From positions 17,632,387 to 17,693,988 of the forward strand of contig NC_068994.1 in assembly GCF_001194135.2 (NCBI RefSeq): DNA of 61,602 nt, in the 5' to 3' direction. Made by a program: the position numbers and the translations under genes. Below are positions 1 to 61,602 of the stretch, piece after piece. The stretch is from Octopus bimaculoides. Its lineage: Eukaryota. Numbering within the stretch: the stretch's first letter is position 1; every line of letters starts with the position of its first letter. The notes under the pieces are model-generated. The model was not told the origin of the DNA, ran no database searches, and saw nothing but the letters and a program-made list of their open reading frames with translations.

Positions 1-2710
1 GCAATGAAAGAAACGTCCTATGAAATTGTTATAGCATTGGTTAAAAAACGGAATCCTTTCTCTGATGGATGAGACATTGTTAGGCTTTGTCCCCGAATAT
101 TTACAAGATATCTTGGTGCTACGATTATCGATAAAAAAAAATTGACGAATTTACTCTTGTTACAGCAAACTGTTACGAGATTCACCGGAGAACTCTATTA
201 TATCTGACCAACTAAAAAAAACTTTTCTATGCTTGTAATTTGTTTTCTTAAACTTCAGATAAATCTACCGATATTTGTCATATATACGAGAGGGTGCCGA
301 AAAGTTCTTGGCTTTGGGTAAAAGAAAATACAGGAGGATCGGTTAATTATGATTTTATTCAACATATTCCCCTCTCAGATTCACGCATTTAATGCAGTGG
401 TCCTTCAGTTTTTTCTAATCCCTGTAAAAGAACTCGGAAAGTTGGGCCTCCAAACAGGCCTTTCACGACACCCTTAGAACCAGGAACTTTTCAGTATTCC
501 TTCGTAGTCCAGTATTTTTTATGAAATGTTTTTCTATTGCTAATTTCTTATCTATAGTCGCAGCTCATATAGGTGATTGCAATTCCAGTCAAACTGACAG
601 GTTTCCCGACCAAGGTTCATAGAAGCGTCATTTGTTCTGCGAAGTGGGATGAAATCCAATGACAAAGTATTTTTTATGCTTTGCATTTTTATTCCCTGCT
701 ACTATCCTGCTTTCCAATGACAGTGACATTTCCGCTCTTTTGGGGGCTTCGGGACTTCACGTGACCCTGGTAAGGTGGCAAACGGGCGTTATGTTTTGCC
801 AAAGGGCAACCAGTGATTTTGTCCGGGACTCCTTGAGTATTCACTGATGCTACAGGCCAGTCCCCTATCCGCAAAGTGTAAGCCAGATGAATGAGAGTTT
901 TCATCATCATACCATAATCTACAACGTGTGTAGATCAACTCACCAGAGACATTGGATACCTCCACGAAGACCTCCCTCAACTAACGCAGGAGACGGATGG
1001 TGTGTGAGAGTTAAAAATGTCCGAGCAAGCTCGACTAGATGATGAAATATTCTTATACGTGAAATTAATGTTTTTCAAGAACAAAAGACAAGGATCAAAT
1101 TGACTAACTTCATCTCTCTTGCGAAATCTAAAAATAAATTACTGGTAAACTCAACAGTCTTTTTTACTAATGAAAAGTTGGTGATCAGTAAAGCCACCGG
1201 GACTAATTCTTTTTTGAAAATGTTTTACATAAATATTACTGCATATGCACAAACAGTTGTGATGCGATAAGAAAAATAAATAAACTATAGAGAAGCGTAT
1301 GAATACAATTAGAGCAAAAAGCATTAAAGAAGAATACAAGAGAACATTGTGAAATGTTATCAAATTAAAACTGTTCGTTTCTCAGCTAGAAAATGACGAT
1401 TTTGAACCAGTTTCTGCGTAGAGCAACTGAGCTGTGAAAATTGGTAATTTTACTAGATATACTAAAAAAAATTATTCGTAGGCATGGCTAACTTTGCAAG
1501 CATGTGGTTTTGGGTTCAGTCTTCTACCATCACCCCGATTTGACCAATGTCTTGTGAGAGAATTTGGCGGACGGAAACTGAAAGCCCGTTGTGTGTGAGT
1601 GTATATACATAGAGAGAGAATGAGAAATAAAAAGTCCTTAGTGCAGTATTATATATTTTTAAAAATGGAATAAAATTGGCTTTTCTGATAATTTTTCCAC
1701 CTTAATAATTAGACGATTATAAACATCTAATTATTAAAGTGAAAAAATCAGAAAAGTCACTTCTATTCATTTTTTCAAATGTGTGTGTGTGTATACCCGC
1801 ACCACTTAACAACTGGTGTTGGCTTGTGTTAACGTCTACGTAGCGTAGCAGTTCAGCAAAAAAGTCCGATAGACTAAGTTGCAAACTTTAAAAAATAAGA
1901 ACAGGAGGCGATTTGTTCGACTAAACTTTTTCAAGGCAGTACTCCCATACAGACATAGTCCAATGACTGAAACAACTAAAAGAAGACTACAAGAATTATA
2001 TGGAGTTCGTTTGAAAGTTGTTTTCGTGATTTCGGTAAAGAAGACCGCATACAGGCATTGATAAATCTATCATCACTTACTGAACAAAAAACAAAAAAAC
2101 TCATGAAAATATCTAGTCATATACAAGGAAAACTTATTTACATGAAAAAAAATTCATTATTTCGTTTTTGTATTTGGTTTGCAAGATTCTTTATTTGAAT
2201 TCGTGTGTTGAAGCATATTTTATTGTGTCTAGGGAAAGTCATTCTCTTTATGCCTTATTAATTTAAGACACTCATCGATTTCCACTCATTTACTTATTTA
2301 TTTTTACTAAAATCTTCATTGCGACTTGCAACCTTTTCAATCAATAGTCGTTGACTCTGATCGTCACCGGAATTGCGTTCTAAGGCACTAAAAGAGAAAT
2401 GACACTCCCCAGACACAATAAAATTCATTATTGTAAAGAAAATATATTGAGCTTCTCATAGTTCCAAATGCTGCTGACATGATTAATTTCTGGCGATCAT
2501 TATAGTATTTTTAAAACTAAGAAAATTTCGGTTGCAGTAGTCATTTCGAACCAAATACTTTCATCTATGAAACTGATAAAACGAAGAAAATGCAGTCACG
2601 ATTGACGGATTCAAATTCGAAGAATTATCTACTTCTATGAGTCACTAATTTAATGCCAAACATTAAAAAGGTAGGCAAGAAATCAAAGCAGATTCAAAAA
2701 TTTCATTAAA
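1..2710 (+). mobile_element. Decayed hAT (SPIN/Buster/Charlie-like) transposase, fragmented by nested insertions
   Basis: Three collinear fragments translate to hAT-like motifs: 1-190 SYEIVIALVKKRNPFSDG...QTVTR, about 1365-1420 KLKLFVSQLENDDF, about 2460-2706 MINFWRSL...QSRLTDSN...MPNIKK...QIQKFH*. Stops and frameshifts are present. Confidence 0.7.
285..506. mobile_element. Mariner-type MITE
   Basis: TIRs TACGAGAGGGTGCCGAAAAGTTCTTGG / CCAGGAACTTTTCAGTATTCCTTCGTA with TA ends. A related fragment lies at about 26850-26905 (-). Confidence 0.75.
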
Positions 2711-3499
2711 GTAAGCAATGCTATGTGTGTCTGTACGCACAACACACACAGGAATTGAATGGGCGTACAAAACCTTAGTAATGCATTTAAACTCGTTCGG
2801 GAAACAAATGATGCTTTGAATGTAAAATAGTGGCCAAACCTGCTTTAGAGCAACTTTCTCCAGAAGTTTAAAGGGAGATGGGCAGGACTTGCTTTGAATC
2901 TTGTGGATGCTGTTCTTATTTCACAGAACATATTAGTTATATATTGACAACCGAATGACAAACACCCATCTAAAGATTACGGGAAAATTATTCTAGGTAT
3001 AGACGGGCGTTTTATTTCTGTTGAACCATTTTCTGCACTGCTTTACATCATTGCAGCAGTATACCTTCCGCTAAATAATTCAGGCCTTTATCAAAAAAAC
3101 TCAAGCGCCTTTAAAAGAAATCAATGCTGAGGCCTAAGAGAAAATACTTGCCCTCAGACTTGAAATGTATTTTCAACTAACACTGAAAAATGTATCCTTG
3201 CAGATGAAAGAAATGAAACTTTCAAAAGAAGCCAGTTTGTCACAAATCGTAAAACATTTTGTGCCATTCGTAATGAAGTAATAGGTTATAACGAAAATGT
3301 CATGTCCAACTAATTGAACTTGCTCTACCAGTTCCCAAGATCTTAATCAGAATTATTGAATGCAAACTACCGTCTACTGACTGAACGTTTGATATCGTCA
3401 TGCAATTTCTTAAAATCTCTTTATAGATTTTTAAGAAATGATTTGTACATAACAAAAATAGTTTGAGTGAAAACAAGGAAAAAAGCAGACAATTCCACC

Positions 3500-3647
3500 C
3501 ACTAGCGTAGTGGGGTGAGAGTAGGGACGGTCCGCCCCGGGCGGCACTTTTGGGTCTACTGTAGGCAATATGTGTTTTTTGTGTGGTCCGGGGGGAAGCA
3601 TACGGAAGGGCCGCCTCTGGGCGGCACACGCTCTAGCTACATTAGTG
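3500..3647. mobile_element. GC-rich hAT-type MITE with 8-bp TSD
   Basis: Imperfect TIRs CACTAGCGTAG / CTACATTAGTG, flanked by ATTCCACC (3492-3499) and ATTCCATC (3648-3655). Confidence 0.7.
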
Positions 3648-4046
3648 ATTCCATCTGTCTTCTCAATGTGTTAATTTTCTGTGACTGAGTTGTATACGTT
3701 ATTAAGTGTTAGTTCCGAAGTATGTACGGTGAATACTGGTTCCAGTATAAGATACACTCCACCGAACCTCTCTCTATCGAATATGCCAGTGTTAGACAAT
3801 TTTGATTCACTGCCTGTCACGTTATTATATTGATTAAATATTAAAAAATAAATAAAATGAAGATTTTAGCAACCAATAAAAGGGTTACAGCTAAAATGGT
3901 TTTCAATCACATTTAAATTAGACCAAAATAACTTGAAAGAAAAAACTAAGAGGCACACACACAAAAAAGAAGACAAAAACATTTCTGAAGCAAGACTTTT
4001 GCACTTTCTCTTCTTTCCAAGAATTATTGTATTTGATACTAAGTAC

Positions 4047-4425
4047 TAAGAAGGGGGCGAATTGGCAGAATCGTTAGCATGCCGGACAAAATGCTTAACA
4101 GCATTTCGTCTGTCCTTACGTTCTGAGTTTAAATTCCGCCCAGATTGACTTTGCATTTCATCCTTTCGGGGTCGATAGGATATGTTGACTAGCACCCCTG
4201 CCCAAATTCTATGCTTTGTGCCTATTGTAGAGAGAATTATAATCGTTAGCATGCAGGGCGAAATGTTTAGCGGTATTTCGTCTGCCGCTACGTTCTGAGT
4301 TCAAATTCCGCCGAGGTCGACTTTGCCTTTCATCCTTTCGAGGTCGATAAATTAAGTACCAGTCAAGTACTGAGGTCGATGTAATCGACTGTCTCCTCTC
4401 CACAAATTCCAGGCCTTGTGCCTAT
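4047..4425 (+). mobile_element. Two tandem copies of SINE family C (GGCGAGCTGGCAGAATCGTTAGC...GTTCAAATTCC...GGCCTTGTGCC)
   Basis: tRNA-like A/B boxes. The same consensus recurs at about 14117, 16447-17373, 18230-18660, 28620, 38680-39025, 39280-39690 and 51316-51930. Confidence 0.8.
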
Positions 4426-7400
4426 AGCAATGGCTAACTATACAGGTGTTCTATTTTTCTGTGAAAGTGTTTATAATTAAATTTGGGTCAGCTCTTTTAT
4501 TGTGACAAAAACCAAACAAGCTAATCTATAGATGTCATTGTATAGCACCTCTGATCACTCATTATGCGTCAATTATTTCCCGTTTAAAGCTAAAACGCTA
4601 GTCATCTCCGTCTAATCTATTTATTAATGTGCATGCTTTTTTTTTTAATAAAACATGAATACTAAAATGTTACCATTCACATCTGATTCAAACTCTTTGC
4701 TGTAGCTATTGTTTGGTGAAGTGCATGGTGAATGTCAAATTTTCAGACATTAAATAGCTTTCAGCAAGTTCTTTATTTGTTCGTTTTTTAATAATTTCTC
4801 CAAATTATATTTCTGTAATCTTTGACTGTCTTGTACAGATGGAAAACGCACATATCAAAGACTTAAACGATAAAAGTAAACATTAATTATGATCAAGATT
4901 TTCTATGGTAATCGTATACTTTCCATTAAGATGTGCAAATTTGGCAGTGATCAGCTCTCTTTTTACTTTTTCTTTTCTTTTTTTTTTTTTCGTTATATCC
5001 TTTGAAGAATTTATTTTGCGTTGCTCAGTTCGCCTAATAAATCTATAATAATCAGGAAATAGAATCATTCAGAGAAAGACTTCTCTCTAAAAAAAGCTAA
5101 AGCTAAACAAGAAGCAAGAGCCCTTTAAATTTCGAAAGTTTGTGAACAGACAAAAATTTTTATAAGGCCGATGTATACCTAATCTGATAAAATTCATTAT
5201 TGCTCATTAATTTTATTGACACTCCCATTCTAGAAATGATGATCGACAGTGGCGGTTTTAATGGGATTCGAACTCAGAATTAGCAAAAATTAGCTTCCGC
5301 AAAGCATCTCAACTCAGGTTTTCGTCTTTGAACAAACTCTTACTCTTCTAATAAACTAATTTGCAATCTTCTACCTAGTCTTTCGATCTCCTTCAATTCA
5401 CACACTACAGACAAATAATATCAGATACACTGTCTGAAAAAAAAAAGTGACACGATGGTCGCGGCTAGGATGTCTTAGATCAGAGATTTATTTGATCAGA
5501 GCCGATCAAAATCGTTGTGCAGAACTTCTGACGTTTAGTCTGTTTTCTTTACTTACCATATATATTATTGTATACTGAGAATATTACATTCCAAAGATAC
5601 ATCTAAGCTCCTTTATCTAATTTTTTTAGCTCCATTTTTACATTCGGTGGTCGTAGTTTCTTTGTGATTAGAAAGAAAAAAAAACTCGTATTCGGCATTA
5701 TTTCTTAACGCTTCCGAGATGCAATCATTAGTTGATAAGATACTGAACTTAGGCTTCTTCGGAGACGCAACAATCGAATAGATAAAGTGCTGAACTTTGA
5801 TTTTCTGATTGTGAGTTCGTTTCCCACTGCAATCGCGGTGTTTGTCTCTCTCTGGATTAAACTCCTAAATCTGCTATGACAAAGAAAATATATTGTGATT
5901 TAAAGGAAGAACATTGCACTGTAGATGGTAACCTCCCTGTTAACCGAATCCACCACTCCGAATCCTGTTTCACTTCATTTACGTTGTCGATGTGGCTGGG
6001 AAGGACATGAAAGCCTCAACCTCCGTTTTCTGAGTGAAGTCAATACAACTATTTACACATTGATAAACTGCTAATTACTAAATATAACCAATCAGAAAAA
6101 TACATATATTTTTATGCTTTGGACAGTAAGTCGTTTGTCTTTTTATTTAAAACTTAGGCCATCTGTTTGTATTATAAAATATACTTTACAACAGCCATAG
6201 AATATGTGGTTGTTTAGCCCAAGGTCAGTCCTGATTGAGAAAACTTATGATCAAAGGTATTCTAAGCATGACCATCCGTCTTTTTGTATATCAGAGACTA
6301 CATTGTCCAATGTATCCTTCTTTATCTTAAAAGACAGTGTAATTTGAGAGTGATTTAGCCGCTATTTCTAGTAGATTAAGCGACTGCATAGAGACTCCTT
6401 CGTAGCTTGATAGATTAAATGGAAATCTTACGGAAAATCTCAGTAAAGCTCTTTCTATTCCCAATAGATGTTCTTATTTGTGGTCCGCACGTGGTATAAA
6501 CTAGGTGAAGATTAACTGTAGGATTGGGAGCACTTTTCTCTGAATCTCTATAAAATCCTATGCATACTATCTACCACACTGCCTGAGGTTGATATAAGCA
6601 TAGTAGTAATATACAAAGTAATCATGATCGATAACTAATAAAAGACACCCACGCGATGCTTCCCAGGTAGAAGTAAATGAAACAGGAGTCCTTGGGTGAC
6701 CCTCGGACACACTCCACACAAACACACAATTTACTTTGATCTACATCATACAAATAGACAATTAATGGCATTCTCATTTTAACCAATGTATTGCAGCAAA
6801 ATATTTCTTAGGGAAATACTATTTATGAATGAATTTACATTGAAGATTTTTCATTCAGTATTTCTTTCAGATACGTAAACGTATAAAAATAAATCGTTAT
6901 TCATGGAAACAAATACAAACTATTTCAGATTCCAGTTGTAATTATTTCAGTAATGACATTGGGAAATGTGTAAATGATACAGCTTCCGATTCCCGTGTCC
7001 CTGAAAATTTCATATTACACACCTTATTCAACTCCCCAATTTCTTATCCCAATATACATACTTCCAATGGCTTTCATTCATGCTCACAAAAATTGTTACT
7101 ATTATAATTATTTTGGTAGATTCTAGGGTATTTATGCACTTCTCTTTTCTCTTCTATAAACCGAGGAACTTCTCTCTATGTTAGACATTATTAATTATTA
7201 TTATTGCAGTAAATATTCCAAAATTGAAATAAAATGACAAAATTGTATCTTTTTAAGGATCTATCAAAAATAATTTATGAAAGGGTTGTGAATGGATATA
7301 AAATTACGTAAGTGATAATCAGAATGCATGATGTTTATGTATATATTATATTATATATTATATATATTTGTGTGCATATGTGTGTCGTAGTGTATGTGTT

Positions 7401-8839
7401 ACATGCATCTGTGAATATTGTGTCGAGGCAAAGTAATCTGTTTTGAGAGATATTAGTCTATTCATTGAATATCGACTTTTTCTTCTTGCAAGAGGGTGCT
7501 GGAGACATCGAATAAGCTTAGATCGCACGCAGAGCTCTCACCACAGTCAGTAACACATACGGACACTGGTTGAAACTCCGACGATTTAAGATTTGCTAAA
7601 ACGACGTTTCTTGACAATCAGCCGTCTTAATTTGGCTTACAGCTTACTAATAACTTCCAAATAATTCCAGGTTAGTTTCAGTTAATTCTGTCATTGTTTC
7701 ACAATTGATTAATCATTTATTTGTTTGTTTATTTATACACAAACACTTCCCTGTTCTTGATATTCCCCTTTTATTGTTGTTGTAGCCAAATATATAATTA
7801 CATCAGTGCATTATCTCAGAATAGCAATTGGAGAAAGAGAGAAAAATTAAATGAAATGAAAATTAGCATATACTAATTGTCAAATTTTATTTCTTTTCCT
7901 TCTTTTTATCTCAATTTCTCTTTTTCCACTGTTCCCCTTCTTGACAAATTGTCTACACCATTATTTTTGTTTAGTGATTCAGTTCTTTCTTTCTTTCTTT
8001 ACTTCTTCCCTGTGTTCTTCAGAATTAATCTTTTTCTCTTTTCCATCTTACACAATTGTCATTATTGTGTATAATTTTTCTTTTGGCTATATACAGTTTT
8101 ACATGCATCTTCTGACACAAGGTTGTTACATTACTTTATTTACATCAATCATTTTCGTTTTGCTTAATTAATTAATCATATCGTTCAACGTTCATTAACA
8201 CAAAAACTACTGTATGTCACTTTAAATGACAACCGAGGTCTCAAACAGATTAGAAGGAACATCTTTTTCTTCTTAACTGTATGGTTCTTGTCTCTTGAAT
8301 TCATTCTCAAAAATAAAATAAAATAAAATAAAATGAAAATAAAAATAAAACATAAGGCCTTATACATGGAGTGATTAGAAAGCATTTAATTGTTCAGAAT
8401 GAATATTTGTGAATACAAACTGTTATGCTAATTGTGTATTATCAATGAGATACCCTACCTTTTTTAAGTAAAATAATAAAGCATGTGAAAAGAAGTATAA
8501 ATAAAACCGAGAAAAAGTCTGTCATGCGTCATTTCGTCGTTCTAAATAATTTTATTTACTTTTATAATTGTATTGACAAGTTGAAAGATCTGAAAAATTC
8601 TGACTTAAAGACGAATAAATACAATTCAACACAACGTTTCCAGTTTAGCAGCAATTTTAACTTTTACATTATTATAATGAATACTTTGCCCGTTAAGTGA
8701 CATCAGATTGAGGAAGGAAAGAAAAAGGCAAGCACTGAGAGAGAGAAAGTCTATCTATCAGTCAGTGCTTCTTTCAATTCTGCTTTGAAAAAAATTCTGT
8801 TACATTTGATATTGTTACATATCAAGCTAAGTTAGTAGT

Positions 8840-9078
8840 TAATGTTTCCGGTTGAACAGAATAGCGGAATAGAAAGAAAACGAATAAACTAACGCACACG
8901 CTATAACAGCAGCGGCCATTATAAATAGAAAGAAGTATTGCCACAATCATAACGTATAAACTCGATCGATTTAAGATCTTTCAATGATGATAGCTTTATT
9001 GTTGTTTACTAAATTCATTATAAATACCTAATTTATCCCTCCTTTTTTTATTTTTGCCGTCGTTCTGAGACACTAGCT
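8840..9078 (+). promoter_or_regulatory. Probable CHMP7 promoter/5'UTR
   Basis: CpG-retaining segment just upstream of the ATG, with a YY1-like GCGGCCATT and a TATAAATA. The TSS cannot be determined from sequence. Confidence 0.4.
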
Positions 9079-9341
9079 ATGTGCAAGGGAATGGATGATG
9101 CAGAGTTTGATAATATGTGGTCGGATGACCAAAAAATGAATGTTATGTTTTCGGTTTTTCGCGATAAATCAGTGAATCCTCTTTCGTGGGAACAAAAAAT
9201 GAATTTTTGGCAGGAAACCATCGAACGTTACTGTGCAAAAAATGATTTGGTTATTGTACTTCCGAGTACCCTGCCCATATATTTTACCAGAAAAGGTCGG
9301 ACCCCACAATGTCTCGATGTTGTCATTGCAGAGATGAAGCG
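9079..9341 (+). CDS. CHMP7: CHMP7 coding exon 1 (MCKGMDDAEF...CLDVVIAEMK-R)
   Basis: ATG at 9079, donor AAGCG|GTATGT. Contains WSDDQKMNVMFSVFR...NPLSWEQKMNFW and F-TRKGRTPQCL, typical of the CHMP7 N-terminus. Ends in phase 2. Confidence 0.92.
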
Positions 9342-9525
9342 GTATGTTTACTCTTCGATAATTTTATACACGTTTTCTTCCTATATTCTCTTTTCTAAAT
9401 TTTCGACTGTCAAGATTTATGAATTATTCGTCAACATTAATTCCTTTTTTTATTTTCCTCCGGACACTTTCGTCATGTTTTGATGATTGACTTCGTGCAG
9501 TTTATCTGCTATGTGTCAACCTGAT

Positions 9526-9914
9526 GTGGAGGTGCAATGGCCCAGTGGTTAGGGCAGCAGACTCGCGGTCATAGGATCGCGGTTTCGATTCCCAGACCGG
9601 GCGTTGTGAGTGTTTATTGAGCGAAAATACCTAAAAGCTCCACGAGGCTCTGGCAGGGGATGGTGGCGAACCCTGCTGTACTCTTTCACCACAACTTTCT
9701 ATCACTTTCTTCCTGTTTCTGTTGTGCCTGTAATTCAAAGGGTCAGCCTTGTCACACTGTGTCACGCTGAATATCCCCGAGTACTACGTTAAGGGTACAC
9801 GTGTCTGTGGAGTGCTCAGCCACTTGCACGTTAATTTCAGGAGCAGGCTGTTCCGTTGATCGGATCAACTGGAACCCTCGACGTCGTAATCGACGGAGTG
9901 CCAACAACAACAAC
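9526..9914 (+). mobile_element. tRNA-derived SINE family A, young CpG-intact copy
   Basis: A box TGGCCCAGTGG, B box GGTTTCGATTCC, (CAA)n tail. Near-identical copies at 18871-19257 (+) and 53565-53838 (-). Confidence 0.85.
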
Positions 9915-12198
9915 TTGATAGAGCTCTCTCTCTTTCAGCCTATACTCGTGATAAGAATCGAATTCAATACTATTAAACTAAAGGATGTGTCCAATTATTT
10001 TGTGCTGTTGTTTGTTTGTGTGTATTTTAAGGAAGAGACAGTGCCCATGGATTTCACAGATCTTCTGTGGTCGGTGAGATTGATTCCGTTAACGTTTGTT
10101 ACAAGTTGACACCTGCAAGAAGGGGTTCCAGAGGGTCGACGTTCTGGTAATGAAGGATTTGGGGCTGTATTTAGTGTTTAAACCAGGAGTGCCTGAATAC
10201 AAATAACACGAGTTAATATAAAGATTTTCACCCGGAAACAAAAATAATAGATTAATAAAGCAGCCTGCTGGGTGTTGACAAGTATGTAGAAAACGAATAT
10301 GAAAAAAAAAATGCGCGCTAACGGATCCGATTCTGAAAAAAAAAATTTTCAAAATTTCACCACCACGCCCCTTCTTTTTCCGGAAATCTTTGGGGGTTTT
10401 TTTTGCGGAATACGTAGAAAAATACGGAGATTATGATTCTGAAAAAAATTTGCTTGTAAAATTTCAGTTTTTCAACAAAAAACAAAAATATATATATACC
10501 CTCAGGCCTTCAAGCAGGCTATCCGCATGCTAGAAATAACAGCCAAATCTCACAAAACTGCGATAACATAATGTAATCAATCTACTCACCTTTCTGCAAA
10601 GATTTCTTACAGAGTAACTTCTCTCAATAATATGACAAAACAATTCATGTGAAATTAAAGTGGGTTTTTTTTTTAGTCCTCTCCTAACCCTAACCCCTCC
10701 CCAGGGAACAATAATCCATTATGAGTCTCACCAGTGTCAGTAAATTTTTGGTGCTGAAGTATTTTCTAACCCTGAAAAGAAGGGCCAGCATATGAGATAC
10801 AGTCCCAATTATATTAAGGACGTGCTTACACCGGGTATAGTGAGGCCTAACGTTTAGAGCGGCTGTCAGGGCTGTAGCTGTATGCTGCCCTGTTGATTTA
10901 AGTTGTGGTTGTAATTTTTTTTTTTTTTTCGCTGTTGACTGATCAGCCTGTCCCCATTGTATTATGTTTACTGTGATATACATGGTCCCCACAGTGTGTT
11001 GTGTTTACTGTGGTGTGTATGTACAACTACATCGGCTCAATTGTTGATTATTGTTTTAGCTACAAGTCTTGTGCACTGCTGGTGGAAAGATGTGACTGGT
11101 AACCAAAATGTGTGCTGGTAACCAAGCATCCTATCATGTTTTCTGCTCTTCTCTGTCATTTTGTTTTGGATAGTTCTACAGTTCTTTTCAATGTTCTTGG
11201 TCTACTTTTATAAAGAATACTTTTAATGCCAGATCACAGCACTTTTTCACCCAACCTGCATCAGTTCGCTCTTCTGTATACATTGCTCAGTGTTGTTAAT
11301 GCCCAGCTATTTTCTCACCTTATTTGCATGCAATCTGGTACGACGGTTTCACACTCAACTTGTTCTAATAATCGTCATATGTCTCCTATATTTTGGTCTA
11401 TGTTGTATTACTATATAGCATTACTTTTCACATGAACTTCAATATAAAATTATATTAACCAAGTAACCCAACTTATTTACTACTTGCAACAAGCTATCTA
11501 AGCAGTCATCCACTCTATGGTCATCTGTAAACTGTCTTGGCCCTGAACTGAAATCTGTTTCACTTAGCTCCATCTGATCAATGCAAGTATGGAAAAGTGG
11601 ATGTTAAAACGATAATGATGATGAACATACGCAAGTGTCTTCTACTACAGCCCCAGAATGATCAAAGCCTTGCAAGTAGATTTGGTAGACAGAAACTGAA
11701 GTTCTGTCGTGTGTGTGTGCATGTCAAATTATTGTAAGTGGGCATCACCATCATACAAGTGCTGTTGTATGTTTTTTGTCTTCCATGGCAAATTATTACC
11801 TTGCTTGGAAACAATTGAAAGTTGGTGACAGGAAGAGCATTCATTCAGGGAGAATGTTAGCCTGCCTGCCTAGCCAGCAGAATGGCATTATTCAAAAGCT
11901 ACAACAATGCAAGAAAGTGCATTGTGACCAGTGGTGTATAACACCTGATAGTCCAGTTGATACAATGATACTGTGACTACCTGTACCAGCACCACATAAG
12001 AGCACTCGTGCCAGTGCCACATATGTAAAACCCCACACACTCTGTAAAGTGGTTGGCATTAGGATGGGCATCCAGCTGTAGAAACAAGCCAAATCAGACT
12101 GGAACTTGGCACAACCCCCCTGCTTGCTAGCTCTGGTCAAACCATCCAGTCCATGCCAGCATGGAAAACAGATAGTAAATGATGAAGATGATGAATGT

Positions 12199-12580
12199 AG
12201 GCGCAGGAGTGGCTGTGCGGTAAGTAGCTTGCTTACCAACCACATGGTTCCGGGTTCAGTCCCACTGCGTGGCACCTTGGGCAAGTGTCTTCTACTATAA
12301 CCTCGGGCTGACCAAAGCCTTGTGAGTGGATTTGGTAGACGGAAACTGAAAGAAGCCCGTTGTATATATGTATATGTTTGTGTGTCTGTGTTTCCCCACC
12401 CCCCATCGCTTGACAACCGATGCTGGTGTGGTTACGTCCCCGTAACTTAGCGGTTCGGCAAAAAGAGATCGATAGAATAAGTACTAGGCTTACAAAGATT
12501 AAGTCCTGGGGTCGATTTTCTCGACTAAAGGCAGTGCTCCAGCATGGCCGCAGTCAAATGACTGAAACAAGTAAAAGAGT
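12199..12580 (+). mobile_element. tRNA-derived SINE family B (GGCGCAGGAGTGGCTGTG...GAAACAAGTAAAAGAG)
   Basis: A/B boxes, CORE-like GGCACCTTGGGCAAGTGTCTT, internal (TA)n/(TG)n. Many other copies in the window. Confidence 0.85.
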
Positions 12581-13664
12581 ATGTGTAAAATTTAAGCATA
12601 CATTGTTGAACCCAACACATTCTGAGTGATTTAATCTGAGATATATCACAAGGTATTTGATAAATAGTTAACAGCAAATTAAAATATTTCAAGTTACATT
12701 ATTCTAAATATAAAACATGGAACAGAATTAAACAACTCAGAAAAACCTCATCAAATATATGTGAAAAGACCTATTTAGCACTGGAACAAGTCCTGTTTCT
12801 ACACACTGAATAAATCACTCGTGTCCAATGAATTGCAACACATTAACAACAATTAACCATTCGGACACAAACATATGCATGCTCACACACACACACACAC
12901 GTAGTTATGATCATCCTAATTCTTTTCCTGTGCTGTCATAAATTCAGTGTTAGTTTTATAGCAGATTATTACCGGTCTTAATCCTGTTCTATCTTACTTG
13001 TCAGGCCCATCATCTTGCAAGCTGATCTCATCACTTCCTCAACTTCTTATCATTACAGAATGTACTACCATCATGTTTGTGTGTGTGTATGTACATTATA
13101 AATATGTTGTCGTTGTTGTTGTTGTGTGAAAGAGCAGAGTGACACTGAGATACAAATATAAGAAACCCAGTATATGCATCATGACTACACGTCTGATAGG
13201 GGTACACCAGGCACCTGCATCACAACCATATGTGTGTGACACAGTGATCTCATATCAAGTTAAACAGCGCATGACCTTGCAGATGGGACCCAGTTAGAAT
13301 TTTCTTCAGGTCAAGTAGCCCATCCCACTCAAAAGGTCCCTGAATAAGAGTTGTTTAAGGATGTTGAACAAAACACCCATGTTTCCAAAGGTGAATTATT
13401 TAAACCCCAAAGAATTCCTCTCAACACATGGCTATGATGCTTCCCCACTACTTCTGCTCGTGATAAGAGATGCACATATCGTCGGCCATTAAGGAACTTG
13501 CTCAACTGGTTAATGTCAAGCAACTGACAAGCAAATCTGTGTATTGAGCAGAATATTTGCTGTTGCCCATCTTTTGATATCAAGACAAACCATGTACATG
13601 ATAACACTTTCAATCAGTTAGGATCAAAAGCCATGAGAGCCAGTGCCTGGTTTTGCATCATGGC

Positions 13665-13710
<46 letters not shown>

Positions 13711-13711
13711 T

Positions 13712-14058
13712 TTATTAGCATCTTCTTTCAATTCTGTTTCCATTTCTTGTTGAGTGTCTTCCTGACACCTAGGGCAGAGAAATGTAGTGTATATATTGGT
13801 AGGCCATTAAAATAAACACACCAGATTGTTCATTTACAAAGTCATATGATAAAGAAAAAGGGGGAGACAGAGAGAAAAAGGAAAAATAAAAGAGTAAACA
13901 GATAAAATAAATTCACAGTGACAATGCTCTTCTCAATACGTGTGACATATCAGTTAAGATAATCTTTTGCACTTTCTGCATGGATGGTAAGCCAGGGATC
14001 ATTCTTAAATAATTTTCAGTTCCTTTTTTGATCATTCCAAGTGATCCTACAATCACTG

Positions 14059-14060
<2 letters not shown>
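13712..14060 (-). mobile_element. 5'-truncated R4/Dong-clade LINE 3' end inserted in (TAA)n
   Basis: The minus frame reads IPVIVGSLGMIKKGTENYLRMIPGLPSMQKVQKIILTDMSHVLRRALSL*, resembling the C-terminus of the restriction-like endonuclease of R4/Dong elements. (ATT)n arrays flank both sides. Confidence 0.7.
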
Positions 14061-14110
<50 letters not shown>

Positions 14111-15052
14111 CATTATAAAAGGCGGTGAGCTGGCAGAATCATTAGCACACCAGGCAAAATGCTTACCACTATTGCATCCATTGCTATGTTCTGAGGTTGC
14201 CTTTACCTTTCATCCTTTTGAGGTTAGTAAAATGAATATCAGTTGAGTACTGGGGGTCGATTACATCAACCTACCACTCCCCCCCGAAATTGCTACCATT
14301 ATTATATGTAAAAGCATTTGTGCTGATGCCATGTAAAAAGCATCTAGCATACTCTGTTATGTGGTTGGCATTAGGAAGGGCATCCAGCCATTGAAACCAA
14401 GCCAAATCAGACTGAAACCTGGTGCAGCTCTGCTGCTTGTCAAACTGTCCAACCCATGTCAGCGTGGAAAACAGACATTAAATGATGATGTAGTAATAAC
14501 CCTTTTGATACTAAACTGTCTGAGAGGGCCTTTGGTTCTATGATACAACTTGCCTTTTTCAAAGTAATTTAAATGAAAATGTTCCATCAAAGTTTCATGC
14601 TGATTTATATTTCAAAAACAACCTTCATAGTGACAAACTTAGTTTACTAAATTCTTTGTTATTTTCAAAATTTATACAAGCAAGGGCAGTGTATTTCAAC
14701 AGATATATAGTAACAAAAGGGTTTTAATAAATTTAGAACTTCTCCCAAGTAGGCTGCTAAACTGCAATGGGGTAAAATTTCCACCAATTGCTTAGCTTCT
14801 AATATTAACTAAATGAACTGAGGCATATTGAATGAAAAGGCTTGTCCAAAGACGATATAATAGTAGTCTGTAGTCCAATGCTATTCAGATATTTGCCTTT
14901 GAAACCACCCTTTTGTTGTCATATTTCTTCTGAAATTCACTGTCTTTGTTCTAATAAAAAAATTAGTAAAATATTTTTGTCATTATTAAGTTGGTATTTG
15001 GGGTATAAATTAACATGGAAATTTAGATGAGAAATTGTAATTTAGATCACTT

Positions 15053-15567
15053 TTAACCCTTTAGCACTCAGATTACTCTGTCAAATGTAATGCTTATTTA
15101 TTTACATTCATCATCATCGTCGTTTAACGTTCGCTTTCCATGCTAGCATGGGTTGGACGATTTGACTGAGGACTAGTGAACCAGATGGCTACACCAGGCT
15201 CCAATCTGATTTGGCAGAGTTTCTACAGCTGGATGCCCTTCCTAACGCCAACCACTCCGAGAGTGTAGTGGGTGCTTTTACGTGCAACCGGCACGAGGGC
15301 CAGTCAGGCGGGTACTGGCAATGGCCACGCTCAAAATGGTGTATTTTACATGCACAAGGGCCAGTCCAGTGGCACTGGCAAATCATGCATTATGCTGTAG
15401 CTTCAAGATTTTGATCATGTGATTGCAGGGTAGGTGTGAAAGGCAAATCTAGCCAGTTTGATCATAAAACAGATAGAATATTTGGAATGGGTATGGCCAG
15501 TTTAAATACTAAAGGGTTGGACGTTTCTGTTATGGAGGTAGTTTCAGGTAGGCTTGTATCAAAAGAG
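15053..15567. mobile_element. piggyBac-like MITE (TTAA-CCCTTT...AAAGGG-TTAA) interrupted by an RTE-tail insertion (15109-15385, -)
   Basis: Same MITE family at about 25809-26032, 54200-54422, 54832-55040 (-), 55897-56115 and 44440-44565. Confidence 0.65.
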
Positions 15568-16112
15568 TTAAAGTGCCAGTTTAATAATTCATTAGTTTCT
15601 CTGGTGAAAAGTTACAGTTGAAAAATTTCAATTATAATTGAACAAAACAGTTGACTTGATATTAAAATGTATTAAAAGATCCAAGAAACAAAACAGTTTT
15701 GAAACAGATGGATATTCTACTTCTTAATGCCAACTTTCTACTGGAAAATTCAGTATTTACCATTTTTCATCCAAACATCTTGCCACAGCAGATGAAATGT
15801 ATCTTTTACTAGTTTCAGTTATTGGATTGTGATCATGCTGGGGTACTGCCTTGAAGGGTTTCAGTTGAGCAAATTGACCCCAGTACTTTATTTTTTTTAA
15901 ATTTTGGTATTTGTTCTTTCAGTTGCTTTTGGCAGATCACTAAGTTTCAAGCATGTAAACAAACCAACACTGGTTGTGAAGTAGTTTGGGTGACCAACGC
16001 AGACATATTGACTTACACACACACACATATGAATGAGAAAAAGAAGAAAATGGAGAAATTGACATATAGACATCAGTTTATTCAAAGATATTCAAATTAA
16101 TATATGAAATTC

Positions 16113-16193
<81 letters not shown>

Positions 16194-16412
16194 AGGCTCC
16201 CACACCATTTTCATCTACCAAATTCATTCAAAAGGCATTGGCCAGCCTGGGGCTATAGTAGCAGACAGCTACCCAATGTGCAGCATAATGAAACTGAACC
16301 TAAAAGCACATGGTTGCAAAACAAGCCTCTTAACCACACAGCCATTTAAAATTCTAAATCTGTTTAACTGTCTGAGACATTTTTTGTTTTTGTTTTTTTG
16401 AATGGGATTTAT

Positions 16413-16446
<34 letters not shown>

Positions 16447-16447
<1 letters not shown>

Positions 16448-16888
16448 TCTTTCTACTATAGGTACAAGGCCTGAAATTTTGAGGGAGGGGGTCTAATTGA
16501 TTACATTGACCCCTGTGCTCGACTGGTGCTTATTTTATCAACCTGGATGAAAGGCAAAGTCAACATCAGCAGAATTTGAACTCAGAACTTAAAGTCAGAA
16601 GAAATGGCACCGAGCAGTTTTGCCTGGCATGCTAACAATTCTGCCAGCTCACTGCCACAATGATAATAATGATAATCCTTTCTACTATAACCACAAAGGC
16701 TGAAATTATGGTGTAGGAGGCTAGTCAATTACACCGACCCCAGTACTCAACTAGTACTTATTTCATTGGCCCCGAAATGATTTAAGGCAAAGTTGACCTT
16801 AGCGGAATTTGAACTCAGAACACAGTGATGGACGACATACTGCTAAGCATTTCACCCAGTGTGCTAACAATTCTACCAGCTTGCCACC

Positions 16889-16936
<48 letters not shown>

Positions 16937-17373
16937 CTTTCTATTATAGGGTACAAGACCTGAAGTTTTGGGTGAGGGAGTAAGTTGATTACATTCATGC
17001 CAGTGTTCAACTGGTGCTTGTTTTATCAATCCCAAAGGGATGAAAGGCAAAATTTGAACTCGGAACGTAAAGATGAATGAAATGCCTCTAAGCATTTTGT
17101 CCAGCTTGCTAATGATTCTGCCAGCTCACCGCCTTAATAAATATAATAATAATAAACCCTTTCTACCATAAGAACAAGACCTGAAATTTGTGGGGAGGGG
17201 GACTAGTCGATTATTTTTGACCCCAGTATACAACTGGTACTTAATTTATCAACCCTGAAAGGATGAAAGGCAAGGTCAACCTTGGCAGAACTTGAACTCA
17301 GAAGAATGTAACAACAGGCAAAATACCGCTAAGCATATTGCGTGGCGTGCTAAAGATTCTGCCTGCTTGCCAA
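16447..17373 (-). mobile_element. Four head-to-tail SINE family C copies separated by (AAT)n/(AGT)n
   Basis: Four successive reverse-complement matches to the family C consensus. Confidence 0.8.
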
Positions 17374-17895
17374 TGATAATAATAACAATAGAGAAAATGT
17401 TAACTTTCAGAAATTAATGATCTTTATTGTTTAATATTTAAATCCTTGAAGTCAATGAAATGATAGATATTGATTTTGATGTACTTTCCAATTTTCAGTG
17501 GGAATAAAATCTGAACAACCAAAAACATATCAAATCTGAGCGTTGGTTTTTTTTTTTCTTTTCTACATTTTTGCCAAACTCCTTCTCCCAATATTAATTT
17601 TTCATAACTGGCATTTAATCATTACAAGTTATACATTGTGACATTTACACTCTATGTTATTTATCTGATTTTTAACTGAAGCAGTCTGTATTGAAGAGAC
17701 AAACAATAATCACTGCAGCTTTCCTCTTTTGCCATTTCCTCTTTTAACTAGTTTCAATCAATCACAAATGAGTATTATGGAGCATTTTAAAGGAAACCCT
17801 TTCACATTTTAGTTTATTTATATCAGTCCTTTCCATTTTTTCTATCAGTATGCTTTACTTTTTATTTTTAGTAACAAACATTGGTATCTTTTATT

Positions 17896-18222
17896 ATTAC
17901 CTCTGCCTTTGTGAAGGCGGGGGTGTTGTTTTCAGACATGTTTGTTTGTTTGTCCCTGGACAAGATATCTCAAGAACCACTGGATGGATTCAGTTGAAAT
18001 TTACAGGGATGTTTGGCCTTGTAACTGGCACAAACTGATTAGATTTGGGGATCGATCTGGTGCCGGACAAGGATTCTGGATTATTTTTCCTGTTTTTACT
18101 TAATTTTTGGGTGCGGTCAGGTTCATTTTTAGTATTCTCGTTTGTGAGAGCACGTCTCTAGCTAATCATTGAGAGGATGTTGGTGTTGCCTTGGCAGAGG
18201 TTTGCACTCTCTGGGTGCTCTT
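17896..18222 (+). mobile_element. Helentron-associated (HINE-type) non-autonomous element
   Basis: Subterminal inverted repeats ACCTCTGCC (17899-17907) / GGCAGAGGT (18193-18201), a (GTTT)n microsatellite near the 5' end, and a 3' hairpin GCAC-TCTCTGG-GTGC. Confidence 0.65.
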
Positions 18223-18870
18223 ATTATTATTATTAGCATACCAGACAAAATTCTTAGCAGTATTTCTGAGTTCAAATCCACCAAGGTCAACTTTACCTCT
18301 CATCTTTTCAAGATTAATAAAATAAGTTACCAGTCAAGTGCTGAGGTCAATGTAATCAACTTCATCCACCTCTACTCTCAAAAAATGATAGCCCTGTGTC
18401 AAAATTTTATTGTCGTTGCTGTTGTTGTTGTTGTTGTTGTTAAGGCAGTGAGCTGATAGAATCATTACAGCATGGGACAAAATGCCTAGCAGTATTTCTT
18501 TCAACTCATTATGTTCTGAGTTCAAATTCTACCAAGATCGACTTATACTTTCAACCTTCCAGGGTCAGTTAATAAGTATCAGTCAAGCACTGGGGTTGAT
18601 GTATCGACTTTCCCCTCCCACAAAATTTTAAGCCTTGTGCCTATATTAGAAAGGATTATTATTGTTATTTATTATTTATTTTTCAGAGATCAAGTTTTTA
18701 ACAGTAATGGATTTCATTCTCTTGTTTAAATAAATTTGTTGAACTGATTATATCATACAGCAGTATCTCTCAACCTTTTAACTTGGTTTATACTTCCCCT
18801 ACTCAATTATCTGATCCCTCTAACTTCTTAACAAACATTTTATTTATTTACAGTGTGTTACTGCTCATCC

Positions 18871-19257
18871 GTGGAGGCACAATGGCCCAGTGGTTAGGGC
18901 AGCGGACTCGCGGTCATAGGATCGCAGTTTCGATTCCCAAACTGGGCGTTGTGAGTATTTATTGAGTGAAAACACCTAAAGCTCCACGAGGCTCTGGCAG
19001 GGGATGGTGGCGAACCCTGCTGTACTCTCTCACCACAACTTTCTCTCAGTCTTTCTTCCTGTTTCTGTTGTGCCTGTAATTCAAAGGGCCAGCCTTGTCA
19101 CACTGTGTCATGCTGAATATCCCCGAGAACTACGTTAAGGGTACACATGTTTTTGGAGTGCTCAGCCACTTGCATGTTAATTTCACGAGCAGGCTGTTCC
19201 GTTGATCGGATCAACTGGAACCCTCGACATCGTAAGCGATGGAGTGCCAACAACAAC
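18871..19257 (+). mobile_element. SINE family A copy
   Basis: Aligns end to end with 9526-9914. Many differences are CpG transitions. Confidence 0.85.
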
Positions 19258-19379
19258 TGCTCATCCTTTCAATCCAGGCATAATTTTCCAGCTTTCTATT
19301 CTCAGTTTTATCCTACTTTATTAATCAATGTTGAGATCAATAAAATAATGCAAGATTGAGAATGGGGTTGTTCATATAT

Positions 19380-19830
19380 CAATCATATAGCAACCAAGGT
19401 AAGAAAGGGCTGGAGAAAGTTCAAGGGACATCTGCAGCAGGCAACAAAGATCTTCTCCCTCAGCATCAAGAGCATATTATACAATGCTTGTGTTAGGATT
19501 GCAATGCTGCATAGCAGTAAGACATGAACCTTGAATGCAGAGAACTTGAAAAGACTGGAAAGAAATGAAGGGAATATGCTTTGTTGGATGTGCAATGTAA
19601 GTGTGCATGAATGGCGTATTTGTATGTGCTGAGAGAAAAACTGGTCATAAGAGGAATTGGATGTAATGCGTGAAAAAGAAGACTACATTGGTATGGACAT
19701 GCATATGGATGAGAACACTTGTATAAAAAAGTACTGATCACTTAGTATGGATGGAGTTTACTGTAAAGGAGAGCCAGAAGAGACGACAAAGAACCAGGAT
19801 GACTGGCAATATGCAGTTCTTGAAAAGAAC
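19380..19830 (+). mobile_element. Decayed RTE-clade LINE ORF C-terminus
   Basis: Translates to LREKLVIRGIGCNA*KRRLHWYGH..., matching the RL(R/H)WFGH motif and the copy at 60.8 kb. Confidence 0.6.
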
Positions 19831-20369
19831 CATCCAAATCAGTTCTAGAAACAGTGTGTATGTGATATCATGTCTCTAACTGCAACTTTTCCTTGATACT
19901 ACTAATCTTTCTTACTACCCAGAACCATTTCACTTGATCTGTATTCTTCTTCCTTATACTGTTCTCTCCACTTGCATTTTATTTTTCCTCATCCACTGAA
20001 CCACCAAATTATCTTTCCTCCACCACCATACTTCTCTCACTCTCCTCACACACTAAACCTACCTCTCTTCCCACCACACACACTAAACCTACCTCTCTCC
20101 TCACCATACACACTAAACCTACCTCTCTCCCCGCCACACACACACTCTAGAAAGCTACCCAACCACACATAATCTTTCTCTTGTCCTTCCCGTCAACTTT
20201 ATCAACATTACTATTCTGTTGCTCTTAACCCTGCATCATTGGTCATCCCAACCCTTATCCTCCATTCAATACATCCACTATATTCACCCTTCATTCCCCA
20301 TTTCACTCTCCCATACACTCTTGCTACCTCTACTGACCCACACTCTTGCTTCTCTCCCCATTCACATGG

Positions 20370-21990
20370 TATAAACTTTGACACTCTCTACAACATTAGA
20401 TTTGATGTTAAGCACCCTGTAACAGATGGATTCCTAAGCTTGCTTGATTTCACCATATCCTTTTGTTTCAAGACAAACTATAATCTGAATCTTTAAAAAA
20501 GGGGTTGACAAGGATGTCTTTTTCAACCTTGATTCCATTATCCACAAAGCCTAAAGTACCATGCAGCAGATAAAAAACACACCTGCTACATGAACAGGTG
20601 CAATGAGACCAAGCTAACAGACTCCATACTGATAAACTTCAAAGTGATGCTGTCTGGTAGGAACTACTGACAAGGTTTTATGGAATGAGTGTGTGATTCA
20701 GTTTGCTCTGCAGGGGCGGGCAGTGCATAAACTTCACAGAACTTCTTTGAGACCAACCAGAATGAAGGGTGCAATGACAAAGATAACGAAAGTCACAGAC
20801 TACCTAGACATGATGCCAACCGCTTGCTTACCAACAACCAAACAAGGATAGCAATGATAGTATAGTAAAAAAGAAGAAGAAAAGGAGAGAAGAATAAAGA
20901 TATAGAAGAAAGAGGAAGGACAAGGAAAAAATATAAAGAGTAAAAGAAAAACACACAAAACTGGATCATCGGAGAAAACACTGAAAATTTATTTTTGAAA
21001 CTGTATTAAGAGTTCAAGGTCTTCCTATTAGAACCACAAGATCTGTTGATGCTCTTAGCCAATACTTGTCACACACAGCAACAACTCAAGAAACATGCCC
21101 TTCTCTCTTAGATGCTTATCCAGTTACATCAGAGAATAATACGTTGGACTGCATTTGTCTAGTATGTCTGGAAACCAATACTTTATAAACTTAGTTGGAC
21201 AGAAAGCTATGTAGAATCTACCAAATGACAACTTCATCCCAGGAGCTTAAGCATTTCTGTAATGCCATGGCACTCAGTAGAGTGTTCTGACACAACTGAA
21301 CATGCAGAGAAAGTATATTAACCGAGATATTAATGGAAAACAAAGATACAGTATTTGCTATATTTGGAAATAGTCATATTTTTGCCAATTAAATACACAC
21401 ACTCTATTCTTTTACTTGTGACTGCATCCATTTTATTCTTTTACTTGTGACTGCATCCATTTTATTCTTTTACTTGTGACTGCAGCCATGCTGGGGCACT
21501 GCCATTTTAGTCAATAAAATTGATCCCAGTACTTCATTTTTAAAACTTGTTACTTATTCTATCGGTTTCTTTTGCTGAACTGCTAAATTAATGGGACATA
21601 AACACATCAACACTAGCTATCAAGCAGTGATGGGGGAGTCTCGAATACAGACACAAATATATACAACAGGCTTCTTTCAGTTTCTGTCTAACAAATCCAC
21701 TCACAAGGCTTTGGTCAGCCTAAGGCTATGGTAGAAGACACTTGCCCAAGGTGCCATACAGTGGGATTGAAACTGGAACTATGTGGTTGGGAAGCAAGCT
21801 CCTTACCACACAGCCATACCTGCACACTATATACTCAATATTCACTTCAGATTTATTATTATTATTATTATTTTAGTATACCTCATCTGAGCTCTTCTAT
21901 CACACATCCTGTGACCTCTTCAGCAACTTTTTATCCCATGTGTCTCCTCTTGTTCTGTTTACTCCAAAACAAATACACAAACATAAAAAA
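20370..21990 (+). mobile_element. Decayed Penelope-like element: RT thumb + GIY-YIG remnants followed by pLTR-like sequence (split by a family B SINE)
   Basis: NIRFDVKHPVTDGFLSLLDFTI (about 20390-20455); frameshifted FKKGVDKDVFF; PQSLKYH...NRC; and LYKLSWTESYVESTK*QLHPR from 21181 (YxL...YVGST.R.LH.R-like). Downstream sequence is homologous to the 22.4 kb and 42.3 kb elements. Confidence 0.6.
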
Positions 21991-22438
21991 GATACAGCAA
22001 ATCTTCAGAAAGCCAAAGCACACTTCATTAAAATAATAAACCCACCTTGAATCTTCAAAGTGAGATGGATGCATGGAAACTCCTATACTATTTTCCCAAA
22101 TGATATGTCTAGCTACCTGGTTGTCAAAATGAGTCAGTTTTGCTTTTTCATCCTTTCAGGATTGTTAAAATAAGTATCAGTTGTACACTGGAGTTGATGT
22201 AATTGACTATCCTTTCAAAATTTCTGTGCCAAATTTTGAAACCATTATTGGTATTTATGATCCCATAAAGATAAAAGGTGAAGTTAATCCCACAATAATT
22301 TCAACTCAGTAATAAGAAACAAGAAACCATATTGACTTGGGTTGTATAATCTTCACCACTTCATTACTTTGTTATACAACTCAATATTAAACCAAATATG
22401 TCTTAGAAGATGAGCTATTTTTCTATCATTTATTTATA

Positions 22439-22867
22439 TTTATGTATTCATTTTGCAAGATTCCTGATGGGAAATCATGTGTTGAAACATGTTATTCTTG
22501 GGGATGATCATACTTTGCCAATTAAACACATGCACTATATATTTAGTCTTCACTTCAGCTTTACTATTATTATTTTAGTATCTTTGTCAAAGATCTTTCT
22601 TCACACATCCTGGGACCTCATCAGTGACTTTTTAAGCCATGTATCTCCTCTTGTTCTTCTAATTCCACTTTTTGGGGGGTGGGGTAGAATAAGAAGAACA
22701 AGAGGAGATATGTGGGATAGAGGCTCATTGAAGAGGTCACAAGATGGATGATGAAAGAGCTTAGACAAAAAGACACTAAAATAAGAAAAATAATAAAGCT
22801 GAAATGAAGGCCATGTATATAGTGTACGTGTTTAATTGGCAAAAAATATAACCATCCCCAAATATAA
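22439..22867. mobile_element. Penelope-like non-autonomous element with inverted arms and hammerhead motif
   Basis: Arms of about 185 bp (22491-22669 / 22683-22868, roughly 75-80% identical). Flanked by CTATCATTTATTTATA (22423-22438) and CTATAATTTATTTATA (22868-22883). Confidence 0.65.
22586..22628 (-). ncRNA. Minimal type I hammerhead ribozyme-like motif (stem II decayed)
   Basis: The minus strand reads GTCA CTGATGA G GTCCC AGGATGT GTGAA GAAA GATC T T TGAC: intact core, 4-bp stem I (GUCA/UGAC), palindromic AGAUCU stem III. Confidence 0.55.
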
Positions 22868-22917
22868 CTATAATTTATTTATAGTAATTTTTTTTTTGTT
22901 TTCTTTTTCTTTTTCAG

Positions 22918-23098
22918 GATTGGTAAACTGAAAACTTTGTCTGTTTTGGAAACAGAAAGTGTCTCAATGGGTTGGCTGTATTGGGGTTATGCTAAATTCA
23001 TCAGAAGTCCATTATCATGGGCTGTGAATTTAGCATCAAGCATGATTTCCAAGAATAATAAATGTCTTGAAGAAAGTGTGATGACAGAGGTCTTGAAG
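22918..23098 (+). CDS. CHMP7: CHMP7 exon 2 (IGKLKT...GWLYWGYAKFIRSPLSWAV...EVLK)
   Basis: Long pyrimidine tract + TTTCAG| acceptor, AAG|GTTAGT donor, phase fits exon 1. The Trp-rich segment resembles the CHMP7 membrane-binding insertion. Confidence 0.92.
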
Positions 23099-24982
23099 GT
23101 TAGTTATAACTTGTGTGTTCACTTAAAAAAAAATGTAACTGAAAGTTCACATCATAAGAATTTAGAAACTTTCAAGAGAATTTGAAATTCTATTTTTTTT
23201 TTTTTTTTTAATAATAGATCCCAAAGCACACATAAAGCTATAAATGATGGTATGTAAATATTGGATGGGAAAACCCTTTTAAAAGGCTGCATGTGGGACT
23301 CAAACCTCCATCCATGCCTGTTACTAAGGGATCTCATCAGTGACTGGAGAGCACTACTACCCCATCACTAACTATTTAATGGTTCACCCTCAGATTTACT
23401 CCACTTTAGCATTATTACAAGTTAGTGCCCACCCAGAATATTTTGAAACACTCCCAGGCACCAAAGTCTGATGGTGGACCTGCCTGCATCTCCTGTAGGC
23501 CATGACACATATTCTATCATTGGACCTGGGTTTGAATCCCATGGGCAGACTCTGACCTTTCGTATCCAAAAGCGTTTTTGCAACCTAATATTTATATGTT
23601 ATTATTTATAACTGTGTGTGTTTGAATATACTTTTTAATCATTTAAAATTGAGCCTCTTTACTTTTACTAAAGTGGTCTGCTTTTAATTATCCCTGTATT
23701 TCCTTTCCCATCAACTACAATTTTGACAGGAGAATGAAATAAAATTATTGATGTCTATTGTCCCAGTGATCAGTTAGATTTTACCTCTTTGCATATTTAC
23801 CTCTCTGCAGGGAAACTAGTATACTAGTATCTTATACATATTTCTATAATTTTATTGCCATTGTGGACCACCAGTCTTTCTAACAAATCTGACACAAACT
23901 GTTGCTTTCTACAATAAGAGTATCACAAGGAGAAATAGCATAGAAACAGCCATGACTGTGTGGTTAAGAAGCTTACTTCTCAACCATATGGTCTTAGGTT
24001 CAATCTCACTCTACAGCACCTTTGGCAAGTGTCTTTTGAAATAGCCCCAGGCCAACCAAAGCCTTGACAGTGGATTTGATTGATGGAAACTGAAAGAATC
24101 CCATGTGTGTTTGTATACATGTGTGTGTGTGTGTGTATTCATGTGTACCTTATCCAGACATCATGGTTGCAAATGAGCATCACCTTCATACAAGTGATGT
24201 TGTTTGTTTCCAGTCTTCCATGAAAAACATGTTTGGCTATGAGGAAATATTATCTTGCTAGGAAACAGGTGAGAGTTGATCACATGGAGGGCATCCAGCC
24301 ATAGAAAATCAGCCACAACAAATTTCAGCTGATCTATGCAAGAATGGTAAAGTGGATGTTAAATGATGAATGATGATGATGATAATGATTATTGTTGCAA
24401 ATGACATCTTGGAACAGACTTTACAAGACTACATAATTCACCATTAGTTAATACAGGGTATACATGGGTGATTTGCCTCACTGGCAGTATTAGCAATTTA
24501 CATGACCTGACACAGAAGTCAGTAATGTTGGTCTTCATTCTTCCTCTCCTTAAATAGAAACTCAGTGTATCACATAGGCATTATCATAGTCCCAAAGACA
24601 TGACCTCTGCTAGTAATGATTGTACATTGGTTGCATTGTAAATCAGGACTATTAGTCTGTGGAGAAAATATACTGTTCTAACAGTGAGCTGTCTAACTAA
24701 CAGAAAAGCTCCTCTGTTTCCGGTTGTTTTATCACAGTGATCCTTTAATATGATAAATCCTTGAGAAGCTGTTTGTAAATTGTTCACTTTGAAAACATGT
24801 TTATTAAAACAGAAAGTGAGAGTGAAGTATTTATATTTATAATATATATGAAAATAATCTTGTACTAGTTTTATTTCCCTTCATATTTATTCTCATGCAA
24901 GAAAATTCAGTCTTAACACTAAGTCATTAAAAAACATATATTAGCAACAGAGGCAGTATTAATACCAAGAGGTAATATCTTA

Positions 24983-25200
24983 TACTCTTTTTACTCTTTT
25001 ACCTGTTTCAGTCATTTGACTGTGTCCATGCTGGAGCACTGCCTTTAGTCAAGCAAATCGACCCCAGGACTTATTCTTTGGAAGCCTAGTACTTATTCTA
25101 TCGGTCTCTTTTGCCGAACTGCTAAGTTACGGGGACATAAACACACCAGCATCGGTTGTCAAGCAATGTTGGGGGGACAAACACAGACACACAAACACAT

Positions 25201-25246
<46 letters not shown>

Positions 25247-25410
25247 GACAGGCTTCTTTCAGTTTCCGTCTACCAAATCCACTCACAAGGCTTTGGGTCG
25301 GCCCGAGGCTATAGTAGAAGACACTTGCCCAAGGTGCCATGCAGTAGGACTGAACCCAGAACCATGTGGTTGGTAAGCAAGCTACTTACCACACAGCCAC
25401 TCCTGCACCT
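24983..25410 (-). mobile_element. SINE family B, full length
   Basis: Reverse complement of the family B consensus. Confidence 0.85.
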
Positions 25411-26547
25411 TATGTGGATATTCTGTTAGAGTAAACTATACTGCAGTAGATATCATGAGAAAAACTCTCGTATTGGCTTTTGGTGCAAAGTGCACTCATG
25501 TTTATACTGCTTGTGGGGAGATAAATCCCTGCCACCTCCAGTGTCATGAGCACCAGATCACATGATTTCAACCTTAATTGCTTATGAATCAATGATCACA
25601 AAACTACTATTTAATTATAGTCCTTTGTGTTCATAGTTTGTATCCCACCAAGGTTAATTACATCTTTCATCCTTCCAGAATCAGTAAAATAAAGTACTAG
25701 TCAAATACTAAGTCATTTTTATCAACTGATATTGATGCCTTCTAAGTGTCTTCAAGCAATGAGATTTTGACTAAAAATCCTAAAGAAATCTCAGTGTTAC
25801 TTGTGCTTTTAACCCTTCAGCATTCAGATTACTCTGTCAAATATAATCCTTATTTATTCACATTGTTTTGAATTAATCATGAATTAATCTTGTATTTCGA
25901 TTGTTATTATTGTATAGTTTTTAAATGATATTGTAGGATAGGCGTGTGAGGCTAGATCTAGCTGGTTTGAACAGAGAAAGGGTAGAGAATATTTGGGCCA
26001 GATATGGTTGGTTTAAATGCTAAAGAATTAAAGGATGGATGAAGGTATAAACCCCACCATATTCCTGTGAGTAGTATAACAATGACTACTCACTTAGGAT
26101 TATCTAAATGCTACATGTCCTATAATTAACAGGTCTGGAATGTGTTGATGGTAGTTATTGTAGCAGTGACATTGGCAGCACCAGTGGCATCTTTTAACCA
26201 TAGATTTTTGCATACTATCTGCTGCTGCTGAGATTCAGGTGGCCTCAGCTCTTATTTTGGCATTAGGGACCACCGGCATATTTGTTGTTGTTGTTGTATT
26301 TAAGCCAAGATCAGCCCTGCAGCTGTGATCATCCTCTCTTTTTGGAGATATGTAGGACTACACTGTCAAATGTGTCCTTTCCTGATTGAAAACAATAGGG
26401 TTTGATCTAAGAGAGGTCTGAGTGCTATTTCTTACTGATCAAAAAACAGTCTTGCAGGGGCTTCCCTCACTAGCTCATTAGCTAGATTCTCCATTTCGGG
26501 ATCTGTGTGTGTGTGTAACAAGAATAAGAATGGAGAAAATCACATCT

Positions 26548-26640
26548 CTAATTGTTGATTAATTACAGAAGAAAGGAGAGCAACTGTTAAGCATTCAATT
26601 AGAATGCATACTAACTCTCCAAGAGAGTGACATTATCGAT
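26548..26640 (+). pseudogene. Partial duplicate (pseudo-exon) of CHMP7 exon 3 including its 3' splice site
   Basis: 26569-26640 matches 28035-28106 at 61/72 nt (KKGEQLLSIQLECILTLQESDIID vs RKAEQLLSIHLERVRTHQESDIID). The upstream TAATTACAG mirrors TAATTGCAG. Confidence 0.9.
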
Positions 26641-28034
26641 TTTCTCCATTCTTATTCTTGTTGTCTGATTCTCTGAATTTCTTGAAGTGATATTTAGAGT
26701 TACTTGTCATACATGAAGTATTACTTTGGATGGCATCTGTGCCCAGCATCGTGTTCTTGGCACGTGTAAAGACATTTGAGCGAGATCGTTGCCAGTGCCG
26801 CTGGACTGGCTCCTGCTGCAATAAGCCAGTGGGGGGAATGTGTTGAATAAAATGATAATCAACTGATCCTCCTGTATTTTCTTTTACCCAAAGCCAGGAA
26901 AATTTCAGCACCGCTTTGTGTGTGTGTGTGTGTGTGTGTGTAACGATATGTAAATGTAAGATCCAAGGATCCAGGTGTAGGGAGTTAGTAAGCTTCAAGC
27001 AGCCTGTAGAAGGTATAAGATAGTTCATGGTTAGCAACTAGGGTTGCTATGTATGCGAACAGAAATCCAAATTGAGGGAATGGAGTAGGTAAAATCCAGG
27101 CTACACATGTTTCCTAGCCAGCAGAACTTCAGAAGTAATATTTACTCAATGAGGGGTATTCCACTAGCTACTCATCAGGTTGACAATACCTTAATTAAAT
27201 GGAGGTCAAATTGTCATCAAAGGATTCCAAGTTAACTCACAGAGTTAATCTCCTGCTAGTTAGGAAACATATGTAGCCTGAATTTTACCTACTCCTTTCC
27301 CTCAATTTAGATATACATACATATATATATATGTAAAGAGCAGTATATGTTCAGTGGTTTGATTGGTCATATCTCAGAGCAATACACACTTCTTCGATAA
27401 GAGGTTAACACCTTCTCCATTTAGTCATCATGGCCCTTGCTTACTACAATAAAGATACATAGTGTGTAATTTAAAAACAAATATTTCTTAGTTTCTATTT
27501 GCATGATCAGCTTCAGATAATCTTCATAACTTTACTATACTGTTGTTATTGTTGTTGTTTATTATATTGTTGTATCCCTTTGTTAACAGGTTGATTAGTG
27601 CAATAGTGTATGTTGGAAATGTTTAGCTTTTTTTGTTTTTTTGTTGTTTTTTTTAATTAGAAAAAGAAAAAGAAATTTCTATATAAAACTTTTGCAATAT
27701 CACCATTTGGATGTCTATACCAAATATATTATTAAAAATATTTTTTTTTACTCTTCATAATTAAAAAAAAAAAAATAAAAATTCATCTGTTGACATTAGA
27801 TAAATATTGTTATATGTAAAATATCCAGAACTATCAATTTCTTAAGTGTGTGTATGAGAGAGAGTAAATAAAAGTTTTATCATTCTAGGTTTGTATAAAA
27901 GTACAAAATAAACTGTTAAAATGCATATATGTATGCAAGTTTTTTTTTTTTTTCCGTTGTTGTTTTTAAGTCTATTGTGTGTTTATTTATATGCTTTCTA
28001 CCAAAGTTGGTGTTGTTGAAATATCTAATTGCAG

Positions 28035-28232
28035 AGGAAAGCAGAGCAGCTGTTAAGCATTCACTTAGAACGCGTGCGAACTCACCAGGAGAGTGACATT
28101 ATAGATTACAATAGTCTGGTGGAACAACATGCTGAGCTGTTCAAGGACAAGAGAGAAGTGCCATTGCTAGTGTCCTATTTAGTTAAACAGCAGAAGGCTC
28201 TCTTAATACCTCAGGGAAACAACAAAAATCCT
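28035..28232 (+). CDS. CHMP7: CHMP7 exon 3 (RKAEQLLSIH...PQGNNKNP)
   Basis: CTAATTGCAG| acceptor, CCT|GTATGT donor, 66 codons, phase 0/0. Confidence 0.9.
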
Positions 28233-28745
28233 GTATGTTCACTATATCGCATTCCTTTTGATAGTATGTAATTCTTCTGATGATCTGCAATGTTTGCCTT
28301 CTTTTTTTTTTGCTTGTTTCTTTCTTTTTTTGGGGTGAGGGTAATTTTTTATTAATTCTTTTTATTTTTTTTATATCTTTCTTTATCTTGATAATTGTGA
28401 GCAATGATTTAAGATCATAATAAAGTTATCTATAATAATAATAATTATAGATAACTTTATTATAATCTTAAATCATTGATCACAATTATCAAGATAAGAA
28501 AGATATAAAAAAATAATAATAATATTTTTTCCAAAACATAGACACCAGGCCAGAAATTTCAGGGGAGAGGTTTAGTCAAGTACTGGAATTGAGTGAATTG
28601 ACTCCAATATTTGACTGATTCAAGGCAGCAAGCTGGTAGAATCATTAGTACGCCTGGAAAAATGCTTAGCAGCATTTGTCTATCTTTATGTTCAGAGTTC
28701 AAATTCCACTGAGGTTAACTTTGCTTTTCATCCTTTTGGTGTTGA

Positions 28746-29258
28746 CAAAATAAGTACCAGTTGAGCACTGAGTTTGATAAAATAAGTTCTAGTTGAGCAC
28801 TGGGGTAGATAAAATAAGTTCCAGTTGAGCACTGGGGTAGATAAAATAAGTTCCAGTTGAGCACTGGGGTTGATAAAATAAATACCAGTTGAGCACTGGG
28901 GTTGATAAAATAAGTACCAGTTGAGCACTGGTGTTGATAAAATAAGTACCAGTTGAGCACTGGGGTTGACAAGATNNNNNNNNNNATAAGTACCAGTTGA
29001 GCACTGGGGTTGACAAGATAAGTACCAGTTGAACACTGGGGTCGATAAAATAAGTACCAATTGAGCACTGGTGTTGATAAAATAAGTACCAATTGAGCAC
29101 TGGTGTTGATAAAATAAGTACCAGTTGAGCACTGGGGTTGACAAGATAAGTACCAGTTGAACACTGGGGTCGATAAAATAAGTACCAGTTGAACACTGGG
29201 GTCGATAAAATAAGTACCAGTTGAGCACTGGTGTTGATAAAATAAGTACCAGTTGAGT
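28746..29258 (+). repeat. About 16 tandem copies of a 32-bp unit (ATAAAATAAGTACCAGTTGAGCACTGGGGTTG) inside a family C SINE
   Basis: Periodicity is directly visible. The array contains a 10-N gap (28976-28985), so copy number is uncertain. Confidence 0.9.
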
Positions 29259-30149
29259 ACTACACCAGGTTGGACATATCCCATGTGCTGGATCATTGAT
29301 ATTTTTTATTCAATTCTGATTTGTCTTTCCCATCACTTTAGTCTGCTACAACAGCAAAGACTGAAATTACTGAATGGTAACAGAAACAACTATTGATACT
29401 TAGTCATATTTTGTAATATTGTTTTTTTATTTTTTTTATTGCTGGATATTATTAATTGTTATTGAAAACTCACTTTAGAAGTGTTTGAAATTGTCTTTGA
29501 GTTAAGTCAAAGCTGACCAAGTAAACTAATTGAGAACAATTTTGCACAAAGACAAAATGAGAAAATATACTCTCTTTTCACAAATTTAAAAAATGTCAAA
29601 CATGACAGAGGCTCCTATTCTTTACATTAGGCCTATATTCCCTCTCTCTCTTTACCTCTCTCTGTCTTTCTCTCACTCTCTCTACCTCTCTCTATTTATC
29701 TCTCGCTCTCTCTCATATTTTTACTCCTTCTCACTTTTACTCTTACATATCTACAATCCCCTATTTATGTATTCATAAATATATGTGTATGCACAATCAC
29801 ATCACATCTTGTCACTTAAGAAACAATTCTTTATTCTTTTATCAGCAGAAACAATGAAGTGTTATATGAATTGTCCTTTTTAGAAATTTTATCTCAAGTC
29901 CACTATAAACTGAGAATTGTCTATCTAAGCAGAAAAGGTTTTACAATGACATAAAATCTCTACAAAGAAGCCTTTTGTTTATTTTTGAATCAGCCCCTGT
30001 AGCTGAACATCATGTTATTTTCTTTGGGGTTTTTTTGGTGGGGTGGGGTGGTGGGTTTATCAAGATTTGAACTTAGAAACAAGAAACTTCATATTTAAAA
30101 GATCCATCGTTTGTTGTGTCAGACACCTCAAAGACACTAGTGCAGTATT

Positions 30150-30540
30150 TACTCTTTTACTCTTTTACTTGTTTCAGTCATTTGACTGCGGCCATGCTGG
30201 AGCACCACCTTTAGTCGAGCAAATAGACCCCAGGACTTATTCTTTGGAAGCCTAGTACTTATTCTATCGGTCCCCGCTAAGTTACGGGGATGTAAACACA
30301 CCACCATTGGTTGTCAAGCGATGGTGGGGGGACAAACACAGACACACAAACNNNNNNNNNNTATATATATACATATATACGACGGGCTTCTTTCAGTTTC
30401 TGTCTACCAAATCCATTCACAAGGCTTTGGTCGGCCTGAGGCTATAGTAGAAAACACTTGCCCAAGGTGCCACGCAGTGGGACTGAACCCGGAACCATGT
30501 GGTTGGTAAGCAAGCTACTTACTACAGAGCCACTCCTGCG
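30150..30540 (-). mobile_element. SINE family B
   Basis: Reverse complement of the consensus, with a 10-N gap inside its microsatellite. Confidence 0.8.
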
Positions 30541-31067
30541 CAAACTTTTTTTTTTTTTGCCTATGGACCCTTCGATTCCTATTTTACTCAGATGGACTCT
30601 CATACTCATTCAATGTTTTTAAAAAATCCAATCAGATTTTTATAATTAAATATCATTAGGAATTGTATAAAAATCATTATTAAATTATTGTGTATTGTAG
30701 AAGTATAACCAATTAATTAGAGTTAACTTTTAACATCAAAGTCTTATATGGACCCTCAAGGACCATTTGAACCCCAATTGAGAACCACTGCTCTAGTGAC
30801 TAGAAATAACAAATCTTATGATCAAAAGCTCAATAAATGTTTTCAGCTCACTAAAACTCAATACATGTGATTTTCCAAGTCCACATCAGAGTAACCCTAA
30901 TATACAATTAACATTTTTTGTTAATGATTATTCATTCATTATCAACATTTCATGTTTTCATTGCCCTGCATCTTTATGATTGTATCTTTGTGGTAACAGG
31001 TGCCCTGATACTCCCAGATGTCATGATATTCCTGGGATGATTTCACTCCAATCTACTTGTCTTTCAG

Positions 31068-31138
31068 TTAATCAAGTTTACTGACAACCAGAATGTTAAT
31101 GTTTCTCCAGTCAAATGCACAGATCTTAAGATATATCA
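31068..31138 (+). CDS. CHMP7: CHMP7 exon 4 (LIKFTDNQNVNVSPVKCTDLKIY-Q)
   Basis: CTTTCAG| acceptor, CA|GTAAGT donor. Aligns with the xVKF...VSPV..D...YQ linker of CHMP7. Not in the ORF track. Confidence 0.9.
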
Positions 31139-31195
31139 GTAAGTACTAATAACTTGTACCTTCTTTTGTTAAACCTTTTATTGTCATTAAATTCA

Positions 31196-31397
31196 TTACT
31201 CTTTACGATTTTACTTGTTTCAGCACCGCCTTTAGTCGAGCAAATCGACCCCAGGACTTATTCTTTAGAAGCCTAGTACTTATTCTATCGGTCTCTTTTG
31301 CCGGACCGCTAAGTTACGGGGACGTAAACATACCAGCATCGGTTGTCAAGCGATGTTGGGGGGACAAACACAGACACACAAACACATACACACATAC

Positions 31398-31430
<33 letters not shown>

Positions 31431-31602
31431 TATATACATATATACGACGGGCTTCTTTCAGTTTCCGTCTACCAAATCCACTCACAAGGCTTCGGTCGGC
31501 CCGAGGCTATAGTAGAAGACACTTGCCCAAGATGCCACACAGTGGGACTGAACCCAGAACCATGTGGTTGGTAAGCAAGCTACTTACCACAGAGCCACTC
31601 CT
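31196..31602 (-). mobile_element. SINE family B, starting about 60 nt after exon 4
   Basis: Reverse complement of the consensus, CpG-rich (young). Confidence 0.8.
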
Positions 31603-32167
31603 ACGTTGTACAATATGTGAGAATATAAAAAATATAATAATGAACTTATTGTATACTGTAAGACGTGGAATGAAGTGGTGAGGACTGATCTTTGGATGTT
31701 TGCTGATATGAGGTTCTAGAGAAGACCCATCCACGAAACAGTGCTAGAAGATTTGTGTCCCACCCACATGTGACAACACACTTTTTACCCACTCTACCCT
31801 AAGAAATCAAACTACAACTCCTCTTCTAATGGCATCTTTCTCTTCCTTACGTTTCCTCTTCATAAATTGTGATTGTTTTCCTATCCCCTTTCTTGCCCTC
31901 ACTGCCCTGCTCACTGTGCCGTTGCGCCCCACACCCTCAATGTCCATACCCTATTTTTCTAACCAGGTTCAACACTCGTATTCTTGTTACTTGTGAGTAT
32001 ACCCTAGTACTACACCATCCCTCTTCTACCCTCTCTTAAACGTTTGCTGTTTCCTACTCTCTCTCTCTCTCTCTCTCTCCTTTTGGTCACTTTCTCTCTC
32101 CTCTTGTTTTTCCTCTGACTTGGTAACCAAGTATCTCCTTTACATCAGCACACTTGTTTCTGGCCTC

Positions 32168-32240
<73 letters not shown>

Positions 32241-32892
32241 GTTACACTCTAACCTTTCATCATTTGATACAGGATGCTCCCTCTGTCGTGGCAAGATGCC
32301 CTCTGTTGTGGAGAGACACCTGCTTCTGTCTCTCTGTCCCTTTGTCACTCTCTAACCTTTCATCCTCTGACACAAGTTCCCCTCCTCAAATGTCCTGCCC
32401 CTCTCATAATTCCTTGTCTTGTGAGTTACTAGGTTACCTTGCCAGCACTGGTGCCACATTAAAAGCATCCAGTCCACATTGTAACATGGTTGGCATTTGG
32501 AAGGGCATCCAGCTGTAAAAATCATGCCAAAACTAACTTTGCCTGTGCTCGTACCACGTAAAAAGCACTGAGTCCACTCCATGGAGAGGTTGGTGTTAGG
32601 AAGGGCACCCAGCTGTAAAAACCATGTTAAAACAGACACAGTAGCCTAGGGTAGTTTTGCTACCTGGTTGGCTCCTGTCATCCATCCTACCCATGCATGC
32701 ATGGAAGATGGACATTAAACAATGATGATGATGATGACAATGATGACGACAACAACGACGATGACAATCAGGTGTACTTGAAATGCTCAGGTGCACAACA
32801 ATAATCATCATCATAATCACTGTTTTTACTTCCACTTTTTCCATGTGAGACATAAACAAACATCAATGTGAACATGCATGTATACATGTGCG

Positions 32893-32929
<37 letters not shown>

Positions 32930-33317
32930 CATAATCCATCCATATATACAAACAAATGGTGATTGCCTTATCTTGTCAAATGAGAGGCCTCCCACATTCG
33001 ATCTGATTACTCTGATTTACTTTCATTCCTGCATGTGACGTGTGTGGATATGACCTTTCATGCCACACATCCATTGTCGTAGAACTTTATAAAATACAAA
33101 ATGGATCAAGAAATGAAATGACAGTGAGACATCTGTACGTCATTGGATTTAAGTGAGTAAAGTTTGTTACAACATGGAGAGACAGATGGACATGTGTGCG
33201 CATATGTGAATGATTGTGCTTCATCTTGACATTACATGATTGTTGTAAATGATTTCTACAAAGACATGTCTGGCCATGGGGAAATAATTTCTAAAATTGC
33301 AGAAGAATTTGTTGCTG

Positions 33318-33450
33318 GGCAGTTTAGTTTAATGGTAAAACGCTTGACGAGTAATCACAGAGATGTGAGTTCGAGTCTCATGGCTGGCCAGTAACGTATT
33401 TTTCTGCAATAAATGGATAATTTATCCTGATCACGCTATTTATAGCATTA
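33318..33450 (+). mobile_element. tRNA(Thr-like)-derived SINE head; second copy at about 40685-40815 (-)
   Basis: TAGTTTAATGGT A box and GAGTTCGAGTC B box, followed by a 3' body shared by both copies. The cloverleaf is broken, so it is not called a tRNA. Confidence 0.55.
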
Positions 33451-34370
33451 TCACACGTTTGAGAAATAAATTTATTTCTGTATATTACCTTGCTTGATTA
33501 AGAAGGAAATGGAATAAAATTTGTGGAACACTCACTCGATAGATTGCACATGAAAACCTACTTGACAGTCTGTCAAGAGCTGCATATTAATATGCCCAGA
33601 GGATATTGCTGCATTCAAGCTGAGTTCAACATCAAGAATGCTAATGGATGTGAGTATGGGTTGGCAACAGGAAGGACATCTGACCATAAAAAATCTGCCA
33701 TAATAAACTGTCCTATCCATGCAAGCATAGAAAAGTGGACGTTAAAACAATGATGATATGCAGTGTGGGTTAAAGTTCTTGAGTTTCATACACTTTTTAT
33801 GAAAGTAAATTAATCAAAAATAAATATTTCTGAATAACTATTTATGTGACGTTTCTATTTTCTTCTCACCTTGTCTTCAATTATTTTATGCTTCACTATG
33901 TAACTATCTTTGTAACAATTATACTTTTTTTATGACACAACCTCCAACCTCTGTATAACTACAATAATTTCACATCTATCTGCAATAGATAGCTATCTTA
34001 CAATAGCTGGAGCTGGCATCCTTCCCACTCTCAGGTATAAGAACAGAAAGAAAATATCACCCTCAAAGGACAAATGGATTAAATCTTTATGATTTATGAG
34101 TTATGGATTATAATAGTTAATATTGTGGTTATATGCAATCTTTTTCACAGGAGCTGAACAGCTCCTTTCTTAGCATTGGTACTAAAGAGGAGATGACCCA
34201 GTAGAAAAAATAAGAAACAAGAAACTAATTTGAGATTTACAGTCTCAAGATCAAATCCATTCAAGTGAGGGAAGATTGGTTGAATCTTTCATATTACTGA
34301 AGATTTTTCACTATTTTACTGCTATCTACTAATTCACTATTTGATATCTTTTTTTCTTCTTTTTCCACAG

Positions 34371-34433
34371 GATACAGTGTGTTGAGATTCGATTGGGAAA
34401 ACAAGTGAACACTTTGACTGAAGATATTAAACG
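34371..34433 (+). CDS. CHMP7: CHMP7 exon 5 (IQCVEIRLGKQVNTLTEDIK-R)
   Basis: Pyrimidine tract + CCACAG| acceptor, CG|GTTAGT donor. Phases match exons 4 and 6. Confidence 0.88.
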
Positions 34434-36242
34434 GTTAGTCTGGCATTACAATCATAATCTGCAGAAAATACTCCTAAGATATTTGTACATGAATATTTGC
34501 GCATATATATGTGTGCATGCACACACACACACACACAAGCAACAGTATACAAACAATGATAGGTTTTGTAGAGTATAGCAGTGAAAATATATTGCACCCA
34601 TCAAGAAGATAGAGTGCTCACAAAGAAATAATTCCACAATATAGTTTAATCAAACGTCTAACTGATTTCTCGCCACCCTACTTCTCTTTTAGTATACTGT
34701 CTTGAGGATGTGATTTTACATTTTAGACATGAAGAGATTTTTTTAGCAGCCATTTGATTACTACTTTGAGCAGGTTGAGTAACTACAGAGATAAGTGCAT
34801 AGAAACTTTCCTGTTAATTCTTTTATGGTTACAACTTTCGCTATAGTTGCAGTGTATTCTAACCTATCAGCTGCTGAAATTACTTGTGTATAACTCTTTA
34901 GAAACACTACAAAATTTTACTATAATATCATTTTATGAATATTTTCTCTTACAAATTGCAAAACACAAATACACACAGTAAGTCATATTCACAGTAAGAA
35001 ACACTTCTGTATTAGGCCAACAACTTATCCGATGAATTACTAAGTCTTAAAATTACCAGGCATCTACCACATGTACAGTGACTATCTTCAATGTAAACAT
35101 TTTTGCATTTAGTACAGCTTTCAAATGTATATTTTTTATCTTTTACTTGTTTCAGTCATTAGATTATGACCATGTTGGGGCACTGGCTTGAGGAATTTTT
35201 AGTTGAATGAATCGACGCCAGTATTTTTTTTCTTTCAAGCCTGGAACTTACTCTGTCAGTCTCTTTTACTGAACTGCTAAGTTACAGGGATTAACACACT
35301 AGCCGTCAAATGACATGGGAGACAAACACAGGCACAAAGACACACACACACACACACACATACATATTTACTACTGGCTTCTTTCAGTTTCCATCTACCA
35401 AATCCACTCATAAAGCTTTGGTCAACTCAAGGCTATAGTGGAAGGCAGTTGCCCAAGGTGCCACACAGTAGGACTGAACCCGAAATCATTTGGTTGGGAA
35501 ACAAGCTTAAACATGTCTTGACTGCTATTCTGTATCTTCAGATAAACAAACACTGCATGAACTCAAACCAAATTAAAAGTCAACATATATGCATGTGTAA
35601 GACCTACGAACGTCTGTTAATCACTGGACTGGCTACCTCTATGCCATTAGTCAGTTCAAGCTAGCCTGTCAAGATTTTTGCATCCACATCAACAACGTCT
35701 TTGCCCATAAATAATAACACTAGCACTTATAACAGAGAAGATTATTTTGTTGATAACAGAGAGAAATCTCAGTCGTAAGTGTGCTGTTGTATTGTCTCAG
35801 AGTTGTTTGCTGTATTTTTCAGCATGCAAGTTGATGTGTTATATAGTGTAAACATGTCCCTATCTTTCCAAATCCTGCTGCATTTCATATGGAAATTTTG
35901 GTCTGCCAAAGTCATCCTGGTGTATAAGTTGATCTAACTTTTTTGACTGTAAATTTCAGAAAGAAAAGTTTAACTTGTATACTGGCAAATACAGCATTCG
36001 TTGCCAGTACCGCCTGACTGGCCTCCGTGCCGGTGGCACGTAAAAGCACCCACTACACTCTCTGAGTGGTTGGCGTTAGGAAGGGCATCCAGCTGTAGAA
36101 ACTCTGCCAAATCAGATTGGAGCCTGGTGTAGCCATCTGGTTTCACCAGTCCTCAGTCAAATCATCCAACCCATGCTAGCATGGAAAGCGGACGTTAAAC
36201 AATGATGATGATAATCTTTTATTTTATTTATCTTATTTTCAG

Positions 36243-36291
36243 ACTTTCTAAAGAAGCTCGAGAACATGTGAAAAGCAAATCACGCCAATTG
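36243..36291 (+). CDS. CHMP7: CHMP7 exon 6 (LSKEAREHVKSKSRQL)
   Basis: TTTTCAG| acceptor, TTG|GTGAGA donor. Matches ESCRT-III helix 1 (KEEAR...GKKQL-like). Confidence 0.88.
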
Positions 36292-37077
36292 GTGAGATAA
36301 TGATTATTATTATTATCATATTATTATTTCAGTTGTTTCTATGAGTTTTTCACCGCAACATCTGTGTGCGTGAACACTAAGTGTTACAGTATATCTGGGA
36401 GTGAGGCATGAATTCTTTATATTATAAATAATTTAATGTGTTGTGTGGTTGGTTTTGTTTGTTGTTCCTTGTTCTGTTGTTTTAGTGTTTTTGATGCATT
36501 GCTGTACTCAAGAAGACCTGGCCACCACAGCAGAATTGATACATTGCTGATGCCACATAAAAAGCACTCAACCTGAGGCCAGATTAAAAGCACCCAGTAC
36601 ACTCTGTGGTGTGGCTGACATTAGGAAGGGCATCCAGTTGTAGAAACCATGCCAGAACAGACAATGGAGCTTGGTGCAGCCCTTGGCCTCAGCAGCTCTG
36701 GTCAAACTGCCCAACCCATGCCAGCATGGAAAACGGACATTAAATGATGTTGATGATGATGATGTACAATCTTTTATAGTATTGTGAGAAATTTGTGTTC
36801 CTGAATTGAAAGTGGTTCTACATAAAATAAGTACTGTGCTTTATAATTATTTTGAGAATCATGTGTGAAGTTGTGAGCTCTACAAAGGTATTAGTTTTAT
36901 TTTGTTTAGATTCCTTTTTATCATGCCTACTACATCAATTATTATTTTGTAGTAAAACAGTAAAACCTATAGAAACTAGTTATTTTCTACATCAGCAAAA
37001 AGTAATGCAAATACTTCAAACAGTGGAATATTGTTTTATACTGTCCAACCCATGTCAGCGTAGAAAAGTGAACGTTA

Positions 37078-37109
<32 letters not shown>

Positions 37110-39246
37110 CAATGATGAGGATAATGATGACTGTAATGAAGAAATCTAACTTTCAAATGTGTCTTTCATTATAGAGAAGAGAGAAAACTGGTCTCCTTAC
37201 TAGATTTACTAGAAATTACTGCATAATTAAAACATTCCACTGTCTGAACAAATTATTGTTAGTTTCACTTTTACTTTCATATTTCTACAGTGTGCTTACA
37301 TCTGTTTCAATGTTCTTGTACTTTATCTTGCTGATTTGTTGTGGTAATGTTTTTGGTTTGTCAGAATGCATTGGTTTTCATTTTTCTTTTTGATTGTGGA
37401 ATATCTTTCATCTTTTATCTTTTACTTATTTCAATCACTGGACTGTGGCCATGCTGAGGCACCGCTTTGAAGGGTTTTGTTAAACAGATCAACCCCAGTC
37501 CTTGTTTTTTTGTTTTAAGTCTGTTACTTATTCTATTGGTCACGTTTGCTGAACTGCTAAGTTACAGGGATGTTTTGAGGAAAGCAGAATAAAAATCATT
37601 TTCAGTGCCAGGAGCTGTTGATAAGGAAGCTAAGGTGTCCTCTCACACTGGGACCACCCCATTGTCTTGTGAGTATGAAGAGTAAAATGGAGACTAGATA
37701 AAAGTGGCAAACTGTTGAGGACAATAGAGAGAGGGGGAAAAGAAAGGAAAAGAGAGTCCGTGCAGAAAACAAGCAAGATCCAAAAAGAGGAATTCATCTC
37801 TTTCTGCGAAGTCATGAGATTTGCAATTCTTCAAATCACCAACACAGAGCTGATGAATTGTCCAAACTGCCATGGGTGACAATATGCTGATTAAGAAGGA
37901 ATTGGAATAAGATTTTGTGGAACACTCACTCGATAGATTGCACATGAAAACCTAATTGATAGTCTGTCAAGAGCTGCATATTAATATGCCCAGAGGATAT
38001 TGCAGCATTCAAGCTGAGTTCAACATCAAGAATGCTAATGGATGCTTCCAGGAGCAAAAGATACTTGAGGTCATGGGATACACTAAATCAACCTATGTGG
38101 CACCTTCTCTCCAGCGTGAATGGTTTGCCTTTATTTAATTTGTGTAATTCATGTGTTTATTCTCCTTTGTTCTCTTTTACTTGTTTCGGCCATTAAACAC
38201 ACCAACACCAGTTGTCAAGCAGGGAAAACACAGACACAAAGACACACACACATAGATGTATAAATATATATACATATACAACAGGCTTCTTTCAGTTTCC
38301 GTCTACCAAATCTACTCACAAGGCTTTGGTTGGCCTGAGGCTATAGTAGAAGACCTAAGGTGCCATGCAGTGAGATTGAACCCAAAGCAATGTGGTTGGG
38401 AAGCAAACTTCTTACCACACAGCCATGCCTGCACTTATTTGTTTACCAATTTTTAATTACTCCTCCCTAAAATTGCTGGCCATATGCCTAAATTAGAAAC
38501 AATTATTATTATTATTTAGTAGGATGGTATATTGACAAACACATTAAAGTATTAGACAAAATACCTTGCATACTTGTCCTATTATTCACTATAATCAGCT
38601 ATTCTCTCTGTCCAAATTTCTGGTCTTGTGTGACTATGTTAGAAACTGTTGTTGTTGTTATTATCATTTGATAGCATGCTGAGCAAAATGCTTAGTGGCA
38701 TTTTCTCCCTCTTAACATTCTGAGTTCATCCTTTTGAGGTCAATAAAATAAGCACCAGTTGAGCACTGGGGTCAATATAATTGATTCAACTCCTCTCCTG
38801 AAATTGCTGGCCTTGTGCCAAAATTTGAAACCATTACTATTATTGTTAAGGTGGCAAGCTGGCAGGATCGTTAGCGTTTCATCCATCTTTACATTCTGAG
38901 TTCAAATTCCACCAAGATCAACTTTGCTTTCATCCTTTTGGTGTTGATAAAATAAGTACCAGTCAATGTAATTGGTTAGCTTCCTCCTCCAAACTTTCAG
39001 ACCTTGTGCCTATAGTAGGAAGGACAATAATAATTTACTTTACTTTTGTATCTGGTTTGCAAGATTCTTTATATGGATTTGTGTGTTGAAACAAATTTTG
39101 TTGTGTCTAGAGAGAGTCATTATGCCAGTATATTAACACACACACTGGTTCAGTTCAACTCATTTATTCTTAGTCAGTTGGTATAATGACTCTCCCTAGA
39201 CACGACAAAAGATAATAATAATAATTATTATTATTGTTTTGTTTTG

Positions 39247-39279
<33 letters not shown>

Positions 39280-40287
39280 GACAACTAATGTAGCGAGTTG
39301 ATAGAATCATTAGTGAGTCAAATAAAATGTTTAGCATTTCTTCTGGGTTGAGTTCAAATTCTGCTGAAGTCAGTTTCGCCTTGTATCCTTTCTGAGTTGA
39401 TGAAAAAGTAAGTATCAAATGAACACTGGGGTTGATTAATCAACTTACCCCTCCCTCAAAGCTGCTGGCCTTGTGCCAAAATTTGGAACCATTATTATCA
39501 TTATTATTATTATGACTTTGGTGTGGTTCTGAATTCAAATCCCATTGAGGTCAATTCTGTTCATCTTTTCAGAGTTGATAAAATCAAGTACCAGATAAGT
39601 ACTGAGGTCAATTTAATCAACTAACCTCATGCTCCACACCACCACTACCACTACCAATTTGAGGCCTTGTGCCTATATTAGAAATAATTATTATTCTATT
39701 GGCTATTTATAGGTGCAGACGTGGTTGTGTGAGAAGAAGCTTGCTTCCCAACCACATGGTTGCAGGTTCAGTCCTACTGTGTGGCATATTCTACTATAGC
39801 CTCAGGCCAATTCAAGCCTTGTGAGTGGAATTGGTAGATGGAAACTGAAAGAAGCCTCTGTGTGTCTTTGTATCTGTGTTTGTCCCCCACCACTGCTTGA
39901 CAACCGATACTAGTGTGTTTATATCCCCATAACATAGCAGTTTGGCAAAAGAGACCAATAGAATAAGTACCAAGCTTGAAAGAATAAGTCCTGGGCTTGA
40001 TTCATTTGACTAAAAAGTTCTCCAAGTCAGTGCCCCAGCATGGCCACAATCTGATGGCTGAAACAAGTAAAAGATAAAAGATATTATTTGTAATTTTGCT
40101 TTTTGCTTTTTTGTTACTGGTGAGGTAGTAAATTACCATTGAAGATTTGATTTATGAGAGGTTGTTGGGGTTTAAAGTAGAATTCTCTGGAGTGACTTCC
40201 CTTCCTGCAGGTATGCGAGTGATTTTAAACTTGGTACCTTATGCTAATAAAACATTTGTACCACCTGTTGCGTTACTTCTCTTAGTA

Positions 40288-41039
40288 CAGTAATACCCCA
40301 CTTTACAAGACCCCAGGTTTACAAGTTTTATTTTTCTAGCACAGGATCAAAATTTTGAATGAAGTGCAAAAGTTTCTACTACCCTAACAAATGCTTCTGC
40401 ATGTTACCGAGAAATTCATGGAGAGTGGAAAAAAGCTTGTTCTAAGCAAACAACTCCTGACTTGTTTTTTAAAAAAAAATCTACGAATCCATCTATGAGT
40501 GCTTGTGAATTGGCAATCACGTCTACAAATGATGGTGTGCATCAAAGTCAAAGTGATTCAGAAAATGATTATAATAATATTTTTTTTAATTCAAATTACG
40601 ACAAACGTAAATAAACAAATGAAGTTTACTTTTAGAAGCGTTGAGATGTCTTAGAAAGTTAAAGAAGTGATTTTAAATTCTCAATCGCAGAATAATGCTA
40701 ATAATATAGCCTGAACAGGATAAACTACCCCTATTTTGCAGAGAAAAGTGTAGGTGGCTAGCTGTGGACTCGAACTCACATCCCCGTGATTACGCGTCAC
40801 GATGCTTTATAAATGATCTTGACATTCTTTTTACTTTACATAAAATATTCTCTACAGTCTACTGTTATTTTATTACCATTTATTTATGAGCACTATAAAT
40901 TTATTAGGTAAAATATTTTTCTGGGAACAAATTACGATTTATAACATTGTGCTATGGGAAATTATTGCTCTGCTTTATGAGTTTTTGCTTTACAAGCAGT
41001 CTCTGGGAACAAATTAACTCCTATATCAAGGCATTACTG
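40288..41039. mobile_element. Tigger/pogo-like non-autonomous element with nested SINE
   Basis: TA-CAGTAATACCCC... and ...AAGGCATTACTG-TA termini. Confidence 0.6.
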
Positions 41040-41202
41040 TATTTATTTATAATCAGGTGAGTTAGAACATTACCTTTGTCCTTATGCAAGCACAGCACTA
41101 GTATCAAAATACTTTAACACTTTTGCTGCAGAAAACAGTTTCATGTACCAATTTATCTTTTGTTGAAGAATGTCATGTTTGAAACTATTTTCTGTTGAGA
41201 TT

Positions 41203-41525
41203 GAAAGCACATAGCCCAGTGGTTAGAGCATCAGGCTCACAATCATGAATGTGAGCTTGATTCCCAGACCGGGCTCTGTGTTGTGTTCTTGAGCAAGACA
41301 CTTTATTTCATGTTGCTCCAGTTCACTCAGCTGTTGAAATGAGTTGTGACATCACTGGTGCTAAGCTGTAGCTGCCTTTTCCATGGATAACCTCAGTGAC
41401 ATGGAGAGGGGAGGCTGGTATGCATGAGCAACTGCTGGTCTTCTGTAAACAACCTTTCCCAGACTTGTGCCTCAGAGGGGAACTTTCTAGGTGCATCCCA
41501 TAGTCATTCATGACCAAATAGGCTC
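41203..41525 (+). mobile_element. CORE-like tRNA SINE; related copy at about 53890-54070
   Basis: TAGCCCAGTGGTTAGAGC A box, GTGTTCTTGAGCAAGACACTT core-like segment. Confidence 0.55.
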
Positions 41526-42295
41526 TTTACACTTTATATCAAATTTATTGAGGTAATGTGAAAGTATTAATTCCATTTTGGGGGAGATATTTAACATCAT
41601 TACTGGAATAACCATGAAATTTAATTTCACAGTTAAAGGGTTAACTAGTTAAGCCATTTTGTAGAGGTTTATTTTATTACATTGTTGTTTCAATTGCAAT
41701 TTCAACATTTAGAACATTCCTTGTATACTTTGTAAAGATAGACAAGTAACATCCTATTACTATTCTGTGAGTAGTTTTCAGACAAAATACCAATTTATAT
41801 GGCATCGCTTTTTTAGTATCTCAATTTGCTTGTGCCACAGTCTTAGCAATAATTCTCTTTGGGCTGTCTTTTTATTTGACAATTTTTTTGTATGGGAAAA
41901 TATCTTCAAGACTTCTAGTTGATAGAGTTAAAACAGATTTTTATATCCTGAAATATGTGGTATCAACTAACCATATGACAATATTGTAGCAATTAATTTC
42001 GATGTCCACTTATACCATGAGGTAGTATTCTATGGCCAAATACCCTTCTGCTTGCCTGTTTTCAAGTTAGGGATTTTTTACTCTATTGGTCTTCACACAA
42101 TGGAACTACCAGGCTACAGAACATATTGTTTATAGGAGACATAAACATAACCACTGTTTTGCCCATATGATGTCATGCAAAGACTCACAGAAAGTAATTG
42201 TATGTGCACATCCCCCCCCCACACACACACACACATGTATAGATGCTAAGTTGATATCATTTTAAAGCTAGTTTAAGAATAATAATGAAACATTC

Positions 42296-42701
42296 TTCCG
42301 TTTATATATTTGTTTTGCAAGATTTTTGATGTGAAATCATGTGTTGAAACAGATATTGTTTTATTTGGGGATGGTCATATTGCCAGTTTAGCCAATAAAA
42401 ACACACGCACTATATATTTGGTGTTAATTTGCTTCAGCTTTACATTACATTAATCGTATTTCAGCCAGAGTTCTTTCATCACACTTCTGTGACCTCATCA
42501 GTGGTCCTTTGCTTTCTTCTTTCTTATTTGTGTGTCCCTCCTTGCTAATGATGAGGTCACAGAAGTGTAACGAAAGAACTCTGGCCGAAATATGATTAAT
42601 GTAATGTGATGTAATATAAAGCTGAAGCAAATTAACACCAAATATACAATGCGTGTGTTTTTATTGACTAAACTGGCAATATGACCATCCCCAAATACAA
42701 C
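42296..42701. mobile_element. Penelope-like non-autonomous element with inverted arms and hammerhead motif
   Basis: Arms about 42355-42500 / 42550-42701. A perfect 15-bp direct repeat AATAATGAAACATTC lies at 42281-42295 and 42702-42716. Confidence 0.7.
42465..42504 (-). ncRNA. Minimal type I hammerhead ribozyme-like motif
   Basis: The minus strand reads CCA CTGATGA G GTCAC AGAAGT GTGAT GAAA GAAC TC TGG: core intact, stem II GUCAC/GUGAU, stem I CCA/UGG, UC cleavage site. Confidence 0.6.
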
Positions 42702-43846
42702 AATAATGAAACATTCACTGATAGGGAACACAATATTAACAGTAAAGTCAAATTTACTGTAAAATTTGTTTTGATTTGGGTTTCAAATTTTGTCTAACAC
42801 CTTATTTAAACAGGACTGGTTGAATAAGCTGTTAGGTGAAACTTAAAGTTCCAGTCAACACGAAAGTTATGATCCCTAAACACACACATATATATTCTTT
42901 TATGTGTGTCAAACCCAAAAGCCATGACAATGCTGGGACAGTCAACCAGATGGCCATTTTTGAATGAGATTCTCTAAGAGGTTTATGTGTGTAAATGCAG
43001 TGTGCACATTGTTCATGTGCACAATGATGGCATATTCATAATGATGAAAAAGTTTTTCTTGAATTTGTTGCACTTTGATGGAGATCTAAAAGACTGGAAG
43101 TAAGGCAATGTTAATTATTATTTTTTTTTTGTATCCAGCGTTAAATTAATACATTGTATATCAAGTCTTCCATCTACTTTTAACTCGGATATTCTACATC
43201 ACCAACACATGGCAATTTTTTTACTCATTATGTATAACTTGTGCAAATCATCATCACCACCATTGTTTAATGTCTATTTTCCATACTTGCATGAGTCAGA
43301 CGGAAGTTGTTGAAATGAATTTTCTGTGGCTGGATGCTGTTCCTGTCACCAACTAAGGTATTTCCTCATGACCAGACATGTTTTTACAGAAGATTGGAAA
43401 TGAAGGACACCACTTGCGTAATGGTGACACTCCTTTACATCTATCACATAAAGGAATAATAAATATGCTCATGTACATACATGCACACACACACACACAC
43501 ATGCATACATGCTCACACACATACAAACGCATGTGCATACATGCTCACACACACACACATATAAACATATACAACAGGTTTCTTTCAGTTTCCATCTACC
43601 AAATTCACTCACAAGGTTTTGGTTAGCTTTTACAGTCATCATCGTCATCATCGTCATTTAACATCTGCTTTGAATGATGATGATAACATCTGTAAAAGCC
43701 AACCACAGCCTTGTGAGTGAATTTGGTAGATGGAAACTAAAAGAAACCTATTGTATATGTTTATATTAGTAAGTTAAAAAAATAAAAATCAATATTTGTT
43801 TTAAGCATTTCTGCAACATTTCAGTATTATTTATTTCTTAATTCAG

Positions 43847-43966
43847 GCTCTTTACACACTGAAGAGAAAAAAGAACTGTGAAATGATCCTGGAAAAGAAA
43901 TTAGCTACTTTGGATATTCTTCATAATTTGATTGACAAAATTAAAACTGTCACCACTGACCAACAG
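43847..43966 (+). CDS. CHMP7: CHMP7 exon 7 (ALYTLKRKK...VTTDQQ)
   Basis: ATTCAG| acceptor, CAG|GTAAGT donor, 40 codons. Shows the Snf7 helix-2 pattern AL..LK.KK..E..L....LD.L..I. Confidence 0.92.
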
Positions 43967-44145
43967 GTAAGTTGCTTTTGGGGGTTTTGGTTTCTTACAA
44001 TTAAACAATTTCATCATTAATCAAATGATTAAACTGAAAACTACTTTGATGCATGGTAAAATAATTTTATAACTTTAGTAAATGCAATTGAAGCAGTATT
44101 AAATTAAAATGGTCACCTACACATCATGCCCAATGTATGTATGTG

Positions 44146-44224
<79 letters not shown>

Positions 44225-44807
44225 TTGACAGGCAAGTTACTGCAATATTCATCCAAGGTAAAATACACTATGGACATACAATGTTTAAAAACACAATATA
44301 TATTGGAGAAAGACAAAAAACATCATCACAGCTATCAGTGATGTGTACTCACAACCAGCCAAAATTATGCAGTATTTACAATCGTATTTTGATGGAAATG
44401 GCTTCCGTCTTATATTATCTCGAAGCTACAAGATTTTGATGACATGACTATTTTTAGAAACATATATTATTGGGGAGGTATAAAAAGCTGGATCTGGCCA
44501 GTTTGAATCTAAACAGGTAGAATATTTACGCCAGATACAGCTAGTTTAAATGGTAAAGGGTTAAAAGAGCCCACGCTGATGCAAGCATTCTTTCTGATCA
44601 AGTCTCTGATCTGCATAGAACTTCCTCTAGTCTTATAGGCCCTCTCTTTGACTAAGACATTAAAAAAAAAAATGATATTACAACCAACAGTACGTTCTCT
44701 ATGCTGTGTTCTGTACAGTGTAATTGTAATAATAAAATTGCTAATTGTAATCTAGAAATTCTTTAATCTTTTTGGTGAAATCTTCAACACTGTTTTCTAT
44801 TAATTAG

Positions 44808-44906
44808 GTTCTTGAAGCTTATGCATGTGGTGTTTCTGCAATGAAGGTGCTAACCAAAGACATCAATCTTGAGAAGGCAGAAAATGTAATCGACCAGCTA
44901 CATGAT
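44808..44906 (+). CDS. CHMP7: CHMP7 exon 8 (VLEAYACGVSAMK...IDQLHD)
   Basis: TAATTAG| acceptor, GAT|GTAAGT donor, 33 codons. Snf7 helix 3/4 pattern. Confidence 0.92.
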
Positions 44907-45001
44907 GTAAGTACACACACACAGCAGCATTCTGTATTGGATGTTGTGTTATATATTTGTTATCATGATTATTTTATGTATTTGCTGACAGGTAATATAT
45001 A

Positions 45002-45043
<42 letters not shown>

Positions 45044-45617
45044 CAATTAAAAGGGTAAAGGTTTATCAATTTATTAATTTATTAATAAATCAACAATTAA
45101 TAATTTTTACCAAGCCCTTCGGTATGTAAACACCATTATCGCTGAACTTATTTAACAGTTCTTATACATTTATAAACATAATTAAGGGATCAGCAAACAT
45201 TTGCTTCACCACATACCGAAGTTCAGAAATAGCAGCTAAAAAAACTGAGACTCCAACAGATAGCATTACCTGTAACTCACAAAGGCAAAAACAAGAAGAA
45301 AAAACAATGAAAACTAACCATTCGAAGTTAATCATAGACGCGTTTCTGGATTATGAGCGATAATACTCAATTTCCTTCATTGGTATGATATTCTAGTAGT
45401 AAATTCGACGATCCTAGCAGACTGTGCATGCATGAACGAGTGAACATCATGCATCGGCACAACCTGAAAGCACAACCAAACCTACATCGGCCAGCCAGTC
45501 CACTATTTCTTCCTCAAGAAATTACCATGTGCGTCACAAGCAATACCGCAGAAAATTTGCGGTTTACTATCAGGGAGTGAATAATTATTACAAGCAAATG
45601 TTTGCTGATCCTTTAAT

Positions 45618-45709
<92 letters not shown>

Positions 45710-46002
45710 CACACACACACATATCACTATTTTTTAAATTTTTTATATGTACTTTGTTTATCTACACGTGTCATTTTGTTTTTAAATGTAGACATTTATT
45801 TGCTACCCAAGTAGAGCCTATCCTTCTTCAAACATTCAGGGCAGCTAATTAGTGAAACACTTGTCAGTTTGTGTTGCTGTGCTTCTACTACTTACAGCAG
45901 TGACTTTTGCCATTCACTGGTATCAATTTATAACTAGGTGAACTGGATCATTTGAGAATTAAATGACTTGACTACAGATCATCGTCATCGTCATCGTCAT
46001 CG

Positions 46003-46036
<34 letters not shown>

Positions 46037-47019
46037 TGGTATTTTATAATCTGCTTTCCATGCTGGCATGGGTTGTCAAGGTCAGTTCTTATTTGTGACT
46101 ACTGGTCAGAAAACTGCATCTTACTCATTTGGCATGGTTCCAATGGCTGGATGCCCTACTTGATATCAAACACTTCATAGAGTGTACTGGATGTCTTTCA
46201 TCATGGCACCAGCATGACTGAGGTTGTCATGTATTTGGCAAGACTAATAGGAACTCTCAATGCTGTCACCTTTGCTCATTTACCAGTCATATGACAAAGT
46301 GTACTGGATGCATTTTATCTTAGCACCACCACTAGTGAGGTTGCCTTGTATCTTGCAGGACTAAAAAAGTCATCATGACTTTACATTGCCTGCAGTCATT
46401 CAAAGCTATATAGGATGAATAGAAAAGAGAGTGATGATAGAAACTGATCTAGGATGAACTGCTGAGAAAAGTGATTGTATTAATGGCAGAAGCAGTGTTA
46501 TTCGAGTGAGAGGTTGATCAAGAGGTGAATGATAAAAGAAATGGTGCTGGGAGAATAATGGAAATGAGGTAGTAACATCAGTTGATGGAAAGATGGCAAC
46601 TACATATTTGATAGTAAGAGACAGAGAGTGAGTGAGTGAGTAATGTATGTCAGTCATGAGTGGTGATGTGGCAGGAAGGAAGTAATGGCTAGCAATACAG
46701 AAGAGTAATGAAGTATATTGGATGTGGACAGATCTAATGGAATCCCTTGTTTTACATGCATTGTTACAAGAGGGAGAGAGCGAGAGAAGTACAGTGATAA
46801 GGCTTGTGGTGTGGATTGAATAGAGAGAGATCCAATGCTACCCCACTTTATATAGGCAACATGGTACAGTGAGAGAAGTAGTGAGAGGCAGTGGGGATAG
46901 GGTGGCTGAAAGAAGTCAGGGAGATAGTAATATGGGTGGGTGTCAAAATGTTGAAGTATCAAGGGGGAGTTGTGGATAAAGAATTAAAAGAAACTGATGG
47001 GCAAGAGATCATCCCAGTC

Positions 47020-47330
47020 TCTATTACAAACATGTTCTACCATGCTTCCATAGGAGAATAGGTCTTCTCCTGCACCATCTATTGCCAATCATCACAGTCT
47101 TTGTCATCTCTTTCATAAGGCTCAGCTTCTTCATATTAGCCTTCATTACTTCATCTTTTGTCTTCTTAGGTTCCCCCCTTCTGCAAATTCCATCCACTTT
47201 GAGCATTTACTTGACACTTCTTTATACAGCTGTAGTTCTCTTTACGCATCACATACCCTTAGCAATCTTCTCTCTTGCACACTACATCTGATTTTTCTTA
47301 TGACTAGTTTTTCTCTCGGTTTATTTGCAT
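47020..47330 (-). mobile_element. RTE-clade LINE ORF C-terminus fragment
   Basis: MLKVDGICRRGEPKKTKDEVMK...MTK, homologous to the 60.8 kb fragment (G.RGRPRKTW..V-like). Confidence 0.6.
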
Positions 47331-47726
47331 TTCATTGTTCGTTACACATCCAGTGGAGCATGCTCACTTCTTTAGGTACAAGATATAAGCCAGTTGGTTA
47401 ACTAATTGCAACCTCTTGAGCATCCAGCTGCAAAATCCATGCCAAAGAAGACCTTACCAGCGTTGGTGCCACATTAAAAGCACACAGGCCACTCTGTAAA
47501 AGGCTGGCATTAGGAAGAACATCCAGTTTTAAAAACCATGCCAAAACAGAATGTGCCAATGCTGGTGCCACATAAAATGCACTCAGTCCAATTTGTAGGG
47601 TGGATGGCATTAGGAAGGGCATCCAACCATAAAAACTATGCTAAAATACAGTGAAACCTTGTTAGCTCCTGTCAAACTGTCCAACACAACCGACATGGAG
47701 AACGGATGTTAAATTATGATGATGAT

Positions 47727-47728
47727 GT

Positions 47729-47760
<32 letters not shown>

Positions 47761-47849
47761 CATATATATATTTATAGATACATATATATATATATGTATG
47801 TGTGTGTGTATATATGTATATATATATACATGTGTATATATATGTATAT

Positions 47850-47893
<44 letters not shown>

Positions 47894-48090
47894 GTATTGC
47901 ACCAAATAACCAGCTGGAGGAGACATACTCTTAGGGTTAAAATGTGTTTTAAAATGTGTTTTGTTTTTGTTTTTATTTTTGTATATATATATATGTATGT
48001 ATATATATATGTGTATATATATGTGTGTATATTTATATATGTATATATATATGTGTATATATATATGTGTATATATATGTGTGTATATGT

Positions 48091-48142
<52 letters not shown>

Positions 48143-48224
48143 GTATATATGTATATGTATATATGTATATTATGTATATATGTATATGTATATATGTATA
48201 TTATGTGTATATGTATATATATAT

Positions 48225-48295
<71 letters not shown>

Positions 48296-48428
48296 TATGT
48301 GTATATATATATATGTATATATATGTATATATGTATGTATATATATGTGTGTGTGTGTGTGTATATATATGTTTGTTTGTGTGTATATGTACGTATGCAT
48401 GCATGTATGTATGTATGTATGTATATAT
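47727..48428. repeat. Compound (TA)n/(TG)n/(TATG)n microsatellite field
   Basis: Directly visible. It produces the spurious YIYI ORFs. Other long arrays: (CA)n 16138-16190, (AAT)n 16890-16935, (TA)n 44150-44222 and 45627-45706, (GAT)n 49788-49833, (GA/CT)n 55592-55686. Confidence 0.95.
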
Positions 48429-48458
48429 AGATCAATGATTATTTGTCCTATCTTGCAG

Positions 48459-48633
48459 ACTCTTGGAGAACAGGAAGAAGTTAGCCACTTGTTGGCCAAT
48501 GCTTGGCCAGATTCCAATGAAGATTCTGAAGCATTAGAGGATGAGTTGCAGAAATTGATCAAAGAAGAGGAAAGTGCTGCAGAAGATGAGGCTCTTGCCA
48601 AATCACTTTCCAATTTGAGGATTCAAGATAAAT
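48459..48633 (+). CDS. CHMP7: CHMP7 exon 9 ([12 protein letters not shown]...[10 protein letters not shown]...[13 protein letters not shown])
   Basis: TCTTGCAG| acceptor, T|GTGAGT donor. Contains the acidic helix 5 and a class-1a NES-like motif L-x3-L-x2-L-x-I. Confidence 0.92.
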
Positions 48634-48720
48634 GTGAGTTTGTTATATATCTAAGAGTAAAGTTTGGTGTAAAACCTCATGCAGCTGGAAGTTTTAACTT
48701 AGTTTATTTGAAGTAATGTA

Positions 48721-48948
48721 TATCACCACTTGAACATAGCTGCTCCATAGAAACCAACATTATTACCATTTTAACCCCAAGAGTATGCCTCCTCCAGCTG
48801 GTTATTTGGTGCAATCTGCACCTGATATATATTTCAATATATATCAGGTGCAGATTGCATTGAATAACCAGCTGGAGAAGGCATCCTCCTGGGGTTAAAA
48901 TGGTAGTAATGTTGGTTCCTACAGAACAACTATGTTTAAGTGGTGATA
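48721..48948. repeat. 228-bp palindrome, 113-bp arms; inner part is a TTAA-CCC...GGG-TTAA piggyBac-like MITE
   Basis: The arms differ at about 13 of 113 positions, almost all transitions. The centre is TT-TC-AA at 48834/48835. Confidence 0.9.
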
Positions 48949-49612
48949 AGCATTATTTCTCAGTATAGTTACTACTTTAATCTCTTATAGAGATTTTCTA
49001 ACGAGTTAGTTTATTTGCTTTTTCATAATTTAAATGCTCTCTAGAATTACATTACTTTGCATAACAAGATGTAGTACTCAAGAAGACTCACCCATCATGA
49101 CAAAACTGAGATTCTGAATGCATGATGTGTGTGTGTGTGTGCATGCACGCGTGCATAACTGGGCCCCTTGTCCAATTTCTTTCTCAAGCCTTTCCCCACT
49201 ACCCATCATCTCTCTGTCTTTAATCTCCTCCATTACCTGCCCAACTGCAGTATTCTGCTGCTGAAATTAAATGAGAACAGAACTGCATATTTAATCTTCT
49301 TTCTTCCCTGATACCAGTTACCTTTCTCAGTACCCCAAACCATTTCGCTTGTCATCCATCCTATCTTCTTTCTTACTATTGTCCCTCTCCACTCACATTT
49401 TACATTGATCACTCTTCTGCACTACTAAATAATCTCTCCTTCTCCACCATCATACATCTCTCTCACTCTCCTGACACTTTTGCGACACGCATTTATACAC
49501 ATACATATACAATTTTAAAAGAGGAAAAAATTATATAAAAATAGAAAGATATTTCTTTGTTTAAGACTTCTTTTCTTTCACTGATTCTGATATCTGTTTT
49601 TAATATTTTCAG

Positions 49613-49758
49613 CTTTCTCCAAAGTATCCATATCAGATCCTATCACAGAAGAGGCAGCTCCTTTGTTGGAGGAAGACGACGATGAAATACCAGTTTCTTC
49701 TACAAAATCAAAATCAAAATCTAAATCTAAATCTGCTGCAGCTCTCCCGGCCTTTTAA
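49613..49758 (+). CDS. CHMP7: CHMP7 exon 10, terminal coding part (SFSKVSISDP...KSKSKSKSKSAAALPAF*)
   Basis: TTTTCAG| acceptor, phase fits exon 9, open to TAA at 49756-49758. The sequence is low complexity, so homology support is weaker. Confidence 0.78.
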
Positions 49759-49786
49759 ATATTATTATTGTTGTTGTTATTATTAT

Positions 49787-49834
<48 letters not shown>

Positions 49835-49893
49835 CGGTGTTTGTCCATTTTTTTTNNNNNNNNNNCATGCTTGCATGTGCACCCCCCTACCAC

Positions 49894-49933
<40 letters not shown>

Positions 49934-50183
49934 TACCTGCATGAAGCCATGATATGGCATTTACACTTTAGACTTGACATACATGGCTCTGTTGAACACT
50001 TTAATGTATTCCCACTCCCCCATGTCAAATTATGAGCAAACAAGAAACGTGTGTGTATGTATTGATATATCCAAATATAAAACCAGTACAATTTGCTTCG
50101 AGTGTACAGTTAATTACAGTTAATCGTTTATTTACAGTGATTTACTCACCCCCACTCCCCTACCTCAATATACTGATATAAAT

Positions 50184-50189
50184 AATAAA
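50184..50189 (+). terminator. Candidate polyadenylation signal AATAAA
   Basis: AATAAA about 430 nt after the stop, followed about 20 nt later by an A10 run. AATAAA is common in such AT-rich DNA. Confidence 0.25.
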
Positions 50190-50689
50190 TTCAACTTCTA
50201 TTGTGACGAAAAAAAAAATTGGTGAATGATATTCCTTTTTAACATCTGATTATTTTAATGTAATATCTTATGAATTCCAATTCTCAATATTTTAAAATTT
50301 AACTGCTGAGAAAATTTTAACTACATAAAAAATACTCTTAAAATTCTTGATCATTCTTGGTTATTTAATGTATGTGTTTAAAAACACACATGTTCACACA
50401 TAAACACAAAATTATTTGTGTTCAGAAATTTTGTTTAAAATTAATAACTGTTTATTAAAAATTTCATATTTAATTAATGTTCTTTGGCTTTCTGATGATT
50501 CTTACAAAACATCAATCTCTGGTGTAAGAGGTACTCATTTATTTATTAATTACTTAATTACATGAGTAATATTCGTATACTGATTCTATAAATCTTTTAA
50601 AGAAGACACATATCAAGCACCCGTTTTTTTTTTATTTTTTTTTTTTTATTATTATTATTAACTTTTAACAGAAGAGTGTGGGTCTGAGT

Positions 50690-51190
50690 GAGTACATATA
50701 TAAATTCAAAAATGGCAGAATTCTGCTTTAAGCAACCCATATAACTCCTCATAACTTTTTTATTTTTTCCTTTTTGAACTTTCAGAAATATTTTGCAAAT
50801 TTGTATTCTACACAGGAATTCATATGACTATGAAAAAAAATTTTTTTTTTTTTTTTCCTTAAATCAGTTTAAAATATGGACAGTCTGAATTTTTTGCTTA
50901 AATCTCAGCAATACACCATTAAATGCATTTATAGGGAGAAAGATTTTGAAATTCATTAATACATTTAACAAGAGGTGTATCAGGTGATCATGAGATGTGC
51001 TAAAAATAACAGCTAAATAGCCCTTAAATAATAGACATTCCCCCCCTCCCCCTCATGATTGTATAAATCCCCATGTGTAGAACACAAATTCGCAAAAATT
51101 TTGTGAAAATTCCAAAAAATAAAAAAGTTATGAGGGATTATATGGGGTCTTTAAAGCAAAATTCCACTTCAAAAACATACATATGTTTGA
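50690..51190. mobile_element. MITE with about 130-bp imperfect TIRs
   Basis: GAATTCTGCTTTAAGCAACCCATATAACTCCTCATAACTTTTT...TTCTACACA is mirrored by TGTGTAGAAC...AAAAAGTTATGAGGGATTATATGGGGTCTTTAAAGCAAAATTC. Confidence 0.65.
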
Positions 51191-51315
51191 GATAAGAAAT
51201 TGGTTAAAAAGTGTGCAATACACAGAATAGACACACATACACACACATATTGGTGGGATCAACCAGAGAGTACTCCATACAGTGAGAGATAAATATCATT
51301 TAATATACTCAGGAT

Positions 51316-51930
51316 TTAAGGTGGCGAGCTGGCAGAAGCGTTAGCACACCAGGCAAAATGCATTTTTATGATCTGAGTTCAAATTCTGCCGAGGTTGACT
51401 TTGCCTTTCATCTTTTTGGAGCCAATAATATAAGTACCAGTCAAACACTGGGGATGATGTAATCGAATTACCTCTGCTCTGAAATTGCAGGCCTTGTGCC
51501 AAAATTTGAACCAATATTAAATTTCTTGCAAGGCAGCAAGTTGGTAGAATCATTAGCACACCGGGCAAAATACTTAGTGGTATTTCGTCCATCTTTACAT
51601 CCTGAGTTCAAATTCTGCCATGGTTGACTTTGTTCTTTCATCCTTTCAGGGTTGATAAAATAAGTACCAGTTGAGCACTGGGATCAATATAATTGACTTA
51701 CCCTCTGCTCCAAAATTGCTGGCCTTGTGCCAAAATTTGAAACCAATATCTTATAAGGTGGTGAGCTAGCAGAATTGTTAGCACACCAGGCAAAATTCTG
51801 CCAAGGTCAACTTTGTCTTTCATCCTTTCAGGGTCAATAAAATAAGTATCAGTTAAACACTAGAGTTGATGTAATTGACTTACCCCCTGCTTCAAAGTTG
51901 CTGGCCTTGTGCCAAAATTCGAAACCAATA
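51316..51930 (+). mobile_element. Chain of tandem family C SINE copies
   Basis: Three successive AAGG(T/C)(G/A)GCRAG...GGCCTTGTGCCAAAATTTGAA units, head to tail. Confidence 0.8.
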
Positions 51931-52858
51931 TGCAGAGGATTTAAAAAGCAATCTACTATTAGTTTCATGCGTCTAATGAAACTAATAGTAGCTCGCATTT
52001 AGATCCTGAGTATATTAAATGATATACACTAGTTTACTCCATGTATTACATACTTTTTAGGTAAATACATATATATATATATTATAATATATGTATGTAT
52101 TTTAAGTTGAGGTTTCTCTCTGTTGCTACTCTGAGTTTCTCACATCTATTGTTTTTTTTTCACAGCAAATCTGTGATAAATGGAAATGAGAAACCCACAT
52201 TAGTGATGATGGGGGAATTGTCAGCATCGACTAGGTAAATATGTATGTATATGGTTAGGGCCAAATAATAAGATATATATTTCTGATGAACTGAAGTTGT
52301 AACCTGATTGTAACTGACTTCACTAAAACTTCTAGTGTTCTTAGGAAAATGCATGAACATCACAACATCTGTTTTTCCCTCTTGAAGTCAATACATCTGA
52401 TGACCCATTGAAAGATTCTCTGATCACAAAGTCAAGTAATTGACTATTCACTGCACTGGTGCATGAGAACAATGTTTATTATATATAGTATATTATATAT
52501 ACTTGTATGCACATACTGATATATACATATATTATATCGGTGTTTGTTATGAATATACATACACAAGCACACACACATTCAGACATCACACACACATACT
52601 GACTTTTTAAGTTAGTTACAATATTACTTGTTCTATAGTCATACCATTTTATATACATTTAACATAAATTGTGTTTATAACATTTTTTTTTCTTGTTTAT
52701 TTTAAAATGAGAGAAGAAAAAAAAAATTCATTCATACTATAAATATTTTGGATGAATGTTTTGACAAGAAAGGGTAAGCACAATATTTATCTTCATTTTG
52801 TTTTTCGGAAGAAAAAAAAGGAATAATTTTTTGTTTCCTTTTTTTTTTTTTTTTTTTT

Positions 52859-53564
52859 NNNNNNNNNNNNNNNNNNNNNNNNNNNNNNNNNNNNNNNNNN
52901 NNNNNNNNNNNNNNNNNNNNNNNNNNNNNNNNNNNNNNNNNNNNNNNNNNNNNNNNNNNNNNNNNNNNNNNNNNNNNNNNNNNNNNNNNNNNNNNNNNNN
53001 NNNNNNNNNNNNNNNNNNNNNNNNNNNNNNNNNNNNNNNNNNNNNNNNNNNNNNNNNNNNNNNNNNNNNNNNNNNNNNNNNNNNNNNNNNNNNNNNNNNN
53101 NNNNNNNNNNNNNNNNNNNNNNNNNNNNNNNNNNNNNNNNNNNNNNNNNNNNNNNNNNNNNNNNNNNNNNNNNNNNNNNNNNNNNNNNNNNNNNNNNNNN
53201 NNNNNNNNNNNNNNNNNNNNNNNNNNNNNNNNNNNNNNNNNNNNNNNNNNNNNNNNNNNNNNNNNNNNNNNNNNNNNNNNNNNNNNNNNNNNNNNNNNNN
53301 NNNNNNNNNNNNNNNNNNNNNNNNNNNNNNNNNNNNNNNNNNNNNNNNNNNNNNNNNNNNNNNNNNNNNNNNNNNNNNNNNNNNNNNNNNNNNNNNNNNN
53401 NNNNNNNNNNNNNNNNNNNNNNNNNNNNNNNNNNNNNNNNNNNNNNNNNNNNNNNNNNNNNNNNNNNNNNNNNNNNNNNNNNNNNNNNNNNNNNNNNNNN
53501 NNNNNNNNNNNNNNNNNNNNNNNNNNNNNNNNNNNNNNNNNNNNNNNNNNNNNNNNNNNNNNNN
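52859..53564. other. Assembly gap (706 N); 10-N gaps also at 28976-28985, 30352-30361 and 49856-49865
   Basis: Runs of N. Confidence 0.99.
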
Positions 53565-53838
53565 CAGATACATGTACCCTTAATGTAGTTCTTGGGGATA
53601 TTCAGCGTGACAAGGCTGACCCTTTGAATTACAGGCACAACAGAAACAGGAAGTAAGAGTGAGAGAAAGTTGTGGTGGAAGAGTACAGCAGGGTTCGCCA
53701 CCATCCCCTGCTGGAGCCTCGTGGAGCTTTAGGTGTTTTCGCTCAATAAACACTCACAACACCCGGTCTAGGAATCAAAACCGCGATCCTATGACCACAA
53801 GTCCGCTGCCCTAACCACTGGGCCATTGCGCCTCCACA
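53565..53838 (-). mobile_element. SINE family A copy (cut by assembly gap)
   Basis: Reverse complement of the 5' two-thirds of 9526-9914. Confidence 0.85.
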
Positions 53839-56538
53839 TATAAGTTTATAAATGAATTTCATTTAGCCAAGACTCTCTGTGTCTTCATGAAGGCGCGTGA
53901 CCTATTGGTTAGGGTGTTACACTCACGATCACAAGATCTTGGTTTCAGTTCCCAGACTGGACAATGTATTTTGTTCTTGAGCAAAACAGTTCATTTCACA
54001 TTGCTCCAGTCTACTCAGCTGTAAATGAGTAACCCTGCAATATATTGGTCTCCTATTCAGGGTGAATGTTGTGATCTCAGTCATTAGTACACCATGCGAA
54101 CCAGGCAAGTGGCCCTTATGAGTCCCCAGAATTAAAATATCTCTTCATGTGCCAAGCCTACAAAAATCAACAGTCTTGAATTTCCATGCCTATGTGTAAT
54201 CCTCTCGCATTCAAATTATTCTGTCTAATCTAAAGCTTATGCATTCATATTGTTTTGAATTAATCATGCATTATCTTGTAGCTTTAAGATTTCAATGATG
54301 TGATCGTTTATTCTTAGAATTACATTGTAGGGTAGGTATGAGAGGTCAGATTTGGCCACTTTGAACATGAAACAAATTGAGTATTTTGGCCAGATATGGC
54401 TGGTTTAAGCGCTAAAAGGTTTAAGATTTGTGGTTTTTCTTGGAAAAGACTCAGTAGTAGTTTCTAGTATCCTTCTCTATCTTATTCTCATCTCCTTCTC
54501 TCCTAAGCTGATCCTTGACACATAGAGCCTGTTTAACCCTTAGGCAGGGGAATTGGTTCACATGACACCAGAGCACTTTGACACTGGTGAGCACATGTAA
54601 TGCATGCCTAGGACCAGCCCTCCTCCACTTAGTCCTGAATGCCATTTTCAAGACCATTTTCTGCTATTTGACCTACAACTTGTGGCCGTACACCTTAACA
54701 GGAACTTCCACTCTGGGTCACAGCAAACCATGCAGTGGTGGTGAGTGAGGAATAACTTCATACTTTCTAAAGTTCTTCAACACTCAAGCTAGAGCTTCAT
54801 TGCCGAATGTAGTTTCATCCTTTCGCATTTAAACTGGCCAAATCCAGTCCAAATATTCTACCTGTTTTATGTTCAAATCAGCCACATCCAGCCTCTCACA
54901 CCTTCCTTACAATGTCATTCTAAAAATAAACAATCACATCATAGAAATCTTGAAGCTATGAGATAATGCATGATTAATTTAAAACAATGTGAATAAATAA
55001 GCATCTCATTTCACAGAATAATCTGAATGCTAAAAGGTTAATGTCTTGTCTAGGAGAGAGCGCTAAGACAAAATCAATGTTAAAAATAGGTTGAATAAAC
55101 TTCAATCTATTACTAATACATATATTACTCACATCTCAACTAAGCGGTATGAGGGTAGGGGTGAAAGGCAAAACTAGCCAAACCCCCTGGAGGTTTTCAA
55201 CTTAGAATAATAAGACTGTGTTTGGATGATGTAGATCGTTTAATTTTTTCCTAGTTTCTGTGTCACCATCTCCCTATGACTAAAATATATATTTCTAAAA
55301 CCAATAGCATGTCAGTAAGTTTATAGGGTGGTTGCTAAAAGATTGTGGAAGTCACCCTTTTATGGATGAAACATTGAAGCAAAGTAATATAAGCTCTAGA
55401 AACAATACAACAATTTTATTAGTTCAATTGTCATAAAGAATGTAGAATGTAAAATGTTTAGTTTAGGGTCTTGCACTTCATCAGAAAGTAAAGAGAAAAT
55501 GGTGTTGTTACTAGAACTGTTGCCATTTTCTTGGTTCCAGCCCTCAGAATTGAAGTTGAAAGAGTGATGTGAGGAATCAAGAGGGATGGCAGTGAGAGAG
55601 AGAGAGAGAGAGAGAGAGATTTTGAGTACTAGCCAAGTGTTAGTGCATCTCTCTCTCTCTCTCTCTCCCTCTCTCTCCCTCTCTCCCTCTCTCTCTCTCT
55701 CTCTCTCTGTGGATGTTTTAGGGTAACTAAAGCGATTAGCAAAAACATCACTTGGAGTCAAGAGTGACATGTTACCAAGTCACTTTTGCCTTTGAGTGAT
55801 GTCCCAGATTTACTCCAACAAAATATTCTGATAATTTTCAGGAATTCTGGGCTAGTGAAATCAATGTGGTTGAGGTTCATCTTGAACATTTGTATATTAA
55901 CCCTTTAGCATTCAGATTACTCTGTCAAATGTAATACTTTATTTATTCATATTGGTTTTAATTAACCTATGCTTTATCTCATAGCTTTGAGGTTTCAATG
56001 ATGTAATTGTTTATTTTTAGAATGTCAATGTAGTGTAGGTGTGAGAGGTTAGATATGGTCAGTTTAAATGTGGAGCAAGTAGAATTTGTGGGGCAGATAT
56101 GGCCAGTTTAAATGCAAGAAAAAATATGAACAAGTGAGGAATTAGAATGAGTTGCAGTTCAGAGGACGAATGATTGGTTAAGTTTGATTGGTTAAGATAT
56201 AATTGGTTAAGTTTGATTGGTTAAGATATAATGAAGAGAGATGCAGTAGGAATGACAAGAGAATAAAGACTGATACAACAGGCTCAGATGACCTTGGGTG
56301 GAAGTAGTATACAGCTCTCTGGGTTGGCAAGATATTAGGCTGCTGTGATGGATTCTGTCACTTTTGACGATGAACATTTAGTTGCCAAGTCAACTGCACC
56401 ACTAATCATTAAATTAATATACTAGTGGTTGATGTAATTCTCAGATGAATTCATCATGATACGAGACATGATAAATCTTGGTCCTTTCAAATATAGATAC
56501 AATCCATCTGACAATTTCCTTATAGTTTGCATCAAGAG

Positions 56539-56788
56539 CAGTGATTCTCAACCTGGGTCCATATGGCCTTTGAAGGTCCATAGAAGATTTTGTTGTTAAA
56601 ATTTATATGCAATAAATTGGTTATACTTCTACAATACTAAAAATATTTTAATTTTTTTATACAATTCCTATTTGATTATAAAAATGCAATAGGATTTTTT
56701 TATATACATTGAATGGCCTATGGAGGTCTAGTAGAGTAAAATAGGAATCAAAGGGATCCATAGGCAAAAAAATGGTTGAGAACCACTG
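56539..56788. mobile_element. hAT (MER5/Charlie-like) MITE; second copy at about 30541-30790 in opposite orientation
   Basis: TIRs CAGTGATTCTCAACC / GGTTGAGAACCACTG, with a decayed 8-bp TSD ATCAAGAG / ATCTACAG. Confidence 0.7.
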
Positions 56789-56999
56789 ATCTACAGACCG
56801 TTGCAGTAATAGTAAAAAAAGGCAGAGAGAAAAAAGCAGTCTGTTTTTGAGCCAGCTGCTATGTCATACTGGTGAATAGGTCTTTGCCAGCAAGATGGTC
56901 TTCTTTTAAATGTAAACTCGAATGTTTGTGTCTATAGTGAGCTCCACTGCTCTAGAGATGTAAGCAGAACTCCTGTGTGAGTTGCATTTGAACTGTGGA

Positions 57000-57760
57000 G
57001 AAGTAAACAGCTGATTAAAGGTGAAGAATTTTCTAACCTGAAGAGGAATTTGTTACTGGATGTGATATGGCCAATGTTATATAAATGAGATTGCTTGACC
57101 CTGACTGTAATCTTTGTTCACAAAAAACAGTGTATTTCTGATGTGGGATGCCTATGCTGTATATAGTTAGAAGAAAGAGTATGGAAGACAATATAACCTT
57201 TAGGTATATTGTTATTGGCAAAATTTAGTTGAGACATCCCTGTTAGTACATGATACAACAGAACAATTTGAAAGGAAACTTGTAATTGAAAGAGATGAAA
57301 AGATGGTTGGAGGCCATGAACAGCCAACTTAAGGGAGTCTCGTATAAGATGCAGACTAACTTTTAGCACACTGTAGGTATATCATATCACTGTATAAGTT
57401 TTCTTCCCTGTAGTAACAGAGCAGTGGCAGGGGAAACAATTCTAGGGAGAATGCAGTGTGCTAAAGGTTAAGAATTTGCTGGTGACAAAGGCAATATTAT
57501 TTTCAGATAGGTTCACAAAGCTTTTCAGGAGCCATTTCTTGATGCTATTGGAGAGCAAATCCACAGTAAACCTGACCCAATTTATGGTTTCTGTGAAGAG
57601 AAAGAGATGCTAAATGAGATAAACAAGAGCAGTCTTAGAATACAGAAGTTTGCAGGTTCAAGATTGCTCTTCTTGTGAATAGGATTCAATATTTCATACT
57701 TCTGTAGATAGGAATAGAACCTATAGAGAAAGATTGAAAAGTTAGATGTGGTTAGCAGGG
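57000..57760 (-). mobile_element. L2/CR1-superclade LINE 3' fragment (decayed)
   Basis: The minus frame LQPSFHLFQLQVSFQIVLLYHVLTGMSQLNF...HRH loosely resembles the LxxL..RR...L.LFYK...G..S.EL region after the RT domain. Confidence 0.4.
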
Positions 57761-58431
57761 AACATTTGGTGTACTATTTCAGTGTAATGGATAAGAACTT
57801 GAAGGGGCTTTAGTCAATTATATCACCCCACCTCCAATACATATTTCAATCTCATATATATGTTATTGGTCAAGCAGTCAAGTTATCTTTTTGGCACAAC
57901 ATCTGTTGGTATCACTGTTTAACTCCAGGTCAACTTTTAATGAGCAGACATATGGTCAAATACATTTCAGTCCAGAACATTTATCTTTATTTTTATTTTC
58001 TAACAGTGAAATATCCAAAGTGGCCTTCTGTTTTTAAGATGGATTGAAGTAGATTCAATTTCTATTTGTAGGAAGCTCAGCTTAACACAAGTTGTGTTAG
58101 AACATACACATACACACACACACATATGTACATGTGTGTGTATACATGTTTATGTGTATGTGTGCGTAAGTATATATGTGCATATATATATATATGTATG
58201 TATATTTGTATATATATATAGTTGAGATTTATAGAAAAATAAAAGACGAAAACAGGTGTAGGAATAACAAGCATGTGTATTAGTTTGATGCTCGGAAAAA
58301 ATGGAAAAGTCTTTTATGGTTCAAGCCTACACTATTTGACAGAAAGGAATAAGAGGAAATAAATAGAGAGAGAATGAAAAAAAACATGTAGAGTTCAGTG
58401 GTCCAACATGATATATGTGTATATGTGTGTA

Positions 58432-58478
<47 letters not shown>

Positions 58479-59402
58479 TAAATATATGTACCATGCATCT
58501 GCTAATTTTTTTTTTGGATACCTATATAATCACAAGCAGATATAGACACTGAGAGAGAGTGTATATGTGTGTGTGTGTGTGTGTAAATGTCTCCTAAAGC
58601 CTGTAATAGTTTTTTAAGGGTCAGTGCTGAATTCCACTTCCGTACTATGAAACAGATGAGAATTAAATTCTTCCCTCGATAGAAAACCAAATTATTTCAG
58701 GTAACATCCCTTAGTAATCTGTTACTTAATCCACTTGACAAGCTGACTGGTCTAATAATAGAAGCAAGGAAATTCCTACAGCTAATTTTCACTCCTGACC
58801 TATATTTAGTTTTACCTCGATGATATTATATATTGTGTGTGTTAAGAAATTAGTTTCCCAACAAGAATTTTTTGGATCCAGTCCCACTTCATAGCACCTT
58901 GATCAAATGTCTTCAAATATAACCCTGGGCTCACCAAAGCCTTGTGAGTGGATTTAGTACATGGAAACTGAAAGAAGTTCATCATAAGTATTACTATCTT
59001 ATTGTATTTTCATCTACTAGTAGAAGACACTTACCCATGGTGCTGCACAGTGGGACTGAACCTGAAACCATATGGTTGCAAAGTGATCTTCTTAATCACA
59101 CACTCTGGCATCTTCTTGTGAGTGAATTTGGTAGACAGAAACTGAAAAAAAGCCTGTATTTATATATGTGTGTGAGTGTGTGTGTTTGTCCCCCATCACT
59201 ACTTGACAACTGGTGTCGGTTTGTTTATGTCCCCATAACTTAGTGGTTTGGCAAAAAGCTACCAACAGAATAAGTACCAAGCTTAAAAAAGAAAAATAAG
59301 TACTGGGGTCAATTCATTTGGCTAAAAAGTTCTTCAAAGTGGGTGCCCCAGCATGGTCACAGTATAATGACTGAAACAGATAAAAGACATATATATATAC
59401 AT

Positions 59403-59567
59403 GGCGCAGGAGTGGCTGTGTGGTAAGTAGCTTGCTTACCAACCACATGGTTCTGGGTTCATTCCCACTGCGTGGTACCTTGGGCAAGTGTCTTCTACTA
59501 TAGCCTCGGGCCGACCAAAGCCTTGTGAGTGGATTTGGTAGATGGAAACTGAAAGAAGCCCATCGTA

Positions 59568-59628
<61 letters not shown>

Positions 59629-59837
59629 GTGTGTCTGTGTTTCCCCCCCCCCCAACATCACTTGACAACCGATGCTGGTGTGTTTACGTCCCCGTAAGCT
59701 AGCGGTTCGGCAAAAGAGACCGATAGAATAAGTACTAGGCTTCCAAAGAATAAGTCCTGGGGTCGATTTGCTCGACTAAAGGCGGTGCTCCAGCATGGCC
59801 ACAGTCAAAAGACTGAAACAAGAAAAAGAGTAAAGAG
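59403..59837 (+). mobile_element. SINE family B, full length
   Basis: Matches the consensus. Older copies are adjacent (about 58850-59390 and 60113-60470); others lie at about 21405-21825, 35140-35500 and 39710-40080. Confidence 0.85.
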
Positions 59838-60821
59838 TATATAAAATTGTTTAGGAATTGAAAATGCACTTGGATCTTAAAACAAATTTTAGTTCTTTCA
59901 AAATTTTTGTGTTTATAGAAATACCAGTCTCAACATTTTTTCTTTTGTTTTTCTCTGGTAAATGAAAATTAAAAAAAAGAAAGGAATGCTCAAGAGTAAG
60001 TTTCATGGTGATAAAACATGCTCAAAAGTTTATAAATGTTCAATAAGGCAGTCAGCCAACCAGAATGCTGTGTCACAGCTTGGCAAAAGCAAGTTACATC
60101 TTAAACAACCTAAGGGCAGAGTGGCTGTGTGTTAAGCAGCTTGCTTACTAACCACATGGTTCTAGGTTCAGTCCCACTGCGTGGCACTTTGAGCAAACAT
60201 CTACTATAGCCTCGGGTCAACCAAAGCCTTGTGAGTGGATTTGGTAGACGGAAACTGAAAGAAACTTGTTGTATATGTGTGTGTGTCTGTGCCCCCTACC
60301 ATCGCTTGACAACCAATGCTGGTGTATTTATGTCCCTGAAACTTAGTTATTCAGCAAAAGAGACCAATAGAATAAGTACTAGGCTTATAAAGAATATGTC
60401 CTGGGGGCGATTTGTTCGACTAAAGGGCGATGCTCCAGCATGGCCGCAGTCAAATGACTGAAACAAATAAAAGGATATATAAAGCAATATCAGCTTGAAA
60501 AGTAGTTCATGTTCAATATCTGGAATGAGAAAAGCAAGCAAAAAGCAATTCTGCTTCACACCATGCAAAAGAGCTTGTAAAAAATTTTCCTTATTCTTAA
60601 AAATCTTCCATCATGTCAAATTGCTGCCATAATTTATTTCTATGAAATTTATTGAACTTTCAAATTTCTAATATGTATTTTTGCTATGAAATTTATCACA
60701 CATTTGAACTTTCAACATCTATTATTGCTGTGAAACTTATTTAACACTTGAATTTTCATCATTCAATGTAATTTTTCTATGAAGCCTATTGAACATTTGA
60801 TTTTTAAGCATAGAGTATTGA

Positions 60822-61350
60822 GAGAGCAGTTGGACATAAGAGGAATTATATGCAGTGTGCAAGAGAAGAGACTGCACTGGTTTGGTCATGTAATGTGGAT
60901 GGATGAGGAGAGTTGCATAAAGAAGTGATGATCACTTAAAGTGGAGGGAAGTTGTCAAAGAGGGAGATCCAGGAAGATATGGGACAAAGTATTGAAGGCT
61001 GATCGCAAAACGCTGAACCTCACAAAGGAGATGACAGATAACTGAGATATGTGGTGCATTGCTGTACTCAAGAAGAACCACCCACCACAACAGAATTGAG
61101 ATCCTAAAACCAAGGTGCCGTGTAAAAAGCATTAATGTGGGTTTATGGTACCACGTAAAAAGCATTGGTGCTGATGCCATATAAAAAGCACTCTGTGGAG
61201 TGGTTGGTGTTAGGAAGGGCATCTAGCCATAGAAACCAAGCCAAAACAGACTATGGAACCTGGTGCAGCTCCTGGCCTTACCAGTTCTTGTCAAGCTATC
61301 CAACCCATACCAGCATGGAAAACGGATGTTAAATGATGATGATGATGATT
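60822..61350 (+). mobile_element. RTE-clade LINE 3' end: ORF C-terminus + 3'UTR + (GAT)n tail
   Basis: VLREQLDIRGIICSVQEKRLHWFGHVM...RGRSRKIWDKVLK...MWCIAVLKK. The 3'UTR also occurs alone at 11940-12190, 14310-14490, 15109-15385, 32440-32760, 35998-36212, 36480-36760, 45980-46250 and 47395-47725. Confidence 0.7.
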
Positions 61351-61602
61351 TTATCACTATGAAACATTTTCTTATGCATTTTCTTTGTTCAAAATTTTCA
61401 TCTTTCTGTTTTTATTTACCACTGAAACAAAAAAACTGATGAAGCTTGTATGGTTTTTTTTTAATAAATTCAAACAATTTTAAAAAGGTAAAATTTGTTT
61501 CAAAACCCCCAAGTGCATTTTCAACCCCAAACAAATGTTCTTATATTCCTACTTGTGTGGAAATATGCCTCTCTTTTCCTATATACATATATTTATCTTT
61601 TA

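What the first reader, a model, noticed from the sequence alone, without database searches (positions are those of the whole stretch)
26517..26676. Duplicated CHMP7 exon-3 start held in the loop of a perfect 25-bp hairpin (candidate structure-gated poison exon)
Seen: 26517-26541 (AACAAGAATAAGAATGGAGAAAATC) and 26638-26662 are perfect reverse complements. The 96-nt loop holds a copy of the exon 3 acceptor and first 24 codons (61/72 nt). The copy switches into the right arm at a GATT microhomology shared with exon 3. Splicing exon 2 to 26569 stays in frame for 35 aa, then hits TGA (26674-26676). About 8 of 11 changes are non-synonymous, consistent with neutral coding decay, yet the stem is perfect. 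Inference: a templated insertion or template switch created a competing upstream acceptor, and the hairpin may silence or regulate it. A-to-I editing of the A-rich arm could open it, giving NMD or a truncated WH1-only product.
Basis: partly seen in the sequence, partly recalled or inferred. Interest (0 to 1): 0.72.

Follow-up and report, generated by a model that had tools for sequence, protein, structure and literature searches.

The report
Exon-fragment copy framed by inverted repeat
A roughly 90-base copy of the start of CHMP7 exon 3 sits 1.4 kb upstream in the preceding intron between two perfectly complementary 25-base arms; it is most likely a decaying scar of DNA repair or replication template switching, and nothing here shows that it regulates splicing.

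Summary
Positions 26517-26541 and 26638-26662 are perfect reverse complements, with 96 nt between them. The loop carries an 82-nt copy (possibly about 90 nt) of the exon-3 acceptor plus the first 72 exon bases. It is 85% identical to 28026-28107. It ends at a GATT that also begins the right arm. Read from exon 2, it gives 35 codons and then TGA. The gene is CHMP7 (Pfam WHD_CHMP7 and Snf7, both above threshold).

Homology to exon 3 stops at the arms, and the arms do not derive from exon 3. There is no target-site duplication, and no second copy of the arm in the window. The copy has decayed neutrally towards AT: 10 of 12 changes fall at G/C sites, and GC drops from 0.46 to 0.36.

The best reading is a short, local, microhomology-mediated templated insertion with a fold-back inverted repeat. 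Its arms are either younger than the copy or were re-homogenised by template switching. The main rival is a Pack-TIR-like capture between transposon ends.

The "structure-gated poison exon / ADAR switch" idea is untested and weakly disfavoured. The acceptor lies in the loop. The first donor-like site is 260 nt downstream. Similar inverted repeats are common in these introns. No comparative or expression data could be reached.

The parts
26517..26541 (+). Left arm of the inverted repeat. It is purine-rich (28% GC) and directly abuts a (TG)n run at 26504-26516.
   Evidence: Not homologous to the exon-3 region (p=0.24).
26542..26551 (+). 10 nt of unassigned origin (ACATCTCTAA) between the left arm and the start of detectable exon-3-region homology.
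   Evidence: No significant match to the parent region or elsewhere in the window.
26552..26568 (+). Copy of the last roughly 23 nt of intron 2 upstream of exon 3, including the acceptor TAATTACAG (parent TAATTGCAG). It probably carries a 5-nt deletion relative to the parent.
   Evidence: The AG is at 26567-26568. Local pyrimidine content is about the same as at the real exon-3 acceptor (0.61 against 0.56).
26569..26641 (+). Copy of the first 73 nt of exon 3 (codons 1-24 plus one base), 61/72 identical over the codons. Its last 4 nt (GATT) overlap the right arm.
   Evidence: Ten of 12 changes are at parental G/C sites; GC falls from 0.46 to 0.36.
26638..26662 (+). Right arm of the inverted repeat, the exact reverse complement of the left arm. 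It begins with the GATT microhomology.
   Evidence: Not homologous to the continuation of exon 3 (p=0.23).
26674..26676 (+). In-frame TGA that would terminate translation if exon 2 were spliced to 26569.
28012..28107 (+). Parent segment: the end of intron 2 plus the first 73 nt of the genuine CHMP7 exon 3 (exon 3 = 28035-28232).
   Evidence: Pfam WHD_CHMP7 starts at the first exon-3 residue.
22918..23098 (+). CHMP7 exon 2. It ends in phase 0 with donor AAG|GTTAGT.

Best explanation
This is a small local rearrangement scar in CHMP7 intron 2, made by microhomology-mediated template switching during break repair or replication.

Proposed mechanism. A 3' end copied about 82-90 nt from the exon-3 acceptor region 1.4 kb downstream on the same strand. 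Fold-back (reverse-complement) synthesis on the 25 nt next to the break or stall produced the inverted repeat. The GATT shared by exon 3, the copy and the arm marks one switch or annealing point. The (TG)n run abutting the left arm is a plausible stall or break site.

After its birth the exon fragment decayed neutrally towards the AT-rich intron composition. The arms are perfect for one of two reasons. Either the inverted repeat was made by a later, second template switch that overwrote one side, or recurrent template switching re-homogenised it (quasi-palindrome correction). Neither needs selection.

In the pre-mRNA the 25-bp stem will very probably form and loop out a decoy acceptor. I infer that this has no selected function and that the decoy is rarely or never used.

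Shown: the anatomy, the sharp bounds of the homology, the microhomology, the neutral decay, the absence of transposon hallmarks within the window, and the thermodynamic stability of the stem.
Inferred: the repair or replication mechanism, the order of events, and the lack of function.
For: - The copy is short and sharply bounded. The flanks outside the arms, and the arms themselves, match the parent no better than shuffles. This excludes a decayed larger duplication.
- The parent lies in cis, 1,385 nt away, in the same orientation.
- There is a 4-nt microhomology exactly at the copy/right-arm junction.
- There is no target-site duplication beyond GT/GT. The inverted repeat ends abruptly, with no degenerate extension outward or inward (and direct reading).
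- The arm occurs nowhere else in the 61.6-kb window even with 3 mismatches, nor in the scanned collections. Those collections hold no cephalopod genomes.
- Decay is neutral and AT-biased: 10 of 12 changes at G/C sites, 6 of them G>A, 7 non-synonymous to 4 synonymous, CpG count from 3 to 1.
- If the arms were as old as the copy, about 2.7-5.5 arm-breaking changes would be expected (P of none = 0.004-0.065). So the arms are younger or have been corrected.
- Template switching is documented to create perfect inverted repeats and hairpins in one step, and to homogenise imperfect arms (PMC5453318; PMC8794818; PMC8604942).
- Pol theta repair is documented to give multi-patch templated inserts from nearby sequence, including snap-back reverse-complement patches (PMC5068794).
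- Other short two-copy local duplications exist in the window, so such events are not rare here.
Against: - No orthologous or population sequence could be obtained, so neither the order of events nor the ancestral state is observed.
- Documented snap-back and template-switch patches are mostly under 25-60 nt and lie close to their template. In the C. elegans mutagenesis data, snap-back is a minor class and only about 3% of inserts map to distant sites. An 82-90-nt patch from 1.4 kb away plus a 25-nt fold-back across a 96-nt spacer is at the large end.
- The explanation needs either two events or ongoing homogenisation to account for perfect arms beside a 15%-diverged loop. Other inverted repeats in this window are visibly decaying (77-91% arm identity), so homogenisation is not general here.
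- The absence of the arm elsewhere was tested in only 61 kb of the genome.
Confidence: 0.5

Rival explanations
1. Pack-TIR-like capture. The two arms are the terminal inverted repeats of a small DNA transposon, a MITE or a foldback element of the kind common in these introns. Its interior was lost at a break or excision and refilled by gap repair that switched template to nearby exon 3 and returned through the GATT microhomology.
For: - The architecture TIR-filler-TIR, 146 bp in total, is MITE-sized.
- It matches the properties reported for single-copy animal Pack-TIRs: parent under 5 kb away in cis, microhomology at breakpoints (median 2 bp), small captured pieces, and exons over-represented (PMC8277862).
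- The window is rich in inverted-repeat elements, including a two-member MITE-like family at 22510-22847 and 42354-42705 and a 160-bp palindrome at 28360-28519. Palindromes are fragile and could supply the break.
- The 10 unassigned nt (26542-26551) could be a remnant of the element's interior.
Against: - There is no target-site duplication (only GT/GT; the 8-mers match 5/8).
- The termini (AACAAG...) resemble no other inverted-repeat element in the window. The resemblance to the 22.6-kb hairpin arm (p=0.02 before multiple-test correction) has the wrong polarity for a shared TIR, and the resemblance to the 27-kb element is at chance level (p=0.43).
- No second copy of the arm and no transposase ORF occur in the window.
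- If the element predates the capture, its TIRs should be at least as diverged as the 15%-diverged filler, yet they are perfect.
Confidence: 0.25
2. The duplicate created a competing upstream acceptor, a poison exon with a premature stop. The perfect hairpin is kept by selection to silence or gate it. ADAR editing or unwinding of the stem would switch on NMD or a truncated product that keeps the N-terminal part of CHMP7 and lacks the second winged-helix and Snf7 domains.
For: - The decoy acceptor (ACAG|A) is intact, and its local context is as good as the weak genuine exon-3 acceptor.
- The frame from exon 2 is open for 35 codons before TGA.
- The stem is significantly better preserved than the loop.
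- The stem is predicted to form in RNA: MFE -57.4 kcal/mol, z = -4.7, and it is present in the centroid structure.
- Control of splice-site use by RNA structure is an established phenomenon (PMC2724269, PMC8052449, PMC11802352).
- Exon 3 starts the WHD_CHMP7 domain, so a truncated product would lack it.
Against: - The AG and the branch-point region lie in the 96-nt loop and are not paired.
- No donor-like site scores above 0 within 260 nt, and later candidates score 1.9 or less. Real donors in this gene score from about 0.2 to 8.7 on the same rough, memory-derived matrix.
- The copy shows plain neutral decay. A single point mutation in the AG would remove a harmful decoy more simply than a 25-bp stem.
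- Perfect arms have non-selective explanations.
- Many comparable hairpins occur in neighbouring introns.
- No expression, editing or conservation data could be reached.
Confidence: 0.06
3. Assembly or sequencing artefact. A chimeric or fold-back read, or a local mis-join, introduced an inverted 25-mer or the whole insert into a draft assembly.
For: - The window is from a gapped draft assembly, with four N runs at 28976-28985, 30352-30361, 49856-49865 and 52859-53564.
- Perfect inverted junctions with microhomology are a known form of library chimera (general knowledge).
Against: - The nearest gap is 2.3 kb away, and the feature lies in uninterrupted sequence.
- The exon copy is 15% diverged with an AT-biased spectrum. 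That is evolutionary decay and not a copying artefact.
- An artefact would have to explain only the arm. That arm sits exactly at the end of the homology with clean microhomology, as a biological switch would.
Confidence: 0.05

Closest known systems
Short template-switch mutations (four-point model; quasi-palindrome correction): Loytynoja & Goldman 2017 (PMC5453318), Monttinen & Loytynoja 2022 (PMC8794818), Abraham & Hazkani-Covo 2021 (PMC8604942)
   Same: A reverse-complement copy of adjacent sequence creates a perfect inverted repeat or hairpin in one step. The process can also re-homogenise arms without selection. It produces sharply bounded repeats flanked by dissimilar sequence.
   Different: Published events are mostly a few to tens of nt with short spacers. 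The yeast study searched spacers of 70 nt or less, and the largest rRNA pattern was 59 bp. Here the spacer is 96 nt, and the structure also contains a direct 82-90-nt copy from 1.4 kb away. A single four-point event does not produce that.
Polymerase-theta-mediated end joining with templated (flank and snap-back) insertions: van Schendel et al. 2016 (PMC5068794), Kent et al. 2016 (PMC4912351)
   Same: Inserts are built from one or more patches copied from nearby DNA in direct or reverse-complement orientation, joined at 1-to-few-nt microhomologies. Synthesis is error-prone, about 1 error per 30 nt in templated inserts.
   Different: Typical inserts are under 25 nt, and about 85% are primed within 10 bp of the break. 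Distant templates are about 3% of cases and snap-back is a minor class. The enzyme cannot be identified from the sequence. Error-prone synthesis explains at most about 3 of the 12 differences.
Single-copy Pack-TIRs in animals (transposition-independent gap filling): Tan et al. 2021 (PMC8277862)
   Same: A non-transposon fragment lies between terminal inverted repeats, as a single copy, with the parent under 5 kb away in cis, microhomology at a breakpoint, a small size, and exon-derived content.
   Different: The arms could not be assigned to any transposon family. There is no target-site duplication. The arms are less diverged than the cargo.
RNA-structure control of splice-site choice (looping-out or sequestration; decoy or poison exons): e.g. 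PMC2724269, PMC8052449, PMC11802352
   Same: An intronic stem brackets a splice acceptor, with a premature stop in frame downstream.
   Different: Established cases rest on conserved or covarying stems and observed isoforms. Here there is no conservation or expression evidence, the acceptor is unpaired, and there is no convincing donor.

Membership tests
Template-switch / fold-back templated insertion (repair or replication scar) | The inserted segment is a copy of nearby sequence, with sharp boundaries | tested here: met
   The 82-nt core scores 58 against a null maximum of 12. The flanks and arms match no better than shuffles. The parent is 1,385 nt away in cis.
Template-switch / fold-back templated insertion (repair or replication scar) | A reverse-complement patch copied from immediately adjacent sequence, identical at birth | tested here: met
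   The 25/25 perfect inverted repeat has arms 96 nt apart, is sharply bounded, and has no degenerate extension.
Template-switch / fold-back templated insertion (repair or replication scar) | Microhomology at switch junctions | tested here: met
   GATT is shared by the parent (28104-28107), the end of the copy and the start of the right arm. The other junctions cannot be assessed without the ancestral sequence.
Template-switch / fold-back templated insertion (repair or replication scar) | An ancestral or orthologous allele that lacks the insert or the inverted arm | not testable with these tools
   No cephalopod sequence could be reached.
MITE / Pack-TIR (DNA-transposon ends with captured host DNA) | Target-site duplication flanking the terminal inverted repeats | tested here: not met
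   The flanks are ...GTGTGTGT | GTCTGATT.... Only GT is shared, and the 8-mers match 5/8.
MITE / Pack-TIR (DNA-transposon ends with captured host DNA) | The terminal inverted repeats belong to a repeated transposon family | tested here: inconclusive
   There is no other copy in the 61.6-kb window with up to 3 mismatches. Resemblances to other inverted-repeat elements are at chance level or have the wrong polarity. The rest of the genome was not available.
MITE / Pack-TIR (DNA-transposon ends with captured host DNA) | The internal non-transposon fragment has an identifiable parent not linked to a transposon, usually in cis within 15 kb, with breakpoint microhomology | tested here: met
   Criteria are taken from PMC8277862.
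Structure-regulated poison/decoy exon | A usable 3' and 5' splice-site pair defining an exon with an in-frame premature stop | tested here: inconclusive
   The acceptor is intact and equals the weak genuine one, and TGA follows after 35 codons. No donor-like site lies within 260 nt, and only weak ones lie beyond. The donor matrix was rough and recalled from memory.
Structure-regulated poison/decoy exon | The stem is conserved or covaries across species | not testable with these tools
   No orthologous loci were available.
Structure-regulated poison/decoy exon | Observed inclusion isoform or editing in the stem | not testable with these tools
   No transcriptome access. No paper combines CHMP7 and cephalopods.
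CHMP7 (host gene) | N-terminal CHMP7 winged-helix domain plus C-terminal Snf7 domain | tested here: met
   WHD_CHMP7 scores 30.3 bits (cut-off 27). Snf7 scores 50.1 bits (cut-off 27.3).
Known structured RNA family (miRNA precursor etc.) | Match to an Rfam covariance model | tested here: not met
   No hit at 26517-26662 on either strand, even at E up to 1. A 96-nt loop is also atypical for a miRNA precursor.

The most novel reading that the evidence does not exclude
The perfect 25-bp stem is kept by selection because it gates a decoy acceptor or poison exon of CHMP7. When the stem is intact the exon-3 look-alike is looped out and ignored. When ADAR editing (abundant in coleoid nervous tissue) or a helicase weakens the A-rich/U-rich stem, the decoy competes with genuine exon 3, which lowers CHMP7 through NMD or gives a truncated N-terminal protein. 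This would be a recently born, structure-switched autoregulatory module created by a single template-switch mutation.
Probability: 0.05. Interest if true: 0.7.

Novelty: new member of a known kind. Interest (0 to 1): 0.22.

Why it matters
As a scar, it is a clean natural example of how local template switching can copy a functional splice acceptor plus coding sequence into an upstream intron and wrap it in a perfect hairpin at the same time. That is raw material for new exons, decoy splice sites, dsRNA editing substrates or small-RNA hairpins.

The contrast between a perfect stem and a 15%-decayed loop is a useful caution. Perfect stems next to decayed sequence do not by themselves indicate selection, because template switching both makes and repairs them.

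If the functional reading were true, it would show a young structure-gated poison exon in an ESCRT-III / nuclear-envelope repair gene. Nothing found here points that way.

Tried and rejected
- Comparative data. The search for homologous proteins with the exon 2+3 peptide returned nothing, so the look-up of encoding contigs could not be seeded. The one metagenome scan, with a pattern matching both exon and copy, gave a single unrelated chance hit (L001). Arm scans of genome contigs and viral contigs were empty; those collections hold no cephalopod genomes.
- A larger decayed duplication. Rejected: the flanks beyond the arms match no better than shuffles. The apparent GAAGTG..ATT resumption after the right arm is at chance level (p=0.54).
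- Arms derived from exon 3 or its intron. Rejected.
- A shared family with nearby inverted-repeat elements. The 27-kb element gave p=0.43. The 22.6-kb hairpin gave p=0.02 uncorrected, with reversed polarity relative to the loop. Rejected as a TIR family.
- Error-prone synthesis as the sole cause of the 15% divergence. Rejected: about 1 error per 30 nt explains at most about 3 of 12 changes and does not explain the AT-biased, CpG-depleting spectrum.
- A known RNA family or miRNA. No hit.
- A transposase nearby. None among ORFs of 110 aa or more.
- The upstream near-repeat of the junction (26476-26495 against 26631-26650, 16/20) was considered as evidence for which arm is ancestral. It was left as unexplained or possible chance.
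Full report
**Observation.**
Positions 26517-26541 (AACAAGAATAAGAATGGAGAAAATC) and 26638-26662 are exact reverse complements, separated by 96 nt. The 25-mer occurs nowhere else in the window even with three mismatches, and none is expected by chance.

The spacer holds a copy of the end of intron 2 and the start of exon 3. Positions 26560-26641 align without gaps to 28026-28107 at 70/82. A collinear TTGTTGA suggests the copy may begin at 26552 with a 5-nt deletion, although that extension is not significant on its own. The last four homologous bases, GATT, are also the first four bases of the right arm.

Exon 2 (22918-23098) ends on a complete codon. Reading on from 26569 gives 35 codons and then TGA at 26674-26676. 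Over the 72 exon bases there are 11 differences, 7 non-synonymous and 4 synonymous.

**Host gene.**
The gene is CHMP7, on the + strand. A probe from memory (human CHMP7) located exons at about 9.1, 22.9, 31.0, 43.8, 44.8 and 48.5 kb. Pfam then confirmed the identity above the curated thresholds. WHD_CHMP7 scores 30.3 bits against a cut-off of 27 and starts exactly at the first residue of exon 3. Snf7 scores 50.1 bits against a cut-off of 27.3. Exon 3 is 28035-28232. I could not verify the organism.

**What the structure is.**
The homology to exon 3 is sharply bounded by the arms. Neither the 137 nt to the left, nor the 138 nt to the right, nor the arms themselves match the parent region better than shuffled sequence. 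This excludes a larger duplication that has since decayed, because neutral flanks at around 70-75% identity would have been detected easily.

The element is therefore arm (25 nt) + 10 unassigned nt + about 90 nt of exon-3-region copy, whose last 4 nt overlap the second arm (25 nt). The total is 146 bp. The inverted repeat ends abruptly at both its outer and inner limits. The flanks share only GT, so there is no target-site duplication. A (TG)n run abuts the left arm.

**Age signal.**
Ten of the 12 parent-to-copy changes fall at parental G/C sites, and six are G>A. CpG count drops from 3 to 1. GC drops from 0.46 to 0.36, close to the intron background of about 0.35. This is the signature of neutral decay of the copy.

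Applying the same site-class rates to the 50 arm positions predicts 2.7-5.5 arm-breaking changes. The range depends on how many of the differences are assigned to the copy lineage. The probability of seeing none is 0.004-0.065. So the arms are younger than the copy, or they have been corrected, or they are constrained.

**Context.**
These introns are full of short-range inverted repeats. There are 25 exact, non-simple inverted repeats of 14 nt or more within 400 nt, against about 0 in shuffles. They include:
- a MITE-like foldback family with two members, at 22510-22847 and 42354-42705, which share termini;
- a 160-bp near-palindrome at 28360-28519, just downstream of exon 3;
- several others.

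The candidate's termini match none of them convincingly. There is no transposase ORF in the window. Two other short, two-copy direct local duplications occur in the window. The window comes from a gapped draft assembly, but the nearest gap is 2.3 kb away. No Rfam family matches the hairpin on either strand.

**Mechanism.**
The best-supported origin is microhomology-mediated template switching. The insert is templated, made of a direct patch from 1.4 kb downstream in cis and a reverse-complement patch from the 25 nt next to the junction.

Both kinds of patch and their microhomologous joins are documented for Pol-theta-type end joining, including snap-back synthesis (PMC5068794). They are also documented for replication template-switch mutations, which create perfect inverted repeats and hairpins in one step (PMC5453318; PMC8794818).

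The perfect arms beside a decayed loop can be explained without selection in two ways. A second, later template switch could have written one arm from the other, using the GATT in the copy as the primer. Alternatively, the arms could have been homogenised (PMC8604942). Which arm is ancestral cannot be decided from the window. A 16/20 resemblance between 26476-26495 and the copy/right-arm junction hints that right-arm-like sequence pre-existed locally, but it may be chance.

**Main rival.**
The main rival is a Pack-TIR-like capture: a small TIR or foldback element whose interior was replaced by gap repair templated on nearby exon 3. It shares the reported hallmarks of single-copy animal Pack-TIRs, namely cis bias under 5 kb, breakpoint microhomology, small size and exon enrichment (PMC8277862). 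The local abundance of palindromic elements also makes it plausible.

Against it are the missing target-site duplication, the lack of any family assignment, and the fact that TIRs older than the cargo should be at least as diverged as the cargo.

**Function.**
As RNA, the 25-bp stem is predicted to form. The MFE is -57.4 kcal/mol, z = -4.7, and the stem is present in the centroid structure. It also forms as single-stranded DNA (z = -7.6). It would loop out an intact decoy acceptor whose local context equals that of the weak genuine exon-3 acceptor.

The case for a regulated poison exon is weak, for four reasons:
- The AG is unpaired.
- No donor-like GT scores above background within 260 nt, and the later candidates are weak. 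This rests on a rough matrix recalled from memory.
- The copy decays neutrally.
- The perfect stem does not require selection.

RNA-structure control of splicing is well established in general, so the idea is legitimate. But nothing here supports it, and it could not be tested. No cephalopod proteins, loci or papers on CHMP7 could be reached.

**Verdict.**
This is a new instance of a known kind of mutational scar, of modest interest. I estimate about a 5% chance that it is a selected, structure-gated decoy exon.

Noticed in passing
window 28360-28519: A 160-bp near-perfect palindrome (about 91% self-complementary, 7-nt centre) lies in intron 3, about 128 nt downstream of the exon-3 donor. Rfam gives only generic miRNA-hairpin hits far below threshold.
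   Followed up: partly
window 22510-22847 and 42354-42705: Two foldback/MITE-like elements (338 and 352 bp) share termini (TATTTGGGGATGGT...TTGCCA). The first lies just upstream of exon 2 and contains an inner 79-nt hairpin (22637-22715). The purine-rich arm of that hairpin loosely resembles the candidate's arm (p=0.02 uncorrected, wrong polarity).
   Followed up: partly
window 27048-27329; 43555-43770; 48744-48925; 45168-45630; 50715-51167: Further inverted-repeat elements with 77-90% complementary arms lie in CHMP7 introns. Overall the window has 25 exact non-simple inverted repeats of 14 nt or more within 400 nt, against about 0 in shuffles.
   Followed up: partly
window 24977-25421 (also 59393-59847, 31222-31602, 12199-12581, 30150-30539 and others): A dispersed repeat of about 420 bp (SINE-like) has at least 9 copies in both orientations at 71-92% identity. 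About 32% of the window is covered by within-window repeats.
   Followed up: no
window 26476-26495 vs 26631-26650: CATTAGCTAGATTCTCCATT, upstream of the left arm, matches the exon-copy/right-arm junction CATTATCGATTTTCTCCATT at 16/20. So the upstream GATTCTCCATT is also nearly complementary to the inner left arm. This is either a possible ancestral quasi-palindrome that seeded the switch or chance (rough estimate p about 0.05-0.15).
   Followed up: partly
window 26504-26516 and 26917-26944: A (TG)n microsatellite directly abuts the left arm. An identical (TG)nTAAC string recurs 400 nt downstream. (TG)n tracts are plausible fork-stalling or break sites.
   Followed up: no
window 33495-33650 / 37888-38044 and 38459-38519 / 38789-38850: Two other short two-copy direct local duplications (157 nt at 96%; 62 nt at 84%) show that small local duplications recur in this region.
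   Followed up: no
window 28737-29261; N runs at 28976-28985, 30352-30361, 49856-49865, 52859-53564: A 32-nt tandem array (about 16 units) in intron 3 is interrupted by a 10-N gap. Four assembly gaps in total mark this as a draft assembly. The 706-N gap explains the GC dip at 52-54 kb.
   Followed up: partly
window 47729-48170: A large low-complexity (TA/CA-rich) region forms extensive imperfect inverted repeats immediately upstream of the last mapped CHMP7 coding exon (about 48471-48557).
   Followed up: no
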